From Chamaesiphon sp. (GTDB lineage: Bacteria > Cyanobacteriota > Cyanobacteriia > Cyanobacteriales > Chamaesiphonaceae): a stretch of 64,000 nucleotides of DNA. Both the position numbers and the translations under genes were made by a program. Below the pieces are notes generated by a model. The model searched no databases. It was not told the origin of the DNA and worked only from the letters and a program-made list of their open reading frames with translations. The stretch is taken from assembly GCA_965246715.1 (NCBI GenBank), contig CBDFFH010000020.1:160001-224000 (forward strand). Direction: 5' to 3'. Positions 1-64,000 of this stretch are shown here, piece by piece (positions within the stretch are counted from its first letter, which is position 1; the number at the start of each line of letters is the position of its first letter).

Positions 1-1455
1 ACGAAACCAGAGATTCAAGTTCCGGCACAGTGTATCAGCTTACTAGGTTCTGAAGTGGACTGGAGCTATTTTTCCGAACCAGAACCAGGTCTAAATAACC
101 GTAAGATGTTTTGTTCTCGTGGCAAAGTCTTGGGCGGCAGCAGTTCGATTAATTTCATGATGTATGTCCGAGGCAATCCTCACGATTATGACCATTGGCA
201 GGAATTGGGGAATCCTGGTTGGAGCTACCAGGATATGTTGCCCTATTTCAAGAAATCCGAGCACCAACAGCGCGGAGCCGACGCATACCACGGGGTTGAT
301 GGCGAGTTGAGCATCACCGATATTATGTCCCCTGCTGTGGTATCCCAGCGGTTTGTCGATGCCTGTGTATCGATGGGATCTGACTACAATCCTGATTTCA
401 ACGGTACACAGCAGACAGGGGTGGGGTTCTATCAATTAACAGTCAAAGATGGCAAACGGCACAGTGCTGCGGCGGCTTTCTTGGTACCCATTCTCGAACG
501 TCCCAATTTGACGATAACGACAGGCGCATTGGTGACTCGGTTGCTGTTTGAGGGCAACCGCGCCGTTGGAGTGGAATATCTGCATGATGGCACACTGCAC
601 CAAGTCCGAGTTAACAAAGAAGTGGTGTTAAGTGCGGGTGCGTTCGATTCGCCTAAACTGCTGCTCCTGTCAGGGATTGGGGATGCAGAATACCTGCGAT
701 CGATGGGGATTGCTGTCGTGGCTAATTTACCAGGTGTCGGTCAAAATCTCCAAGACCACCTGCTGGTGACGGTAGTTCGCGCCAGCACTCAAGATATTCA
801 CCCAGCGATAACGAGTAATGGGATTGAAGCCGGATTATTTGCACACAGTGAGGGGAATCGGGATGTGGCACCTGACTTACAGTTCTTCGCTGGCCCCATT
901 CTCTTCGCGCCTCCTGGCTATCCCCTCCCTGATTCGGGATTCACGGGTGCCGTCTCTTTGACTCGGCTTCAAAACGTTGGCAGTGTCAGTTTAAAGTCGA
1001 TCGATCCCCAAGATGCGCCAATAATGCGGATGAACTATCTCCAAAGTCAAGCCGATGTGCAAAAGCTGGTTGAGGGAATTAAACTCATCCGTCAATTGTT
1101 CGAGCATAGTGCTTTTGATGAGTTTCGCGGTGAGGAAATCGCCCCAGGTGCCAACGTAACTAGCGATGAAGCGATCGAAACATACGTCCGCGATGGTTGT
1201 AGCACTGTCTGGCATCCAGTCGGCACTTGCAAGATGGGTAACGACTCAATGGCAGTTGTAGACCCCGAACTACGGGTACATGGAATTGAGGGGCTGCGGG
1301 TCGTGGATGCCTCGATTATGCCAACAATTACGACAGGTAATACGAATGCACCGACGATCGCCATCGGCGAAAAAGCCGCCGATTTAATTAGAGCAGAGCG
1401 TACCTCACAAAGCATTGCCAATAAACTTAATCTTCAAGTTCCATCGTATCCCTAG
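1..1455 (+). CDS. GMC family oxidoreductase (choline dehydrogenase-like), 5' end outside window
   Basis: RGKVLGGSSSIN, GVGQNLQDH, WHPVGTCKMG and GNTNAPTI motifs; frame is open from position 1. Confidence 0.92.
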   Translation, partial: TKPEIQVPAQCISLLGSEVDWSYFSEPEPGLNNRKMFCSRGKVLGGSSSINFMMYVRGNPHDYDHWQELGNPGWSYQDMLPYFKKSEHQQRGADAYHGVDGELSITDIMSPAVVSQRFVDACVSMGSDYNPDFNGTQQTGVGFYQLTVKDGKRHSAAAAFLVPILERPNLTITTGALVTRLLFEGNRAVGVEYLHDGTLHQVRVNKEVVLSAGAFDSPKLLLLSGIGDAEYLRSMGIAVVANLPGVGQNLQDHLLVTVVRASTQDIHPAITSNGIEAGLFAHSEGNRDVAPDLQFFAGPILFAPPGYPLPDSGFTGAVSLTRLQNVGSVSLKSIDPQDAPIMRMNYLQSQADVQKLVEGIKLIRQLFEHSAFDEFRGEEIAPGANVTSDEAIETYVRDGCSTVWHPVGTCKMGNDSMAVVDPELRVHGIEGLRVVDASIMPTITTGNTNAPTIAIGEKAADLIRAERTSQSIANKLNLQVPSYP

Positions 1456-1535
1456 CGAAATTGGCGACGAAATTCTGGGTGTACCTGGAGATCTCTTTTA
1501 GAGGGCGTTATCACTTAAAAGGAAAACTAAAAACT

Positions 1536-2048
1536 ATGAATTCACAAACAGCTCAGACCATTACTGCTGACGAGTCGGCAATCCGTGATTTCCATCGCCA
1601 GATGATTGATGCTTGGAATCGAGGTAGCGGCGAAGGTTTCGCTGCCCCGTTCAGCGAAACTGCCGATTTCATCACGTTCGAGGGCACGCATCTCAAGGGT
1701 CGAAAAGAAATCGCTGCATTTCATCAGCAAGCGTTCGACACGGTTGTCAAAGGAACGCGCTTGGAGGGTGATGTGAATTTTGTCCGCCTCGTGAACTCGC
1801 AACTCGCGCTCATGCTCGTAGAGATCCGGGTAATACTGCCCGGACAAACCGAAACTTCACCGTCACGAGATTCGCTACCGCTATACGTCGCAACGAAACG
1901 CGACGAAGGTTGGCAGATCGAAGGGTTGCTCAATACCCGGAAGTTAACGCTAGAACGTCAATTCTTCTTAGATGACTTTGACTCACTGAGCGCAGAGGCT
2001 CAACGTCAAGTGACCGACATCGTTGCAGATCTCAAGCAGAGTCATTAA
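1536..2048 (+). CDS. SgcJ/EcaC-type (SnoaL/NTF2-like) protein
   Basis: DAWNRG..GFAAPFSETADFITFEG..KGRKEI pattern; ATG at 1536 downstream of AAGGA. Confidence 0.8.
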   Translation: MNSQTAQTITADESAIRDFHRQMIDAWNRGSGEGFAAPFSETADFITFEGTHLKGRKEIAAFHQQAFDTVVKGTRLEGDVNFVRLVNSQLALMLVEIRVILPGQTETSPSRDSLPLYVATKRDEGWQIEGLLNTRKLTLERQFFLDDFDSLSAEAQRQVTDIVADLKQSH

Positions 2049-2079
2049 GCAGATCGTTTGTAATGTCAGGAAGACGCTT

Positions 2080-2991
2080 ATGAAACTGATTACGACACAA
2101 TTTGGGCGGCATTCCACTGCCGCTGAGGTAGTAGCAGGCATCGATCTCTTCAGCAAGCGGGCGATTGTCACCGGAGCGGCATCGGGCATCGGTGTAGAGA
2201 CGGCGCGGGCACTGGCTCACACTGGGGCTGATGTGACACTGGCGGTGCGGAACACTGACGCTGGAACGCAGACAGCGGCTGATATCACCGCGACCACTGG
2301 GAACCAGAACATTCATGTCGCCCCACTCGATCTAACCGATCGAGCCTCGATCGCCAAATTCGTCGCCGCATGGCATGAACCGCTGCATATCCTCGTCAAC
2401 AACGCGGGGGTAATGGCATCACCCGAACAGCACACGCCTGAGGGGTGGGAAATGCAGTTTGCCACCAACCACCTCGGACACTTTGCCCTAGCACTCGGAC
2501 TCCACGACGCGCTGGCTGCGGACGGTGCCGCCCGGATCGTGTCCGTCAGTTCTAGCGGACACATGCTCTCGCCGATCGTATTTGATGATATCCACTTCGC
2601 GTTTCGCGCCTACGACCCGTGGCTGGCATACGGGCAGTCCAAAACAGCGAATGTGCTGTTCGCCGTCGGTGCCACCAAACGTTGGTTTGGGGATGGTATC
2701 ACTGCTAATGCGCTGATGCCTGGTGCGATCGCCACCAACCTCCAACGTTATATCGGCGTTATTCAAACCCCGCCAGAGCGGAGGAAGACACCGGAACAAG
2801 GTGCTGCTACTTCCGTTCTACTGGCAACCTCCCCACTGCTGGAAGGCATCGGCGGTCGTTATTTCGCGGACTGCAATGAAGCCGCGATCGTGCCCCAGCG
2901 AACCAAAGACTACAGCGGTGTTGCCCCCTACGCCCTCAACCCAGACAACGCCGAGCGGCTCTGGGAGGACTCGTTACACCTGCTCGCCTAA
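2080..2991 (+). CDS. SDR family oxidoreductase (retinol dehydrogenase/WWOX-like)
   Basis: TGAASGIG, NNAG, FATNHLGHF and YGQSK motifs. Confidence 0.9.
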   Translation: MKLITTQFGRHSTAAEVVAGIDLFSKRAIVTGAASGIGVETARALAHTGADVTLAVRNTDAGTQTAADITATTGNQNIHVAPLDLTDRASIAKFVAAWHEPLHILVNNAGVMASPEQHTPEGWEMQFATNHLGHFALALGLHDALAADGAARIVSVSSSGHMLSPIVFDDIHFAFRAYDPWLAYGQSKTANVLFAVGATKRWFGDGITANALMPGAIATNLQRYIGVIQTPPERRKTPEQGAATSVLLATSPLLEGIGGRYFADCNEAAIVPQRTKDYSGVAPYALNPDNAERLWEDSLHLLA

Positions 2992-3025
2992 CAATCGAAT
3001 GCCCTTCAAAACTTGGGATCTAAAA

Positions 3026-3676
3026 ATGAAACTCATCTCTGTCAATGTCGGACTACCGCGTGAAGTGACCTGGAAAGGAAAAACCGTTAGCACTGGAATT
3101 TTCAAACAGCCAGTCAACGAACGGGTGATGGTGCGATCGCTCAATTTAGACGGCGACGGACAGGCAGATCTCACCGTTCATGGGGGATTAGACAAAGCAG
3201 TCTACGTCTATCCGTTCGAGCATTACGATTACTGGCGAGGTGAATTGCCTCAGACTGAGCTGCCGCTGGGCATCTTTGGTGAAAATTTCACCACCACTGG
3301 ACTCACAGAAGCGGACGTGAATATTGGCGATCGATTTGGGATCGGCACTGTCAAATTGATGGTGACACAACCGCGTCTGCCCTGCTACAAACTGGGGATT
3401 CGGTTTGGACGACCCGATATGGTGAAACGCTTTCTCGCTAGTCGTCGTACCGGATTTTACTTCCGTGTGTTAGAAGAGGGCGAAGTCGGAGTTGGGGATA
3501 CTCTAGAGCTGGAGAGCCGAGACGAGAATAAGATCGCGGTTGCCGATATTACTCAACTTTATGTGCGTGAGGAAGACAATCCAGAGCTACTTCACCGCGC
3601 TGCTCGACTTGAAGCATTACCTACAAGTTGGCGTGACTACTTCCAGGAACAAAGTCGTCGTCAGGATGCGAGCTAA
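3026..3676 (+). CDS. MOSC domain protein (YiiM-like)
   Basis: [28 protein letters not shown] and [10 protein letters not shown]; the longer ORF-track start overlaps the upstream gene. Confidence 0.9.
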
Positions 3677-3734
3677 ATTAACCAGCCATCAAACGCTGCC
3701 ATTTTACCTTTATAAACTTACAAGGAGCCAAGTT

Positions 3735-4604
3735 ATGACTACATTTCATACCGTTTCGATCGATGGTTTAGATATTTTCTACCGAGAAGCTGGTTCCCGT
3801 AGTAATCCCACGATTCTGCTGTTGCACGGCTTCCCAACTTCCTCTCACATGTTCCGCAACTTGATACCAGCACTTGCCGATAAATTCCATCTGGTTGCCC
3901 CCGACTATCCTGGCTTTGGTAATAGCTCGATGCCAAGTGTGAACGAGTTTGACTACACATTCGATCGGCTGGCTGAGATCGTGGAGAAATTCATTACCGC
4001 GATCGACCTCAAGAAATACAGCCTTTACGTAATGGATTACGGTGCGCCCATTGGCTACCGGATTGCAGCAAAATATCCCGAACGAGTGCAAGCATTAATT
4101 GTGCAAAATGGCAATGCCTACGAGGAAGGTCTGCGCGAATTTTGGGAGCCGATCGAGGCATATTGGCAAGATCGATCGCCTGAAAATGCTAGCAAGCTCG
4201 CTCACCTTGTCACCCTAGAAGCTACTAAGTGGCAGTATACTAACGGCGTTCGCAATCTGGAATCGATTAGCCCTGACACCTGGAATATGGATCAACCCTT
4301 ACTCGATCGCCCTGGCAACGATGAGATTCAACTGGCACTGCTGTATAGCTATGGCACGAATCCACCGTTATACCCGCAATGGCAAGAGTATTTCCGCAAA
4401 TATCAGCCACCCACCCTGATTGTTTGGGGCAAGAACGACTATATCTTCCCTGCCGAAGGTGCTTATCCCTACCAGCACGACTTGAAAGACGTTGAGTTTC
4501 ATTTACTCGATACCGGACACTTTGCACTGGAAGAAGATGGGGATGCGATCGCTAACTACATCGGTCAATTTCTCACCTCACGACTACAACCTATCCCTGT
4601 CTAA
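3735..4604 (+). CDS. Alpha/beta hydrolase (epoxide hydrolase/dehalogenase-like)
   Basis: [18 protein letters not shown] nucleophile and GHFALE; AAGGAG RBS before ATG 3735. Confidence 0.9.
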
Positions 4605-4615
4605 GGAGTAACTCC

Positions 4616-4645
4616 ATGACTATATTTCGCACAGTTGCGATCGAT
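4616..4645 (+). pseudogene. N-terminal remnant of a paralogous alpha/beta hydrolase
   Basis: AAGGAG RBS plus MTIFRTVAID, versus [10 protein letters not shown] at 3735; similarity ends at a CGATCG site. Confidence 0.5.
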
Positions 4646-4805
4646 CTACGAAGATATCTAGATCGTCGCCACCAGCAACGATCTAGATACTGTCAATGGT
4701 GGATTAGGGCAATGCCTAATCCACACCAGGCAATCTATTAAGCCAGTTAGATTGACAGTGCCATTTCAACAGATTATTTACGATCCATCAACCACAGGAG
4801 AACTT

Positions 4806-5801
4806 ATGATTGCTCAAGCAACCTCTCAAGCAGTGAAAGTTTTGGAAGTCGCAGACGATCCGCGTCTTTCCAAAGAAGTGAAGGCATTTTTGGCATTATT
4901 GAATTCTGGGGGCGTGCCTTTAGAGACATTAACTCCAGTCGAAGCGCGTCAAGTGCTAGTGGATGCACAAGCTTCCGTCAAAGTGGATCTTTCAGGCATT
5001 GACGAGTCCGAACAGATGATTACCGCTGACGGTTATCCGATTACACTCAATATTGTGCGACCTGAAGGTGTCAAAGGCACATTGCCTGTGTTCATCTTTA
5101 TTCACGGCGGCGGTTGGGTGCTGGGCGATTACCCAACGCACAAACGCATGGTGCGCGATCTCGTCGTACTCTCAGGTTTTGCGGCTGTCTTTGTCAACTA
5201 CACTCGCACCCCAGATGCTCGGTATCCCCAGGCAATTAATGAGATCTATGCCGCGACCAAATGGGTCGCCGAGCATGGTGAGGAGATTGATGTTGACGGC
5301 AAAAATCTGGCTGTTGTCGGCAACAGTGTCGGCGGTAACATGACGGCTGTAACCGCTTTGATGGCGAAAACCAAAGGGGGGCCGCACATTAAGTTGCAAA
5401 TTATGATGTGGCCGATCGTCGCCGCTAATTTTGACACGGATTCTTATCAACAATTTGGCGAGCAACGGTACCTAACCACACCCTTGATGAAGTGGATGTA
5501 TGACATGTACATCGCCGACCCAGAAAAACGCCAAGACATCTATGCCTCTCCCCTCCAGGCTACGATCGAGCAACTCAAAGGATTGCCGCCAGCGTTAATT
5601 CAGGTAGCGGAAAGCGATGTCCTGCGGGATGGAGGCGAAGCGTATGGACGCAAGCTGGATGAAGCTGGGGTAAAAGTGACAACCGTGCGTTACAACGGCA
5701 TGATTCATGACTTTGGACTGCTGAATGGTTTAGCTGAGGTTCCGGCGGTTCGGTCTCTTTTTGTCCAAGCAGCCGCCGAACTGAAGAAGTATCTGCAATA
5801 G
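4806..5801 (+). CDS. HSL-family esterase/lipase
   Basis: HGGGW, GNSVGG, DVLRD and HDF motifs. Confidence 0.92.
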   Translation: MIAQATSQAVKVLEVADDPRLSKEVKAFLALLNSGGVPLETLTPVEARQVLVDAQASVKVDLSGIDESEQMITADGYPITLNIVRPEGVKGTLPVFIFIHGGGWVLGDYPTHKRMVRDLVVLSGFAAVFVNYTRTPDARYPQAINEIYAATKWVAEHGEEIDVDGKNLAVVGNSVGGNMTAVTALMAKTKGGPHIKLQIMMWPIVAANFDTDSYQQFGEQRYLTTPLMKWMYDMYIADPEKRQDIYASPLQATIEQLKGLPPALIQVAESDVLRDGGEAYGRKLDEAGVKVTTVRYNGMIHDFGLLNGLAEVPAVRSLFVQAAAELKKYLQ

Positions 5802-5974
5802 GGCACGACGCAATACATTTCGGTTAAGTCTAAATCTCGATCGTTTTTAGTCCGCGTTCGCGGACTTTGCCTCACAAGCGGCGGTTTGCGTCGCGCTATC
5901 GTCGGGTTTCTCGATGGTTTAGCGCGACTGACTACCCGAACTTTATTGACACCACTCTGAGGTACCTAACCGCC

Positions 5975-6406
5975 ATGACCGACCATACCCCATTCGCCAC
6001 CAGTGCCTCTGCCCAAAGTGCCAAGGATATTCGCGGCGCATCACCGTTAATCGCGATCGACAACGAAGCACCCGCCAAGCTGATTGTCGATCCACCGTTG
6101 CCCGAACCACTCGCTCAGGGTCGCGTGTTTATCCAGTATCGGACGGAAAACCTGCGCGTGTTGCCCGTATTCGGCAAAGGTGCCCTCGAAGTATCGCCCC
6201 GCATCGGTCATATCCACATTACCGTTGACGATGCACCGTGGCATTTTGTTGACGCTAGCGGCGAAACGATCATCCTGGTGGGACTGGAACCTGGCTCGCA
6301 CCAAGTGCGGATCGAACTAGCCGACCCCACCCACCAAGTAATCGCCAGTGAAACGGTGAGGTTCGTGCTGCCCAATCCTCAGCAAGGAGAGAACCGTGGA
6401 CACTGA
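5975..6406 (+). CDS. DUF6130-like protein
   Basis: DPPLPEPLA.GRVFIQYRTENL..SPRIGHIH.TVDD.PWHFVD pattern. Confidence 0.7.
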   Translation: MTDHTPFATSASAQSAKDIRGASPLIAIDNEAPAKLIVDPPLPEPLAQGRVFIQYRTENLRVLPVFGKGALEVSPRIGHIHITVDDAPWHFVDASGETIILVGLEPGSHQVRIELADPTHQVIASETVRFVLPNPQQGENRGH

Positions 6407-7784
6407 ATACTATGACGACATTATTATCAGTGGCGGCAAAGCCGGAAAAACCTTGGCACCCGTGCTGGTAGCTAAAGGACGGAAAACCGCTCTCGTCGAA
6501 CGCAGTTTAAGCACGATTGGAGGCGGGTGCATCAATCTTGCCTGTATTCCTACCAAAACAATGGTAGCCAGCGCGGAGATCGCCAACACTGTGCGACACA
6601 GCGCAGCTTATGGGATCGATACGACACCGCCTACCGTCGATCTAGCAACAGTAATTCAACGCAAACGATCGGTTGTCGAATCGGCACGCGCAACGAATTT
6701 GCACAATCTAGAAACGGCTCTCGATCGCGATCTCATTATTGGCACAGCGCGGTTTGTGGCTCCTAAAACCATTGAAGCGATCGCGACGGATGGCACCACT
6801 CGCTTACTCACCGCCGAACGATTGTTTATCAATACAGGTACGCGACCCCTAATTCCAGCCATACCTGGACTCAAAGAGATCGGGTTCTTGACGAGTGAGT
6901 CGATGATGGAGCTAGCACAATTGCCCGAACACCTCATCGTGCTCGGTAGTGGCTATATTGGGTTAGAGTTTGCTCAGATGTTCCGTCGCTTTGGCTGTCG
7001 CGTTACCGTAATTGGGCAAAGCGATCGAATTCTGTCATCTCAAGATCCCGATCTGGCGATCGCCGTTCAATCGCTGCTAGAACGTGAAGGAATTGAATTC
7101 TTGCTCGCTGCGAAGGTGTTGAGGGTCGTTCGCGTTGGCAATGAAACCAGCCTGCAAATTCAGGTAGGCGATCGTCAGATAAGTCTTCAGGGTTCGCATT
7201 TGCTCGTTGCTGTGGGTCGCGCAGCTACTACCGATACCTTAAACTTAACGGCTGCGGGGATAGCAACCGACGCATTTGGATTTATTCGAGTCAACGAGCG
7301 ATTAGAGACCAACATACCGGGGATTTGGGCATTAGGCGACATCAATGGCGGCCCCCAATATACCCATGTGTCGCTCGACGATTATCGGATTATCAAAGCG
7401 AATCTAATCGACGGTGGCAACCGCAGTACACGCGATCGTCCGATTCCCTCCTGTCTGTTCATCGATCCAGAACTGGCTCATGTGGGGCTGACCGAAACCG
7501 AAGCGCAGCAACAAGGGTATACCATCCGCGTGGCGAAAATATGTGCCTCAGCCATTCCCAGAGCGCAAACACTGGGTCGAACCGATGGACTGCTCAAAGC
7601 GATCGTGGATGCTAAGACAGGACATATCCTCGGTTGTTCGCTCTTGTGCCACTCAGCGGGTGAAATGATTTCAACCGTGCAGATGGTGATGCAGGCGCAG
7701 ATGCCCTACACCGTTTTACGCGATGGCGTGTTGACGCATCCCACCATGACCGAAGGATTAAATTTGCTGTTCTCAAAGTTGTAA
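6396..7784 (+). CDS. Pyridine nucleotide-disulfide oxidoreductase (RclA/MerA-like, no C-terminal Cys pair)
   Basis: GGCINLACIPTK redox disulfide, GSGYIGLE and THPTMTE motifs. Confidence 0.88.
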   Translation: MDTEYYDDIIISGGKAGKTLAPVLVAKGRKTALVERSLSTIGGGCINLACIPTKTMVASAEIANTVRHSAAYGIDTTPPTVDLATVIQRKRSVVESARATNLHNLETALDRDLIIGTARFVAPKTIEAIATDGTTRLLTAERLFINTGTRPLIPAIPGLKEIGFLTSESMMELAQLPEHLIVLGSGYIGLEFAQMFRRFGCRVTVIGQSDRILSSQDPDLAIAVQSLLEREGIEFLLAAKVLRVVRVGNETSLQIQVGDRQISLQGSHLLVAVGRAATTDTLNLTAAGIATDAFGFIRVNERLETNIPGIWALGDINGGPQYTHVSLDDYRIIKANLIDGGNRSTRDRPIPSCLFIDPELAHVGLTETEAQQQGYTIRVAKICASAIPRAQTLGRTDGLLKAIVDAKTGHILGCSLLCHSAGEMISTVQMVMQAQMPYTVLRDGVLTHPTMTEGLNLLFSKL

Positions 7785-7883
7785 GGCAGCAAGAGCAGAC
7801 ACCTCACGATCGGTTTTTTAGCAATGTGGTCGCAACCGTTGCAGATGAATCTTTCAAACTCAATAACTACAGGACTTATCATC

Positions 7884-8633
7884 ATGAACAAACTAGACGG
7901 AAAAATCGCGCTGGTCACTGGCGGCACTAGCGGCATTGGTCTTGCCACCGCCAAGCGTTTCGTGTCTGAAGGAGCATATGTCTTCATCACGGGTCGTCGT
8001 CAAACTGAACTGGATGCCGCCGTAACAGAGATTGGCAAAAATGTCACGGGTGTGCAGAGCGATGTCTCTAATCTAGCAGATCTCGATCGCCTGTTCGCCA
8101 AGATCGAGCAAGCGCAAGGACACCTTGATGTAGTCTTCGCCAATGCTGGCGGTGGAGAAATCGCCCCACTTGGCTCGATTACTGAAGAACACTTTGACAA
8201 AACGTTCGACACCAACGTCAAAGGGTTACTGTTTACCGTCCAAAAGGCACTGCCGCTGCTGCGAGAGGGTGCTGCGATCATCCTGAACGCCTCGACTGCT
8301 TCTACGGTAGGTACCCCAGCCTTCAGCATCTACAGCGCGACCAAAGCCGCAGTGAGATCGTTTGCCCGTAATTGGACACTCGACCTTAAAGATCGCCAGA
8401 TCCGGGTTAACGCCATTAGTCCTGGCGTGGTGCCGACTCCTGGCTACAATCTTCTAGGACTGAGTGATGAGCAGGTGCAGGAATTCGTAGACAGCCAAGC
8501 CAGCACTATCCCACTGGGAAGAGTTGGTACGCCCGATGAGATCGCCAAAGCAGTGGTCTTTCTCGCTTCAGACGACAGCAGCTTTGTGAATGGGATCGAG
8601 CTGTTTGTCGATGGTGGTATGGCACAGATTTGA
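7884..8633 (+). CDS. SDR family oxidoreductase
   Basis: [16 protein letters not shown] and VDGG motifs. Confidence 0.92.
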
Positions 8634-8746
8634 AACGTTCACTTTTCGCCCAGCTTAGAGTGCTCAAAGGGGCGATCGCAAAGACCAGCCTTGTCACGAG
8701 TGGATCGCCCTTTGCCCGACTGAATATTAACGAAGGAGAAACTGAA

Positions 8747-9198
8747 ATGGACACGAACAATGAACGAGCAATTCGCCACCTCTACCATGTGGCAGAAGCT
8801 GAGTACGAGGATCTGAAGGCTTTTGTTGCCTGTTTCACAGCGGACGGAAATTTATCGATATGTCATCGGGCATCACCCTTCACGGCCCGGACGAGTTGTG
8901 AAAGTCAGTCGCTGTGATGTCGAAGGCTTTTCCCGACATACAGCGGGAAATCCACCACCTGCACGTCGTGGGTGATGTTGTCATCGTCGAGCTGACGTTG
9001 CAGGGAACGCATACGGGGCCACTTACCTTGCCTATCGGGACTATCCCTGCTTCAGGCAAGACGATGCACGCGCCGTGCTGCGATATATTTCGGCTTGTAA
9101 ATGGGAAAGTCAAGTTTTTCGATTGCTACAACGAAATGTCAGTCATCTTGGCTCAGCTCGGCGTGCTATCGAATCTGCAAGGCGCGCTGGTGCCTTGA
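8747..9198 (+). pseudogene. SnoaL-like ester cyclase pseudogene
   Basis: MDTNNERAIRHLY..FTADG switches frame near 8848 to KFIDMSSGITLHGPDEL, has an in-frame TGA at 8899, then continues KSVAVMSKAFPD..GTHTGPL. Confidence 0.75.
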
Positions 9199-9238
9199 GC
9201 ATCGACTCACTAAATTCACTCACTTTAGAGGTAATTAA

Positions 9239-9952
9239 ATGGTTACTATAGCTATCCACACAATTCACGACCGCAATCTCCGAGGACATAGTAAAATCGG
9301 CTGGCTCGATAGCTGGCAAACCTTTTCATTTAGTGGTTTTCAAGATCCCAATCGGATGGGTTTTCGATCGCTGCGGGTAATTAATGACGATCGCGTGACT
9401 CCAGGTGCTGGTTTTGGCACCCACGGGCACAAAGACATGGAGATTCTCACCTATGTTTTAGAAGGTGAATTGGCACATAAAGACAGTCTGGGCACTGGCT
9501 CGGTCATTCGCCCTGGCGATGTCCAAATTATGAGTGCAGGGACGGGGATTCAACACAGTGAATTTAATAATTCCGAGTCCAATCCCGTCCATTTTCTCCA
9601 AATTTGGATGTTACCCGATCGCAATAATATTACCCCACGCTACGACCAAAAGGATTTTCCCCTAGCCGAAAAACAGGGCAAACTCCGGCTAGTTGGTTCC
9701 AAAGATGGGCGAGATGGTTCGGTAATAATTAATCAAGATATCGATCTCTATGTCTCGGTGCTATCAGCAGGCGATCTGGTGAAGTTTGATGTAGCCCAAA
9801 ATCGGTTTGCTTGGATTCAAGTCGCACGCGGTATGGCAACGCTCAACGGCGAATCATTGCGTGAAGGTGATGGGGTGCAAATCAACAGTCCAGAATTGCT
9901 GGAACTAAGCACCGAATCTAATGCTGAAATTTTGTTATTCGACTTGTCTTGA
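9239..9952 (+). CDS. Pirin family protein (copy 1)
   Basis: GFGTHGHKDMEI, MSAGTGIQHSE and FLQIW motifs. Confidence 0.92.
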   Translation: MVTIAIHTIHDRNLRGHSKIGWLDSWQTFSFSGFQDPNRMGFRSLRVINDDRVTPGAGFGTHGHKDMEILTYVLEGELAHKDSLGTGSVIRPGDVQIMSAGTGIQHSEFNNSESNPVHFLQIWMLPDRNNITPRYDQKDFPLAEKQGKLRLVGSKDGRDGSVIINQDIDLYVSVLSAGDLVKFDVAQNRFAWIQVARGMATLNGESLREGDGVQINSPELLELSTESNAEILLFDLS

Positions 9953-9998
9953 AACTTACTTTTGTGGACATTCTGAAGGATGCCATTACTACTTGTCG

Positions 9999-10022
9999 TT
10001 CGCGTAGCGTCCGCTTTGCGGA
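9999..10022 (-). mobile_element. 24-nt double-hairpin micro-element in a CGATCG site (intergenic)
   Basis: CGAT+TCCGCAAAGCGGACGCTACGCGAA+CG on minus; the paralogous site near 14483 is empty. Confidence 0.8.
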
Positions 10023-10078
10023 ATCGGCATGTCTCAAGTAAGGTAAACAGTTTAATTTACACATGAGGAAGTTTCGAT

Positions 10079-11020
10079 ATGGTCATTTCCACTGGCAATC
10101 TACCTGCTACAAACCTATTTCCTAGTTTGCCTCTATCATCATGGCAGGATACTTATACTGTCCTGCACCTCTGGACTCAGATCGTTGGCAAAATTCGGCT
10201 GGCACTGTCTCCCAACGTTAATCACTGGTGGCACTCGACCCTCTACGTGACCCCACGCGGACTGACAACTGGGACAATTCCCTACAAAACTCGCATTATA
10301 GAGATCCGGTTTGACTTTATTGATCGCCAGTTGCACATTGAATCGAGCGATGGCGCAAGCCAGACCGTTGAACTGATGCCGCGATCTGTAGCGAATTTCT
10401 ACCAAGCCGTGATGACAGCCTTGAAAGAAATCGATATTGAAGTGCGGATTTGGACGATGCCCCAAGAAATCGCCAATCCCATCCCCTTCGAGCGAGATAA
10501 CGAACATGCTACTTACGATCCAGAATCTGCCCAGCGATTTTGGCAGATTTTGGTACAAACCGATCGCATTCTGAGCACCTTTCGATCGAACTTCATTGGC
10601 AAATCCAGTCCAGTCCATTTTTTCTGGGGGAGTTTCGATCTCGCCATCACCCGTTTCTCTGGACGAACCGCGCCCCAGCATCCCGGCGGGGTGCCAGGAA
10701 TGGCGGATTGGGTGACGCGAGAAGCTTACTCCCATGAGGTCAGTAGCTGCGGTTTCTGGGCGGGAGATAAAGCTGTGACGGAGGCGGTTTTTTACGCCTA
10801 CGCTTATCCCGAACCGTCCGCCTTTCAAACCTATCCGATTCAGCCCAAGGAGGCGTTTTACAATGCCCAGATGCGAGAGTTTGTCTTGCCCTATGAGACA
10901 GTACGGCAAGCAGCCGATCCAGAAGCAATGCTACTAACGTTTCTGCAAAGCACCTATGAGGCGGCGGCAAATTCAGCCCATTGGGAGCGAGGATTGCTAG
11001 AGCGATCTCCAGGCTCATAA
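10079..11020 (+). CDS. DUF5996 family protein
   Basis: LHLWTQIVGKIRL, SPVHFFWGSFDLAITRFSGR and EAYSHEVSSCGFW. Confidence 0.85.
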   Translation: MVISTGNLPATNLFPSLPLSSWQDTYTVLHLWTQIVGKIRLALSPNVNHWWHSTLYVTPRGLTTGTIPYKTRIIEIRFDFIDRQLHIESSDGASQTVELMPRSVANFYQAVMTALKEIDIEVRIWTMPQEIANPIPFERDNEHATYDPESAQRFWQILVQTDRILSTFRSNFIGKSSPVHFFWGSFDLAITRFSGRTAPQHPGGVPGMADWVTREAYSHEVSSCGFWAGDKAVTEAVFYAYAYPEPSAFQTYPIQPKEAFYNAQMREFVLPYETVRQAADPEAMLLTFLQSTYEAAANSAHWERGLLERSPGS

Positions 11021-11217
11021 ATAGAAAGGAAAAAGAATTACAAACGTTTTAACTGTGTAACATAAGATAGCTACCGGATAAATGTCAAAACCTGCTTTGG
11101 TAGTTGGTGTATTGGATTCTGATAGACAATCCTCACTGTTTTTATTCAGACAAATCGTTTTTGATTAAAAATAAAAGATAAATTTTTGTGAGTAAAAATA
11201 GATTGAGAACAGCAAAA

Positions 11218-12207
11218 ATGACAACTCAAACTCCTGCACGAGATCGACTTCGATGGATCGATACAGATTTACCCAAGATCGATGATGGTAGCGACGTAAT
11301 TCAGGGATTGACCCAAACCCCTAAAACCCTTCCATGTAAATACTTCTATGACGATCGCGGCTCCGAACTATTCGAGCAAATTACCGATTTGCCTGAATAC
11401 TATCCCACCCGCACTGAACAAGCAATTCTCGAAACCTACGTCTCGGAAATCATCGCCCTCACTGGATCTTGCGAACTGATCGAACTCGGCAGTGGTAGCT
11501 CCCGCAAAACTCACACGTTGCTCACAGCCTATAGCCAGCTCCCAGACCCTCTACATTACTATCCGATCGATGTTAGCGCAGGAATTCTCCGTTCCACCGC
11601 CCTCGATCTACTCGCCACCTATTCTCAGCTCAATGTCTGCGGTGTCGCAGGTACCTACGAACGCGCCCTCGAAAATCTCCCACCCCGCATCATCGAAAAT
11701 CGGCTATTGATGTTCCTGGGTAGCACGATGGGCAATCTTGACGATCGATCTAGAAATATCTTCCTCACTCAAGTCCAGCAGGCTCTTCAACCTGGGGAAT
11801 TCTTTCTTTTGGGTGTAGACCTCCAAAAACCGATCGACGTTATGGAAGCAGCTTACAACGATGCTCAAGGAGTAACGGCGGCTTTTAATTTAAACGTATT
11901 GCAGCATCTGAACGAGCGATTCGATGGTAATTTTAATCTCGATAACTTCGAGCATTTAGCCTTCTTTAATTCCACTGCCAGCCAAATCGAAATGCACCTC
12001 AAGAGTTTGAGCGATCGAACCGTCAAATTGAAAGCTCTGGATCTAGAAATAAGCTTCAAAGCTGGTGAAACTATTCACACCGAAATCTCGCGGAAGTTTG
12101 ATATTCCGACGTTAACTGATATTCTGGCAAATCATGCACTCCATCCTCTAAAAGTCTGGACAGATCCTCAATCCTGGTTTGGTTTAGTTCTTTGTCAACG
12201 ACAATAG
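11218..12207 (+). CDS. egtD: L-histidine N-alpha-methyltransferase (ergothioneine biosynthesis)
   Basis: KYFYDDRGSELFEQIT.LPEYYPTRTE, ELGSG, AYND.QGVTAAFNLN and HTEISRKF. Confidence 0.9.
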   Translation: MTTQTPARDRLRWIDTDLPKIDDGSDVIQGLTQTPKTLPCKYFYDDRGSELFEQITDLPEYYPTRTEQAILETYVSEIIALTGSCELIELGSGSSRKTHTLLTAYSQLPDPLHYYPIDVSAGILRSTALDLLATYSQLNVCGVAGTYERALENLPPRIIENRLLMFLGSTMGNLDDRSRNIFLTQVQQALQPGEFFLLGVDLQKPIDVMEAAYNDAQGVTAAFNLNVLQHLNERFDGNFNLDNFEHLAFFNSTASQIEMHLKSLSDRTVKLKALDLEISFKAGETIHTEISRKFDIPTLTDILANHALHPLKVWTDPQSWFGLVLCQRQ

Positions 12208-12264
12208 ACCTCCTGCGAAAGTCCTACCGCGAACGATAAATTACCTAAAATATCGGAAAAACAA

Positions 12265-12948
12265 ATGCTTAATACCTTAGATAAAACCGATACAGAAATC
12301 AAGAATGATGTGCTGTCCGAACTCAAATATGAGCCAAGTATCAAAGTCACAGACATCGGTGTATTAGTAAAAGATGACATAGTGACACTCACTGGTTATA
12401 CCACCAGTTTTAACGATAAATTGACAGCCGTCCACGCTGTTAAACGGGTTGCCGGAGTAATCGCAATCGCCGACAACATCGAACTTCATATTCCTGATGC
12501 CAACCACCGCACCGACGGCGAGATCGCCGCCGCCGCTGCCCACCAAATTGAATGGTCTACCACAATCCCCGCTGAAACCGTCGGGATAACTATTCGGAAC
12601 GGTTGGGTCATCCTAGAGGGTGAAGTGGAGTGGTGGTATCAAAAGAATGCAGCAGAAGTCGCCGTGCGGCACCTATCGGGCGTTCGTGGGGTGTCTAATT
12701 CAATTTCGATTAAATCCACCGATAAAATCCCCGCAGTCGGTATCGATATTGAAGCAGCATTCGCTCGTAATGCTCTTTTAGATGCCAAACAGATCCGCAT
12801 CGAGATTGAGGGCAGTAAGGTAATGCTCCACGGCACAGTTCGGACTCTCGCCGAACGAGAAGAAGCCGAACGAGTCGCTTGGGCTGCTCAGGGGGTATTG
12901 TCAGTGGAGGATCATCTCGACGTAAAGTGGTCTAGTTTTGCCGAGTAG
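12265..12948 (+). CDS. BON domain protein (three BON domains, OsmY-like)
   Basis: Repeated V.L.G...A....GV..V.N pattern. Confidence 0.88.
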   Translation: MLNTLDKTDTEIKNDVLSELKYEPSIKVTDIGVLVKDDIVTLTGYTTSFNDKLTAVHAVKRVAGVIAIADNIELHIPDANHRTDGEIAAAAAHQIEWSTTIPAETVGITIRNGWVILEGEVEWWYQKNAAEVAVRHLSGVRGVSNSISIKSTDKIPAVGIDIEAAFARNALLDAKQIRIEIEGSKVMLHGTVRTLAEREEAERVAWAAQGVLSVEDHLDVKWSSFAE

Positions 12949-12993
12949 CAATAGCAGTATGGATGTAGTCGTCACCAACAGGAGCGCGTCGAG

Positions 12994-13566
12994 ATGGAGA
13001 AAGGGAGATTAACAGCATTCAGTGATGGTGTCATCGCCATTATCATCACGATTATGGTGTTGGAATTGAAAGTGCCTCACGGAGATAATTTAGCCGCATT
13101 GCGTCCGCTAATTCCCGTATTTGTGAGCTATGTCCTGAGCTTTATCTATTTGGGAATTTATTGGAATAATCATCACCATTTATTTCAGGTAGTGCAGTAC
13201 GTCAATGGTCGAGTTTTGTGGGCCAATCTGCATCTATTATTCTGGCTGTCACTGATTCCCTTTGTCACTGCCTGGATGGGTGAAAACTATTTCACTGCCG
13301 TACCAGTTACCTTGTATGGTGGTGTACTGTTGTTTGCCGCAATTGCTTATTCGATCCTGATTGTGACTCTCATTGCCCATCATGGCAAAGATTCGACGAT
13401 CGCGACTGCGATCGGGAGAGACTTTAAGGGTAAAGTATCGTTAGCGATCTATACCATCGCAATTCCGCTTGCCTTTGCTAATTCATGGTTAGCTTTTAGC
13501 CTCTATATATTGGTAGCAATTATATGGTTAATTCCAGATCGTCGGATTGAAAGATCGATGATCTGA
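12994..13566 (+). CDS. TMEM175 family K+ channel (DUF1211)
   Basis: RLTAFSDGVIAIIITIMVLE and YWNNHH. Confidence 0.9.
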   Translation: MEKGRLTAFSDGVIAIIITIMVLELKVPHGDNLAALRPLIPVFVSYVLSFIYLGIYWNNHHHLFQVVQYVNGRVLWANLHLLFWLSLIPFVTAWMGENYFTAVPVTLYGGVLLFAAIAYSILIVTLIAHHGKDSTIATAIGRDFKGKVSLAIYTIAIPLAFANSWLAFSLYILVAIIWLIPDRRIERSMI

Positions 13567-13692
13567 TCGAAGTATCACCAGACCGCTATCTACGCCAGTA
13601 ACTCGAACTATTTACAATTGGATCGTTCACAAAGTGTGGGCTTTGCCCAATCGCATAGACTTACTAAATTCACTCACATCAGAGGTAATTAA

Positions 13693-14430
13693 ATGATTAC
13701 TACAGCTATCCACACAATTCACGATTCTCCTTCGGAGAGGCTACACCAACGCAATCTCCGAGGACATAGCAAAATCGGCTGGCTCGATAGCTGGCACACC
13801 TTTTCATTCAGTGGTTTTCAAGATCCCAATCGGATGGGTTTTCGTTCGCTGCGAGTAATTAATGACGACCGAGTGATTCCTGGTGCGGGATTTGGCACAC
13901 ACTCACACCGCGATATGGAAATTCTCACCTACGTTTTAGAAGGAGAATTAGCACATAAAGATAGCCTGGGCACTGGCTCGGTCATTTTCCCTGGCGACGT
14001 GCAAATTATGAGTGCGGGGACGGGAATTCAACACAGCGAATTTAATAATTCCGATAGCGAACCCGTCCATTTTCTGCAAATTTGGATGTTACCAGATCGG
14101 CAGAATATCACTCCACGTTACGATCAACGCAATTTTCCATTAGCCGAAAAACAGGGGAAATTACGGCTGGTTGGTTCCAAAGATGGACGAGATGGTTCGG
14201 TGGTAATCAATCAAGATATTAACCTCTATGTCTCGGTACTGTCGGCAGGCGATGCAATCGAGTTTGAGGTAAAGCCTAATCGTTTTGCCTGGGTTCAAGT
14301 CGCACGGGGTATCGCAACACTCAATGGCGAATCATTACGTGAAGGTGATGGGGTACAAATTAACAGTCCAGAATTGCTAGAAATAACTACCGAATCTAAC
14401 GCTGAAATTTTATTATTCGATCTGTCCTAA
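13693..14430 (+). CDS. Pirin family protein (copy 2, with 8-aa micro-element insertion)
   Basis: Near-duplicate of 9239..9952 with extra SPSERLHQ. Confidence 0.92.
   Translation: MITTAIHTIHDSPSERLHQRNLRGHSKIGWLDSWHTFSFSGFQDPNRMGFRSLRVINDDRVIPGAGFGTHSHRDMEILTYVLEGELAHKDSLGTGSVIFPGDVQIMSAGTGIQHSEFNNSDSEPVHFLQIWMLPDRQNITPRYDQRNFPLAEKQGKLRLVGSKDGRDGSVVINQDINLYVSVLSAGDAIEFEVKPNRFAWVQVARGIATLNGESLREGDGVQINSPELLEITTESNAEILLFDLS
13726..13749 (+). mobile_element. 24-nt micro-element, in frame in pirin 2
   Basis: CGAT+TCTCCTTCGGAGAGGCTACACCAA+CG; absent from pirin copy 1. Confidence 0.85.
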
Positions 14431-14582
14431 AACTCGATTTCATAGACATTATCGAGATCCCGATCGATGAATTGTTACTCGTCAATCGGCATGTTTCGAG
14501 TGAGGTAAACATTTTAATTTAATCCTAACGGAAAATTATCTGTCGATAAGCCATCACCAAAACGATCGAGGAGTCCATTGTT

Positions 14583-14969
14583 ATGAATGCAACCAACGGC
14601 ATTATCACCCAGCCTAGCCCCTACTCAGTGGCTGAAACCATCGATCGATTAGCAGCCGTCCTTGAGGCAAAAGGCATCACCATTTTTGCCCGCATCGACC
14701 AACAGGCTGAAGCCGAAAAAGTCGGACTTAAGCTGAGTCCGACACAGTTGTTATTGTTTGGCAGCCCTCAAGCCGGAACGCCGCTGATGGTGGCGGAACC
14801 GACGATCGCGCTAGATTTACCCCTGAAAGTACTGGCATGGGCAGCGACCGATGGCAAAGTGTGGCTGAGTTACAACGATCCCAACTATTTACAGCAGCGG
14901 TTCTCGCTCTCGGATGAGTTGGTGAAGAACATCGCTGTCATCGCGCCTTTAATCGATTACCTCCGGTAG
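14583..14969 (+). CDS. DUF302 domain protein (C-terminus altered by a micro-element)
   Basis: S.YSVAETIDRL, FARIDQ, FGSPQAGTPLM and LDLPLKVLAW. Confidence 0.85.
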   Translation: MNATNGIITQPSPYSVAETIDRLAAVLEAKGITIFARIDQQAEAEKVGLKLSPTQLLLFGSPQAGTPLMVAEPTIALDLPLKVLAWAATDGKVWLSYNDPNYLQQRFSLSDELVKNIAVIAPLIDYLR

Positions 14970-14979
14970 GCTACGCCAA
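14958..14979 (+). mobile_element. 22-nt micro-element variant
   Basis: CGAT+TACCTCCGGTAGGCTACGCCAA+CG; it supplies the TAG that ends the DUF302 gene. Confidence 0.75.
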
Positions 14980-15068
14980 CGAGCACTAAGCAACTCACAC
15001 TGAGATGACTGGTGGAATTGCACGCTTGATCGTCGATATCCCTCTATTACTGCTAGGAAAGATAAAAA

Positions 15069-16097
15069 ATGCAAATCGGATTTATTGGACTTGGGCGGAT
15101 GGGCGCGAACATGGTGCGACGATTGCTGCACCATGGACAGGAGTGCGTGGTGTACAACCGCTCACCTGAAAAAGTGAACCAACTGACCGCAGAAGGCGCA
15201 ACTGGCGTTTCGAGCTTGGACGAACTCGTCGAGCGACTCAACCCACCGCGAGCCATCTGGCTGATGGTTCCGGCTGGCGATCCCACCGAACAGATAGTCG
15301 AACAGCTCGCCCAAAGGCTAGAGCCTGGAGATATCTTAATCGACGGCGGTAACTCTTACTACGTTGACGATCTGCGGCGTGCTCAAGCAGTTGCCGATCG
15401 CGGAATTCACTATCTGGATGTGGGCACTAGTGGCGGGGTGTGGGGACGAGAGCGCGGCTACTGCATGATGATTGGCGGCAAAGCAGAGGCTGTCAAACAC
15501 CTCGATCCTGTCTTTAAAGCACTCGCGCCAGGAGTAGGCACGATCGATCGCACGCCGGGGCGGGATAAAGTAGGTGGCACGCCCGAAGAAGGCTATCTCC
15601 ACTGTGGCACCAGCGGCGCGGGGCACTTCGTTAAAATGGTACATAACGGCATCGAGTACGGCATGATGGCGGCTTATGCCGAGGGACTCAATATTCTGCA
15701 TCAAGCCAATGTGGGGAAGCGATCGCGCGAGTTTGATGCTGAAACCGCACCGATGCGCGACCCAGAACACTATCAGTATGACTTTAACCTGCCAGACATT
15801 ACCGAAGTGTGGCGACGGGGCAGTGTGATTTCATCGTGGCTATTAGATCTAACCGCGATCGCCCTACTCGAACAACCCGACTTAGCCAAGTATACAGGGC
15901 GAGTGTCAGATTCTGGGGAGGGGCGTTGGACATTAATTGCCGCCATTGATGAAGGCGTTCCGGCTCCCGTGCTCAATGCCGCCGTCAATCAACGATTTGC
16001 TTCACGCGGTGCCGAAGACTTTGCCAACAAATTACTCTCGGCGATGCGGATGCAGTTTGGCGGACACGAGGAACAACATACGGAGATTAGATCGTGA
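15069..16097 (+). CDS. gnd: Decarboxylating 6-phosphogluconate dehydrogenase, short (YqeC-type) form
   Basis: [33 protein letters not shown] and MRMQFGGH. Confidence 0.9.
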
Positions 16098-16212
16098 CAA
16101 ATCCTCTAAAACTGTCCAATCTCTGGATCGTGGCGATCGCTGTGTGAGTTTTGCCGCCTGAATTTAGGCGAACCCTACTTCGATTCATCCAACTAATTTG
16201 GAGCTTTAAACT

Positions 16213-17511
16213 TTGAATGAGACTCGATATCCGACGGTGATGCTAGGTGGCGGCTTCGTCGGATTGTTTGCCGCCCTGCATCTACATCATCAACGCTATT
16301 CAGTGCCGACGCTCTTAATCGATTCTCCAGAGGAGAGGCTCCGCCAACGAGAATGGAATTTTACCTTCAAACCGCTACTATATGAATTCCTCAGCGGCGA
16401 AATGAACGATCGACTGATTCGGCTGCGTTACGATGACTTGCTCAAGCATACGGGAATTGCCTTTGTCAAAGATGAAATCGTTCAAATCGATCTGCACCAG
16501 CAGCAAATTTACCTGGCATCTGGCTTGCACTATCGATATGAAAATTTAGTGCTCGCTTTGGGCAGCGTCACCAATTATCTCAATGTGCCTGGAGCGCAAG
16601 ACAATACCATTGCGTTTCGGACGGACGGGGATGCGATGACCCTCGGACAACATTTGCGCGATCGTCTCCAGCAAGCCAGCCAAACTCAAGATCCCGACCT
16701 GCGGCGACAGATGCTCACGGTCGCAATTTTAGGCGCGGGACGATCTGGTGTCGAACTCGCAGGCACATTGGCGGATTTACTGCCAGAATGGTACGCGCCG
16801 TTGGGTGGAATGGTAGCAGAAATCCGCCTGACGCTCGTCCAGCGCGGGCAGGACATTCTCAAAGGCGATCCCGAACAACTGCGGAAAGTAGCAGAAGTAG
16901 CATTGCAGCACCGAGCCATTCCAGTAGAATTATGCTTGGAATCAGAAGTCAAATCGGTACGTGCTGGTGAAGTCGAGCTAATCCGGCACGATTCTCTTCT
17001 AGAGACGCTCCGCGATCGAGTCGAAACGCTGACCGCTGGCACCATCATCTGGACGACAGGCACGACTCCCCACCCCCTAATTAAAACATTGCCGATTGCC
17101 AACGAGCATCGCGATCGTGCCGCTCGACTGCACGTTACTCCGACATTGCAGCTTCCTGATTTTCCCAATGTGTTTGCAGCAGGCGATTGTGTCACCAATC
17201 CAGAACATCCGCTGCCAACTATCGCCCAAGTCGCTTACCAACAAGGAGCAGCAATTGCCTACAATCTCCAAGCTCTAGCGGAAAACCGCTCGCTCGTCCC
17301 TGCTAAAGTGCAGCTACGGGGCACTTTGATGAAGCTAGGGCTTGCCGAAAGTGTGGCGGAGATCTTCGATCGGATCGAAGTCAAGGGCAATCTCGGTCAT
17401 TTGCTCAGACAAGCGACCTATATCGAAATGCTTCCTACGCCTGCCCGCAATTTTAAAGCAACGGCAGAATGGCTCTCGGATGGAGTCTTCGACCGCATCA
17501 CTGGAACTTAA
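16213..17511 (+). CDS. NAD(P)/FAD-dependent oxidoreductase (NDH-2-like) with two in-frame micro-element insertions
   Basis: GGGFVG, FKPLLYE, GAGRSGVELAG, FAAGD and AQVAYQQG. Confidence 0.85.
   Translation: MNETRYPTVMLGGGFVGLFAALHLHHQRYSVPTLLIDSPEERLRQREWNFTFKPLLYEFLSGEMNDRLIRLRYDDLLKHTGIAFVKDEIVQIDLHQQQIYLASGLHYRYENLVLALGSVTNYLNVPGAQDNTIAFRTDGDAMTLGQHLRDRLQQASQTQDPDLRRQMLTVAILGAGRSGVELAGTLADLLPEWYAPLGGMVAEIRLTLVQRGQDILKGDPEQLRKVAEVALQHRAIPVELCLESEVKSVRAGEVELIRHDSLLETLRDRVETLTAGTIIWTTGTTPHPLIKTLPIANEHRDRAARLHVTPTLQLPDFPNVFAAGDCVTNPEHPLPTIAQVAYQQGAAIAYNLQALAENRSLVPAKVQLRGTLMKLGLAESVAEIFDRIEVKGNLGHLLRQATYIEMLPTPARNFKATAEWLSDGVFDRITGT
16324..16347 (+). mobile_element. 24-nt micro-element, in frame
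   Basis: CGAT+TCTCCAGAGGAGAGGCTCCGCCAA+CG (encodes SPEERLRQ). Confidence 0.8.
16993..17016 (+). mobile_element. 24-nt micro-element, in frame
   Basis: CGAT+TCTCTTCTAGAGACGCTCCGCGAT+CG (encodes SLLETLRD). Confidence 0.75.
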
Positions 17512-17585
17512 TCCCAGATCGGCAGCGATCGAACTTTTGGCATCAAACAACCGATCGCAATCTCAATCCATCAGCGGTAACGAAG

Positions 17586-18395
17586 ATGACAAACTCACCC
17601 AAACGGAGATCGCTACACTGGGCAGAATACGCCGCCGAAGGGTTAGGAACTGGATTATTAGTCTTTGTCGGACTCAGTGCTGTCGTGTTTAACTTTGGCA
17701 AAGGGCTACCGATGGAAAGCTGGGTTCCAGATCTGAGTATGCGTCGTCTATTGACTGGGCTGATGTTTTCGGGCACGGGTTCGCTGATTGCGATTTCGCC
17801 GCTGGGCAAGCTCAGTGGTGCTCACATTAATCCATCGCTATCGTTAGCATTCTGGCTGCAAGGAAAAATGCAGCATCAGGATTTGGTCGGCTATATTATC
17901 GCTCAATGTGTGGGCGCGATCGTCGGTGCAGTGCTACTGGTGAGGGTTTGGGGAGTATATGCCGCCAGCGTGAATAATGGGATGACTCTGCCTGGGAACA
18001 ACTATACCTTGGGGACGGTATTTCTAGCAGAAGTCAGTATGACCTGGTTATTGGTATTGCTGATTTTTTGGTTTGTCAGTAATCCTCGCTTGTTGCGGTG
18101 GACTCCCGTGATGACTTGGATTGTGGTTGCCGTAATGGTGTGGCTAGAATCGCCCATTTCAGGGACAAGCCTCAATTCCGCTCGAAGTCTCGGCCCCGCC
18201 TTGGTCAGTCACAACTGGAGCGATTGGTGGATTTATGCGATCGCGCCGCTGTGTGGAGCCACGATCGCGGTGGTCGTCTTTCGCTACTTCGAGCGCGATG
18301 TGCTCACAGGTAAGCTGTTTCATGTATCTCACTATCGGAGCATTTTCAAAAATGTCACAGCTCCATGTCTACAGAATGGTCGCCTCAGTCGTTAA
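17586..18395 (+). CDS. MIP/aquaporin family channel
   Basis: SGAHINPS and GTSLNSARSLGP (variant NPA motifs); hydrophobic helices. Confidence 0.88.
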   Translation: MTNSPKRRSLHWAEYAAEGLGTGLLVFVGLSAVVFNFGKGLPMESWVPDLSMRRLLTGLMFSGTGSLIAISPLGKLSGAHINPSLSLAFWLQGKMQHQDLVGYIIAQCVGAIVGAVLLVRVWGVYAASVNNGMTLPGNNYTLGTVFLAEVSMTWLLVLLIFWFVSNPRLLRWTPVMTWIVVAVMVWLESPISGTSLNSARSLGPALVSHNWSDWWIYAIAPLCGATIAVVVFRYFERDVLTGKLFHVSHYRSIFKNVTAPCLQNGRLSR

Positions 18396-18416
18396 ATTTG
18401 GTTAGGAGAATACAGC

Positions 18417-19208
18417 GTGAAGTTAGCCGAAAAAGTCGCATTAGTAACGGGTAGTAGTGGAGGCATCGGACAAGCGATCGCCATTCGACTAGCCGAAGAA
18501 GGAGCCGATATCGTCATTGACTATCGATCGCACCCCGATGGTGCCGCCGAGACTAAATCGCAAGTTGAAGCCACCGGACGCAAAGGGCATATCGTTCGCG
18601 CCGATTTAGGCGAGGTTGAAGATGTTTTCAAACTGATTGCCGAAGCTATTCACACCTTTGGCAAACTGGATATTCTCGTCAATAATGCGGGGCTTGAGCA
18701 AAAAGCCGATTTTTGGGATGTGACCGAAGCCGATTACGTTGGTCGAAGACCTGCCTTCGGCAATCGCGTGATTAATGTCAATCTCAAAGGTGTATTTTTT
18801 GCCACCCAAGCGATCGTTAAACATCTCAAAGAAACCAACCGTCCTGGCAAAATTGTTAACATTAGTTCCGTACATGAAGAGTTGCCATTTCCACATTTTA
18901 CGTCCTACTGTATCAGTAAAGGCGGCGTAAAAATGATGATGCGAAATTTAGCAGTCGAACTCGGATCGCTGGGCATCAATATTAATAATGTGGCACCAGG
19001 GGCGATCGAAACTCCCCTCAATACTGAGTTGCTCAACAATCCCGCCCAATTGAATGCCGTGCTAAAAAATATTCCCCTGGGGCGATTGGGAAAACCCGAA
19101 GATGTCGCCGCATTGGTGTCATTCCTAGCTTCATCGGATGCAGACTACATCACCGGATCGACGTTTTATGTGGATGGCGGACTGCTCTGGAACTATCAAG
19201 AACAGTAA
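18417..19208 (+). CDS. Glucose 1-dehydrogenase-like SDR with in-frame micro-element
   Basis: [17 protein letters not shown] and YCISKGG. Confidence 0.88.
18739..18762 (-). mobile_element. 24-nt micro-element, in frame, reverse orientation
   Basis: CGAT+TGCCGAAGGCAGGTCTTCGACCAA+CG on minus; removal restores the typical SDR segment [14 protein letters not shown]. Confidence 0.8.
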
Positions 19209-19233
19209 TCGAAAAAATTATTGCAGGGTGGAT

Positions 19234-21900
19234 ATGACTGCTGAAGAACAAAGATTAGCCCAGGATCTCGAACGCACAACTTACTGGAAACGTTGGGGGC
19301 CTTACTTGAGCGAACGTCAATGGGGCACCGTGCGCGAAGATTATAGTGCTACTGGAGATGCGTGGCAGTACTTTTCACACGACCAAGCGCGATCGCGTGC
19401 CTATCGTTGGGGCGAAGATGGGATTGGCGGAATTTCGGACAATCATCAACGATTGTGTTTGGCGATCGCACTGTGGAACGAGCGCGATCCGATTCTCAAA
19501 GAGCGAATGTTTGGCTTGACGGGCAATGAAGGCAATCACGGCGAAGATGTTAAAGAATACTATTTTTTTCTTGACAATACGCCGACTCATACTTATATGA
19601 AAATGCTCTATAAGTATCCACAATCTGCATTTCCCTATACCCAACTCGTTGAGGAAAATCAACGGCGTGGTAAACAAGATCCAGAGTTTGAACTGCTCGA
19701 TACTGGGATATTTAATGAAGATCGTTATTTCGATATTGCGATCGAATATGCCAAAGCTGCGCCCGAAGATATTTTAATTCAATACACCATTAGCAATCGT
19801 GGCTCTGAAGCAAAACCCCTGCATTTTCTACCGACGCTGTGGTTTCGGAATACGTGGTCTTGGGGAAACCAGAATGAAGCAAAGCCCGTCTTAAAAGTCT
19901 TGAAATCCGCTGAAAACCTGAGTGTCATCGAAGCTGCTCATCCCAGCTTAGGAACGCGGTGGCTGTACTGTGATGCGGCTCCCGAACTACTATTTACCGA
20001 AAATGAAACCAACTTCGAGCGGCTGTTTCAAATGGACAATCCGACTCCCTATGTCAAAGATGCCATCCATGAATATTTAATTCACGATCGCCAAGCTGCC
20101 GTCAATCCAAATCGGATGGGTACGAAAGTTACCGCCCATTATTCGCTGTGGTTAGCAGCAGGTGAAACCAAAACGATTCGACTCAGATTAACCGACTCCC
20201 CAACACAGCCCGATCCGTTTGGTGCAGAATTTGCGACGGTATTTCGCGATCGCATCTGTGAAGCCGACGAATTCTATCAGCGCATCACCCCAACGTCACT
20301 CTCTGAGGACTTAAGATTGATTCAGCGGCAAGCCTTTGCGGGAATGCTCTGGAGCAAGCAGTTTTATCTCTACGTGGTCGAAGATTGGCTCAAGGGCGAT
20401 CCAGGCACCTCGACTCCACCTGCTTCCCGTGCCGATATCAGAAACCAAGATTGGGTGCATCTGTATAGCGATGATGTCCTGTCGATGCCCGATACCTGGG
20501 AATATCCGTGGTTTGCCGCGTGGGATTTAGCCTTTCATGTAGTACCCTTAGCGACGATCGATCCCGACTTTGCCAAGCGGCAGCTAAGTCGCCTGACGCG
20601 GGAATGGTATATGCATCCGAATGGACAACTTCCGGCGTATGAATGGGCGTTCAGCGATGTCAATCCCCCTGTTCATGCCTGGGCGGCTTGGCAAGTCTAT
20701 CAAATCGAACAAAAACTCTACGGACGAGCGGACAAACTGTTTTTAGAGCGGGTCTTTCAAAAATTACTGCTCAACTTTACGTGGTGGGTAAATCGGAAAG
20801 ATCTGACCGGAAACAATATCTTTCAAGGCGGCTTTCTCGGTTTGGATAATATTGGGGTGTTCGATCGCAGTGCGCCCCTGCCAAATGGTGGCTATCTGGA
20901 GCAGGCGGATGGCACGAGCTGGATGGCAATGTATTGTGTCAATATGCTGACGATCGCCATCGAACTGGCTCAAGACAGCCCCGCTTATGAAGATATCGCC
21001 AGTAAGTTCTTTGAACACTTTCTGCGGATTACCAGTGCGATGGATGGTGTGGGTAAAGATGAAATTTCGCTCTGGGATGCAGAGGATCGATTTTACTACG
21101 ATGCGGTACTATTTCCCGATGGTCGGCACGAATTGATGAAAGTGAGATCGCTCGTCGGACTGATTCCGCTACTCGCCGTCGGCACGATCTCAGCCGAGCA
21201 ATTAGAACGGCTACCAGGCTTTCGTAGCCGGACTGAATGGTTTATTCACAACCGTCCCGACTTAACCAATGGCATCGCCTGTATGCACACAGCAGGTCAA
21301 GCTGGACGTACCTTACTCGCTTTACTCGATCGACACAAGCTACCCCAAATCCTCAGCCGATTACTCGATCAAACTGAGTTTCTGAGTGACTACGGCATTC
21401 GCTCCGTATCGAAATTTCATGCCAAACATCCATACGCGATCGTTCTCAACAGCCACGACTATCGCGTCGATTACGAACCCGCAGAATCGACGAGTGGATT
21501 ATTCGGTGGTAACTCAAATTGGCGCGGCCCGATCTGGTTTCCAGTCAATTATTTAATCGTCGAAGCATTGCTAACGTTCCATCACTATTTAGGCGACGAA
21601 TCGAAAATCGAGTGCCCAACGGGTTCGGGACAGTGGCTGACATTTGAAGAAGTAGCGATCGAGTTAGCCCAGCGGCTGATGCGGATCTTTCTCCCCGCTG
21701 CTAAGGGTCGTCGCCCCGTATTTGGCGGCATCGAAACCCTCCAAACCAATCCCCACTGGCGCGATCTAATTTTGTTTCATGAATACTTTCATGGCGATAA
21801 TGGAGCCGGATTGGGCGCAAGCCATCAAACGGGTTGGACAGGGACGATTGCTGCTTTAATCGATCGATTTGGCGCAGATCGATCGCGCTCAGGAAAATAA
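19234..21900 (+). CDS. GH63 / MGH1-like glycoside hydrolase
   Basis: [44 protein letters not shown] and [20 protein letters not shown]. Confidence 0.88.
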
Positions 21901-22016
21901 CAGTAGTGAGCTAAATGGGTTACTGAGATCTTTGCCTGATGATGCCCCACAACCACTCATGAATAAAGTTCGCAATCGTTAAACTAAAGCATGAAACGAT
22001 CGAGCGAGGAAGTCTT

Positions 22017-22952
22017 ATGAACTCTCTATTTGCCAAATCTACCAAACGTCACCGTCCTCGTCGCGTCCAAATTCGCGTCCGGGATGGCCGCTTTGAAATT
22101 GTGGGGTTGAACGCATGGCACTCCCATTGGCGCGATCCTTATCATTTGATTCTGACCATCCCGTGGCAAGGTTTTACAGCTTTGGTCGTTGGCACTTATT
22201 TCGGTGCGAATGTGCTGTTTGCCCTGTTGTATCTAGCGGGGGGCGATTGTGTTGCTAACGCGGCTCCAGGTTCGTTTTGGGATCGCTTCTTTTTTAGCGT
22301 GCAAACATTTGGGTCGATCGGCTATGGTACCATGTATCCCAAGACGGCTTATGCCAATTGGACGGTGACAATCGAGTCGCTGTTGAGCTTAGTTGGGATT
22401 GCGATGTTAACTGGATTAGCCTTCGCGCGATTTTCCAACCCGACTGCCCGCGTGGCATTTAGCGACGTTGCCACGATCTCACCGCACGAATCGGTGCCCA
22501 CTTTAAGTTTTCGGATGGCAAATCAGCGCAGCAATCAAATTTTAGAAGCACAACTCAAGGTGTTTTTACTGCGGGATGAGCTGACTGCCGAAGGACAATA
22601 TATTCGCCGGATTCATGACTTGCCGCTGGTTCGCAACCAGTCCCCCAGTTTTGCCTTATCGTGGCTGGCACTGCACCCGATCGATAAATCTAGCCCGTTG
22701 TATGGGATGACACCCGCAACGTTGGTAGACACCAATAGTACGGTCGTGGTCACGCTCAGTGGTGTAGATGAAACCGTTACGCAGATGATGTATGCCCGTC
22801 ATACCTATGCGCCCCAAGACATTCTCTGGAATTATCGCTTTATCGATTTGTTGTCTAGATCTACTAATGGCGATCGATACTTGGACTACAAACATTTCCA
22901 CGATGTCATACCAGTTGAGGTAGCTGCCGAATCTCGATCGGTGACAAATTGA
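22017..22952 (+). CDS. Inward-rectifier K+ channel (KirBac-like)
   Basis: FFFSVQTFGSIGYG filter, FARFS.P.AR and cytoplasmic Kir domain. Confidence 0.9.
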   Translation: MNSLFAKSTKRHRPRRVQIRVRDGRFEIVGLNAWHSHWRDPYHLILTIPWQGFTALVVGTYFGANVLFALLYLAGGDCVANAAPGSFWDRFFFSVQTFGSIGYGTMYPKTAYANWTVTIESLLSLVGIAMLTGLAFARFSNPTARVAFSDVATISPHESVPTLSFRMANQRSNQILEAQLKVFLLRDELTAEGQYIRRIHDLPLVRNQSPSFALSWLALHPIDKSSPLYGMTPATLVDTNSTVVVTLSGVDETVTQMMYARHTYAPQDILWNYRFIDLLSRSTNGDRYLDYKHFHDVIPVEVAAESRSVTN

Positions 22953-23187
22953 ATCGGCTGGTAGTTTAGACATGCAACATCGAGATGTAGATGGCCTGCC
23001 ATCTGAAAATCCCCAGCGCGTACCAGCAATTCGGATGAACTTTTTACAGCGAGATTTAGATGGGCTGATTAGGGGTGGTGGTCGAGTACTTTAACTTAAA
23101 TGGATTCGACAAAATTCATTGTCGCGCTCTTAGTTTGCGCTAGAATAGGTGTTTGAGTAGCAAGTAAAGTCGCTCTCTGCCTTGCCT

Positions 23188-24156
23188 ATGAGTTCCCTGC
23201 GAATTCCCGTATCCAAACCCATTCCAGTACCCAAATCACCTGAAGTCACTCGTTCTTCAGACCTTCTTGCTGACTTCCTCCGACTAAAAATTTCTGCCAA
23301 TACCAGGCGAAACTACAGCAAGGCGATTGCTGATTTTTGTCGTCGTAACTATGACAGCGAAGTATCCACCGACCTTCTCACTCAATTCCTTTCCTTACAT
23401 CAGCCAGAAGCCGTCTATCAAGTCCTCCAGTACCGACAACTGCTGATTGAGGCTAAATTAGCCCCAAGTACAATTAACATCCGGCTATCAGCCCTAAAAT
23501 CTTTCGTAGACTATGCCCTTCAAGCAGAACAGTGTACTTTCAATCTCGCTGATGTTAGCTGCTTGAAAGTAGAAAGTTATAGTGATACGACAGGAATTGC
23601 TGTGGCTGGGTTCAGAGAAATTCTGCAAATTCCAGACCGCAGCACCATCAAAGGGATCAGAGATTATGCCATTCTGAGATTGCTTTGGGACAATGCCTTG
23701 CGCCGCAATGAAATCTGTAGCTTGGATGTGGGTGATTTCGACAAATCTGGGCGGTTATCGATTTTGGGGAAGGGGAAGATCCAAAAAAGCCAGATCGATC
23801 TATCGCCAGCAACGACAATCGCGATCTCACAATGGTTGACTGCCAGAGACAACTATCAAGCGTCCGCTCCTCTATTCACGAGCCTAGATCGCCGCAGCAA
23901 GGGGCATCGACTCGATGGGAGCACTATTTATCGCTTGGTGCGAGAGTTTAGTGCAGCAGCGGGGATCGATAAGATAGTTTCTCCCCATCGGATTCGGCAC
24001 AGTGCCATCACCGCCTACCTCGATGCCAGCAATGGTAATATTCGCGCCGCTCAATCGTTGAGTCGTCATGCCAATCTCAATACACTCAATCGGTACGATG
24101 ATAATCGCCATAAATATCAAGCGATTGCTACTAACATTTTGGCAGATTTAGTTTAG
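23188..24156 (+). CDS. Tyrosine recombinase/integrase 1
   Basis: SAM-like N-terminus; catalytic R (ALRRNE), K (GKGK), H-x-x-R (PHRIRH), H (SRH) and Y (NRYDD). Confidence 0.92.
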   Translation: MSSLRIPVSKPIPVPKSPEVTRSSDLLADFLRLKISANTRRNYSKAIADFCRRNYDSEVSTDLLTQFLSLHQPEAVYQVLQYRQLLIEAKLAPSTINIRLSALKSFVDYALQAEQCTFNLADVSCLKVESYSDTTGIAVAGFREILQIPDRSTIKGIRDYAILRLLWDNALRRNEICSLDVGDFDKSGRLSILGKGKIQKSQIDLSPATTIAISQWLTARDNYQASAPLFTSLDRRSKGHRLDGSTIYRLVREFSAAAGIDKIVSPHRIRHSAITAYLDASNGNIRAAQSLSRHANLNTLNRYDDNRHKYQAIATNILADLV

Positions 24157-24291
24157 ATTTACCACATTCCTGATTGTCATATTAGTTTTCTACCTCTCGA
24201 CATTGAGGTGGATCTATTCGCTTTTCGATCGAAAACCTCAAAAATTTAGAATCAACTCTAAGCATTGTCTGGTATAAACTACAGAAAAAGC

Positions 24292-24321
24292 ATATACCGC
24301 TAATAGCAATTAGCGGTATAT
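24292..24321. other. Inverted repeat, candidate recombinase site or operator
   Basis: ATATACCGCTAAT-AGCA-ATTAGCGGTATAT, perfect 13-bp arms, between the two recombinase genes. Confidence 0.5.
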
Positions 24322-24435
24322 TAAAATAGAGATAGAAATAATCGACGATTTATTAACTATTTATTTCCAGATTCAACTCACCCCCGATGCCTAATTAATT
24401 ATGCCCAACCACTGTATGCCTTTTGTCATAATTCA

Positions 24436-25458
24436 ATGGAGCAACCCACCCGCACTACCACTACTGCTACCACTTTTGTCCTCGATGCCAATGCCTTAAT
24501 TTCAGCATTTACCAGTTTTATCCAATTCGATGTAGCTGCTGGCGGTGCTAGTGGCGAAACCATTCGTACCTATTGGTGCGAAGCGAAACAATACTTGCTC
24601 TGGTGTGAAGTCAATCAACTCCAACCCCTGGCTGTGACACGGGATGCGATTAAAATCTACCGTCACCATTTAGTCCAACAGCAATACAAACCTGCCACCA
24701 TTGCCCTCAAATTAGTCGCTGTGAGTCGGATGTACGATGCGGCGATGGAATATGGTCTCCTTTCGCATAACCCCGTCTGGGGGGTCAAAGCACCCAAACA
24801 ACGGGGCGATCCGGCTGATTCAATTACTTATTTGACTGCTAGTGAGGCGGAGACATTCCTCCAGGCTCCACTGGCTAAATCCACTCCCCTGAAAATCCTC
24901 CGCGACCGCTTCTTATTGGGGTTGATGACGCTCGAAGGAGTCAGGTCGATGGAAGCGCATCGGGCTAATGTGGGGGATATTCGCCGCGACCCGACGGGGG
25001 TGGGGATTACGGTAACTAGCAAGCGACAGCAACGGGTGGTGCCGCTGATTCCTGAATTGGTGGATTTGCTCGATCGTTATTTACTCGCCCGCAGAAGTGC
25101 GAAATTTAGTACTGCGGCTAATACGCCGCTATTTATTAACGTCCATCATCCGCGCCATCAGATCGACCCCGACCGTGAGGATCGTCGCCTGTCGCGGCGA
25201 GGGATTAGATTTATTGTCGATAGCTATCTCGAAGCTCTCGACCTCAAACATGGGCAAGGGAGGACTTTATCAGCCCACTCCTTGCGACATACGGCGGGGA
25301 CTTTAGCGATTCAGAATGGGGCCTCTTTACGGCAAGTCCAGGATTTATTGGGTCATGCCGATCCGAAGACTACGGCGATTTATACTCATGTGGGTGACAG
25401 GTGGGTTAATAATCCGGCTCTCAAGTTGGGAATTAACCTCAATCCTGAGCGATCGTAG
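24436..25458 (+). CDS. Tyrosine recombinase/integrase 2 (XerC/D-like)
   Basis: GVRSME, AHSLRHT and LLGHADPKTTAIY. Confidence 0.92.
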   Translation: MEQPTRTTTTATTFVLDANALISAFTSFIQFDVAAGGASGETIRTYWCEAKQYLLWCEVNQLQPLAVTRDAIKIYRHHLVQQQYKPATIALKLVAVSRMYDAAMEYGLLSHNPVWGVKAPKQRGDPADSITYLTASEAETFLQAPLAKSTPLKILRDRFLLGLMTLEGVRSMEAHRANVGDIRRDPTGVGITVTSKRQQRVVPLIPELVDLLDRYLLARRSAKFSTAANTPLFINVHHPRHQIDPDREDRRLSRRGIRFIVDSYLEALDLKHGQGRTLSAHSLRHTAGTLAIQNGASLRQVQDLLGHADPKTTAIYTHVGDRWVNNPALKLGINLNPERS

Positions 25459-25746
25459 GTCGATGTCACTAAAAGATTAAGAATTGTAGCGCAAAACCAA
25501 CTCACCAAACCTATGAATAGCGGCAAACGGACAGTTTGGGGCGAAATTTTTGTCGAACTAGTACTCGGAATATGCTAAAGTTTTAGGCAACCTGAACTTT
25601 ATTCCAAATCTTGAGAAAACTGCAAGATCTAGGATCGTTCTGGGTACCATAGATATACTGTCTTAAAAAATAATCTTGCCGGAGGTTCTCGATCGAAATA
25701 CAGTTCTCATACTGTGACCCCAATTACTTATCTATATAGGGCAACC

Positions 25747-25840
25747 AAAAAAGCTCGGAACGAGATCCCAAGCTTTTTATCGGTACAATTATACTATTTG
25801 CCTTGAAATGAAACTCGTTTGGCGACCTGTTTCATTTCTA
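25747..25840 (-). ncRNA. Putative antisense copy-control RNA upstream of rep
   Basis: Plus-strand hairpin at 25805-25838 with a TTGGCG loop; minus-strand intrinsic terminator at 25747-25778. Confidence 0.5.
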
Positions 25841-26427
25841 CTTTATCATGCGGTTCGACACTTAGGAAGGGTTTCTTGAAAATTATTAACCGCTCGATTG
25901 TCAAACGTTTACTGTATCCCACTTGTGCCAATTATTAATTTTTTTGAGGCTTGAGGAAACCACCATGTCAGATCGTTTTCGATCGTACTGGATTACTAGT
26001 TGCTGACTGTGCCAACCCGTTCGCAACCAGATCCAGACAATTTGGGATCGAGTCTAACTTCGTGTCATCTATTTCTACCGCTCAGTAGGCTTAATTTCAC
26101 CAAACGACTTGTCATCTCAATGTAAAAATCGAAATTCAATCGATGGGGTTTTAGAGGAGTATTTGTAGACACGAACCGCCCTGTGGGTTTGCGATCGTCC
26201 CCAGACGACGCGAAAGTCCTGGGATCTGTGGATGTTAGTGCTAGAAGTAACCGAGGTTGAAATCATCAAAAATGGCTAGAGATAAAATTCTCTCCTAACT
26301 CGATTTTTTGCATTTCAGATCGCTACTCTATAGCTATCCACATCCTACCACATAGATAAAGTAGAACCGCGACCGCCTTGGCAAATAGTATCGAGTATGC
26401 CCTAGTTATTCACCCTAACTAGCAACT

Positions 26428-28587
26428 ATGATACTTCCCCCCCACCTGCTCCAACTGACTAAACTCTTCCACATCGGCTTTAACTTCATCACCGCCGATA
26501 ATATTCCCGAACCGAACTGGCGGACAAATCGTAAATATCCACTCAATAAAGGCGAATTTCTCAAATTTTACACAGATCCCCTCAGCCTATTGGGAGTTAG
26601 CTTTGGCGATACAACCCGCTATGTTATGTTGGATATCGATATCGATAGTCCCTACCATCCGAGTAACGATCCCCAGGCATATGCCCGACTCTTATTGGTC
26701 TTAGAGCGGATCGAATTAGTATACCCAGTGCCGATCCGTAGTTCCCATAGTGGCGGCATCCACATCTATTACTTCTTCCCCCGTGCCGTTCCCACCTTCC
26801 GCATCGCTGCGTTGATTCGCGTCACGCTAATTAACGCTAAATTCCCGATCAAAAACGGACAGATCGAAATTTTCCCCAATACCAAAGCTTACAGCGAAGA
26901 TAAACAGAAGCCATCTTATTATAAAGCCCACCGCCTCCCGCTTCAAGCCGAAAGTGGAGCCTGTTTATTAGACCAATGGGGTGACGAAATAATTTGTGCT
27001 GCCAACCTCACCGATGAGGGAAAACTGGGCATGTTCCTCGCCCAAGCCGAAAGATCGGCTGCTGCCAACGATCTTAAATGGATTGAGAGTAAATTTGAAT
27101 GGGCTTACGAGCTATTCAAGAAATACATCGCCAAATACCAACATCACTCCAGCGACTACTCCGAAGTTGCCCAAGAATGGAAAGAGAACCTCGAACTCAC
27201 CATCGATATTGGTTGGACAGATTATCATCAAACCAACGAATTACTACCTCTATTCGTCTGCTACGGCATCGTCTTTGAAGGACTAGAAGACAAACAAGAA
27301 TTATTTGACTGGGTACATCAAAAAGCGATCGCTACCAGAGGATATCACGAATACTGCCGCCACCAACACGAGATCGAGCGCAAAATTCGAGACTGGGTAA
27401 ACAGCACCATCGATAATCAGTACTATATCAAATACTGTGGATTCCCCCCCAGATGTGGCATCACCCCCCATCAACTCGTGGCTCGTCTCAACCCTAATAG
27501 CGCAGGAATTAACCTGCACAACCAAAACCTCGTCGAGCGGACTAAGCAACGGTTAAATGACATTCTAGCCGCTTTAGAGGAACTGCCTCAGAAGATCGGC
27601 GAGCGACTGAGCGTAATTCAAGCTAAATGCCGCGAGCTATTTGGTGAAGGCATCAGCCGCAATACATTGTATAAAAATGATTACAAAGAGCTGTGGGCGG
27701 GAAGTAAACAGGGTAAAATTCTAGAAAATCCCATACCCCCTGCCCCTATTACTCAAACTGTCGTTCTAACTGAATCTCAGCCGATTTCAGATGAAATAGA
27801 TCGAGAAATTGAAATCCATCAAATCCAGTCTGTGACTAAATTGTCCCATACCCCCCCACTATATGAAGCTTTTATAACTGAATTTCTGTCCCCCCCAGAT
27901 TTATCCCTCGATCCAGTTCCTGAAATCCCAGTTCCTCTAGACTTACCAAAATTTTCACACTCATCTGACGAGAATCTATCTACCTCACTTTCAGATCTCC
28001 CAAGATCGGGATTAGAATTAGAGTTAATTCAATCAGGTTTAGAACTACAGTCAGAGCCAGTGCAGCAATTCGTAAGTACTACTAGCGAATTACACAATGA
28101 GCCGCTCGAAACCGTTCCAACTACAAAAACTCACCGTTCCGTAGTTGAGGTTGCCCGTGACGTGAGGGCGAGTATTGTGGCGATTGATGACGAGCTACTG
28201 TTGGAATTTTTGCACCATCCCCAGAGTGAAGCGATCGAATTGACGATCGAATTAGCCAATCGACTAGTTGCTGCTCGGACTCCCGATTTAGTTCGGGCGA
28301 TGGTGGCGGATCTTTCTCGTCACCAGAAAATCGATCTGTGGCAGGTATTGGGGGTTGACGAGCGGGCGGCGATTGAGGCTTTGATGGGGTTAAAACCTGC
28401 TGCTCCAGCAAGTCCTGCCGCGATCGAGCGAGAATTCACCAGCGGCACCATTGTCACTACCTTGACTGGGTTGTTAGGTGTGGTTAAGTATGTCTTTAAG
28501 TCTGTTGCCAAGCCGTTTGTCGTCTATCACGAGGAAATTAACAGAACTATTTGCTATGCGCTCGACGATCTGCGCTTGGAGAGTTAA
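26428..28587 (+). CDS. Putative plasmid replication protein with AEP/primase-polymerase-like N-terminal domain
   Basis: hhhDhD (MLDID), SxSGGxHhY (SSHSGGIHIY), EIFPN and HRLPLQ motifs; long structured leader. Confidence 0.6.
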   Translation: MILPPHLLQLTKLFHIGFNFITADNIPEPNWRTNRKYPLNKGEFLKFYTDPLSLLGVSFGDTTRYVMLDIDIDSPYHPSNDPQAYARLLLVLERIELVYPVPIRSSHSGGIHIYYFFPRAVPTFRIAALIRVTLINAKFPIKNGQIEIFPNTKAYSEDKQKPSYYKAHRLPLQAESGACLLDQWGDEIICAANLTDEGKLGMFLAQAERSAAANDLKWIESKFEWAYELFKKYIAKYQHHSSDYSEVAQEWKENLELTIDIGWTDYHQTNELLPLFVCYGIVFEGLEDKQELFDWVHQKAIATRGYHEYCRHQHEIERKIRDWVNSTIDNQYYIKYCGFPPRCGITPHQLVARLNPNSAGINLHNQNLVERTKQRLNDILAALEELPQKIGERLSVIQAKCRELFGEGISRNTLYKNDYKELWAGSKQGKILENPIPPAPITQTVVLTESQPISDEIDREIEIHQIQSVTKLSHTPPLYEAFITEFLSPPDLSLDPVPEIPVPLDLPKFSHSSDENLSTSLSDLPRSGLELELIQSGLELQSEPVQQFVSTTSELHNEPLETVPTTKTHRSVVEVARDVRASIVAIDDELLLEFLHHPQSEAIELTIELANRLVAARTPDLVRAMVADLSRHQKIDLWQVLGVDERAAIEALMGLKPAAPASPAAIEREFTSGTIVTTLTGLLGVVKYVFKSVAKPFVVYHEEINRTICYALDDLRLES

Positions 28588-28698
28588 GATACTAACTTAA
28601 ATTTGAAAATTGCTGATAGTTAAAACTTTACTGTTTGGTATACTTAGAACAGGATCGGTATAAATTCAAGATAATTGAAATGCGATCGGAGGGTCGAG

Positions 28699-29397
28699 AT
28701 GGCAGATCGAGCTAAGAAAGCGAACGTATTAAAGATTATTAAGAATGAGGAAATCCCGATCGTGCCAGAGGTAAAAGCTGTTGCTAATAAGTCTAAGCGA
28801 TCGTCTATTAAAAATAAGGTAAATACCAGTGAAGAAGTGACGATATCAACAGTGAGATTGTTATCGCTACTATCGGAAGAAGAAAAATTAGTAGTTCCAG
28901 CAGAAAAATTAGTTAATGAGTCAAAGAAATCGACTGCTGCAACTAAGGAAAATAACAGCGATCGAGTAGTATTGGTTACAGATGAGAACCAATCCCTAAC
29001 CCAGGAAAAAGTCAAAAAAATACTACCGCCAATCCCGTTGAGAACTCCAGAAGAGTGGCAATCTGCCATTTCTAACTATGACAAAGAGTCGAGAGCTTCT
29101 TTACCACAAAGCATTCCAGCGATGGTCGGAACTGTTGCAGCTAATCTTAGTCAAGAAGGTCGTCCTAAATTATATCCTCGTCAGGCGAGGCGGGTTTCAA
29201 AGCATGTAATTCAAAAACTATTGTCTGACCCTTCGCTAGCTATACCAACTTGGGAAGTGCTGATCGATAACGATCTTTCGATCGGGAAAAAAGCTAAACA
29301 ATTACAAGCACTTGGTTGGGAATTAGAAGTCATTCCTGTCAAAGGCTTCCGAGAAATATGTCTACTAGCTCAAATCCTTACTAATGGTGTTGACTAG
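28699..29397 (+). CDS. Hypothetical protein
   Basis: Open frame of about 232 aa, Lys/Glu-rich N-terminus, no recognised motif. Confidence 0.55.
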   Translation: MADRAKKANVLKIIKNEEIPIVPEVKAVANKSKRSSIKNKVNTSEEVTISTVRLLSLLSEEEKLVVPAEKLVNESKKSTAATKENNSDRVVLVTDENQSLTQEKVKKILPPIPLRTPEEWQSAISNYDKESRASLPQSIPAMVGTVAANLSQEGRPKLYPRQARRVSKHVIQKLLSDPSLAIPTWEVLIDNDLSIGKKAKQLQALGWELEVIPVKGFREICLLAQILTNGVD

Positions 29398-29529
29398 GAA
29401 AACGGTTGAAACGAGCGTAAAGATTAAAGATAATGTTAAAATTGTGGGCGATTTTGGGTATAATGTATGATAAGCAAAGCTAAAAATTGAAATAATCTAG
29501 ATTATTTATTAATACTATAGGTGAAAATC

Positions 29530-29700
29530 ATGCGTAAAGGATTGTTTCTCAAAGTCGAAGAAAACTTTCAGAAAAAGCAAAAAGGCGCAAAAGAAGAGTC
29601 GAGAATTATGGCTTTGCAGTTACAGTCGAAGTTAAATGCAGAGGGAGTAGAATCCGTGATAACTGAGAAAGATGGATTGTATCGAGTCAAGGTGATGTAA
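29530..29700 (+). CDS. Small hypothetical protein (56 aa), not in ORF track
   Basis: AGGTGA RBS, then MRKGLFLKVEENFQKK...DGLYRVKVM*. Confidence 0.5.
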   Translation: MRKGLFLKVEENFQKKQKGAKEESRIMALQLQSKLNAEGVESVITEKDGLYRVKVM

Positions 29701-29950
29701 CCGGAACGAAGGTGACTGTTCGGATATTTTCTTGACTTAAATTACGCCAGATTGCACTGATGTTCTGCGGAATCTGTTGCTAAGATCGGAGTTGATGAAT
29801 AGAGGTGGTAGTTGTGAGTGATATTAACGAGCCAAGAGTTTTTGAAATTGATTTTGGCTGTTTGCTGAAACCAGATGATTTTTTGAGCTATTATGCAAAC
29901 GGAATGCTCGTTCCAACAGATCGAGAAATTTTTTTGAATGAGCTTTCTGA

Positions 29951-30855
29951 GAGGATGTTTGAAAAGTCAGTTGGTAAAAAAGCTCACTCGGTATAGACTA
30001 CAGATAGATAATGAGTAGTGCTAAGTGAGCAGAATGAGTAAAGCATATCCTAGTAACCTGACCACAGACCAATTTGAATTAATTAGTGGGATGATTCCAG
30101 CACCAAAGCCAGGTGGTCGTCCACGAGAGGTGGAGATCGCAGAGGTAATCAACGCAATCTTCTATCTACTGTGTGAAGGATGTCGTTGGCGAGCGTTACC
30201 AGGAGATTTCCCAGCATGGCAGACGGTATATACTTATTTTCGAGACTGGCGCAAGGATGGAACATGGGTCAAAATCCACGATCGGTTGAGAGCATGGGTA
30301 AGAATAGAACAAGAGCGTCAACCCAGCCCATCAGAGGCTGCAATCGATAGCCAAAGTGTCAAAAGTGCCGCAATGGTCAGTGAGGCAGTTGGTTATGATG
30401 CAGGTAAGCAAATCAAGGGCAGAAAGCGGTTTGTGACAGTAGACACACTCGGCTTAGTCTTACGGGTATGGGTGACAGCAGCCAATATCACTGAACGAGA
30501 TGGTGGCATCCAAGTGTTGAAAAAAGTCAAACAAATGGGTCAATCGGTATCTCGACTGCATACAATTTGGGTGGATGGTGGTTTTAGTGGTGAGAATTTT
30601 CTGCACTTGGTAATGGATGTCTGTCATTGGCTGGTGCAGGTCGTGCTGCGACCAAAAGAACATAAAGGATTTGTGCTATTACCTAAGCGTTGGGTTGTCG
30701 AACGTACCTTTGGTTGGTTAATGAACTGTCGGCGATTGACCAGAGATTATGAGAAACTACCTGAAACATCCGAGACATTTATTTATCTGGTGATGATCCG
30801 TATAATGGTGCGGCGTTTAGCATAAAATTTGACCAGAAACTTTTCAAACATCCTC
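29951..30855 (+). mobile_element. IS5-family (IS1031-like) insertion sequence
   Basis: Perfect 17-bp TIRs GAGGATGTTTGAAAAGT (29951-29967 and 30839-30855), flanked by a TGA target duplication. Confidence 0.93.
30025..30825 (+). CDS. IS5 family transposase
   Basis: YPSNLT, GCRWRALP.DFP.WQTVY, IDSQSVK, DGGF and RWVVERTFGW..CRRL.RDYE. Confidence 0.95.
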   Translation: MSRMSKAYPSNLTTDQFELISGMIPAPKPGGRPREVEIAEVINAIFYLLCEGCRWRALPGDFPAWQTVYTYFRDWRKDGTWVKIHDRLRAWVRIEQERQPSPSEAAIDSQSVKSAAMVSEAVGYDAGKQIKGRKRFVTVDTLGLVLRVWVTAANITERDGGIQVLKKVKQMGQSVSRLHTIWVDGGFSGENFLHLVMDVCHWLVQVVLRPKEHKGFVLLPKRWVVERTFGWLMNCRRLTRDYEKLPETSETFIYLVMIRIMVRRLA

Positions 30856-31065
30856 TGAGTATAGAGCTGATATTGCTCTGTTTTTTTTGAGTTTCATCGC
30901 TGGATCGTAATTATCATTTACTGCGAGTGCATCGATCGCATAGTCCCGTCCCTCTTCCTGCTTCAGTTCCTGTTTTTGGGTTATTACAGATAGAAGTTTG
31001 CTTTCTTGACTCGGAGATTTAACTTTTTTTGCTCAAAGGAAGTGATTTTAGCTCTAACTCGATTT

Positions 31066-33552
31066 TTAATCTCTGTCAAACCGGGCGATCGCTTCCTGAT
31101 ATAGCTCTAGTTCTGAAAGCGATCGACCGCGCTGGCGTTCGTATTCAACCAGCCGACGCACCCGCTCCAGATCTCCCTGTGCTTTGCGTAAAAGTTTTTC
31201 TTTCAAAACATCCAATTCACTCTGGAGATTTTGGCGATAAGTCGAGCGAAGTTCGTTCGTATAGCGATTCGCAAATTCGTACTCAGCATCAGTCAGATAG
31301 CCCAAGCGATGCCCAGGACGATATTCATTGCCAGCGAAAGATCGTTTGTATCCCGCTAAAAATACGTCACCAAATCCACAGATAAACATACACAGATCGG
31401 TGTCGCGCTCGTTGAGTTCAAAATTCGGCTGGCGGATGCCGCGATTTTCCAAAATATAGTGACAGACTTCATGGGCTAAAATCGCTCGCGCTGCTGGTAA
31501 ATCCCGCTCGAAATCGAGACTGACGCGAATCGTCACCCAACCCTCTTCATCTACTTCAAACTGTCCCGCAGCAGCAGGCACGGATTCGATCGCCACGCGC
31601 GGCACCATCATTGGCACCGCAAACCCTGGTGCTACCCGTCTGGCACGATCGAGTAAAGCTTTTACCACTCGATCGAGTGGAGCCAAATCGGACAACTCAC
31701 GCGGATCGAGTGTAAAGCTGGCAGACCACGAAGACTCCTCCAAAAGCCAGCCTAACTGAGCCAGCCCATCTAAACTAGATTTAATGTGGTCGAAATCCGC
31801 TGAAGCTTTCGGTGTGGCTGAGACTGAAGCTTTCGGTGTTGCTGACTTGCTGCTCGGTGCGATCTCGATCCAAACCACGAAATCTCCACGATCGAAGGGA
31901 GAAACCCGTTTGCTTACGCCGCGCCCAGGGAAGGTGAGGAAACTGCGGTTTTGGCTTCCTGGCGGGATCTGGAGATCGATGTCGCCATCCAGGGTGCGAA
32001 TGCGAAGCTCCACCCCAGTATGGGCTTGTGCTGGCGTAATCTTGACTTCGGTAAAGATATCGTCGCCTTCTCTGGTCAATCCATCTGCCTGAAATGGCAC
32101 TTTCAGGTGCAAATACAAATCTCCAGGCTTATCGCCATAGGTACAGAGATTACCTTGTCCGGTCAGGCGCAATCGGCTTCCAGTCGTCGAGCCAGCCGGG
32201 ACGAGAATTTTTAGCAGTTTGACAGTGGGTGCGAACTCACCATTCGCTTGAATTTCGAGCCGATTGACCCGAACTTCTGGTTCGCACCCAAAGATCGCTT
32301 CGTAAAATCCGAGATTGAGGTCTAAGTTAAGATCGGGTAGAACATCAGTCGAATTGCCGCGATCGGGGGAATGGACTTTTTCATTAACTTTGGCCGCTCG
32401 ATCTGGTGATGTAACTTTGTCTTTGGGTCGATCTTCTTGTTTAGGGGTAGTAACCGTAGTTTTTGGTTTACCTTCTTGTTTGGGGGCAGCACGACGATCG
32501 GTTCCCGAACGTGTCTGGCTGGTGGGTTGCCGCTGTTCTACCATTGCATAGAACTCTTTACGTCGCCAGTTCCACATCTTTCTACTTTCAGATGTATATC
32601 CGATTACCGTCCAAGGTGCATATGTATGAATGTTCTGAATGATGCGATCGACTTCTCCTTCACACATCGAAAAATTTCGCTCTTCACCAAACCGATCGTA
32701 AAGCACTATGGCATAGGATCGACCCGTGGGAATAAAGTTAATACTGTGATTAGTGACTTTTTTAAATACCCACATCAATCGATCGAGTTTAACGATTTGG
32801 AGGTTGTATATCTCAGTAAATAGTAGCCAAGAAGGTGTCAAAAATAATGTATTTCCTGCTAATTCTTGACAATTGTATCGATCCCTAATTTCACGATCGA
32901 TATTACATGCGAGTAAATCTCCATCTCCAGATCGTGCTAAAGAACTATAGATTGGATGCTTGCGGGGGTTATTGGTTCTAACTTTTGCTCTGTAAAGGTT
33001 CCAGCTACAGAGACCCAATCCACCAGCTAGAATAAATAACAAACCATCCAACGAGGATTTGTAATTTACTGACTCCAGCATTACAGGTGCGATTTTATCT
33101 TTTAAAGTAGGTCGATATTTAAGCAGTCGATCGACAACTTTCTCCTGAACATCAACGGGAATTATTGAGAGTTTACCAGTGAGATTAAGCTTGTGCAGAT
33201 CGGCTTGAGGTTGCATCTCGATTAAAATAGCTCGATCTCCATCGAGTATTGCAACTGCATATTTACTATCTACTGTCTCCACATTAGTTTTTTTATTAAG
33301 AATTACTTTAGTAATGCCAGTATCGACGATGCTGGAACTGGTAAAAGTGACAAACTCTCGATCGATCCGAACGGCATCTTCAAGTTTCAAAAGTTGCTCG
33401 GCATTGATTTTCTGTGCGCCTAAGTAGCAGTTATATAAATAACGATATTGCGAACAGCCAAATCCTAATAATAAGGCTATTCCGATTAAGTTATGTAGCC
33501 ACAATTTTTTGTTAAGTTTTTGAATATGTCTCCAGACGATCGTTCCTTCCAT
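31066..33552 (-). CDS. Multidomain membrane protein: N-terminal TM region + DnaJ C-terminal domain + HExxH peptidase-like domain
   Basis: TM segments; DnaJ_C pattern (L.L.FYEAIFG, VPAG...G.RLRL.GQG, PGDLY, R.GDDI, I.TLDG, G.G, RGD); LAHEVCH. Confidence 0.65.
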   Translation of the reverse strand: MEGTIVWRHIQKLNKKLWLHNLIGIALLLGFGCSQYRYLYNCYLGAQKINAEQLLKLEDAVRIDREFVTFTSSSIVDTGITKVILNKKTNVETVDSKYAVAILDGDRAILIEMQPQADLHKLNLTGKLSIIPVDVQEKVVDRLLKYRPTLKDKIAPVMLESVNYKSSLDGLLFILAGGLGLCSWNLYRAKVRTNNPRKHPIYSSLARSGDGDLLACNIDREIRDRYNCQELAGNTLFLTPSWLLFTEIYNLQIVKLDRLMWVFKKVTNHSINFIPTGRSYAIVLYDRFGEERNFSMCEGEVDRIIQNIHTYAPWTVIGYTSESRKMWNWRRKEFYAMVEQRQPTSQTRSGTDRRAAPKQEGKPKTTVTTPKQEDRPKDKVTSPDRAAKVNEKVHSPDRGNSTDVLPDLNLDLNLGFYEAIFGCEPEVRVNRLEIQANGEFAPTVKLLKILVPAGSTTGSRLRLTGQGNLCTYGDKPGDLYLHLKVPFQADGLTREGDDIFTEVKITPAQAHTGVELRIRTLDGDIDLQIPPGSQNRSFLTFPGRGVSKRVSPFDRGDFVVWIEIAPSSKSATPKASVSATPKASADFDHIKSSLDGLAQLGWLLEESSWSASFTLDPRELSDLAPLDRVVKALLDRARRVAPGFAVPMMVPRVAIESVPAAAGQFEVDEEGWVTIRVSLDFERDLPAARAILAHEVCHYILENRGIRQPNFELNERDTDLCMFICGFGDVFLAGYKRSFAGNEYRPGHRLGYLTDAEYEFANRYTNELRSTYRQNLQSELDVLKEKLLRKAQGDLERVRRLVEYERQRGRSLSELELYQEAIARFDRD

Positions 33553-33622
33553 AATTTAATTTTTATAGGTGCTTTAATTACGCTCGCTATAGCAATGATT
33601 TGACTGGAGATCGAGGTTGGTT

Positions 33623-34144
33623 TTAAAAATCATCTTCTTGGATTTGTTCGTGATATATGCTTCCTCTACGATCTTTGTATGTAGTAAACATAACTTTAGA
33701 AAATTTAGTGCCTGTAGATGTTTTTTGTTCTTTTAATTTAAACTTGGGAGTACGAAATATTCTACAAGTACTAAGATTTCGATAGCGCACATCATATGTA
33801 CCGCGAGTAACATTTTCGACTGTAAATTCTTGACCCTGCTTAACCAAGAATGCTCGAATTGTTTGGGGTCGCTCCGAACTTAGTGTGAATAATTTGATAA
33901 ATAAATCATAATTACCTTGAGAATTGTCAATAGTCACGGTTGAGAGTCCAGTCTTGGCTTTAACCTGATAGCCTTTAATATAGCCAGTAGTACTGGGGAA
34001 AGGATAACCTTCCTTAGTAGCTCGATTGCAAGTTTTAGGTGTTGATTGTTGAGAGCGGGCAATATTGGGAATCAGCGAGATATCGCCTGCAATTGTAGCG
34101 ATCGAGACGATCGTTGCGAATGAAAAATGAATCGCTCTGTTCAT
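33623..34144 (-). CDS. Secreted hypothetical protein, paralog of 40609..41217
   Basis: Signal peptide; shared PFP..GYIKGY..GLS.VT.DNS..D.F.KL..G.YDVR.R.L. Confidence 0.7.
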   Translation of the reverse strand: MNRAIHFSFATIVSIATIAGDISLIPNIARSQQSTPKTCNRATKEGYPFPSTTGYIKGYQVKAKTGLSTVTIDNSQGNYDLFIKLFTLSSERPQTIRAFLVKQGQEFTVENVTRGTYDVRYRNLSTCRIFRTPKFKLKEQKTSTGTKFSKVMFTTYKDRRGSIYHEQIQEDDF

Positions 34145-34187
34145 ATGTTTACAAGTTTAATGTTATATATCTAACGTATGATTTGCT

Positions 34188-34297
34188 ATGAAACCTCGAC
34201 ATCTTCGCTACTTTACGGCTATGGCTGAAGTAATAAGTTTCAGCCGTGCCGTTGCAACTTGCGGGTATTACCCAACCGCCTTTAAGTCAAAAAATTA
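34188..34297 (+). pseudogene. LysR HTH remnant
   Basis: MKPRHLRYFTAMAEVISFSRA, then frameshift to AGITQPPLSQKI; matches the N-terminus of the LysR at 57796. Confidence 0.75.
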
Positions 34298-35143
34298 AGA
34301 CGTTAGCAATAATGCTGAATCATCGCCTGACTCAATCGGTGCGATCGTTGCGGAAATCTCGTCCCAGAGCTGTTGTCGAGCTACCAAAGTTGCGATTGCG
34401 GCTGTGGTTGCCTGTTTCCAAGCCTCTAGATTTTGTCCGCAGATACGATCTAACAATTTCTTCGCAATAGGAATATGTTGCATCTCATCTAAACCCACAT
34501 GATGCTGGCAATAATCGCGTAGACGATCGCTGCACCATGAGCCATCTGGTAAAATTAGCGATCGTTCTAATATATCTAACTGCTTCAGTAAATTAGCAAA
34601 CATGGGAGGTGAGATTTCTTCGCGCCCGCTCAAAAAAGCGGCAACAATACCAGCAGTCGAACCCTGACAAATTTGCCAAGTTGTAGATACAAACGCCGCA
34701 GCGGCGGGTGAGATCGCTACATTTGCCAAGGCAGTTTCCAACCCCATGCCACCACGTAGTAAGTCGATCGTTTGCTGAATCGGCTGGGTTTGTGCGCCTA
34801 GATCGGCCATCGCCATCAGATAAAATTCCACATGACTGAGGTATATTCCATTACCAAACGATTCAGTCTCTTCATCAAGAATAATTTCGTTAATCAAACG
34901 AGCTGCAATCGGATCGGCCACGGGCAGCCAGGGCGTTGTTACGCAGGTCAATCGTTGCTGTAGCGTTTTCAACAGCGTCATATTATCCCAAACGGCAAAT
35001 ACATGCGCCTGCATAAATGTCCGAATCGCACTTGGCGTAGTCAACTGTGCGTACAATGGATGCCGCAACAGCACTTGCTGATGGGGTCGAACCTCGGCTA
35101 AAAACTGCCGAAAAAGATGTTGACTATGTTTCATAATTACCAC
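34295..35143 (-). CDS. DUF3050 family heme-oxygenase-like protein
   Basis: HPLY, FM..HVFAVWD.M.LLK.LQ..LTC...PW, RLINEIILDEE, SH.E.YL.AM and GRE. Confidence 0.8.
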   Translation of the reverse strand: MVIMKHSQHLFRQFLAEVRPHQQVLLRHPLYAQLTTPSAIRTFMQAHVFAVWDNMTLLKTLQQRLTCVTTPWLPVADPIAARLINEIILDEETESFGNGIYLSHVEFYLMAMADLGAQTQPIQQTIDLLRGGMGLETALANVAISPAAAAFVSTTWQICQGSTAGIVAAFLSGREEISPPMFANLLKQLDILERSLILPDGSWCSDRLRDYCQHHVGLDEMQHIPIAKKLLDRICGQNLEAWKQATTAAIATLVARQQLWDEISATIAPIESGDDSALLLTS

Positions 35144-35364
35144 TTTTTTCTAAAAAGATTAGAGGGGAAAGATGTTGCGACAAATTCTCTGCTCTACTGC
35201 GATCGATCGCAGTAGAAACCCCATTAGCTCTGCGAGCGGGGGATTATTGTTATGCTAAGTATCCTAAAAAGAGTTAGAGCTTGCGACGGCGCGTGATTGC
35301 ATCCGCTTTCTTCACCAAAATGTCAAGAGAGGCATTTTCACCTGTTGCTAGAATCTTGCAGTGG

Positions 35365-35916
35365 TTAATTAGCTTTACGCTTTAACAACATACTCCGCAG
35401 ATTTACTCTCTTACCACTACTGCTTTGATAGATAGGTTCTCCGGTTTTACCTTGCATGATTTGTCCGAGTCGATCGAGTGTATCATCGGCACTTTGATAT
35501 GATTTCATTGTTAAAAGCATATTAGTTCGATCGCATGGCTGTTCTGGGTTTGCGACTCCACAGACAATGCCTAAACCACTTTGCTTATCCATTCCCGCAC
35601 CGATATAGGTGCGACCCTCTTGAAATGACTTTTGAATCGCATTAGAAACGATCGAACACCGCTCTTGAGGAGTATATTTAGTTCCGAAGAATTCACTTTT
35701 CCACATAATTAGAACCGTGCTTTCTGGATTGCCAGAGACGGTGGCAACAGTTGCAGGTAGCACTTTGCGGCTACTCGGATCTGTAGCTCGACCGCAGGAA
35801 AATTGGACTGTACTCGAACTGTTTTCGGGGACGGTTTGGGGGCTGGCGATCGTCGGGATCGTCCCAGCGATGATGGTTGTAAGGGCACACAGTGCAGTTA
35901 GGATCGAAGATTTCAT
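35365..35916 (-). CDS. COP23 domain secreted protein
   Basis: Signal peptide; F.C..PAT..I.WKS.F..YTPQERC..VS, then C..C..LLT and PIYQSS. Confidence 0.8.
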   Translation of the reverse strand: MKSSILTALCALTTIIAGTIPTIASPQTVPENSSSTVQFSCGRATDPSSRKVLPATVATVSGNPESTVLIMWKSEFFGTKYTPQERCSIVSNAIQKSFQEGRTYIGAGMDKQSGLGIVCGVANPEQPCDRTNMLLTMKSYQSADDTLDRLGQIMQGKTGEPIYQSSSGKRVNLRSMLLKRKAN

Positions 35917-36048
35917 GAGTGGGAACCTTTAGAGACGATGGATATTTGGATCGGAAGTTTTGAAACTAGTGCTGTCAGCTTCGTTATTGCTTAAATCGGG
36001 GAGATGTATATCGAATATGCAAAAAATGCCAAAAGATTTTAGACAACT

Positions 36049-36792
36049 CTATTCTTTAACTATGGGTTTGCTGGAAATTTTGCCTGTCATTGCCTCTTGG
36101 AAAAACGATCGGATTAGATCGATGCTCATTGCATAGCTGATGCCGATGTTACCAGTAGACGCTCCACAATCTTTACCATCGCTACAAACTACCGTCCCAC
36201 CCAGAATCATGGTATTTATGCCAATTACTTCTCCTCGATCGTTTAGGAGTGGCCCACCGGAATTACCCTTATTGATGGCGGCGTTGTGCTGAATGACGCG
36301 ACCGTCAGCCCGAATGCCGCTGACCATGCCCGCAGTGAAAGAGTTTTGATTGAATTCGGCTAAGGGCGTACCAATGGCATACACGCTATCGCCGACACGA
36401 ATCGATTTGGAGTTGCCCAGAGCGACGGTAGGAAATTTGTGCGGACGATTGATTTTGAGCAGGGCTAAATCTATTCCATCTCGTGCAAACCCGACGACAT
36501 CAGCGGGCATTTCGGTTTTACCGTCTGCCATCATGACGGTGACTACGGCTGGTTGTCCGGTCACGACGTGGGCGTTGGTGACGATGTAGCCATTAGCAGA
36601 GATGATGAAGCCACTGCCCCAGCCGTTTATGCCCCTAATCATGACTACAGCAGGGTTGGCTTTGTCGTAAACGCGGTTGGCGGTGTTGGCTTCTGGGGTT
36701 TTGGCGGTGGCAGGTGGGAGGGTATGGGGGGTGGTGATGCCCGTGTAGGTGAGGGTGGTAAGCAGGAAGGTGAAGATGAGGTTGGTTTTCAT
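36049..36792 (-). CDS. Secreted trypsin-like (HtrA/S1C) serine protease without PDZ
   Basis: GSGF, TNAHV, DLA and GNSGGPL. Confidence 0.88.
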   Translation of the reverse strand: MKTNLIFTFLLTTLTYTGITTPHTLPPATAKTPEANTANRVYDKANPAVVMIRGINGWGSGFIISANGYIVTNAHVVTGQPAVVTVMMADGKTEMPADVVGFARDGIDLALLKINRPHKFPTVALGNSKSIRVGDSVYAIGTPLAEFNQNSFTAGMVSGIRADGRVIQHNAAINKGNSGGPLLNDRGEVIGINTMILGGTVVCSDGKDCGASTGNIGISYAMSIDLIRSFFQEAMTGKISSKPIVKE

Positions 36793-36896
36793 CGCAATGT
36801 GCTCAGTGGTGTGAGTTTTATGGCTGATATTTTCTAGTTCGGGGAGAGGAGATTGATTTATGCAGGATTACCAAAAATCTTTTTTAGGGATGTTTC

Positions 36897-37913
36897 TTAA
36901 TTGCCCTGAAGCTGTTTTAGAAAGCTCATTGCCTGTCGATATAAATCCATCCGCCCTTGCTGACTAAATAACTCAGCAGCCTTACTCATATCTGTAATCG
37001 CACCCTGCTTATTTCCAAGTTGATATTTAGCAATACCTCGATTGCCGTAAGCTTGAGCAAGTTTAGGATTGAGGGAAATCGCTCGATCGTAGTTGGTAAT
37101 CGCCTCTTGAGTATTTCCCATAGCAAATTTAGTAGTACCCCGACCGAGATAAGCTTGAGCATATTTAGGATTGAGGGAAATCGCTCGATCGTAATTGGTA
37201 ATTGCCTCTTGAGTATTTCCTATAGCAAATTTAGCATTACCCCGACCGAGATAAGCTTGAGCATATTTAGGATCGATCGCGATTGCCCGATCGTAATCAA
37301 CAATTGCCTCCTGAGTATTTCCCAGCTCGGATTTAGCATTACCCCGATTAATATAAGCCTCAGCCAATTTGGGATTGATAGAAATCACTCGATTATAATC
37401 AACAATTGCCTCCTGAGTATTTCCTAGATCGAATTTAGCAAGACCACGATTATTATAAGGATAGATATATTTAGGATCGATCGCGATTGCTCGATCGTAA
37501 TCAACAATTGCCTCCTGTTTATTACCTAGATCGAATTTAGCAAGACCACGATTATTGTAAGCTTCAGCAAGTTTAGGATTGAGAGCGATCGCTCGATTGT
37601 AATCAACAATCGCCTCCTGTTTATTGCCTAGATCGGATTTAGCATTACCCCGATTGTAGTAAGCATCAGCAAACTTAGGATTGAGAGCAATCGCTCGATC
37701 AAAATCAGTAATTGCGGCTTGTTTATTACCTGACCGTGATTTAGCTACGCCCCGTTCAAGATAAACCTCTGCTGAATTTTGAACTTGGGTGAGGTAAGAT
37801 TGATTTGTCAGTTGTGGGTATTCTCTCGATCGAGAAACGAGCGCGAGCGATTTAACTGGGAATATTCCCACAAAGAGCAGGATTGTAGAAACAATTGGAA
37901 ATATAGTTTTCAT
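36897..37913 (-). CDS. Secreted TPR repeat protein
   Basis: Signal peptide plus about eight 34-aa AY.NRG.AK..LG..QEAI.DYDRAI..NP repeats. Confidence 0.9.
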   Translation of the reverse strand: MKTIFPIVSTILLFVGIFPVKSLALVSRSREYPQLTNQSYLTQVQNSAEVYLERGVAKSRSGNKQAAITDFDRAIALNPKFADAYYNRGNAKSDLGNKQEAIVDYNRAIALNPKLAEAYNNRGLAKFDLGNKQEAIVDYDRAIAIDPKYIYPYNNRGLAKFDLGNTQEAIVDYNRVISINPKLAEAYINRGNAKSELGNTQEAIVDYDRAIAIDPKYAQAYLGRGNAKFAIGNTQEAITNYDRAISLNPKYAQAYLGRGTTKFAMGNTQEAITNYDRAISLNPKLAQAYGNRGIAKYQLGNKQGAITDMSKAAELFSQQGRMDLYRQAMSFLKQLQGN

Positions 37914-37998
37914 GAGTATGAGTTAATATTTGTAATTATTAAATCGAGAAAACTAAGTTGATTTATATACAATGAAAAATCTTTTTTAGGAGCGTCTT

Positions 37999-40428
37999 TT
38001 AATTGCTCTGAAGCTGTTTGAGAAAACCCATTGCCTTTTGATATAAGTCCATCCGCCCTTGCTGGCGTAATAACTCAGCAGCCTTACTCATATCTGCAAT
38101 TGCTCCCTGTTTATTTCCTAGCAAGTACTTAGCACTACTTCGATTAATATAAGTTTCAGCGAGTTTAGGATTGAGAGTAATTGCTAGATTATAATCAATG
38201 ATTGCATCCTGAGTCTTCCCTAGTTGAGATTTAACCATGCCTCGATTACCGTAAGCATAAGTGTATTTAGGATTAATCAAAATAGCCATGTTATAATCTA
38301 TAATTGACTCTTGATAATTCCCCAATGCAGATTTAGCGTTGCCCCGATTATAGTAAGGTTCCGCAAATTTAGGATTGAGAGAAATAGCCATATCGAAATC
38401 AGATATTGCTTCTTGCTTATTTCCTAATGCAGATTTATCTACACCTCGATTATTATAAGCATAAGCATCTGGACGCTTGCGAATAATTGCATTGTAAATA
38501 GAGATCGCTTCTGCGTGATTTTTTTTCTCTTTGAGTATCAATGCTTTATCATTCAACAAGATTATATCGTTCGGTTCTAATCTTATTGCTATGTTGATTG
38601 AATTTAGAGCTTCGTCGTATTTCCCTGAACTCTTGAAAATTGCACTCTGATACTTCCATAAGTAATAATATTTAGCACGCTCTTTATCTGAAATACTAAC
38701 GATGGATCGGGCGATTGCATTTTCAGCTAATTGATATTTATTAGTGCTCCACAGAGACAATGCCTTGCCATAATTACCCAGCAACTCTTGACCTTTGACG
38801 ATCGCTCGATCGAAAGCTATTGCTGATTTATTAAACTGACGAGTTCGATAGAGTTGATTTGCATAAGCTAACCAGCGTTCTCCACTATCTGTTATTTGAG
38901 GCTGGGAAATATTTTGCATCGTAGCAATTATATTATTGCTGTCCTCTAGATTCAATTTGGCAGAATTGGCTCGAACAACCTTCAATAATTTTAAGTTGAT
39001 ATTTAGCTTGTCTGATAAGCCTGTAAAAGTTTGGATCGATATCCCCAAACTATTTAAATTTGATGATTCTGCCCTGCCATGAATACCGATAACGTTCCCA
39101 ACATCATCGAAAACAGGCCCACCACTCATGCCGCCATAACTAATACTGCTATAAATTAGATCGTAACCGTCGGAAAATGATTGGTTACTTTGAGTCACGA
39201 ACATACCTGTTTCCCGCTCGTTGATGACTCCTGGATTAAGTTGCCATTGCCACAGGGGGCTATTAATTTTCTCTCGTCCTGGAAATCCACCGACAAACAC
39301 CAAATTGCTATCATTTTGCCTGTATGCTCCTAGTTGCGCCACAGGATAGTTATTATTACTGCTGAATTTCACCACCGCCAGATCTACCCCTTGGGCAACA
39401 ACGCTACTAGTTACATTCCGCCGATCTTGGTTGTAGGTGATAATTTGATGATTGATATATTTTTGGTTGTTTTCTGGGTTTTGAAGAACGTGTTTAGCAG
39501 TTAATACATAGTAAGTATTTCCCTCCCTAGCCACGATTACGCCCGAACCATTCCCGCCACTATTTTCGATTCTTACCGTCATCTGACGCGCTTTGATATT
39601 TAGTCTTGCCATGTATCCAGTCGGCGTAACTTGACGTTCCACCTTGGGGAGATTATCGTAGCCATAGAGGATATCTGGCTTAACACGGGTGAGGAAATTA
39701 TAAACAGGTATTCCCCAGTTAGCTTGCTGATATTGGGCTTTGAGTTTGGGCAGTGGTTTACTCCCATCGTTATAGGTATAGTCGGGCAAAATTGGTGCCA
39801 CCCCAACGGTATTAATTCCTAGAAAGACCCCCCGCGCATCAAAGATTGCGCCACCGCTCATCCCCTGGCGGATGCCTTTTTCACCTTTGTCAGTGACATA
39901 ACCAATTTGCGTACCATCGTCGAAGGGAATATCCGACAGTTGCGATACTTGCCCTTTGGTAATGCGGATATCTTTAGAGTCAAATGGAAATCCCGCACTA
40001 TAAATAGTCAGTGAAGGATCGATGGGGCTACCGCTAATCCCTGATAAATCTGGGAGGGTATATTTAGTCCGACTGGTAAATTGCAATAGGGCGAGATCGT
40101 ATTTCGGATCGAATCCGCCATCGAGAGGTGTGGCTTGGTACTTCTGCCCGTCTGGAGCCTGAATTTCGATTTTAGTAGCGCGTCTAACGACGTGAGCATT
40201 AGTCAGGATCAGGTAGCGATTACCCTTCTGGGCGATAATTACCCCCGAACCGCTATTATTCTCGGAGGTAATCCGCACGGTAATATTTTTGGCAGTTTGT
40301 CGAACTTCTTGAGGGGTGAGAATGTCTTCTTGGGCGATACGAGTGTCAGATTGGGGGAGAGCAGCGAGTGGCTGGAGGGGAATTTGAGTTAAAAATAGGC
40401 TAGCAATCAACATGGTGGAGGTTTTCAT
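37999..40428 (-). CDS. Secreted tandem trypsin-like protease + TPR protein
   Basis: Two protease domains (TNAHV/DLA/GMSGG and TAKHV/DLA/GGMSGG) followed by TPRs. Confidence 0.9.
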   Translation of the reverse strand: MKTSTMLIASLFLTQIPLQPLAALPQSDTRIAQEDILTPQEVRQTAKNITVRITSENNSGSGVIIAQKGNRYLILTNAHVVRRATKIEIQAPDGQKYQATPLDGGFDPKYDLALLQFTSRTKYTLPDLSGISGSPIDPSLTIYSAGFPFDSKDIRITKGQVSQLSDIPFDDGTQIGYVTDKGEKGIRQGMSGGAIFDARGVFLGINTVGVAPILPDYTYNDGSKPLPKLKAQYQQANWGIPVYNFLTRVKPDILYGYDNLPKVERQVTPTGYMARLNIKARQMTVRIENSGGNGSGVIVAREGNTYYVLTAKHVLQNPENNQKYINHQIITYNQDRRNVTSSVVAQGVDLAVVKFSSNNNYPVAQLGAYRQNDSNLVFVGGFPGREKINSPLWQWQLNPGVINERETGMFVTQSNQSFSDGYDLIYSSISYGGMSGGPVFDDVGNVIGIHGRAESSNLNSLGISIQTFTGLSDKLNINLKLLKVVRANSAKLNLEDSNNIIATMQNISQPQITDSGERWLAYANQLYRTRQFNKSAIAFDRAIVKGQELLGNYGKALSLWSTNKYQLAENAIARSIVSISDKERAKYYYLWKYQSAIFKSSGKYDEALNSINIAIRLEPNDIILLNDKALILKEKKNHAEAISIYNAIIRKRPDAYAYNNRGVDKSALGNKQEAISDFDMAISLNPKFAEPYYNRGNAKSALGNYQESIIDYNMAILINPKYTYAYGNRGMVKSQLGKTQDAIIDYNLAITLNPKLAETYINRSSAKYLLGNKQGAIADMSKAAELLRQQGRMDLYQKAMGFLKQLQSN

Positions 40429-40608
40429 AGTTAGGGTTAAAGGTGATATTTTCTATTTCGGGGAAGTTCCGATAATTGGCATTGTTTAATTAAGATATGA
40501 AAACCGAAATGATCTAACATCGATCGAATCCACAGAAGCAATCGATCCCACCAACACTAGATCGATAGTAAACTTCAGCTTCTTTATTTTGCAGTTGTTA
40601 AAGACGAT

Positions 40609-41217
40609 CTAAAATTCCTGCTCTGATAGTGGATAAAGTTTTTTAGTTGGAATAATTGGCTTTAATTTTAAAATATATCTGGTGAACTTAGTCCCTTTGT
40701 CAAAATCATTGTACTCTTCTAAATTAAACGTGTTAGTACGTGCTAAGGCTCCACTATTGAGATCTCGAAATCTTACATCATAGGCACCAGCTTTTATCTT
40801 TTCGGCGGTGAATTTTTTACCAGCACGAATAAATAATACGCGTACAGCCTGCGAAGGATTTGAGTCAAGAGCATACAATTTTACGAAAATATCTGAGCTA
40901 TTTCTAGAGTTATCAACGGTCACACTAGAGAGTCCATCAGTAAACTGAATTGGATAACCTTTGATATAGCCGGAGTTCTTGGGAAATGGACTGCCATTAT
41001 CAGCAGTTTTCGAGCGGACATATTTGAATGATGCAATTAAGGTTTTTTTTGAATTATCGATTGCTTTAGGAGTGTAGGAATGAGAAGTTAATATAGATAT
41101 TGGTGTTGGTACAGAGGTAGCTGTGGCTGGGAGCGATGGGGCAATTAAGACATAACCCAAAATTAAAGCTATACGATAAGAGACAATGCCATAGGGTAAA
41201 GACAGTTTTTTATTCAT
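40609..41217 (-). CDS. Secreted hypothetical protein, paralog of 33623..34144
   Basis: Same GYIKGY/VTVDNS/YDVRFR motifs. Confidence 0.7.
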   Translation of the reverse strand: MNKKLSLPYGIVSYRIALILGYVLIAPSLPATATSVPTPISILTSHSYTPKAIDNSKKTLIASFKYVRSKTADNGSPFPKNSGYIKGYPIQFTDGLSSVTVDNSRNSSDIFVKLYALDSNPSQAVRVLFIRAGKKFTAEKIKAGAYDVRFRDLNSGALARTNTFNLEEYNDFDKGTKFTRYILKLKPIIPTKKLYPLSEQEF

Positions 41218-41478
41218 GATTTAGTAATTTTGTATGTTCGATCGATTGAGATAGGAAGAGAAAGGCTGTGCTGGGTAGTTGATGATAAGTGAAGCTTATA
41301 CGCCTCTCGATAAGGGCTTCAGCGTTCACATGCAGCTATTTTTGTAGCTTGAGATACACTTTTTACCACAAACACAGGATATCCAAGAGAAAATTGATTT
41401 AGTTCGATCTTTGTTACTATAGGATAAGGCATATTTAACTTATAGTAAAATAGGTTAGAGCATATAATAACGATAAAT

Positions 41479-42501
41479 ATGGAATTCCAACATCTGAGCC
41501 AATTTGAGCTGAGACAGATTTGCAACTTTATGACTTTGGTGCAAGCTGATAATAACTTCAGCAATGCAGCAGAACATCTAGGCATCAAGCAACCTCCCTT
41601 GAGTCAAAGCATTCAAGCTCTCGAAAAACTACTTGGCGACGAGCGAGTAGGATTGATAGTCAAGCTGTTCGATCGCAAAAAACGTCCGGTGGAGTTAACA
41701 GAAGCGGGGCGAGTTTTTTCGATCGAAGTTCAGCAAGCGTTGTTTCATCTCGATCGAGCGGTTACACATGCTAGACAAGCCAGTCGTGGTGAAATTGGTC
41801 GTTTGATAGTTGGGATCAACAATTCGATCGCAAATACGATTTTGCCAGAGATGCTCAAAGTCTTCCGTAAACGGTTTCCTAATGTAAAGATCGAAATTCT
41901 CGAAGTCACAATCGAGCAAGAGGTTCCAATGCTCAAGAATCATCAAGTAGATGTCATATTTCAACGCGCTCCTAGTTTTGAACAGATGAATCCAGCCTTA
42001 TTCAGTTTTCAAACAATTCTTGAAGAATATTTTGTGGTAGCGTTGCCTGTTACGCACCCACTTGCAGATCGAGCGACAATTCCGCTCGAAGCCTTAGCAG
42101 ATGACTTCATCATTTTACCCTCCGTAGATTTATTTCCTTTTTATCAAAAAGTATTTACACTTTGTCATCAGGCTGGCTTTACACCGAAGATCGATAAATC
42201 TATTAATGTATCTGGAGTGATTGCGCTGCTCAGTTTAGTAGCAGCAGGCTTCGGGGTCTCAATCTTACCAAACCACGTTGAAACGCTAGAACGTCATGGC
42301 GTTAAATATCGCCCACTCGAAAGTACGCCCCTAAATCGTCAAATCGCAGTTGTTTGGAGAGAAGATGATTCGTCCATTATTTTGGGTCAATTTATTGATG
42401 TAGTGAGAAATTTATCTTTGGAAAATTCTCATCCTGTTGATTGGGGTGTCGGCTCGGCTGGAAGTCAAGGCTGTGGGCACGAAGAGGAGGGTCGAAAGTA
42501 G
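41479..42501 (+). CDS. LysR family transcriptional regulator
   Basis: HTH FSNAAEHLGIKQPPLSQSIQALE, LFDR..R.VELTEAG and LVAAGFGVSILP. Confidence 0.92.
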   Translation: MEFQHLSQFELRQICNFMTLVQADNNFSNAAEHLGIKQPPLSQSIQALEKLLGDERVGLIVKLFDRKKRPVELTEAGRVFSIEVQQALFHLDRAVTHARQASRGEIGRLIVGINNSIANTILPEMLKVFRKRFPNVKIEILEVTIEQEVPMLKNHQVDVIFQRAPSFEQMNPALFSFQTILEEYFVVALPVTHPLADRATIPLEALADDFIILPSVDLFPFYQKVFTLCHQAGFTPKIDKSINVSGVIALLSLVAAGFGVSILPNHVETLERHGVKYRPLESTPLNRQIAVVWREDDSSIILGQFIDVVRNLSLENSHPVDWGVGSAGSQGCGHEEEGRK

Positions 42502-42519
42502 GATGGCGATCGATTTCAT
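42412..42519 (-). pseudogene. Signal-peptide remnant of a truncated secreted protein
   Basis: MKSIAILLSTLLFVPTALTSSRADTP..., preceded by the cluster motif at 42551-42576. Confidence 0.5.
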
Positions 42520-42883
42520 TGATGTGGAGGAAAATGTACTATTTGCTATTTTGGGCTGGTTGCGATGTATGATGCAGATCGATCTAATCCCGAACGATCT
42601 TCAAGTACTCGACTTTGGCCATTTCTGCAATTGGTACAGAAGGTTTGCGATCGATTCTTCATGCTGTATCTAAAAATCGGGGTTTTACCTGGATTATATT
42701 TACAAGAAATCGCTTGTGCGATCGCCGCTGTTATCGAGAATCGAACGATAAAACCTGACTCTAATATTCGATCGAATTACTCACCCCAGATTCGATCGAG
42801 GTAGTTGGATCAAAAAGAGCGATCGCATTCGATCGCCCATCATTCTAAGACCATACACTTATCAATTCTCAATTCTCCAATCC

Positions 42884-45595
42884 CTAACTTCCTTTTAACT
42901 GAGCAAGTATACTCATCGCCCTCTGATAATTATCCATCTGCCCCTGCTGGCGAAACAGCTCAGCCCCCTTACTCAGATCGGCGATCGCCCCCTGTTTGTC
43001 TCCTAGCTCTGATTTATCTGTACCTCGGTTAAGGTAAGCAATAGCATAGCTGGGATTAATTTTAATCGCCAGATTGTAATCAGCGATCGCCCCCTGTTTG
43101 TCTCCTAGCTCTGATTTATCTGTACCTCGGTTATGGTAAGCAATAGCATAGCTGGGATTAATTTTAATCGCCAGATTGTAATCGGCGATCGCCCCCTGTT
43201 TGTCTCCTAGGTCTGATTTAGTATTACCTCGGTTATAGTAAGCAATAGCATAGTTGGGATTAATTTTAATCGCCAGATTGTAATCGGCGATCGCCCCCTG
43301 TTTGTCTCCTAGGTCTGATTTAAATACACCTCGGTTAGAGTAAGCATAAGCATAGTTGGGATTAATTTTAATCGCCAGATTGTAATCAGCGATCGCCCCC
43401 TGTTTGTCTCCTAGGTCTGATTTAGTATTACCTCGGTTATAGTAAGCAATAGCATAGTTGGGATTAATTTTAATCGCCAAATTGAAATCAGCGATCGCCC
43501 CCTGTTTGTCTCCTAGTGCTGATTTATCTGTACCTCGGTTAAGGTAAGCATAGCTATCTTCTCGCTCGCGCAGCATATTGTCATAAATTTTAATCGCTGC
43601 TGTGTACTGTTCTTGTCGGGATAAAATCAATGCTTTTTTATTTACTGAGGTTCGATCTTGCGGTGCTAGTTTAATCGCTATGTCGATCGACTCTAATGCC
43701 CGTGCGTACTGTTCTTGAGAGCTAAAAATTGCACTTTGATATTTCCAGAAATAGTAATAATCGGTACGCTCCTTGGCTGGTACTGCCGCGATCGCTCTGG
43801 CAATTGCCGCACTAGCTAGGTCGTGTTTTTGTAAATACCAAAGTGATAATGCCTTACCATAGTTGCCAGTTAGGATCTGTCCCTTGGCGATTGCTCTGTC
43901 GAAGGCAGCTACAGATTTCTCATACTGTCTAGTCCGACACAGTTGATTGCCATAAGTCAGCCAGCGTTCGCCATTGTCTTCAGCCGTGGGTTGCGCTAGA
44001 TTTGCCATTGCCGTCTCGATGTTTTGGCGATCGACGGTAGCTAGAGCAGGGGCGGGAGTTTTAGCAATTTTCAGTAGTTGAGGATTGAGTTGCAGCCGTG
44101 GTGCTAACCCGATGAGGGTTTGGATCGATATACCTTGACTATTACCTAGCATCACATCTTTAGTCTGTTCGGCTCTGCCATGAATGCCAATAACTCTGCC
44201 AGCAGTATCGAAGACACCCCCACCACTCATCCCGCCATAACTGATACTGCTATAAATAATGTCATAACCGTTCCCAAAAGATTGTTGGTTTTGGGTTGAT
44301 AGTTTCCCTTGTTCGCGATCGAAAACGTAGCCAGGATTGAGCTGCCATTGCCACAGGGGACTATTAATTTTATCTCGCCCTGGGAAGCCTCCTGCGAGGA
44401 CAATTTCGCTGGTATTCGGGCTAATTTCACTGAGTTGGGCGATGGGGTAGGTGTTAGTGCTGGTAAATTTGACAATGGCCAGATCGACACCTGTTGCTAG
44501 TACCGTGCTAGTGAGATTGTGGGTATCTTGGTCGTAGGTGATGAGCTGATTATTGGTGAATTTTTGCTGAGTCTTATCGTTTTCTACTACGTGTTTGGCA
44601 GTGACGACATAATAACTATTTCCCTCTTTAGCGATGATGACCCCCGAACCATTACCGCCACTATTTTCGATCCGCACTGTCTGTTTGCGGGCGGCATCGT
44701 TGAGCTTTGCCATATAGCCAGTTGGGGTGACTTGGGGCTGAATTTGTCCGACTGTCAAGCCATTAAATTTATAACGGTAAAGGATGTCTGGTTTGACTTT
44801 GGTGAGGAAATTATAGACGGGTACGCCCCAATTCGCCTCGCGATATTTAGCCGCGAGTTTAGCTAGCGGTTTACTCCCATCGTTATAAGTATAATTAGGT
44901 AAAATCGGTGCGGCACCGATCGTATTGATTCCCAAAAATACCCCACTCGCATCAAAAATTGGCCCCCCGCTCATGCCTTGACGCACGCCTTTTTCACCTT
45001 TGGCAATTTCATACCCGATTTGCGTACCGTTATCGAAGGGAATATCTGAAAGTTGGGTAATTGCACCGGGGGAAATTCTCAGATCTTTAGAGTCAAACGG
45101 AAACCCCACGCTATAGATATTGCGATCGTTTGGTTTGAGGATACCAGGGTTAGAGAGATTGGCTAATTGGTATTGCTTGGAGCTGGTAAATTCTAGTAAT
45201 GCTAAATCGTACTTGCGATCGAATCCACCATCGATGGGTTTGGCAGTATACTTTTGCCCGTCGGGTGCTTGGATCTCAAATTGGGCTGTGCGCCTCGTGA
45301 CATGGGCATTGGTGAGGATGAGGTAGGTATTGCCCTTTTTGGCAATTAGGACACCAGAACCGCCGTTATTGGCGGAGGTGATGCGGACGGTGATGTCTTT
45401 GGCGATGCGATTTACTTTGGTGCTGACTTGCTGTTGGGCTTCGTTTAGTTGCTGGAGTTCGGGATCGATAGTTTGGGCGATTTGGGTTGCTGGGTTACTG
45501 TGCGATCGATGATTTGATAATGCGGTTGCTGGTAGAGTCGAGAATGCTGGCAATAAAAATAGGCTCGATATAATAATTGAAGTAATATTTTTCAT
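42884..45595 (-). CDS. Secreted tandem trypsin-like protease + TPR protein
   Basis: Two trypsin domains with intact triads, plus TPR array. Confidence 0.9.
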   Translation of the reverse strand: MKNITSIIISSLFLLPAFSTLPATALSNHRSHSNPATQIAQTIDPELQQLNEAQQQVSTKVNRIAKDITVRITSANNGGSGVLIAKKGNTYLILTNAHVTRRTAQFEIQAPDGQKYTAKPIDGGFDRKYDLALLEFTSSKQYQLANLSNPGILKPNDRNIYSVGFPFDSKDLRISPGAITQLSDIPFDNGTQIGYEIAKGEKGVRQGMSGGPIFDASGVFLGINTIGAAPILPNYTYNDGSKPLAKLAAKYREANWGVPVYNFLTKVKPDILYRYKFNGLTVGQIQPQVTPTGYMAKLNDAARKQTVRIENSGGNGSGVIIAKEGNSYYVVTAKHVVENDKTQQKFTNNQLITYDQDTHNLTSTVLATGVDLAIVKFTSTNTYPIAQLSEISPNTSEIVLAGGFPGRDKINSPLWQWQLNPGYVFDREQGKLSTQNQQSFGNGYDIIYSSISYGGMSGGGVFDTAGRVIGIHGRAEQTKDVMLGNSQGISIQTLIGLAPRLQLNPQLLKIAKTPAPALATVDRQNIETAMANLAQPTAEDNGERWLTYGNQLCRTRQYEKSVAAFDRAIAKGQILTGNYGKALSLWYLQKHDLASAAIARAIAAVPAKERTDYYYFWKYQSAIFSSQEQYARALESIDIAIKLAPQDRTSVNKKALILSRQEQYTAAIKIYDNMLREREDSYAYLNRGTDKSALGDKQGAIADFNLAIKINPNYAIAYYNRGNTKSDLGDKQGAIADYNLAIKINPNYAYAYSNRGVFKSDLGDKQGAIADYNLAIKINPNYAIAYYNRGNTKSDLGDKQGAIADYNLAIKINPSYAIAYHNRGTDKSELGDKQGAIADYNLAIKINPSYAIAYLNRGTDKSELGDKQGAIADLSKGAELFRQQGQMDNYQRAMSILAQLKGS
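42981..43555 (-). repeat. Six near-identical 102-bp TPR-coding tandem repeats (last partial)
   Basis: GCGATCGCCCCCTGTTTGTCTCCTAG recurs at 42981, 43083, 43185, 43287, 43389 and 43491. Confidence 0.9.
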
Positions 45596-45620
45596 ATTTT
45601 GTTGATGTCTTAGTAGGTTA

Positions 45621-45653
45621 AGATCCCAGACTTCTTTGAGAAGTCTGGGATCT
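45621..45653. repeat. Palindromic intergenic element
   Basis: AGATCCCAGACTTCT-TTG-AGAAGTCTGGGATCT. Confidence 0.6.
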
Positions 45654-45744
45654 AATTGTCTATTTGTTTTTTAGTCAATCGATAGAAATAAAGCGAGCGC
45701 GGACCAGCTCAATAAAAATAATTTGTGCATTGGCTAGCTGAAAA

Positions 45745-46269
45745 TTAATTAATAATATTAGCGATATCGACGATCCGATCTCCAGAATTTTGGACGATTG
45801 GATTGTTAACAATTCCACCTCTAATATCTTTCATGCGTTCGATTGTCTCACTCGCATCAGCACCATTTGCAAGGGTAAACAACATGTTCGTTCTCGTGCA
45901 GTCGCTCGCTCGCTCTTTAGACCCACAAATCAATCCCAACCCCGATTTTGCATCGACTCCAGCGGTGATATAATTCAATCTTTTAGCCTCCCATGCCTGT
46001 TGAAACTTAGCAGAAACCATATTGCACCGAACTTGGGGCGTATATTTACCGCTCAGTTTCGATTTCCATTGAATTAATGCTACAGGTTCGCGCTTAGAGG
46101 AGCTAGCAACTAGGGTTATCGGGACGATCGCATTGCTACCAGGATCGAAAGTTTGACCGCAATAAAATCTCACTTTTGCAGGTGTTTGGGCGAGCGATTG
46201 GAGCGGTAATAGGGTAGAAATAAAGGTCGTTCCACTCAGGATGAAGCTAATAATTAAGCGAATCTTCAT
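45745..46269 (-). CDS. COP23 domain secreted protein
   Basis: FYCG..WKS..YTPQVRC.MVS.KFQ..ICG..C..LFTL. Confidence 0.8.
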   Translation of the reverse strand: MKIRLIISFILSGTTFISTLLPLQSLAQTPAKVRFYCGQTFDPGSNAIVPITLVASSSKREPVALIQWKSKLSGKYTPQVRCNMVSAKFQQAWEAKRLNYITAGVDAKSGLGLICGSKERASDCTRTNMLFTLANGADASETIERMKDIRGGIVNNPIVQNSGDRIVDIANIIN

Positions 46270-46393
46270 AGTTATTAAAAGCGATAGTTTTCAAGATTTA
46301 GACAACAACGAACCAAAGTTTAGACCTGTGAGTTAGTTAGCGATAGCTTACAACCCACAGCTCGACAATCGATTATCGATCGCCAGTTGTCAA

Positions 46394-46978
46394 CTACTTT
46401 TTGCTGAGTAGAGCAAAATCTCGAAGATCGATGACGCGATTGCCACTGCTTTGATATATGGGCGTGCTAGTCGTTCCAGCGAATATGCTAGCGAGTTCTG
46501 CGATCGTCGTCCCAGCATCTTGATAGGATTTCAGCGTAAATAACATACTCGTGCGATCGCAAGGTTGTTCGGCATTAGATATCGCACAAATTATCCCCAA
46601 ACCACTTTTTTTATCGATTCCCGCAGTCAGATAATGTCTCCCTTGTTGGATTGCAGCTTGAAATTTAGGCGACACTATTTCGCACCGTTGTTGGGGCGTG
46701 GTTTTAAAAGCTTCGCTTTTCCAGATAATCAATACGGGTTCTTCTGTTGCGCCGCTAACCTTAGCCAGAGTAGCTGGCAGCTTGCTTTTACTACTAGGGT
46801 CTGTGGCTTTACCACAATAAAACTGAATTGTCGGCACGTTCTGAGCGATTTGTTGAGGGTTAGCTGTGGCGGGGATGACAGTCAGCAGCGATCCGATGGT
46901 GATGGCAAAGGTAGATATCCAGCATGTGCGGATGGTATGTGAGTTAGATGAGGACGGCGTTTGGCGATGTAATTGCAT
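46394..46978 (-). CDS. COP23 domain secreted protein
   Basis: FYCG..PAT..WKS..TPQQRCEIVS.KFQ..ICA..PIYQSS. Confidence 0.8.
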   Translation of the reverse strand: MQLHRQTPSSSNSHTIRTCWISTFAITIGSLLTVIPATANPQQIAQNVPTIQFYCGKATDPSSKSKLPATLAKVSGATEEPVLIIWKSEAFKTTPQQRCEIVSPKFQAAIQQGRHYLTAGIDKKSGLGIICAISNAEQPCDRTSMLFTLKSYQDAGTTIAELASIFAGTTSTPIYQSSGNRVIDLRDFALLSKK

Positions 46979-47182
46979 GATAATTAGTGAAGTTAATGGC
47001 TTGTAAGCATGGGATGAGATCGATCGGTTTGCTATCTCTATTCATCTAGATCGGGCACACCCTGTGAAATATGCAGTACCACCGATCGCTCTTTACAAAA
47101 GTTATTTAGTAGCGATCGTCGGCACGGGCAAACTGTTATCCTGACGTGCCTCGCTCGTCAATTGGCAGACTAAACCAATTCT

Positions 47183-47704
47183 CTAAGAACGAGGATTCGC
47201 CAATGAATCGATTAATTCCTTGATGTCGATCGATTCGCTAGAGCTAGATTGATAAACAGGATTTCCAGTCCGCCGAATACTGTCATACAATCTACGCACG
47301 ACTTCCTGAGCATCCTGCTGATTGTTGAGTACAAATAACATCCGTTTAGCATCGCACTGATTTTCGCCAGATTTAACCGCACAAATTAAGCCCTGTCCGG
47401 TTTGACGATCGATACCAGGGATCAGAAAAGCGAGATCGGTTCGATCGACAAATGCCGCCTGAAATCGACGAGAAATTGTCTCACATCTTTGTTGTGGCGA
47501 CATCTTCCCAAATTTATTCCTCCACACCACGATCGTGCGCGGCTCAGATCCTCTCACTGCTAGCATTGTCGCAGGGTAGATATCATTAGTGCGCCCACAA
47601 TAAAATTCCACCTTCTTTGGTGACTGGGCGAGGGTAGGGGCTGTTTGCAAGCTGGCGAAAAGCAAAGCAATCGAAGTGGCGATAACTGAGGCTTGAGGAT
47701 TCAT
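47183..47704 (-). CDS. COP23 domain secreted protein
   Basis: FYCG..PAT..W..SPQQRCETIS.RFQ..ICA..PVYQSS. Confidence 0.8.
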   Translation of the reverse strand: MNPQASVIATSIALLFASLQTAPTLAQSPKKVEFYCGRTNDIYPATMLAVRGSEPRTIVVWRNKFGKMSPQQRCETISRRFQAAFVDRTDLAFLIPGIDRQTGQGLICAVKSGENQCDAKRMLFVLNNQQDAQEVVRRLYDSIRRTGNPVYQSSSSESIDIKELIDSLANPRS

Positions 47705-47779
47705 TGTGCCGATTGAGATGGTAATGAAAAGTTGCTAGATCGATCGTTATAGATTAAACATTGGGTGGATTTGCTTGAA

Positions 47780-49885
47780 TTATGCAATTTGCCGAGCGCG
47801 ATTATTGCGGCTACCAGTGACGATCGATCGAATCGTTCCGCCGACTAATATCATCACCATCGGTGTAACAATTATCGGTAGTCCTTGCCCTAATAAGAGT
47901 AAGATACCGACAATTGCAATTTCACCAACGATCGACATCAGAAATAATAACTTCCACTGGCGATGCCGCAGTAATATTCCGATTAAGAGCGACCAAGTAA
48001 ATATCCATAACCACTGTTCGCCGATCGATCTGGTAACAAAGAGTGGTAATGGATGCTGTTTATCATTAGCACGGATGATTTGGTCGAGCGAGATTGCTTG
48101 TCTCACTACTGAATTAATTTCTCGATCGTTGAAATGACCGACGATGATAAATTTACGATCGAATAGTTTTTTAATTTCAACTTTAGATTTCGAGCTGCCT
48201 ACAATTTCACTCAGATTTACTCGATCGATCCGCTGACGGGAATCTGTGAGTAAATGAATATTTAATCTAAAATCTGGCAAAACTGACTCGTTCAAACCAA
48301 GTTTTGATACAGATCTAAGTAATTGCCGATCGCAGTTATCTAATTGAAGGCGATTGTTAGGACTTGAATTTGTTAGATTTTCATCGGTACAGCCTTGAAT
48401 AATGTGTTTATCAAAAATAGTAGAGTCGTTACCGATCTCAAAATCAATTACCCAAACTATCGGTTTCGCTGTTAATTGGACTCGATCGATTAATCCCCTC
48501 AGTACTATGTCATTAGACACAAAACCTCCAAAATCTAGGGCATCATAATTAACGATCGTTACTTGCGATGGTGATAAAGGTAGCTTTTCAACTTGAGCTA
48601 ATTGAACTCGATCGACGATCGCGTTTTCCCAGGCAACTATTTGAGGCTGAGATTGGAGACCGATCGCTAGCAGAGATCCTACCAAGCTTATTACTACATT
48701 AGTTAAAATTCGGCGATTTGGCTGACTGAGATAGGTACAAACTGCTGTAATTTGCGGTGGAACTGAGCTACTAAATACCGTTGCTGATAAGTCTTGCCAA
48801 GTCACATCATTACTGAGCGGATTATGGAACAGAATCGGCAACCAATCGGCAAATTGAGCGAATCCAACTGATGATAATTGCAAACTCTGTCGGGCATATT
48901 TAAACGCTGCTGGGAAACTATCTCCTTGACTATATCGAGCGAGTAGCTGTTTCAAAAAGTCCTGAGCGCATTGATTGGGGACGATCTCCCGCATCACGAT
49001 AATATAGGGGATATTAATATCGCTGAGTTGTTCTGCCAAGCCTAACCCATTACAGCAATTAAAAATAGCGATTTGCAAGCCGCGATCGACTGCTGTTTGG
49101 ATTTCAAGTTTTAGTCTACTAATTTCTAAAGGTGTATCGTTATCTAAATAGATAACTCCATCTCGAAAAGATTGATATTGGAGCGTGTCGCCATGCCCAT
49201 TGAAGATTAAAATATCCCAAGGATTACTTTGATTTAATCGTTCGGCGATTTCATAAGCTGAAGTGGTTACTAATGGTTGGAAATGAGATTGTGGTAAGGT
49301 TTTTAAAAATGGTAAATCTAGGGTCAAATTGGGATCGCGACCGGATAAGGTTAGAATATTTACCTTGCCATTACGTTGCGGTTTGATGTGTCGGACATCG
49401 GTAGCTCTCGGCTTGGCAAATACTTCAGTAGCATGAGGATAAGCACTAAATAAATCCCAAAAATGCCACGGCAGTTGCCAGATCTGTAACCGTTCGCTGA
49501 CGATGATGACTAGCAGCCGTTCGCTTGGATTTGAATCTGTCCTCAGTCGGCGATCGATCCTCCCAAAATCGCTAAAATTTAGCCAATTATTAATCGCAAT
49601 CCTCAGATGATGATTTAGTTCGACTAGATCTTGAGTGGATACATTCGTTACCGTATCGGTATCGAAAACAACAGGTGATAACGTCATCCCAGGTGAGTAC
49701 ATCTGAATTGTCGCTGGATAGAGCAATTGCCACCGATCTAATAACTGTTGTAATTCTGGATTGGGCGGTAAGCTACACCGATCTTCCCATCGAGTCACTT
49801 TTGCAGATTTTAACTCAACGGTGACGTTATTAAAGCCATTTTGAATCGTGCCCGTACCCAATCTAATAATAATCTCTTTCATCAT
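47780..49885 (-). CDS. CHAT domain + CHASE2-like membrane sensor
   Basis: QLPWH.W, F.GHG and IFNCCNGL (caspase-like H/C dyad), VMRE.V and WLP; TM-flanked extracytoplasmic domain and C-terminal TMs. Confidence 0.8.
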   Translation of the reverse strand: MMKEIIIRLGTGTIQNGFNNVTVELKSAKVTRWEDRCSLPPNPELQQLLDRWQLLYPATIQMYSPGMTLSPVVFDTDTVTNVSTQDLVELNHHLRIAINNWLNFSDFGRIDRRLRTDSNPSERLLVIIVSERLQIWQLPWHFWDLFSAYPHATEVFAKPRATDVRHIKPQRNGKVNILTLSGRDPNLTLDLPFLKTLPQSHFQPLVTTSAYEIAERLNQSNPWDILIFNGHGDTLQYQSFRDGVIYLDNDTPLEISRLKLEIQTAVDRGLQIAIFNCCNGLGLAEQLSDINIPYIIVMREIVPNQCAQDFLKQLLARYSQGDSFPAAFKYARQSLQLSSVGFAQFADWLPILFHNPLSNDVTWQDLSATVFSSSVPPQITAVCTYLSQPNRRILTNVVISLVGSLLAIGLQSQPQIVAWENAIVDRVQLAQVEKLPLSPSQVTIVNYDALDFGGFVSNDIVLRGLIDRVQLTAKPIVWVIDFEIGNDSTIFDKHIIQGCTDENLTNSSPNNRLQLDNCDRQLLRSVSKLGLNESVLPDFRLNIHLLTDSRQRIDRVNLSEIVGSSKSKVEIKKLFDRKFIIVGHFNDREINSVVRQAISLDQIIRANDKQHPLPLFVTRSIGEQWLWIFTWSLLIGILLRHRQWKLLFLMSIVGEIAIVGILLLLGQGLPIIVTPMVMILVGGTIRSIVTGSRNNRARQIA

Positions 49886-49921
49886 ATGCCCTTCCTGGTA
49901 GGGGCTGGGATGGGTGCTGAA

Positions 49922-51121
49922 TTAGACAATAAACCGCTCGATCGATCTAGCATTCTGTAACTGTAATTGCAGATTAAATTCCGTTCCGATCGAACAAGTA
50001 AAGGCGGGTAACTGAATATAATCATCATTAGTTCTCGCCGTTACCGTGCGGAGAATCGCGCCATCAGCATCGAGATAACTTAACTGTAATTGTGGGGGTA
50101 AGTAGCGAGAACCGATCGCCGGATGTACTCGGACGATCGCCCGCATTCTATCCCCTGATTCGGGAATTATCCCGACTAATAATACTACGGTTTCTCGGCT
50201 GAGATCGACTTGGAGATCGATTAGCTTCGATCTGGAGATCGTGTTGTTGTGACTCGGAGACATAACGGCGACAGCTTGATAACTTTCCCAACCACTAGTG
50301 ATTGCATTAGTAAATTCTTGACGCAACCAATCAACCAACCGGAAACTCGGCGCGGGAACTCGATCGATCGCCGCTCTTTGGATGCGGGTTTGATATAGTT
50401 GCGATCGCAATGTCGGATTATTTAAGATTGCGCCCCATTCGGCAAAATCAAGGGCAAGGCGCGGTGAATAAGGGGACGGTTGACTCAATCTTTGGATTAA
50501 TTCTAAGGCGCGTTCTAAGTCTAAATTTGGCAACTCTGAGATGATGTTTCGCGGAGCTAATGCTAATTCTTCGGCAATCCACAAGAGATCGAGATTACTA
50601 ACTAATCGATCGCTATCTAAACTATAAGTTCGATCGCGTATGGAATATCGCCCCCGATCTTTGAGTGCTTGATGGGAAGCGAAACCCCAAATATTCATCA
50701 TGTTGGAGTCTAGATCGATTTGTACCCCTAGATAATAATCTCCCGCCCAAGTAGGCAAGTCTAACCATTCTTGGGGTACTCGTAATTCAGATCGATCGAG
50801 GTTATCGCTAGGGATTAAAATCAGTTTCAGTTTACCAATTTCAATGGCACAACCTGTCACGACATCCCAGATTGTGGCTAATTCGGTGTCGTTTAAGCTG
50901 GGTTGATGAGCGATCTCTCGATCGGTCAACCAAGTTTGAAATTTAGTTAGGCATAATTGATTGATTTGGGCGTTATGCAAGCCAGTAGGGTTGGAGTAAA
51001 TTTGGGGATTGGGTGTGGCTCGATCGATCTCTTCTGGGGCAATTTCTAGCCAGATTGAGGTTGGATCGATGGCTTTTACTTGTTCGAGGTTTAATAGCAT
51101 TGGGATTTTATTAAGTGGCAA
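49922..51121 (-). CDS. DUF1822 family protein
   Basis: VPQEWLDLPTWAGDYYL.VQ, WGF..H, L.DWL and YLP..LQL..LD..G. Confidence 0.82.
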   Translation of the reverse strand: MPLNKIPMLLNLEQVKAIDPTSIWLEIAPEEIDRATPNPQIYSNPTGLHNAQINQLCLTKFQTWLTDREIAHQPSLNDTELATIWDVVTGCAIEIGKLKLILIPSDNLDRSELRVPQEWLDLPTWAGDYYLGVQIDLDSNMMNIWGFASHQALKDRGRYSIRDRTYSLDSDRLVSNLDLLWIAEELALAPRNIISELPNLDLERALELIQRLSQPSPYSPRLALDFAEWGAILNNPTLRSQLYQTRIQRAAIDRVPAPSFRLVDWLRQEFTNAITSGWESYQAVAVMSPSHNNTISRSKLIDLQVDLSRETVVLLVGIIPESGDRMRAIVRVHPAIGSRYLPPQLQLSYLDADGAILRTVTARTNDDYIQLPAFTCSIGTEFNLQLQLQNARSIERFIV

Positions 51122-51192
51122 GTTCGGGTTTTATAGCGGTGGACTTAGTTTTGAGCTGGGTTTGCAGAGAAAATTAAAGGCTATTTCTAGAT

Positions 51193-54150
51193 CTACCTTT
51201 TCTCAATTTTCTCCAAAAACCCCATTGCTTTTTGATATAAATCTATCTGTCCTTGCTGACGAAATAACTCAGCCGCTTTGCTCGTATCTGCAATTGCACC
51301 TTGTTTATTTCCTATAGCATATTTAGCAAGACCCCGATTACCGTAAGCGTAAGCAAATTTAAGATTGAGAGCGATCGCTCGATCGTAATCGGTAATAGCC
51401 TCATGAGTATTTCCTAGAGCAAATTTAGCATCACCCCGATTAAGGTAAGCCCCAGCAAATTTAGGATTGATATTTATGGCTCGATCGAAATCGAGAATTG
51501 CTCCCTGATTATTTCCAAGCTCGAATTTAGCCTTACCCCGATTACTATAGGCTTCAGTATCTTTATAATTTATAGCTATAGCTCGGTCAAAGTCGATAAT
51601 TGCTCCCTGTTTATCGTCGAGCTTATATTTAGCATTACCCCGATTAAAGTAAGCATCAGCAAATTTAGGATTGATATTTATAGCTAGATCGAAATCGAGA
51701 ATTGCTCCCTGATTATTTCCAAGCTCGAATTTAGCCTTACCCCGATTACTATAGGCTTCAGGGTATTTAGGATTGATATTTATAGCTAGATCGAAATCAA
51801 TAATTGCTCCCTGATTATTTCCAAGCTCGGATTTAGCAGCCCCCCGATTACTATAGGCTTCAGTGTATTTAGGATTGAGATAAATCGCCCGATCGTAATC
51901 AATAATTGCTTCCTGTTTATCTCCGAGCTTATATTTAGCATTACCCCGCTTACAGTAAGCATCAGCAAACTTAGGATTAATATCTATAGCTCGGTCAAAA
52001 TCAATAATTGCTTCCTGTTTATTTCCGAGATCGGATTTAGCATTACCCCGATTAAAGTAAGCTCCAGCAAATTTAGGATTGATATTTATGGCTCGGTCAA
52101 AATCAAGAATCGCTCCCTGATTATTTCCAAGATCTAATTTAGCAGCCCCCCGATTGTTGTAAGCGAAGGCTTCTGGCTGTTTATTAATAACTGCACTATA
52201 GATAGCGATTGCCTCTGAATGCTGCTTCTGAGTGCCTAAGAGCCGTGCTTTTTCATTGAGCAAACTCAGGTCATTAGAACCTACTCTAATCGCTACATCG
52301 ATCGCTTTGAGAGCTTCATCATATTTCTCTAAAGCTATTAAAATCAGACTTCTGTATTTCCAAAAATAGTAATATTTGCTATTTTGCTCGGGTGGGATTG
52401 CTATAATAGCTTGAGATATCGCACTTTCTGCTAGTTGATATTTATTAATGTTTCGCAATGATAAAGCTTTTCCATAATTACCTTGTAATTTTTGATTTCT
52501 ATCGATAGCTCTATCAAAAGCTGATGCAGCTTTATCAAATTGACCAGTTCTATAAAGTTGACTTGCATAAGCTAGCCAGCGTTCCCCATTATCTTTTATT
52601 TGAGGTTGAAAAATATTTTGCATTTCCGCAATTACGTTGTCTCGATCTTTTGGACTCAATTCGACTGGATTAGTTTTAACAAATTTTAAAAATTTAGAAT
52701 TGATTCGTAATTTATCCAATAATCCCGTAAAGGTTTGGATCGATATCCCCAGACTATTGAGATCTGTTGATTCTGCTCTACCATGAATACCGATGACATT
52801 TCCTGCCGTATCGAAGACAGGCCCCCCACTCATGCCGCCATAACTAATGCTGCTATAGATGAGATCGTATCCGTTAGAAAATGATTGGTTAGTTTGAGTT
52901 TGCAATTTACCTTGTTCTCGATCGCTAATAATTCCTGGATTGAGTTGCCATTGCCACAAAGGGCTATTAATTTTTTCTCGTCCCGGAAATCCACCGACAA
53001 ATACAAAATCGAAATTATTCTGGCTATACTCGCCCAATTGCGCCACTGGATATTTATTACCACTCTCAAACTTCACTACTGCCAGATCTACCCCTTCAGC
53101 AACGATGCTACTAGTCACACTGCGCCGATCTTGGTCGTAGGTGATAATCTGATGATTGGTATATTTTTGGTTAGTTTCGGGATTTTGCAGCACATGTTTG
53201 GCAGTTAGGACGTAGTAACTATTCCCCTCCTTTGCCACAATTACCCCCGAACCATTCCCGCCACTATTCTCAATCCGCACTGTCATCTGCCGCGCTTTGA
53301 TATTTAGTCTTGCCAGATACCCCGTTGGCGTGACTTGTCGCTCCACCTTGGGCAGATTAGCGTAACCATAGAGGATATCTGCCTTCACATTCGTCAGGAA
53401 ATTGTAGACAGGTATCCCCCAATTAGCACGGGCGTATTGAGCCTTGAGCTTGGCTAGCGGTTTACTCCCATCGTTGTAGGTATAATCGGGCAAAATTGGT
53501 GCCACCCCGACGGTATTAATCCCTAATAAATTCCCCTGAGCATCAAAGATCGCCCCCCCACTCATCCCCTGACGGATGCCTTGTTTCCCTTTGTCAGTAA
53601 CATAACCAATCTGCGTCCCATCATCGAAGGGAATATCCGACAGTTGGGATACTTGTCCACTGGTAATCCTAATCTCCTTGGAGTCAAACGGAAACCCCGC
53701 ACTATAAATTGTCCGCTCTATCGTAAGCGGACTCCCACTAATATTAGATAAATTAGCGAGGGTGTATTTAGTTTTACTGGTAAATTGCAATAGGGCGAGA
53801 TCGTATTTCGAGTCAAAGCCACCGTCGATGGGTGTGGCTTGATACTTTTGCCCATCGGGAGCCTGAATTTCGATTTTAGTAGCGCGTCTAACGACATGGG
53901 CATTAGTCAGAATTAGGTAATTATTCCCCTTCTGGGCAATAATTACTCCCGAACCGCCATTATTGGTAGTGCTGACGCGCACGGTAATATTTTTGGCAGT
54001 TTGTTGGACTTGTTGAGGCGTGAGGGTTGCGTCTGTCAGATCGGCTTGGGCGATGCGAGTGGTGGGTTGTGAGGTACTACTTACAGCAGAGATGTTTGCT
54101 GGGATGTAGATAGTGGTTAGCAACAGAGCGGTGAAGAGCGTTTTGTTCAT
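51193..54150 (-). CDS. Secreted tandem trypsin-like protease + TPR protein
   Basis: Close paralog of 37999..40428 with a longer TPR array; likely start MNKTLF at 54150. Confidence 0.9.
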   Translation of the reverse strand: MNKTLFTALLLTTIYIPANISAVSSTSQPTTRIAQADLTDATLTPQQVQQTAKNITVRVSTTNNGGSGVIIAQKGNNYLILTNAHVVRRATKIEIQAPDGQKYQATPIDGGFDSKYDLALLQFTSKTKYTLANLSNISGSPLTIERTIYSAGFPFDSKEIRITSGQVSQLSDIPFDDGTQIGYVTDKGKQGIRQGMSGGAIFDAQGNLLGINTVGVAPILPDYTYNDGSKPLAKLKAQYARANWGIPVYNFLTNVKADILYGYANLPKVERQVTPTGYLARLNIKARQMTVRIENSGGNGSGVIVAKEGNSYYVLTAKHVLQNPETNQKYTNHQIITYDQDRRSVTSSIVAEGVDLAVVKFESGNKYPVAQLGEYSQNNFDFVFVGGFPGREKINSPLWQWQLNPGIISDREQGKLQTQTNQSFSNGYDLIYSSISYGGMSGGPVFDTAGNVIGIHGRAESTDLNSLGISIQTFTGLLDKLRINSKFLKFVKTNPVELSPKDRDNVIAEMQNIFQPQIKDNGERWLAYASQLYRTGQFDKAASAFDRAIDRNQKLQGNYGKALSLRNINKYQLAESAISQAIIAIPPEQNSKYYYFWKYRSLILIALEKYDEALKAIDVAIRVGSNDLSLLNEKARLLGTQKQHSEAIAIYSAVINKQPEAFAYNNRGAAKLDLGNNQGAILDFDRAININPKFAGAYFNRGNAKSDLGNKQEAIIDFDRAIDINPKFADAYCKRGNAKYKLGDKQEAIIDYDRAIYLNPKYTEAYSNRGAAKSELGNNQGAIIDFDLAININPKYPEAYSNRGKAKFELGNNQGAILDFDLAININPKFADAYFNRGNAKYKLDDKQGAIIDFDRAIAINYKDTEAYSNRGKAKFELGNNQGAILDFDRAININPKFAGAYLNRGDAKFALGNTHEAITDYDRAIALNLKFAYAYGNRGLAKYAIGNKQGAIADTSKAAELFRQQGQIDLYQKAMGFLEKIEKR

Positions 54151-54306
54151 AGAGTTAGCTTCGGGGCGGTAAAATTTGCGTTGTGTGAGTAGTCGATCGA
54201 GTTTAGTTGCTGACAATTCTCGATCGGGTAACTCGATCGATAATATGCAGGTTTTAGAAAAGAAATTTTGGTGGGAATTCGAGCATCATCGATTCAAGGA
54301 TCGTCC

Positions 54307-55716
54307 CTACCTCAATCGCGCTTGCACAAAAGTATCAATCCTACTCAATCCCGCTCCCCCTGGTTTAAATCTAAATTGCCACTGAGTCTCCACTAGATCG
54401 ATAAATCCCGCAACAACGCTCGATTTTGGCGTAGTTGCAATTACCGATGTCAACAGATCTATTGCTAGTTCGACATAATAAACCTCACACTGCGATTCGA
54501 TATACTTGCCGTAGCCATCCAGCATCTCGATCGAGATTTGAGTAGTTGCAGGCAACTTGTGGTAGCTAAGATAGAACTCCTGCGCTAACTTAGCAATCTG
54601 CCGATCGTGTCTGTGTCCGATCGTAGTTTGATGGCAGTCTAATTCCAGCCCCGCCTCATCCTGAGTCAATCTCAAGCCATAGAGCAAGAATAAGATCCAA
54701 TCTGCCAATCTTGCCTTTGTTAACTTACGATCGGCTGGAGTTGCGGTTGTGCCTATAAGTGAATTTTTGCCAAGTAAATCCAGTGCTAGTTCTCGCGGTT
54801 CGCAATCTTCGAGCGACACACTCACGCGCGCATCGGCAACAAGATCGCCTAAAGTCCCCAACTCATCATCATTACTCAAAGGTGCATCTAGCGATCGCGG
54901 GATTTGCTGTCGATCGTTCCGAATCATATTGCCCAGATCTGCAAGTAACTCCTTCACTACCTCGCGTTGGCGTAGCCTCTCCCCTGGAGAATCGACAATT
55001 TCTAGATCCGTCACCTGCCTACACTCTTGATATCGAGCTAATAACGCCTCGTAATGAACTGCTTGAGGAGCGTTAGTCACAAATTGGTTGGCTACCACCA
55101 CTTCCTGAAAACATTGGTGCAACAATAGCAATCCTTCCAGCCGCTCTCCCCTTTCTCCCAACTGTTTGAGGCAAGTTTCGAGCTGCGAGGGGCTACAACG
55201 ACTTAATAAGCCCAGATTAGTCCGTTTAAAATCATCTCCTGCTAGCTTTCGCAATTCATCAATCAGGGATTTGCGAAACTTGTTGTGACTATACCGACTC
55301 AAACTCCCATACCAATCTAGCTGCGGCTGAAAATTCCGTAAGAACTTCGATGGGTGGCTGATAATAACCAGACTAATCTGATAGACATCCCGCAATTCCG
55401 TCCCCTGAAAGTGACACTTTAAAAGTTCCACCATGCTAACGAGCCGTACCTTCCGCTCTGAGAATAGGATATGGGAGAGAAAAGCTGTCATCGAGCCACT
55501 TAGGTTCTGCTCTGGCAGAGTGTAATACTGGCGAGCGAGATTCAAATTTTGAACTTCCTCAACCAAAATCCGTGCGGCTGCGAGTATTTGAATCGGTAGA
55601 TATTCATCCGGTATCCGCTGGTAAATATAGCGTCTGAGCCTGGGATCGATCTGCCACCTCAGATATGGATGATGCTCGATCGATTCAGGGATCTGGTAAA
55701 AGTGTTGGCGATCCAT
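54307..55716 (-). CDS. Cyanobacterial sigma-70-like factor with in-frame micro-element
   Basis: W..DPRLRR N-terminus, SLDAPL (region 3) and region 4 HTH LYGLRLTQDEAGLELDCHQTTIGHR; linked to DUF1822/CHAT. Confidence 0.6.
   Translation of the reverse strand: MDRQHFYQIPESIEHHPYLRWQIDPRLRRYIYQRIPDEYLPIQILAAARILVEEVQNLNLARQYYTLPEQNLSGSMTAFLSHILFSERKVRLVSMVELLKCHFQGTELRDVYQISLVIISHPSKFLRNFQPQLDWYGSLSRYSHNKFRKSLIDELRKLAGDDFKRTNLGLLSRCSPSQLETCLKQLGERGERLEGLLLLHQCFQEVVVANQFVTNAPQAVHYEALLARYQECRQVTDLEIVDSPGERLRQREVVKELLADLGNMIRNDRQQIPRSLDAPLSNDDELGTLGDLVADARVSVSLEDCEPRELALDLLGKNSLIGTTATPADRKLTKARLADWILFLLYGLRLTQDEAGLELDCHQTTIGHRHDRQIAKLAQEFYLSYHKLPATTQISIEMLDGYGKYIESQCEVYYVELAIDLLTSVIATTPKSSVVAGFIDLVETQWQFRFKPGGAGLSRIDTFVQARLR
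54967..54990 (-). mobile_element. 24-nt micro-element, in frame
   Basis: CGAT+TCTCCAGGGGAGAGGCTACGCCAA+CG (encodes SPGERLRQ). Confidence 0.8.
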
Positions 55717-55765
55717 TGGTTGAGACGAGTATTTTTTGTAGCTAGATATTTATTCTAGCTACAAC

Positions 55766-56725
55766 TTACAATCGAGGACTAAAGATACTTAAATTAAATA
55801 CTTGAGCCAATCGTTCGAGGATAAATAAGCTGGCAATAGAGTTACCAGCTAGATTTAATGGTGGACTATAAACAGCGATTGCGCCTTCGCCTAGAACGAT
55901 CGCCAATACGCAGCCGCTGACACTGGATTTCAATGGCAGCCCGATCGAGACGCTATAGATGCCAGATTCTTCATACATGCCGCAAGTTAACATCAGGGCA
56001 TTTACTACTTGTAAATCGCTTGCGGGCAGATGATACTGGGGACTGGCAAGTAACAATCCCAGTTTTCCCAGATCTTCAATCGTTCCAGAAAGACAACAAA
56101 CTCGTTCGTAAACATCTAAGGTTTTAGCGATTGCTGGTGCGGGTAGTGAACCGTGCGAATCTAAATATCCCCCGCGATGTAATAAATGAGCGATCGCTTG
56201 ATTGATGGTATTGGGAGACGATCTGACTGATGCGAGCATGTCTAGATCCAAGCTAATTTGGCTACCTGCAAGTTGGTTCAACCAGTCGCAGAAAGTTTGA
56301 CAACAGTTCGATGCCGTATCCCCAGGTAACAGAGCCGCAAGCGCGATCGCCCCACTATTAATCATGGGATTGCGCGGTTTATATCGATCGATTTCTAACT
56401 GAGCTAGGCTATTGTAGGGGCGATCGCTCGGTGTTTTGCCCACACGCTCGAATACCAAATCGCGATCGGACTGCTGTAATAAATACAGTAATACGAAAGG
56501 TTTGATTAAACTCATTAATGGAAAGCGGAATGTCTCCGCTCCAGCAGATGAAAGAATTTCTCCATTAACTCGATGTACTTGAATTGCTAGCTCGAAACGA
56601 CGCTTGGGATCGGCTAGTAGAGGAATATATGTTGGTAATTCGCCTGCTGTTTCTACTATCGATCGAGATTCAGTTAGCAAGTCATTAAGTTGTGCTAGAT
56701 CGAGTGCTGCTAATCTTTTAGACAT
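55766..56725 (-). CDS. glsA: Glutaminase
   Basis: YIP.LA, MSLIK (SxxK), PRNPMINSGAI, TCGMYE.SG and GLPLKSSVSG. Confidence 0.85.
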   Translation of the reverse strand: MSKRLAALDLAQLNDLLTESRSIVETAGELPTYIPLLADPKRRFELAIQVHRVNGEILSSAGAETFRFPLMSLIKPFVLLYLLQQSDRDLVFERVGKTPSDRPYNSLAQLEIDRYKPRNPMINSGAIALAALLPGDTASNCCQTFCDWLNQLAGSQISLDLDMLASVRSSPNTINQAIAHLLHRGGYLDSHGSLPAPAIAKTLDVYERVCCLSGTIEDLGKLGLLLASPQYHLPASDLQVVNALMLTCGMYEESGIYSVSIGLPLKSSVSGCVLAIVLGEGAIAVYSPPLNLAGNSIASLFILERLAQVFNLSIFSPRL

Positions 56726-56761
56726 TGAGGCTATATAAGGGTTGAGATGAATGATGTTTAA

Positions 56762-57658
56762 TCATGCAGTTTCCAAGAGCGACTGTTGTTTTTTTGTGAA
56801 TGTCATTGCAATCCCTTTCTCTATATATGCTGCTTCATTTATAAAGATTGGGAAAACCGTCTCTTCACCTCGATAGAGAATCGAATCGCCAGTAAATGTC
56901 AAAAACATCGGATCGCCCGATCGCAATGCTTGATAATCTTGAGACTGGAGTTGTGGATGAACCATCGCTTGGATCTCGCCTGATGAATTGCGGGGATAAT
57001 CGATCGAGGAAATTGACTGATAATATGTCAAATAGGGTGCTACAGGCAGCGATTTTCCAAGATTTTGCGCGTCGATATAATCCAAAATGGCATGAACTAG
57101 CATTTCGGTTTTTTGGAACAAATCCGCATTGAGAACTCCTTGAGGTACAGCCCCAACTTCGATCGTACAACCCAATGGGGAGAGCGATCGTAGCATTGGA
57201 TCGTTTTGGCTGCACTCAATTCCACAGACAACTCGTACATCGGGATGCAGCGTACTTAAATACGCACCCAATCTCATGTTAAAAGGGTGTCTGCTCGATG
57301 GCAGAATTGTTAAACCCATATTTGAGGTAGTGCTATGGAGATCGATAATTACGTCGCGATTAGATCGGGTTTTGGAGCCGAGCTGTATGGCGATTTCCTT
57401 AGCACGAACGTTCTCATAGCCAGTTAAATCTAAATTACTTAAATCCTCATTCCCAAAGCAGCGGTTTAAATCTCGATCGATATAACGTCTATTGACTGCG
57501 ACTGCTTGGGGATTGGCAATTACTGTTTGGCATTCAAAGCTTTTTCGCCGCAGCAGTTCGGGGAACTGCTGGAATTTTTTCACCAGGTAAATACCAGTTA
57601 GCTCATTGCCGTGAGTTCCACCCACAACAGCGACTTTTCCGATTGATTCTGACATCAT
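56762..57658 (-). CDS. Aspartoacylase
   Basis: GGTHGNE, RYIDRDLNRCF, DLHSTT and FINEAAY.EK. Confidence 0.88.
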   Translation of the reverse strand: MMSESIGKVAVVGGTHGNELTGIYLVKKFQQFPELLRRKSFECQTVIANPQAVAVNRRYIDRDLNRCFGNEDLSNLDLTGYENVRAKEIAIQLGSKTRSNRDVIIDLHSTTSNMGLTILPSSRHPFNMRLGAYLSTLHPDVRVVCGIECSQNDPMLRSLSPLGCTIEVGAVPQGVLNADLFQKTEMLVHAILDYIDAQNLGKSLPVAPYLTYYQSISSIDYPRNSSGEIQAMVHPQLQSQDYQALRSGDPMFLTFTGDSILYRGEETVFPIFINEAAYIEKGIAMTFTKKQQSLLETA

Positions 57659-57795
57659 GAACGTATCCTTTTAGGAATAGTGACTTCTAAATCTCAAATC
57701 TTTGAAACCATGTTTCTCACGATACGTTGACTCACTCCATATGTCTAAGTCTTATTTAAGCATGTTACTGTATGTAAAAAATATATTACTCGCAG

Positions 57796-58692
57796 ATGGA
57801 ACTCGAACTTCGCCACCTTCGCTACTTTGTTGCAGTTGCTGAGGAATTAAGCTTCACCCGTGCAGCAGCGCATTTACATATGACTCAACCACCTCTAAGC
57901 CAGCAAATTCAAGCTTTAGAGGATAAATTGTTGGGTGTAAAGCTATTCGATCGCAAACCTCAACTCAAGCTAACTCAAGCGGGACTAGCATTTTTAGAAG
58001 ATGCTCGATTGACATTGGCAACTGTCGATCGAGTGGTACACAAAACACAACGCATCCATCAAGGTGAATTAGGATATTTGGTAGTAGGTTTTACTAGTTC
58101 TATGGCTAATGGTGTTTTGCCCGATATTTTGCAAACTTTTCACCAAAAGTATCCAGAGGTAAAATTGACCTTACTTGAGATTAATAGTGCAGTTCAAATT
58201 GACAGCTTACGCAATCAGCTTGCGGATATTGTTTTTGTCTATCGAGAGGGTCAAATTAGCCAAGATCGAGATCTAACTGCGCTTCAACTCGTCACAGAAT
58301 CACTGGTTGTGGTTTTACCCGAACATCATCGACTTACCGAGAAATCTGAGATCGAGATCTCCGATTTAGCAGGTGAAGAATTTATTATGCCACTTCCTCA
58401 GCTTGAAGCTGGCTTGTTTCCTCAAATTCAGAAAATATTTTTACAAGCCGAAGTTATGCCTAATGTCGTTCAAAAAGCTTTGTTCACGGTGACGATTTTG
58501 GGTTTAGTTGCAGGTGGAATTGGAATTAGTATTTTGCCGTTTAGCGTTCAAAACTTGCAACGCAAAGGTGTAGTTTATCGCCCGCTAGCTACACAAACTA
58601 TCGCCCACCAATTAACCGCTGTTTGGCGATCCGATAATTATTCAGCGATCTTGTCAAAATTTGTTGAAGTTATTCAAGAAATAGGCTGTTGA
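57796..58692 (+). CDS. LysR family regulator, divergent from aspartoacylase-glutaminase
   Basis: ELRHLRYFVAVAEELSFTRAAAHLHMTQPPLSQQI. Confidence 0.93.
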   Translation: MELELRHLRYFVAVAEELSFTRAAAHLHMTQPPLSQQIQALEDKLLGVKLFDRKPQLKLTQAGLAFLEDARLTLATVDRVVHKTQRIHQGELGYLVVGFTSSMANGVLPDILQTFHQKYPEVKLTLLEINSAVQIDSLRNQLADIVFVYREGQISQDRDLTALQLVTESLVVVLPEHHRLTEKSEIEISDLAGEEFIMPLPQLEAGLFPQIQKIFLQAEVMPNVVQKALFTVTILGLVAGGIGISILPFSVQNLQRKGVVYRPLATQTIAHQLTAVWRSDNYSAILSKFVEVIQEIGC

Positions 58693-58925
58693 TTGACTTT
58701 ATTAACTTTGAAAAATTGACTATAAATGATATTTAGGGGATCTGGCGATGTTTTCGTGAGATACATCGCTGGAGAGTAATTATCCTCTACTGCCAGTGTA
58801 TCGATTACATCGTCATCTCTGCATATTCCTGTTCCTCCTCCTGTTCCATCTCCTGTTTTGGGGCTATTACAAATACCTCCATCTCTATCTCTGGGGCGTG
58901 GGTACTTGCTTCGTATATTCCCGCC

Positions 58926-58962
58926 GTTACAACCCTCATCAGCCTAAAATAACTGATGTCAC
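58926..58962 (-). CRISPR. Solitary 37-nt type I-C-like repeat directly after cas7
   Basis: GTGACATCAGTTATTTTAGGCTGATGAGGGTTGTAAC; hairpin plus 11-nt 3' tail; 17 nt identical to the repeats at 62354 and 62406. Confidence 0.8.
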
Positions 58963-58978
58963 TATGATTTACTCTTAT

Positions 58979-59839
58979 TTAAGCTAACTTATTAATAATT
59001 GGTGGATATTGAGTTTGCAGTCCTGCGATCGCATCACTCAGTCGAGTTAAGATTACACCTTCGGGAGCAGTACTTAAATCGATGCTATGAGTCTGTGTGT
59101 GCTCATCAACATTAACACTGACTAAATTAGAGATCTTATTCAATTGAGCATTACCGTAAGGAGTACTATGTGTCGCCACGACACATTCAATCAAATCCCA
59201 TTCACCCCGCTGTAAACTGGCTGTTTGCATTGCATGGTGCCATAGACAAATTAGCCATTGCCCCATATATTCAGCATCGATAATATTATTACGTTGCTTG
59301 TTAATGCAAGCATTAAATGTTCCTGTACCCTTGGTAACTACCCAATCAATATAAGAAGCATTACCCATCGTGCGATTCCCTTTGGAGTTAGTTGTTGCAC
59401 TGGTGACGGCTTGTTCGATCGGCGAAGGGATATTGATTGAAACAGATGGATAGAGTCGATAAATTCCGCGAAAGCCTGTATCAATTACTTCTTTTTTATC
59501 TTTGCCAAAACTGGCGAATAATCCACCATTGCCACGCCTATCCCAATAATCTCCCATCAGATCGGCTGGAGTCTTTTTATCTTTGATATATTTCTGCTGG
59601 ATATCATCTAAATTATTGCCACTATGATATAAATTACTGACACCATATAATAGTTCCGCCGTTTGGTTAATGCGGTTACTCATACTCGTTGGGGTAGCAT
59701 AAATATGGCTATTGGGAAGCTGACGTGGTGCATTTCCAGCATTGGGATCGCCATTTGGATTACAGATGCGTCCTTCCATAATCATCACGTAGTCATGGCG
59801 GACAGAGGGATTGGTAACAATCGTCGTTGGATTAGACAT
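58979..59839 (-). CDS. cas7: Cas7, type I-C-like (Csd2), divergent
   Basis: RHDY, NPNGDPNAGNAPRQ, RTMG and S..RG motifs; third gene of the cas5-cas8-cas7 operon. Confidence 0.85.
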   Translation of the reverse strand: MSNPTTIVTNPSVRHDYVMIMEGRICNPNGDPNAGNAPRQLPNSHIYATPTSMSNRINQTAELLYGVSNLYHSGNNLDDIQQKYIKDKKTPADLMGDYWDRRGNGGLFASFGKDKKEVIDTGFRGIYRLYPSVSINIPSPIEQAVTSATTNSKGNRTMGNASYIDWVVTKGTGTFNACINKQRNNIIDAEYMGQWLICLWHHAMQTASLQRGEWDLIECVVATHSTPYGNAQLNKISNLVSVNVDEHTQTHSIDLSTAPEGVILTRLSDAIAGLQTQYPPIINKLA

Positions 59840-59893
59840 AGTTGGTAATTATTGAGATAAAGATGATTAGGTATTTTTGTCTGTGGTTGGCAA

Positions 59894-60286
59894 TTATTCG
59901 GATGTTTTTCCGACAGTAGCAGTGCGCCTTGCTTCCTGAAATTGGCTGATTCCCAGAGCTAAGAAAAAGGCTTGTTCGTCAGTCCAGCGTTTAGGTGGAG
60001 AAGCATTGGGGCAATCTTCTCCAAGTTCAGAGAAAGTTTTGTCGTACCAAACAGCTTTATCCGGTCTTGCGGCTAAGTAGGGAATAACTTTGGTGATGAT
60101 TTGGGCAAAGCCCTGTGCTGGAGAACTGAAGAGAGTTTGACGATAAGAATCAAGGGGATCTTTCCACCCTTCTCCTGGTGCCGCACTACGGGCAGCATAA
60201 TAATAAGACATGGTTTTGCAAGCAGCAAAAACTCGTCCGACATGCCATGCAAATAAATTATCTGGTGTTGTTTCTGGTTTCATCAT
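59894..60286 (-). CDS. cas11: Putative internally translated Cas11 (130 aa) within cas8c
   Basis: GAAGG RBS 7 nt before an in-frame ATGATG that precedes the ..N..AWHVGRVFA helical domain. Confidence 0.6.
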   Translation of the reverse strand: MMKPETTPDNLFAWHVGRVFAACKTMSYYYAARSAAPGEGWKDPLDSYRQTLFSSPAQGFAQIITKVIPYLAARPDKAVWYDKTFSELGEDCPNASPPKRWTDEQAFFLALGISQFQEARRTATVGKTSE

Positions 60287-61579
60287 TCGATCGCCTTCTA
60301 TAAAATTAGGGGAAAGCCAAGCTAAATAAGCAATTTGTGCCCATTCTCGGTTTGATTTTTTTGCGTTGGGGTTGGGAACACCCTCAATTTTGAGCCGATG
60401 AATAACACTGTTGGTAATTGCTTGGGGCGGCAAATGACCGTTAATCATGGCTTCAAAAATCTGTTCGTTAGCTTTGGTAACTGCTTGTTTGCTGCTACCT
60501 TCAGCCACTGTTAACGCACCAAACACCCAATAAGGCTTGGAAATTGTCAGATAACGTCGCTGTTGCTGATGGTAAAAAAGCAGATTATTCAGGAGTTTTA
60601 GAATAGATAGATCGGTTATCTGTCCGATTGCAGCCCGTCCCTTACCACTACCACCAATCCCAATATAGCCACAAGCAATTTTTAGATCTTCTGGTATTTT
60701 TCCAATACTTTTGGCTCCAATATTGACTAAATTGATAATGTCTTCCAATGCTTGAACGGGATCTAAATCGGCGGCTCCATCCGAACCAAAAAAAGCGGCA
60801 ATCTCCTTACCTGCTTCACTAATTGCTGCCATCTCTGGCAATGCCCCCCAGACCCAATAAAGACCGCCTCCTAGCCAGATGTTATGACCTTTGGCTTCTA
60901 GTAACTCCGTATATCGCTGAGTTGCAATTACAGCTTTTTCCGCTGAGATGTTGAGCGCAATTTTTTCATGTTGTCCCCACGAACGAAACATATCATCGTT
61001 GCATCCTAGCAGCGGAGCCGCTAATTTCTTCGAGTGGATTCTGGGTAAAGTTCCTAGCAAATTTCCATCACCATTACCGATCGCCCGTTCCAAAGTTTGA
61101 GCTGCATGAACAGATCGAATTGCGGGTAGATCGTGGATATAAGTCCCGTCTTCTAGTCGCCAGACAATACGCCCATTTTCGATCGCGGTAATATCTGCTT
61201 TCGGTTTTTCAGCGATTTGTCGCTCTAATTCTAGTGGACGATCTGACTGCATCCAATCGACGATCCATTGTAACTCTGGAACTTCTAGACAGCGTTGCTT
61301 CAAAGCTTCAACCATCGCCGCAAAAGCTTGGGGCTTGCGAGTCGGATGGTAATAATCTAATTTGTCCGACCCGACAATTGGTGCAATCCCCGAAGTGCGG
61401 GGCAGATCTGGCAACCAAAAGCGTTTACGGGTTTTGTTATCTGTTTCCAGTGGCATTAGATCTGCGGCGGAACCAATTTGTCCATTAGCTCCAAGTAGAA
61501 TTTCAATGCCCACATCCATTGGCGTATAGCCATAGGGACGATCGATTCCCGTCGGAGAGACAACTGAATTAATTTGCAT
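59894..61579 (-). CDS. cas8c: Cas8c-like (Csd1) large subunit
   Basis: Lies between cas5 and cas7; RTSGIAP..DK.DY N-terminal motif and C-terminal GRVFA..DEQAFFLALG; start MQINS overlaps the cas5 stop. Confidence 0.75.
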   Translation of the reverse strand: MQINSVVSPTGIDRPYGYTPMDVGIEILLGANGQIGSAADLMPLETDNKTRKRFWLPDLPRTSGIAPIVGSDKLDYYHPTRKPQAFAAMVEALKQRCLEVPELQWIVDWMQSDRPLELERQIAEKPKADITAIENGRIVWRLEDGTYIHDLPAIRSVHAAQTLERAIGNGDGNLLGTLPRIHSKKLAAPLLGCNDDMFRSWGQHEKIALNISAEKAVIATQRYTELLEAKGHNIWLGGGLYWVWGALPEMAAISEAGKEIAAFFGSDGAADLDPVQALEDIINLVNIGAKSIGKIPEDLKIACGYIGIGGSGKGRAAIGQITDLSILKLLNNLLFYHQQQRRYLTISKPYWVFGALTVAEGSSKQAVTKANEQIFEAMINGHLPPQAITNSVIHRLKIEGVPNPNAKKSNREWAQIAYLAWLSPNFIEGDRMMKPETTPDNLFAWHVGRVFAACKTMSYYYAARSAAPGEGWKDPLDSYRQTLFSSPAQGFAQIITKVIPYLAARPDKAVWYDKTFSELGEDCPNASPPKRWTDEQAFFLALGISQFQEARRTATVGKTSE

Positions 61580-62246
61580 AGCCGCCTTCTCCACGTCGGG
61601 GATATGCCGGAACTGTGACCACTCCATCAATTATCTTGGCTTCAAACATCACTGCTGCGCCCGTGACTCGTTCCATCGGTCGATCGGCGAGCATTGCTGT
61701 TGTTCGACGGGCAAATGTCTTCTTGACAGGTTTAGAGGTGGGTTCCCAAGTCCAATAGTGAGGCATTCTCCCTAGACTCATTTGTTTTATATCGATCGGT
61801 GCTGGACTAACAGCATCCTTGGCTAGTAGCTCTACCGTGGCAGGGTAATCACTGATGCCCATGCTAGGTTGATAATAGTGTTGTCCGCTCAGGAGTCTTC
61901 GAGCTAGTTGACCGATTCGTTCCTTCGAGTCAACTTCGCTGTCACAGTCTAGCCAGAAATCCACTAAATATTTTGGTTCTACGAGTAGCTCATAAGTTCT
62001 TAGCCAGGGATCGCCCGTTTGGTGATTGAGTTGGGTGACAGTCTCAGTTGTGTAGGAGATCGGATTTAATATAGAAATCGATTTGACCTGAACTGACTGA
62101 CCTGGATGCCAATAAACTGCATTAATTATTCCTTCCACTGCGGTGGGGGTAATAATCGGGTATGTACTCGGTTCGCCTGGATTACCAGGTCTTTGAAAGT
62201 GCCCAAGTGGAGCACTAATGATTACTTTCAAACGACTCACTCCCAT
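61569..62246 (-). CDS. cas5: Cas5, type I-C-like (Cas5d)
   Basis: GHFQRP...E..TYPIITPTAVEGIINAVYWHP, I.ILNPI, YYQPSMG and LGRM. Confidence 0.85.
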   Translation of the reverse strand: MGVSRLKVIISAPLGHFQRPGNPGEPSTYPIITPTAVEGIINAVYWHPGQSVQVKSISILNPISYTTETVTQLNHQTGDPWLRTYELLVEPKYLVDFWLDCDSEVDSKERIGQLARRLLSGQHYYQPSMGISDYPATVELLAKDAVSPAPIDIKQMSLGRMPHYWTWEPTSKPVKKTFARRTTAMLADRPMERVTGAAVMFEAKIIDGVVTVPAYPRRGEGGYAN

Positions 62247-62268
62247 GCACTAATTTGACTTCTATCTA

Positions 62269-62297
62269 ATATTAGCGATATCATTTGAAAATAGCAA
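62269..62297 (-). promoter_or_regulatory. Predicted sigma-70 promoter of the cas5-8-7 operon
   Basis: TTGCTA-N17-TAATAT on minus, ending 22 nt upstream of the cas5 ATG. Confidence 0.6.
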
Positions 62298-62298
62298 C

Positions 62299-62333
62299 AA
62301 AAAACATCACTCAGTTTAATGAATGATGTTTTT
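62299..62333 (-). terminator. Intrinsic terminator closing the mini-array transcript
   Basis: AAAAACATCATTCA-TTAAAC-TGAGTGATGTTTTTT. Confidence 0.7.
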
Positions 62334-62442
62334 ATGCTCGCCAGTATTAGATATTTACAACCCTCATCAGCTTTTCAAGGCTGGTGTCATCTCTCAATTG
62401 TAGATCTTACAACCCTCATCAGCCCCGAAAAAATGGTGTCAC
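62334..62442 (-). CRISPR. Mini-array: repeat (62406-62442), 15-nt spacer, repeat (62354-62390), about 20-nt guide
   Basis: Two 37-nt repeats ending GCTGATGAGGGTTGTAA(G/A); guides ATCTACAATTGAGAG and TATCTAATACTGGCGAGCAT. Confidence 0.85.
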
Positions 62443-62490
62443 TGTAGCTCGTCTATAACATCTTACCTACCATTCTCTTACGATCTCAAT

Positions 62491-64000
62491 ATGATTCTCA
62501 CACCTCTAGCTCGTCCGAATCAACCACTGTTGGCACACTTACTCGGAGTCGGTCATCATACTGGTCGATTATGCTCTTCCCAATCGGATTGGGCAAGGTT
62601 AATTGGATTGCTACACGATTATGGTAAATATCGCCCTGAATGGGTAGAGGGGATAAATGCAATTGCCAATGGGGAAAATCAGGACAAGCTTCCTGATCAT
62701 GCTGTCGAAGGTGCGCTGTATCTAATCGAGATGTTTCCAGATCGATCTCATTTTAAGGTGAGGGCGTTAGCATTATTAATTGCTGCTCACCACGGTGGTC
62801 TGGGGGATCTGAAGCCAAGCATGGATTGGTTAGCAGGAAAGGATTCTGCTCGTCCGCTCCCAGATATGGATCGTTGTCAATGGAAGATTGATGATAAGTA
62901 TTTAGTTGAAGTAAAAAAGACGATCGCTGTTGCTAAATATAGTGATTTAGATACTTGGATGCCTCCTAATGACTATCGTACCGCTCAACGACTGCGATTT
63001 TTGTATGGTGCGCTAATTGCTGCCGATCGACAGGATGCAGCGATGAGTGATGGATGGAAACCTGCTACATATTGCTCGATGACAACACTGGCAGATAAAT
63101 TGGCTACTTGGTATGAATCGAAATTTAGCCAGCCTGAAAATCCCTTGGATAGATTGCGGGGTGATTTTTATACTGAGTGCCGGAAGGCAGCAAAGCTTGA
63201 ACCAGGCTGGTTATCAGTGCGTGGGCCATGTGGTATATCCAAGACTTGGAGCGTGATGCAAATGGCTCTCGATCGTGCAGCCCAATGGGATAAACAAAAG
63301 GTGATTTATTGTGTGCCTTGGACGGCAATTTTAGGGCAGTCTTACAACCAGTACCAGGAGGTATTAGGTGCTGATAATGTTCTCGGACACTGGAGTACGT
63401 TAGTCGATCCTAAAACTCAAGATCCTGAGCAACTTCGTAACTCTCGACAGTGGTGGGAAACTCCCGTTATCGCTACGACAATGGTGCAACTGTTTGATGT
63501 GTTACTAGGATCTAGAGCGCGGACGGCGCAACGGATGCCCAGTTTGCAAAATGCTGTGATTGTCTTGGATGAAGTGCAGGGATTACCGAATGAGCTACTC
63601 ATTACTTGCATTAAAGTACTCGACCAGCTAGTTCAAGACCACGGAGTAACGATTATCCTGTCTACGGCAACTATGCCAGATTACGCACCTTTGGGCATTA
63701 ACCCGATCGAAGCACTTCCTCAGACTAAAGTTGATGAATATTTTGAGGGAACTAAACGGGTCGAATATCGATGGGCTGAGGAACCCCTAACATGGGAATC
63801 CATCGCCGCTGAAATCGTCCAATCTCAAAAAAGTAGCACCCTGATTGTGACAAATACTGTGGCTGCTTGTGATGATGTTTATACTGTTATGCAGTCTCTG
63901 CCAAATCATCGAGTCTATAAATATACTGCAAGTATGTCTCCTGCCCATCGTGCTGTGGTCTTGGCAGAGATTAAGGCAGCGGTTAATGAAGCAAAAGAAG
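62491..64000 (+). CDS. cas3: Cas3 (HD nuclease + SF2 helicase), runs off window; not in ORF track
   Basis: Open frame from ATG 62491: LLAHL, LLHDYGK, DHA, AHHG, AADRQDA, Walker A GPCGISKT, VIATTMVQ, VLDEVQ, LSTATMP and IVTNTV. Confidence 0.9.
   Translation, partial: MILTPLARPNQPLLAHLLGVGHHTGRLCSSQSDWARLIGLLHDYGKYRPEWVEGINAIANGENQDKLPDHAVEGALYLIEMFPDRSHFKVRALALLIAAHHGGLGDLKPSMDWLAGKDSARPLPDMDRCQWKIDDKYLVEVKKTIAVAKYSDLDTWMPPNDYRTAQRLRFLYGALIAADRQDAAMSDGWKPATYCSMTTLADKLATWYESKFSQPENPLDRLRGDFYTECRKAAKLEPGWLSVRGPCGISKTWSVMQMALDRAAQWDKQKVIYCVPWTAILGQSYNQYQEVLGADNVLGHWSTLVDPKTQDPEQLRNSRQWWETPVIATTMVQLFDVLLGSRARTAQRMPSLQNAVIVLDEVQGLPNELLITCIKVLDQLVQDHGVTIILSTATMPDYAPLGINPIEALPQTKVDEYFEGTKRVEYRWAEEPLTWESIAAEIVQSQKSSTLIVTNTVAACDDVYTVMQSLPNHRVYKYTASMSPAHRAVVLAEIKAAVNEAKE

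Follow-up and report, generated by a model that had tools for sequence, protein, structure and literature searches.

A divergent type I-C CRISPR-Cas locus with a full array and a candidate self-repressing guide in Chamaesiphon sp.

CreR-like elements in type I-C systems were found by hand, according to Liu et al. (bioRxiv 10.1101/2023.03.10.532045), and Table 1 of Shmakov et al. (PMC10120712) has 7% of I-C loci with mini-arrays. In the creTA locus of H. hispanica, divergent promoters overlap the guide target. Type I-C systems also occur on conjugative elements, such as those borne by pKLC102 in P. aeruginosa (PMC7913775), some of which differ in their spacers although cas1 is broken. Type IV-A3 systems (Benz et al., bioRxiv 10.1101/2023.06.23.546257) reside on large conjugative plasmids, have no adaptation module and act in plasmid competition; their leader resembles that of a host system, and the Cas1-Cas2 of this host system inserts the spacers in trans. 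Here, we describe a locus at one end of a 64,000-nt stretch of Chamaesiphon sp. (the window; contig CBDFFH010000020.1, here C20, positions 160,001 to 224,000).

Gene content and array

A reading made from the DNA sequence of the window alone had placed cas5-cas8c-cas7 on the minus strand, head-to-head with cas3 on the plus strand. Gene mapping and profile matches bear out this gene set and order (Table 1). The Cascade proteins score far below the NCBIfam type I-C cut-offs (Cas5, 47.6 against 85 bits; Cas8c, 63 against 218.65; Cas7, 54.7 against 182.25), with Cas8c under the TIGR01863 cut-off, and annotation pipelines may miss the clade for this reason. Cas8c passes PF09709 (84.9 bits, cut-off 27) and is also named Cas8c by PADLOC. 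The best profile matches of Cas5 are to Cas5c, and its best match of solved structure is a Cas5 chain (8g9t_N, E 3.8e-12). The residues that we take to be catalytic, a Tyr and a Lys-His, are kept only in part: the Tyr is present, and Glu-Arg occupies the Lys-His position. The top NCBIfam profile for Cas7 is TIGR02589. The sequence-only reading had proposed a phylogenetic check of Cas7; in a quick tree of 76 rows the protein belongs to a long-branched clade of 10 rows (SH-aLRT 99), which lies among the I-C rows and away from the two I-B rows. Cas3 is assigned to Cas3c by PADLOC (413.8 bits) and has both an HD nuclease and an SF2 helicase. The mapped genes of the locus leave no open reading frame between them that could be a cas6. 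In type I-C systems, Cas11 is translated internally from cas8c. The predicted start of Cas11c, M450, is nearly invariant in 30 aligned Cas8c homologs; a PDB sequence search with the predicted piece gave no relevant match.

Table 1. Features of the locus (window positions unless marked C20, which are contig positions).
Feature	Position	Strand	Remarks
R3, lone repeat directly after cas7	58926..58962	-	8 mismatches to array repeat; canonical hairpin, 11-nt tail
cas7c, divergent	58979..59839	-	profile searches and quick tree
cas8c	59894..61579	-	open frame from 61630; start likely at 61579
predicted Cas11c, internal start in cas8c	59894..60283	-	AG-rich stretch, then ATG
cas5c	61569..62231	-	likely TTG start at 62231
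TTC PAM (62260-62262) and 16-nt target	62260..62278	+	about 30-47 nt upstream of cas5
putative cas5 operon promoter	62269..62297	-	TTGCTA, 17 nt, TAATAT; by eye; conserved in relatives
terminator-like hairpin ending the short guide	62300..62333	-	scan: 1 found against 0.1 in shuffles; conserved in relatives
CreR-like guide, about 20 nt	62334..62353	-	target match and conservation
R2, degenerate repeat	62354..62390	-	10 mismatches to array repeat; would give the guide its 11-nt handle
15-nt unit between R1 and R2	62391..62405	-	TACAAT element, likely -10 box of R2 transcript
R1, second degenerate repeat	62406..62442	-	4 mismatches to array repeat
cas3, 716 aa	62491..64000	+	cut by window end; true end C20:224,641, 641 nt further
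leader	about C20:224,613-224,797		ahead of array
array, 52 repeats of 37 nt	C20:224,798-228,518	+	49 repeats identical to modal repeat; spacers 31-43 nt

The absence of a conventional array, with three repeats only, had been a claim of the sequence-only reading and proves to be an artefact of the window edge: a leader and an array of 52 repeats lie just outside, the array starting 798 nt (0.8 kb) past the window end, and two further decayed repeats are also found beyond the window. That reading had asked for a look past position 64000 and through the genome; a full array with an adaptation module just beyond cas3 would have spoken against it. The array is there beyond cas3, and the module is absent. 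The array gave no match to 50,697 phage and 72,556 plasmid records, and no full-length self-target of it was found in the genome.

With a Cas8c large subunit, a Cas7c on the I-C side, an array of hairpin repeats and a TTC PAM, the locus is, on sequence grounds, a divergent member of type I-C and a CRISPR-Cas system for interference. It is not a canonical I-C operon, as it contains no cas4-cas1-cas2 and its cas3 is not co-oriented upstream. Membership in type IV-A3 was rejected because Cas3 and Cas8 are present and DinG and Csf1 do not stand in their place, as was an I-C CRISPR-associated transposon, given the full-length cas3 and no Tn7 family among the neighbouring ORFs scanned. Neither Cas8c in a phylum-wide sample of 400 further genomes (E 1e-20) nor relatives of Cas7 and Cas8c in IMG/VR were detected. 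A literature search of partial coverage returned no paper on this clade or on its Walker A form (see below); Fig. S7 of Liu et al. or the supplementary lists of Shmakov et al. may include the locus family.

Degenerate repeats and the short guide

The three repeats R1-R3 seen in the window are real, sharing an exact 17-nt block that occurs exactly three times in the 6.1-Mb genome. An 11-nt handle had been expected from cleavage at the hairpin base. This agrees with the array repeat and R3, both of which fold with an 11-nt 3' tail, and not with R1 and R2, whose lowest-energy structure is not the canonical hairpin (the repeat of the related locus L011 behaves likewise). The 3' end of R2 is conserved in relatives, some of which have only an R1-like repeat ahead of the same guide and others only an R2-like one.

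The 15-nt unit between R1 and R2 had been taken for a guide, a role that is not supported. No standout target was found for it among about 204,600 TTC sites of the genome, its promoter-like TACAAT occupies the corresponding position ahead of the repeat in relatives without R1, and the unit is missing from related-strain contigs, one of which (run X15) skips 52 nt, corresponding to the unit and a repeat. The unit is dispensable. R3 is likely a relic of an older array position. Genome G421 has a degenerate copy at the same place, but what comes after it shows no conservation; L012 and G431 have their leader and array immediately behind cas7. The sequence after R3 has no convincing target among the same TTC sites.

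The short guide has a target in the region upstream of cas5, which it matches at guide positions 1-9, 11 and 13-16. This target is the best of 204,578 genomic TTC sites, and the sole one that combines TTC, a full seed and at least 13 of 14 counted positions; none of 200,000 shuffled guides matched the intergenic region as well. It overlaps the putative cas5 promoter, which was identified by eye and fell below the threshold of a promoter scan. The site at 55523-55536, whose 14 nt match guide positions 5-18, was rejected, as it has neither seed nor PAM.

Among the seven related loci that reach this region (the contigs of L008 and L009 end before it and are omitted from the count), six have a guide and a TTC-flanked target upstream of cas5. 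The match covers 13 of 15 counted positions in the window, L007, L010, L011 and G421, and 14 of 15 in L012. Compensatory changes in guide and target are seen at position 2 in L007 and at position 4 in L011. The guide of L012 is unrelated and lies on the opposite strand, with mismatches within nt 1-15 only at 6 and 12. In L010, a low-coverage contig, the seed is mismatched at position 4. The six loci are for the most part closely related, which leaves only about three independent observations in support of the covariation. No such guide is present within 2.9 kb upstream of cas5 in the sister system of G431.

This is the arrangement of CreR, in which a short guide comes behind a degenerate repeat away from the array and has a partial, seed-anchored match next to a cognate PAM at the Cascade promoter (here the promoter assigned by eye). 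The guide likely represses the promoter of its own cas5-cas8c-cas7 genes, which fits known CreR autorepression and gives substance to the RNA-guided regulatory role first suggested for the locus. In the proposed mechanism, Cas5c would cleave at the repeat hairpin, leaving the 11-nt handle, and Cascade loaded with the 20-nt guide would bind over the -10 region, at the TTC-flanked site. Since pairing ends at nt 15-16, presumably too short for Cas3 recruitment, transcription would be blocked without cutting. Repression would ease when array crRNAs are plentiful or Cascade is titrated.

Plasmid context and spacer acquisition

The same contig encodes a relaxase, ParA/ParB and a type IV secretion coupling protein and has no tRNA; an orthologue lies on the 447-kb second replicon of G421, with which the contig is syntenic. 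It is likely a cyanobacterial conjugative plasmid, in line with the plasmid location that had been supposed. Credible targets were found for only two of the 52 spacers (50 and 51), both old, with 3-5 mismatches: a relative of the neighbouring gene and a I-B cas7. Their three protospacer sites all have TTC; a spacer target of L011 is flanked by ATC, giving TTC at three of four credible sites. Five loci with weak spacer matches (at least 9 mismatches) were dropped. The two old spacers lend modest support to the suggestion of plasmid competition, and array crRNAs would steer Cascade-Cas3 to incoming elements, including related conjugative ones.

As noted earlier from the sequence, the locus has no cas1, cas2 or cas4; the only copies in the genome belong to a type I-MYXAN system on contig C34. 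Leader motifs at -168/169, -136/137, -56 and -28 match the leaders of canonical I-C operons in G421 (z 10.4) and G431 (z 12.5) and not the resident I-MYXAN leader (z 0.2). Of 39 family genomes, 15 have a Cas1c above the cut-off, and in two of the four that carry this clade none is found. Spacers are strain-specific, the arrays of G421 and this genome having only trailer spacers in common, so that they have diverged with no cas1 in cis. Together with leader motifs in phase with canonical I-C, the missing adaptation genes make acquisition in trans likely, new spacers likely being written by the canonical I-C Cas4-Cas1-Cas2 of other hosts. Spacers would then be gained only in hosts with Cas1c, and since none was found in this genome, the array here is likely static.

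Alternative readings and known systems

Our preferred reading, with a probability of roughly three in four, is a divergent I-C system for interference that has a full array but lacks cas1/2/4, likely on a conjugative plasmid, likely self-repressed in the manner of CreR and likely supplied with spacers by the canonical I-C Cas4-Cas1-Cas2 of other hosts. It builds on the genes, the array, the leader, the guide-target match with TTC and the covariation, from which we infer the mechanistic steps.

It is rather improbable that the array is instead served by the resident I-MYXAN Cas4/1-Cas2, or by a cas1c absent from the draft assembly. The C34 gene is the only Cas1 found in the genome, the two repeats start with the same five bases, and the assembly consists of 55 contigs. 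However, the two leaders show no similarity, the protospacers bear the I-C TTC motif, the genome is 99.79% complete, and the Cas1c of G421 used as query finds only the C34 gene. Slightly more doubtful is a second role for the short guide, besides cas5 repression, as antitoxin in an addiction module like CreTA that protects the plasmid or the cas genes. The target is overlapped by a promoter-like site on the plus strand (62255-62284), reminiscent of the H. hispanica arrangement, but L011 does not conserve the -35 box of that site. In G421 an ORF of 755 aa, with no known function and resembling unnamed and NERD-like clusters, stands between guide and cas3; it does not adjoin the target there and was not found in this genome. 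The toxin gene expected of an addiction system was sought without success, neither a toxin ORF nor any small translated unit being evident between target and hairpin, where a small-RNA toxin could escape notice. Least probable is the original proposal of a Cascade repurposed for regulation or addiction only, with adaptive immunity given up. The lack of cas1/2/4 in cis and the regulatory-type guide are in its favour, but a 52-repeat array with normal spacer lengths, a conserved leader, strain-specific spacers and intact HD residues speak against it.

The Walker A motif of Cas3 bears on a further, unlikely alternative, that the clade Cas3 is helicase-weakened and nicks or silences rather than degrading at length, as in IV-A3 plasmid competition. 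The motif reads GPCGISKT, with Ser for Gly before the lysine; CGISKT is found in all 33 clade proteins that cover it (52-100% identity; one of 34 lacks the region), versus GxGKT in 21 of 21 more distant matches, and the ecology is shared with IV-A3 (plasmid, no adaptation genes, leader mimicry). Against this, the Lys-Thr of Walker A, motifs Ia, II, III and VI and the HD nuclease residues are conserved, which argues for a working ATPase, and the G431 sister Cas3 has GPCGVGKT. Equally tentative is the extended notion of a distinct, IV-A3-like cyanobacterial I-C plasmid weapon, with a host-mimicking leader that borrows Cas1c, CreR tuning, a nicking or silencing Cas3, and rival conjugative elements and cas genes as targets. 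If this Cas3 has a weak helicase, it would represent a naturally occurring type I effector that nicks or silences.

Under the preferred reading, CreR, mobile I-C and the acquisition of spacers in trans are all known already, and the locus does not represent a new kind of system. It offers a clean natural test case: an I-C CreR with covariation, a leader from which the host integrase of an array without cas1 can be predicted, and a compact Cascade-Cas3 of four genes whose conserved P-loop is unusual. Like this locus, the CreR and regulatory mini-arrays of Liu et al. and Shmakov et al. have, in the interval that separates cas3 from the Cascade genes, a short guide with its degenerate repeat, the transcription of which runs away from cas3; a partial match with cognate PAM near the Cascade promoter and mismatches at every sixth base are shared as well. 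The CreR experiments in the passages of these sources considered here (bioRxiv 10.1101/2023.03.10.532045; PMC10120712) concern I-B, I-E, I-F1 and V-A and not I-C, whereas the present case is one of sequence, with covariation that spans one clade. The guide is closed by a terminator hairpin, not by a second repeat (as in V-A CreR, bioRxiv 10.1101/2024.10.29.618823). Compared to type IV-A3, the locus has Cas8c and an HD-nuclease Cas3 rather than DinG, the donor of its spacers would be I-C and not I-E, and acquisition in trans is inferred from the leader and gene content. With canonical I-C (Dvulg) it shares cas3, cas5c, cas8c, cas7c, the apparent lack of cas6, a hairpin repeat with an 11-nt tail and the TTC PAM. 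It differs in that all loci seen are without cas4/cas1/cas2, cas3 is separated and, in the closest loci, reversed, the Cascade proteins lie far under the family cut-offs, and Walker A is changed throughout the clade.

Locus organization

Gene mapping bore out the layout of the sequence-only reading, cas5, cas8c and cas7 on one strand and a divergent cas3 on the other, and its three lone repeats (R1, R2, R3) are real. In denying the locus a conventional array it was wrong: past position 64000, beyond cas3, a leader is followed by a full array on the same contig (CBDFFH010000020.1; C20, of which the window spans 160,001-224,000), oriented opposite to R1–R3. The adaptation genes are indeed missing from the locus, and inspection of the remaining host genome (6.1 Mb in 55 contigs) revealed no module for this system; the single cas1, cas2 and cas4 are part of a type I-MYXAN system that sits on another contig, C34, and has its own repeat and array. 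That system (L003:6127-17900) is complete, with a Cas4-Cas1 fusion and about 35 repeats; it carries a lone repeat after cas5 (~L003:12480) and an upstream regulator that we take to be WYL-like.

Features of the locus (window positions unless marked C20)
Feature	Position	Strand	Remarks
cas5, cas8c, cas7	in window	-	
cas3		+	start 259 nt upstream of likely cas5 start; end 641 nt past window
R1	62406-62442	-	
15-nt unit	62391-62405	-	between R1 and R2
R2	62354-62390	-	
Short guide	62334-62353	-	after R2
Guide target	62263-62278		
R3	58926-58962	-	after cas7
Leader			between cas3 and array
CRISPR array	C20:224,798-228,518		52 repeats of 37 nt, spacers 31-43 nt

The top hits of a Cas protein profile search are mostly type I-C profiles, and the Cas5, Cas8c and Cas7 scores lie far under the NCBIfam cut-offs. 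The closest named loci are cyanobacterial, namely L011 from Chamaesiphon sp. (78–91% protein identity) and L012 from Alkalinema sp. (51–62%). In a quick Cas7 tree of 76 rows (62 from the longer of 119 matches and 14 from loci, with two I-B outgroups), the 10 rows of this clade come together as a single long-branched group (SH-aLRT 99), which sits among the I-C rows but away from its hosts' own canonical I-C proteins. Cas3 retains the HD residues and motifs II, III and VI. The glycine before the lysine is near-invariant in P-loops; Walker A reads CGISKT in all 33 clade Cas3 proteins covering the motif, GxGKT in 21 of 21 distant matches, and GPCGVGKT in the more distant sister system of genome G431. 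Of the residues presumed to be catalytic, Cas5 retains the Tyr in an alignment, whereas the Lys-His is not conserved. The canonical Cas5c of G421, a genome from the same genus, was aligned alongside and is likewise without that His, so this Cas5 may still process crRNA.

The head-to-head arrangement of cas3 is common to L007, L010, L011 and G421. In L012 and G431, cas7 is followed by a leader and array, and cas3 lies after an array end on another contig, which suggests that the older layout was likely cas5-cas8c-cas7-array-cas3. R3, which folds well, has a decayed counterpart in G421, and the sequence after it is not conserved between the two; it is likely a mark of the old array site. The end of cas3 differs in the genome of L012, and the present C-terminus likely arose in the rearrangement. 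The last cas3 codons overlap the first leader motif (L001:9613-9641 = C20:224,613-224,641). Two arrays are interrupted: in that of L011 (L011:4829-5785), a non-array stretch of ~0.9 kb separates two intact repeats, and one array of the sister system (L040, G431:C46) contains a two-ORF insertion, presumably an IS200/IS605 tnpA-tnpB pair.

A short guide matching the cas5 upstream region

The 20 nt following R2 close with a terminator-like hairpin and match a site behind TTC (positions 1–9, 11 and 13–16 matched). TTC is the I-C PAM (PMC7913775). Every sixth guide position is skipped in I-C and was left out of the scoring. Such skipping has been stated for I-F1 (PMC10120712). With 14 positions counted, the site ranks top among 204,578 TTC sites of the genome, and no other site combines a full seed with at least 13 of 14 matches; none of 200,000 shuffled guides matched the intergenic region equally well. 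Target and PAM together take up the stretch 29–47 nt upstream of where cas5 likely starts, and the target covers a -10-like hexamer assigned by eye, which a promoter scan did not call.

Nine loci, counting the one in the window, were compared, two of which (L008, L009) stop short of the region. A degenerate repeat, guide and TTC-flanked target upstream of cas5 are present in 6 of the 7 usable loci, five of these six being close kin; 2.9 kb of the more distant G431 system yielded no such element. Counted positions match at 13/15 in the window, L007, L010, L011 and G421, and at 14/15 in L012. Guide and target are both altered at position 2 in L007 and at position 4 in L011, and the L012 guide is unrelated and aimed at the other strand, its sole mismatches in nt 1–15 being those at 6 and 12. 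Continuous pairing ends at nt 15–16 in all six. The seed mismatch in the L010 pair counts as evidence against, as do the G431 result and the close kinship of five of the loci.

The 15-nt unit had also been read as a guide, for which a search gave no target. It aligns with a TACAAT element that immediately precedes the one repeat present in each of G421 and L007, both of which lack R1. Contigs of sequencing runs X4, X7 and X10 pass from the guide-side repeat end directly into R1-like sequence, and one X15 contig omits exactly the 52 nt of unit plus repeat. Judged from these comparisons, the locus can do without the unit, which is likely part of a promoter rather than a guide.

Spacer acquisition, targets and mobile context

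Queries with I-MYXAN proteins found no cas1, cas2 or cas4 in any clade locus, and I-C queries against the host genome found no further ones for this locus. Counted from the first repeat, the leader carries motifs at -168, -136, -56 and -28, in phase with the leaders of canonical I-C cas4-cas1-cas2 operons (G421, z 10.4; G431, z 12.5; 300 shuffles) and unlike the host I-MYXAN leader (z 0.2). Of 39 genomes of the family, 15 have a Cas1c above the cut-off; clade cas7 is carried by four of the 39, two with Cas1c and two, including the host, in which Cas1c was not found. Only trailer spacers are common to the G421 array and this one. The best reading is that spacers would be acquired in trans through a host Cas1c, and the array is likely static in its present host. 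Type IV-A3 offers a precedent for trans acquisition (bioRxiv 10.1101/2023.06.23.546257).

Credible targets were obtained for 2 of 52 spacers by searching the array against 121 genomes (two candidates scored per genome) and three array pieces against the 39 family genomes. The match of spacer 50 falls within a type I-B cas7 of G423 (L028:1498; 3 mismatches, TTC), one CRISPR system being aimed at another. Spacer 51 matches genes of G290 and G414 (5 mismatches each, both TTC) that are, as judged from translations, homologs of the 1501-aa gene beside this array; with the host copy of that gene there are 9 mismatches, and the flank is TTG. One L011 spacer matches G422 with flank ATC. These matches lend thin support to competition between elements, and phage targets may be unsampled. 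A DFDGD motif and a resemblance to RdRP-domain (PF05183) Atlas clusters (score 0.93) make the 1501-aa ORF a possible two-barrel RNA polymerase belonging to a conjugative element. A 1789-aa ORF of G421 (L037:6026-11392) is split here into 341- and 1501-aa ORFs (L005:435-5805 = C20 ~229.4-234.8 kb).

The suggestion that the locus is plasmid-borne fits C20, which we infer to be a plasmid: it encodes a MobA/VirD2 relaxase, ParA, ParB, an actin-like protein, DnaB, an integrase and a T4SS coupling protein (13 ORFs picked by eye, Pfam matches in 10), and no tRNA was found on it. L007 adjoins actin-like and Mob genes, but ordinary-looking genes surround L011 and L012, so not every copy is evidently plasmid-borne. 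G421 (three contigs) carries the locus on a 446,651-nt contig at 86–92% DNA identity, the similarity running across neighbouring genes to the C20 end; for three further 20-kb pieces of C20, the matches in G421 were only scattered and mostly on its largest contig. The same second replicon of G421 has a Piwi-domain (prokaryotic Argonaute-like) gene (L047:9268-11484) roughly 20 kb from the array. A group II intron reverse transcriptase/maturase (L061:16175-17983) lies among conjugation-like genes. Between guide and cas3, G421 alone has a 755-aa ORF (L037:15499-17766) without a match in a Pfam scan; its Atlas neighbours are unnamed or NERD-like, and it is possibly defence cargo.

Relation to known systems

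Literature searches of partial coverage found no description of the clade, and the 2025 classification, as far as its main text goes, mentions I-C once, for a transposon variant (PMC12669027). I-C loci have been reported as targets of phage guides (bioRxiv 10.1101/2024.10.29.618823), and Liu et al., searching by hand, report CreR-like elements for I-C (bioRxiv 10.1101/2023.03.10.532045). The repeat-guide-target element here has the same anatomy as CreR, the crRNA-like RNA that represses its own cas genes (bioRxiv 10.1101/2023.03.10.532045; PMC10120712). We regard the system as a new type I-C variant built from known parts.
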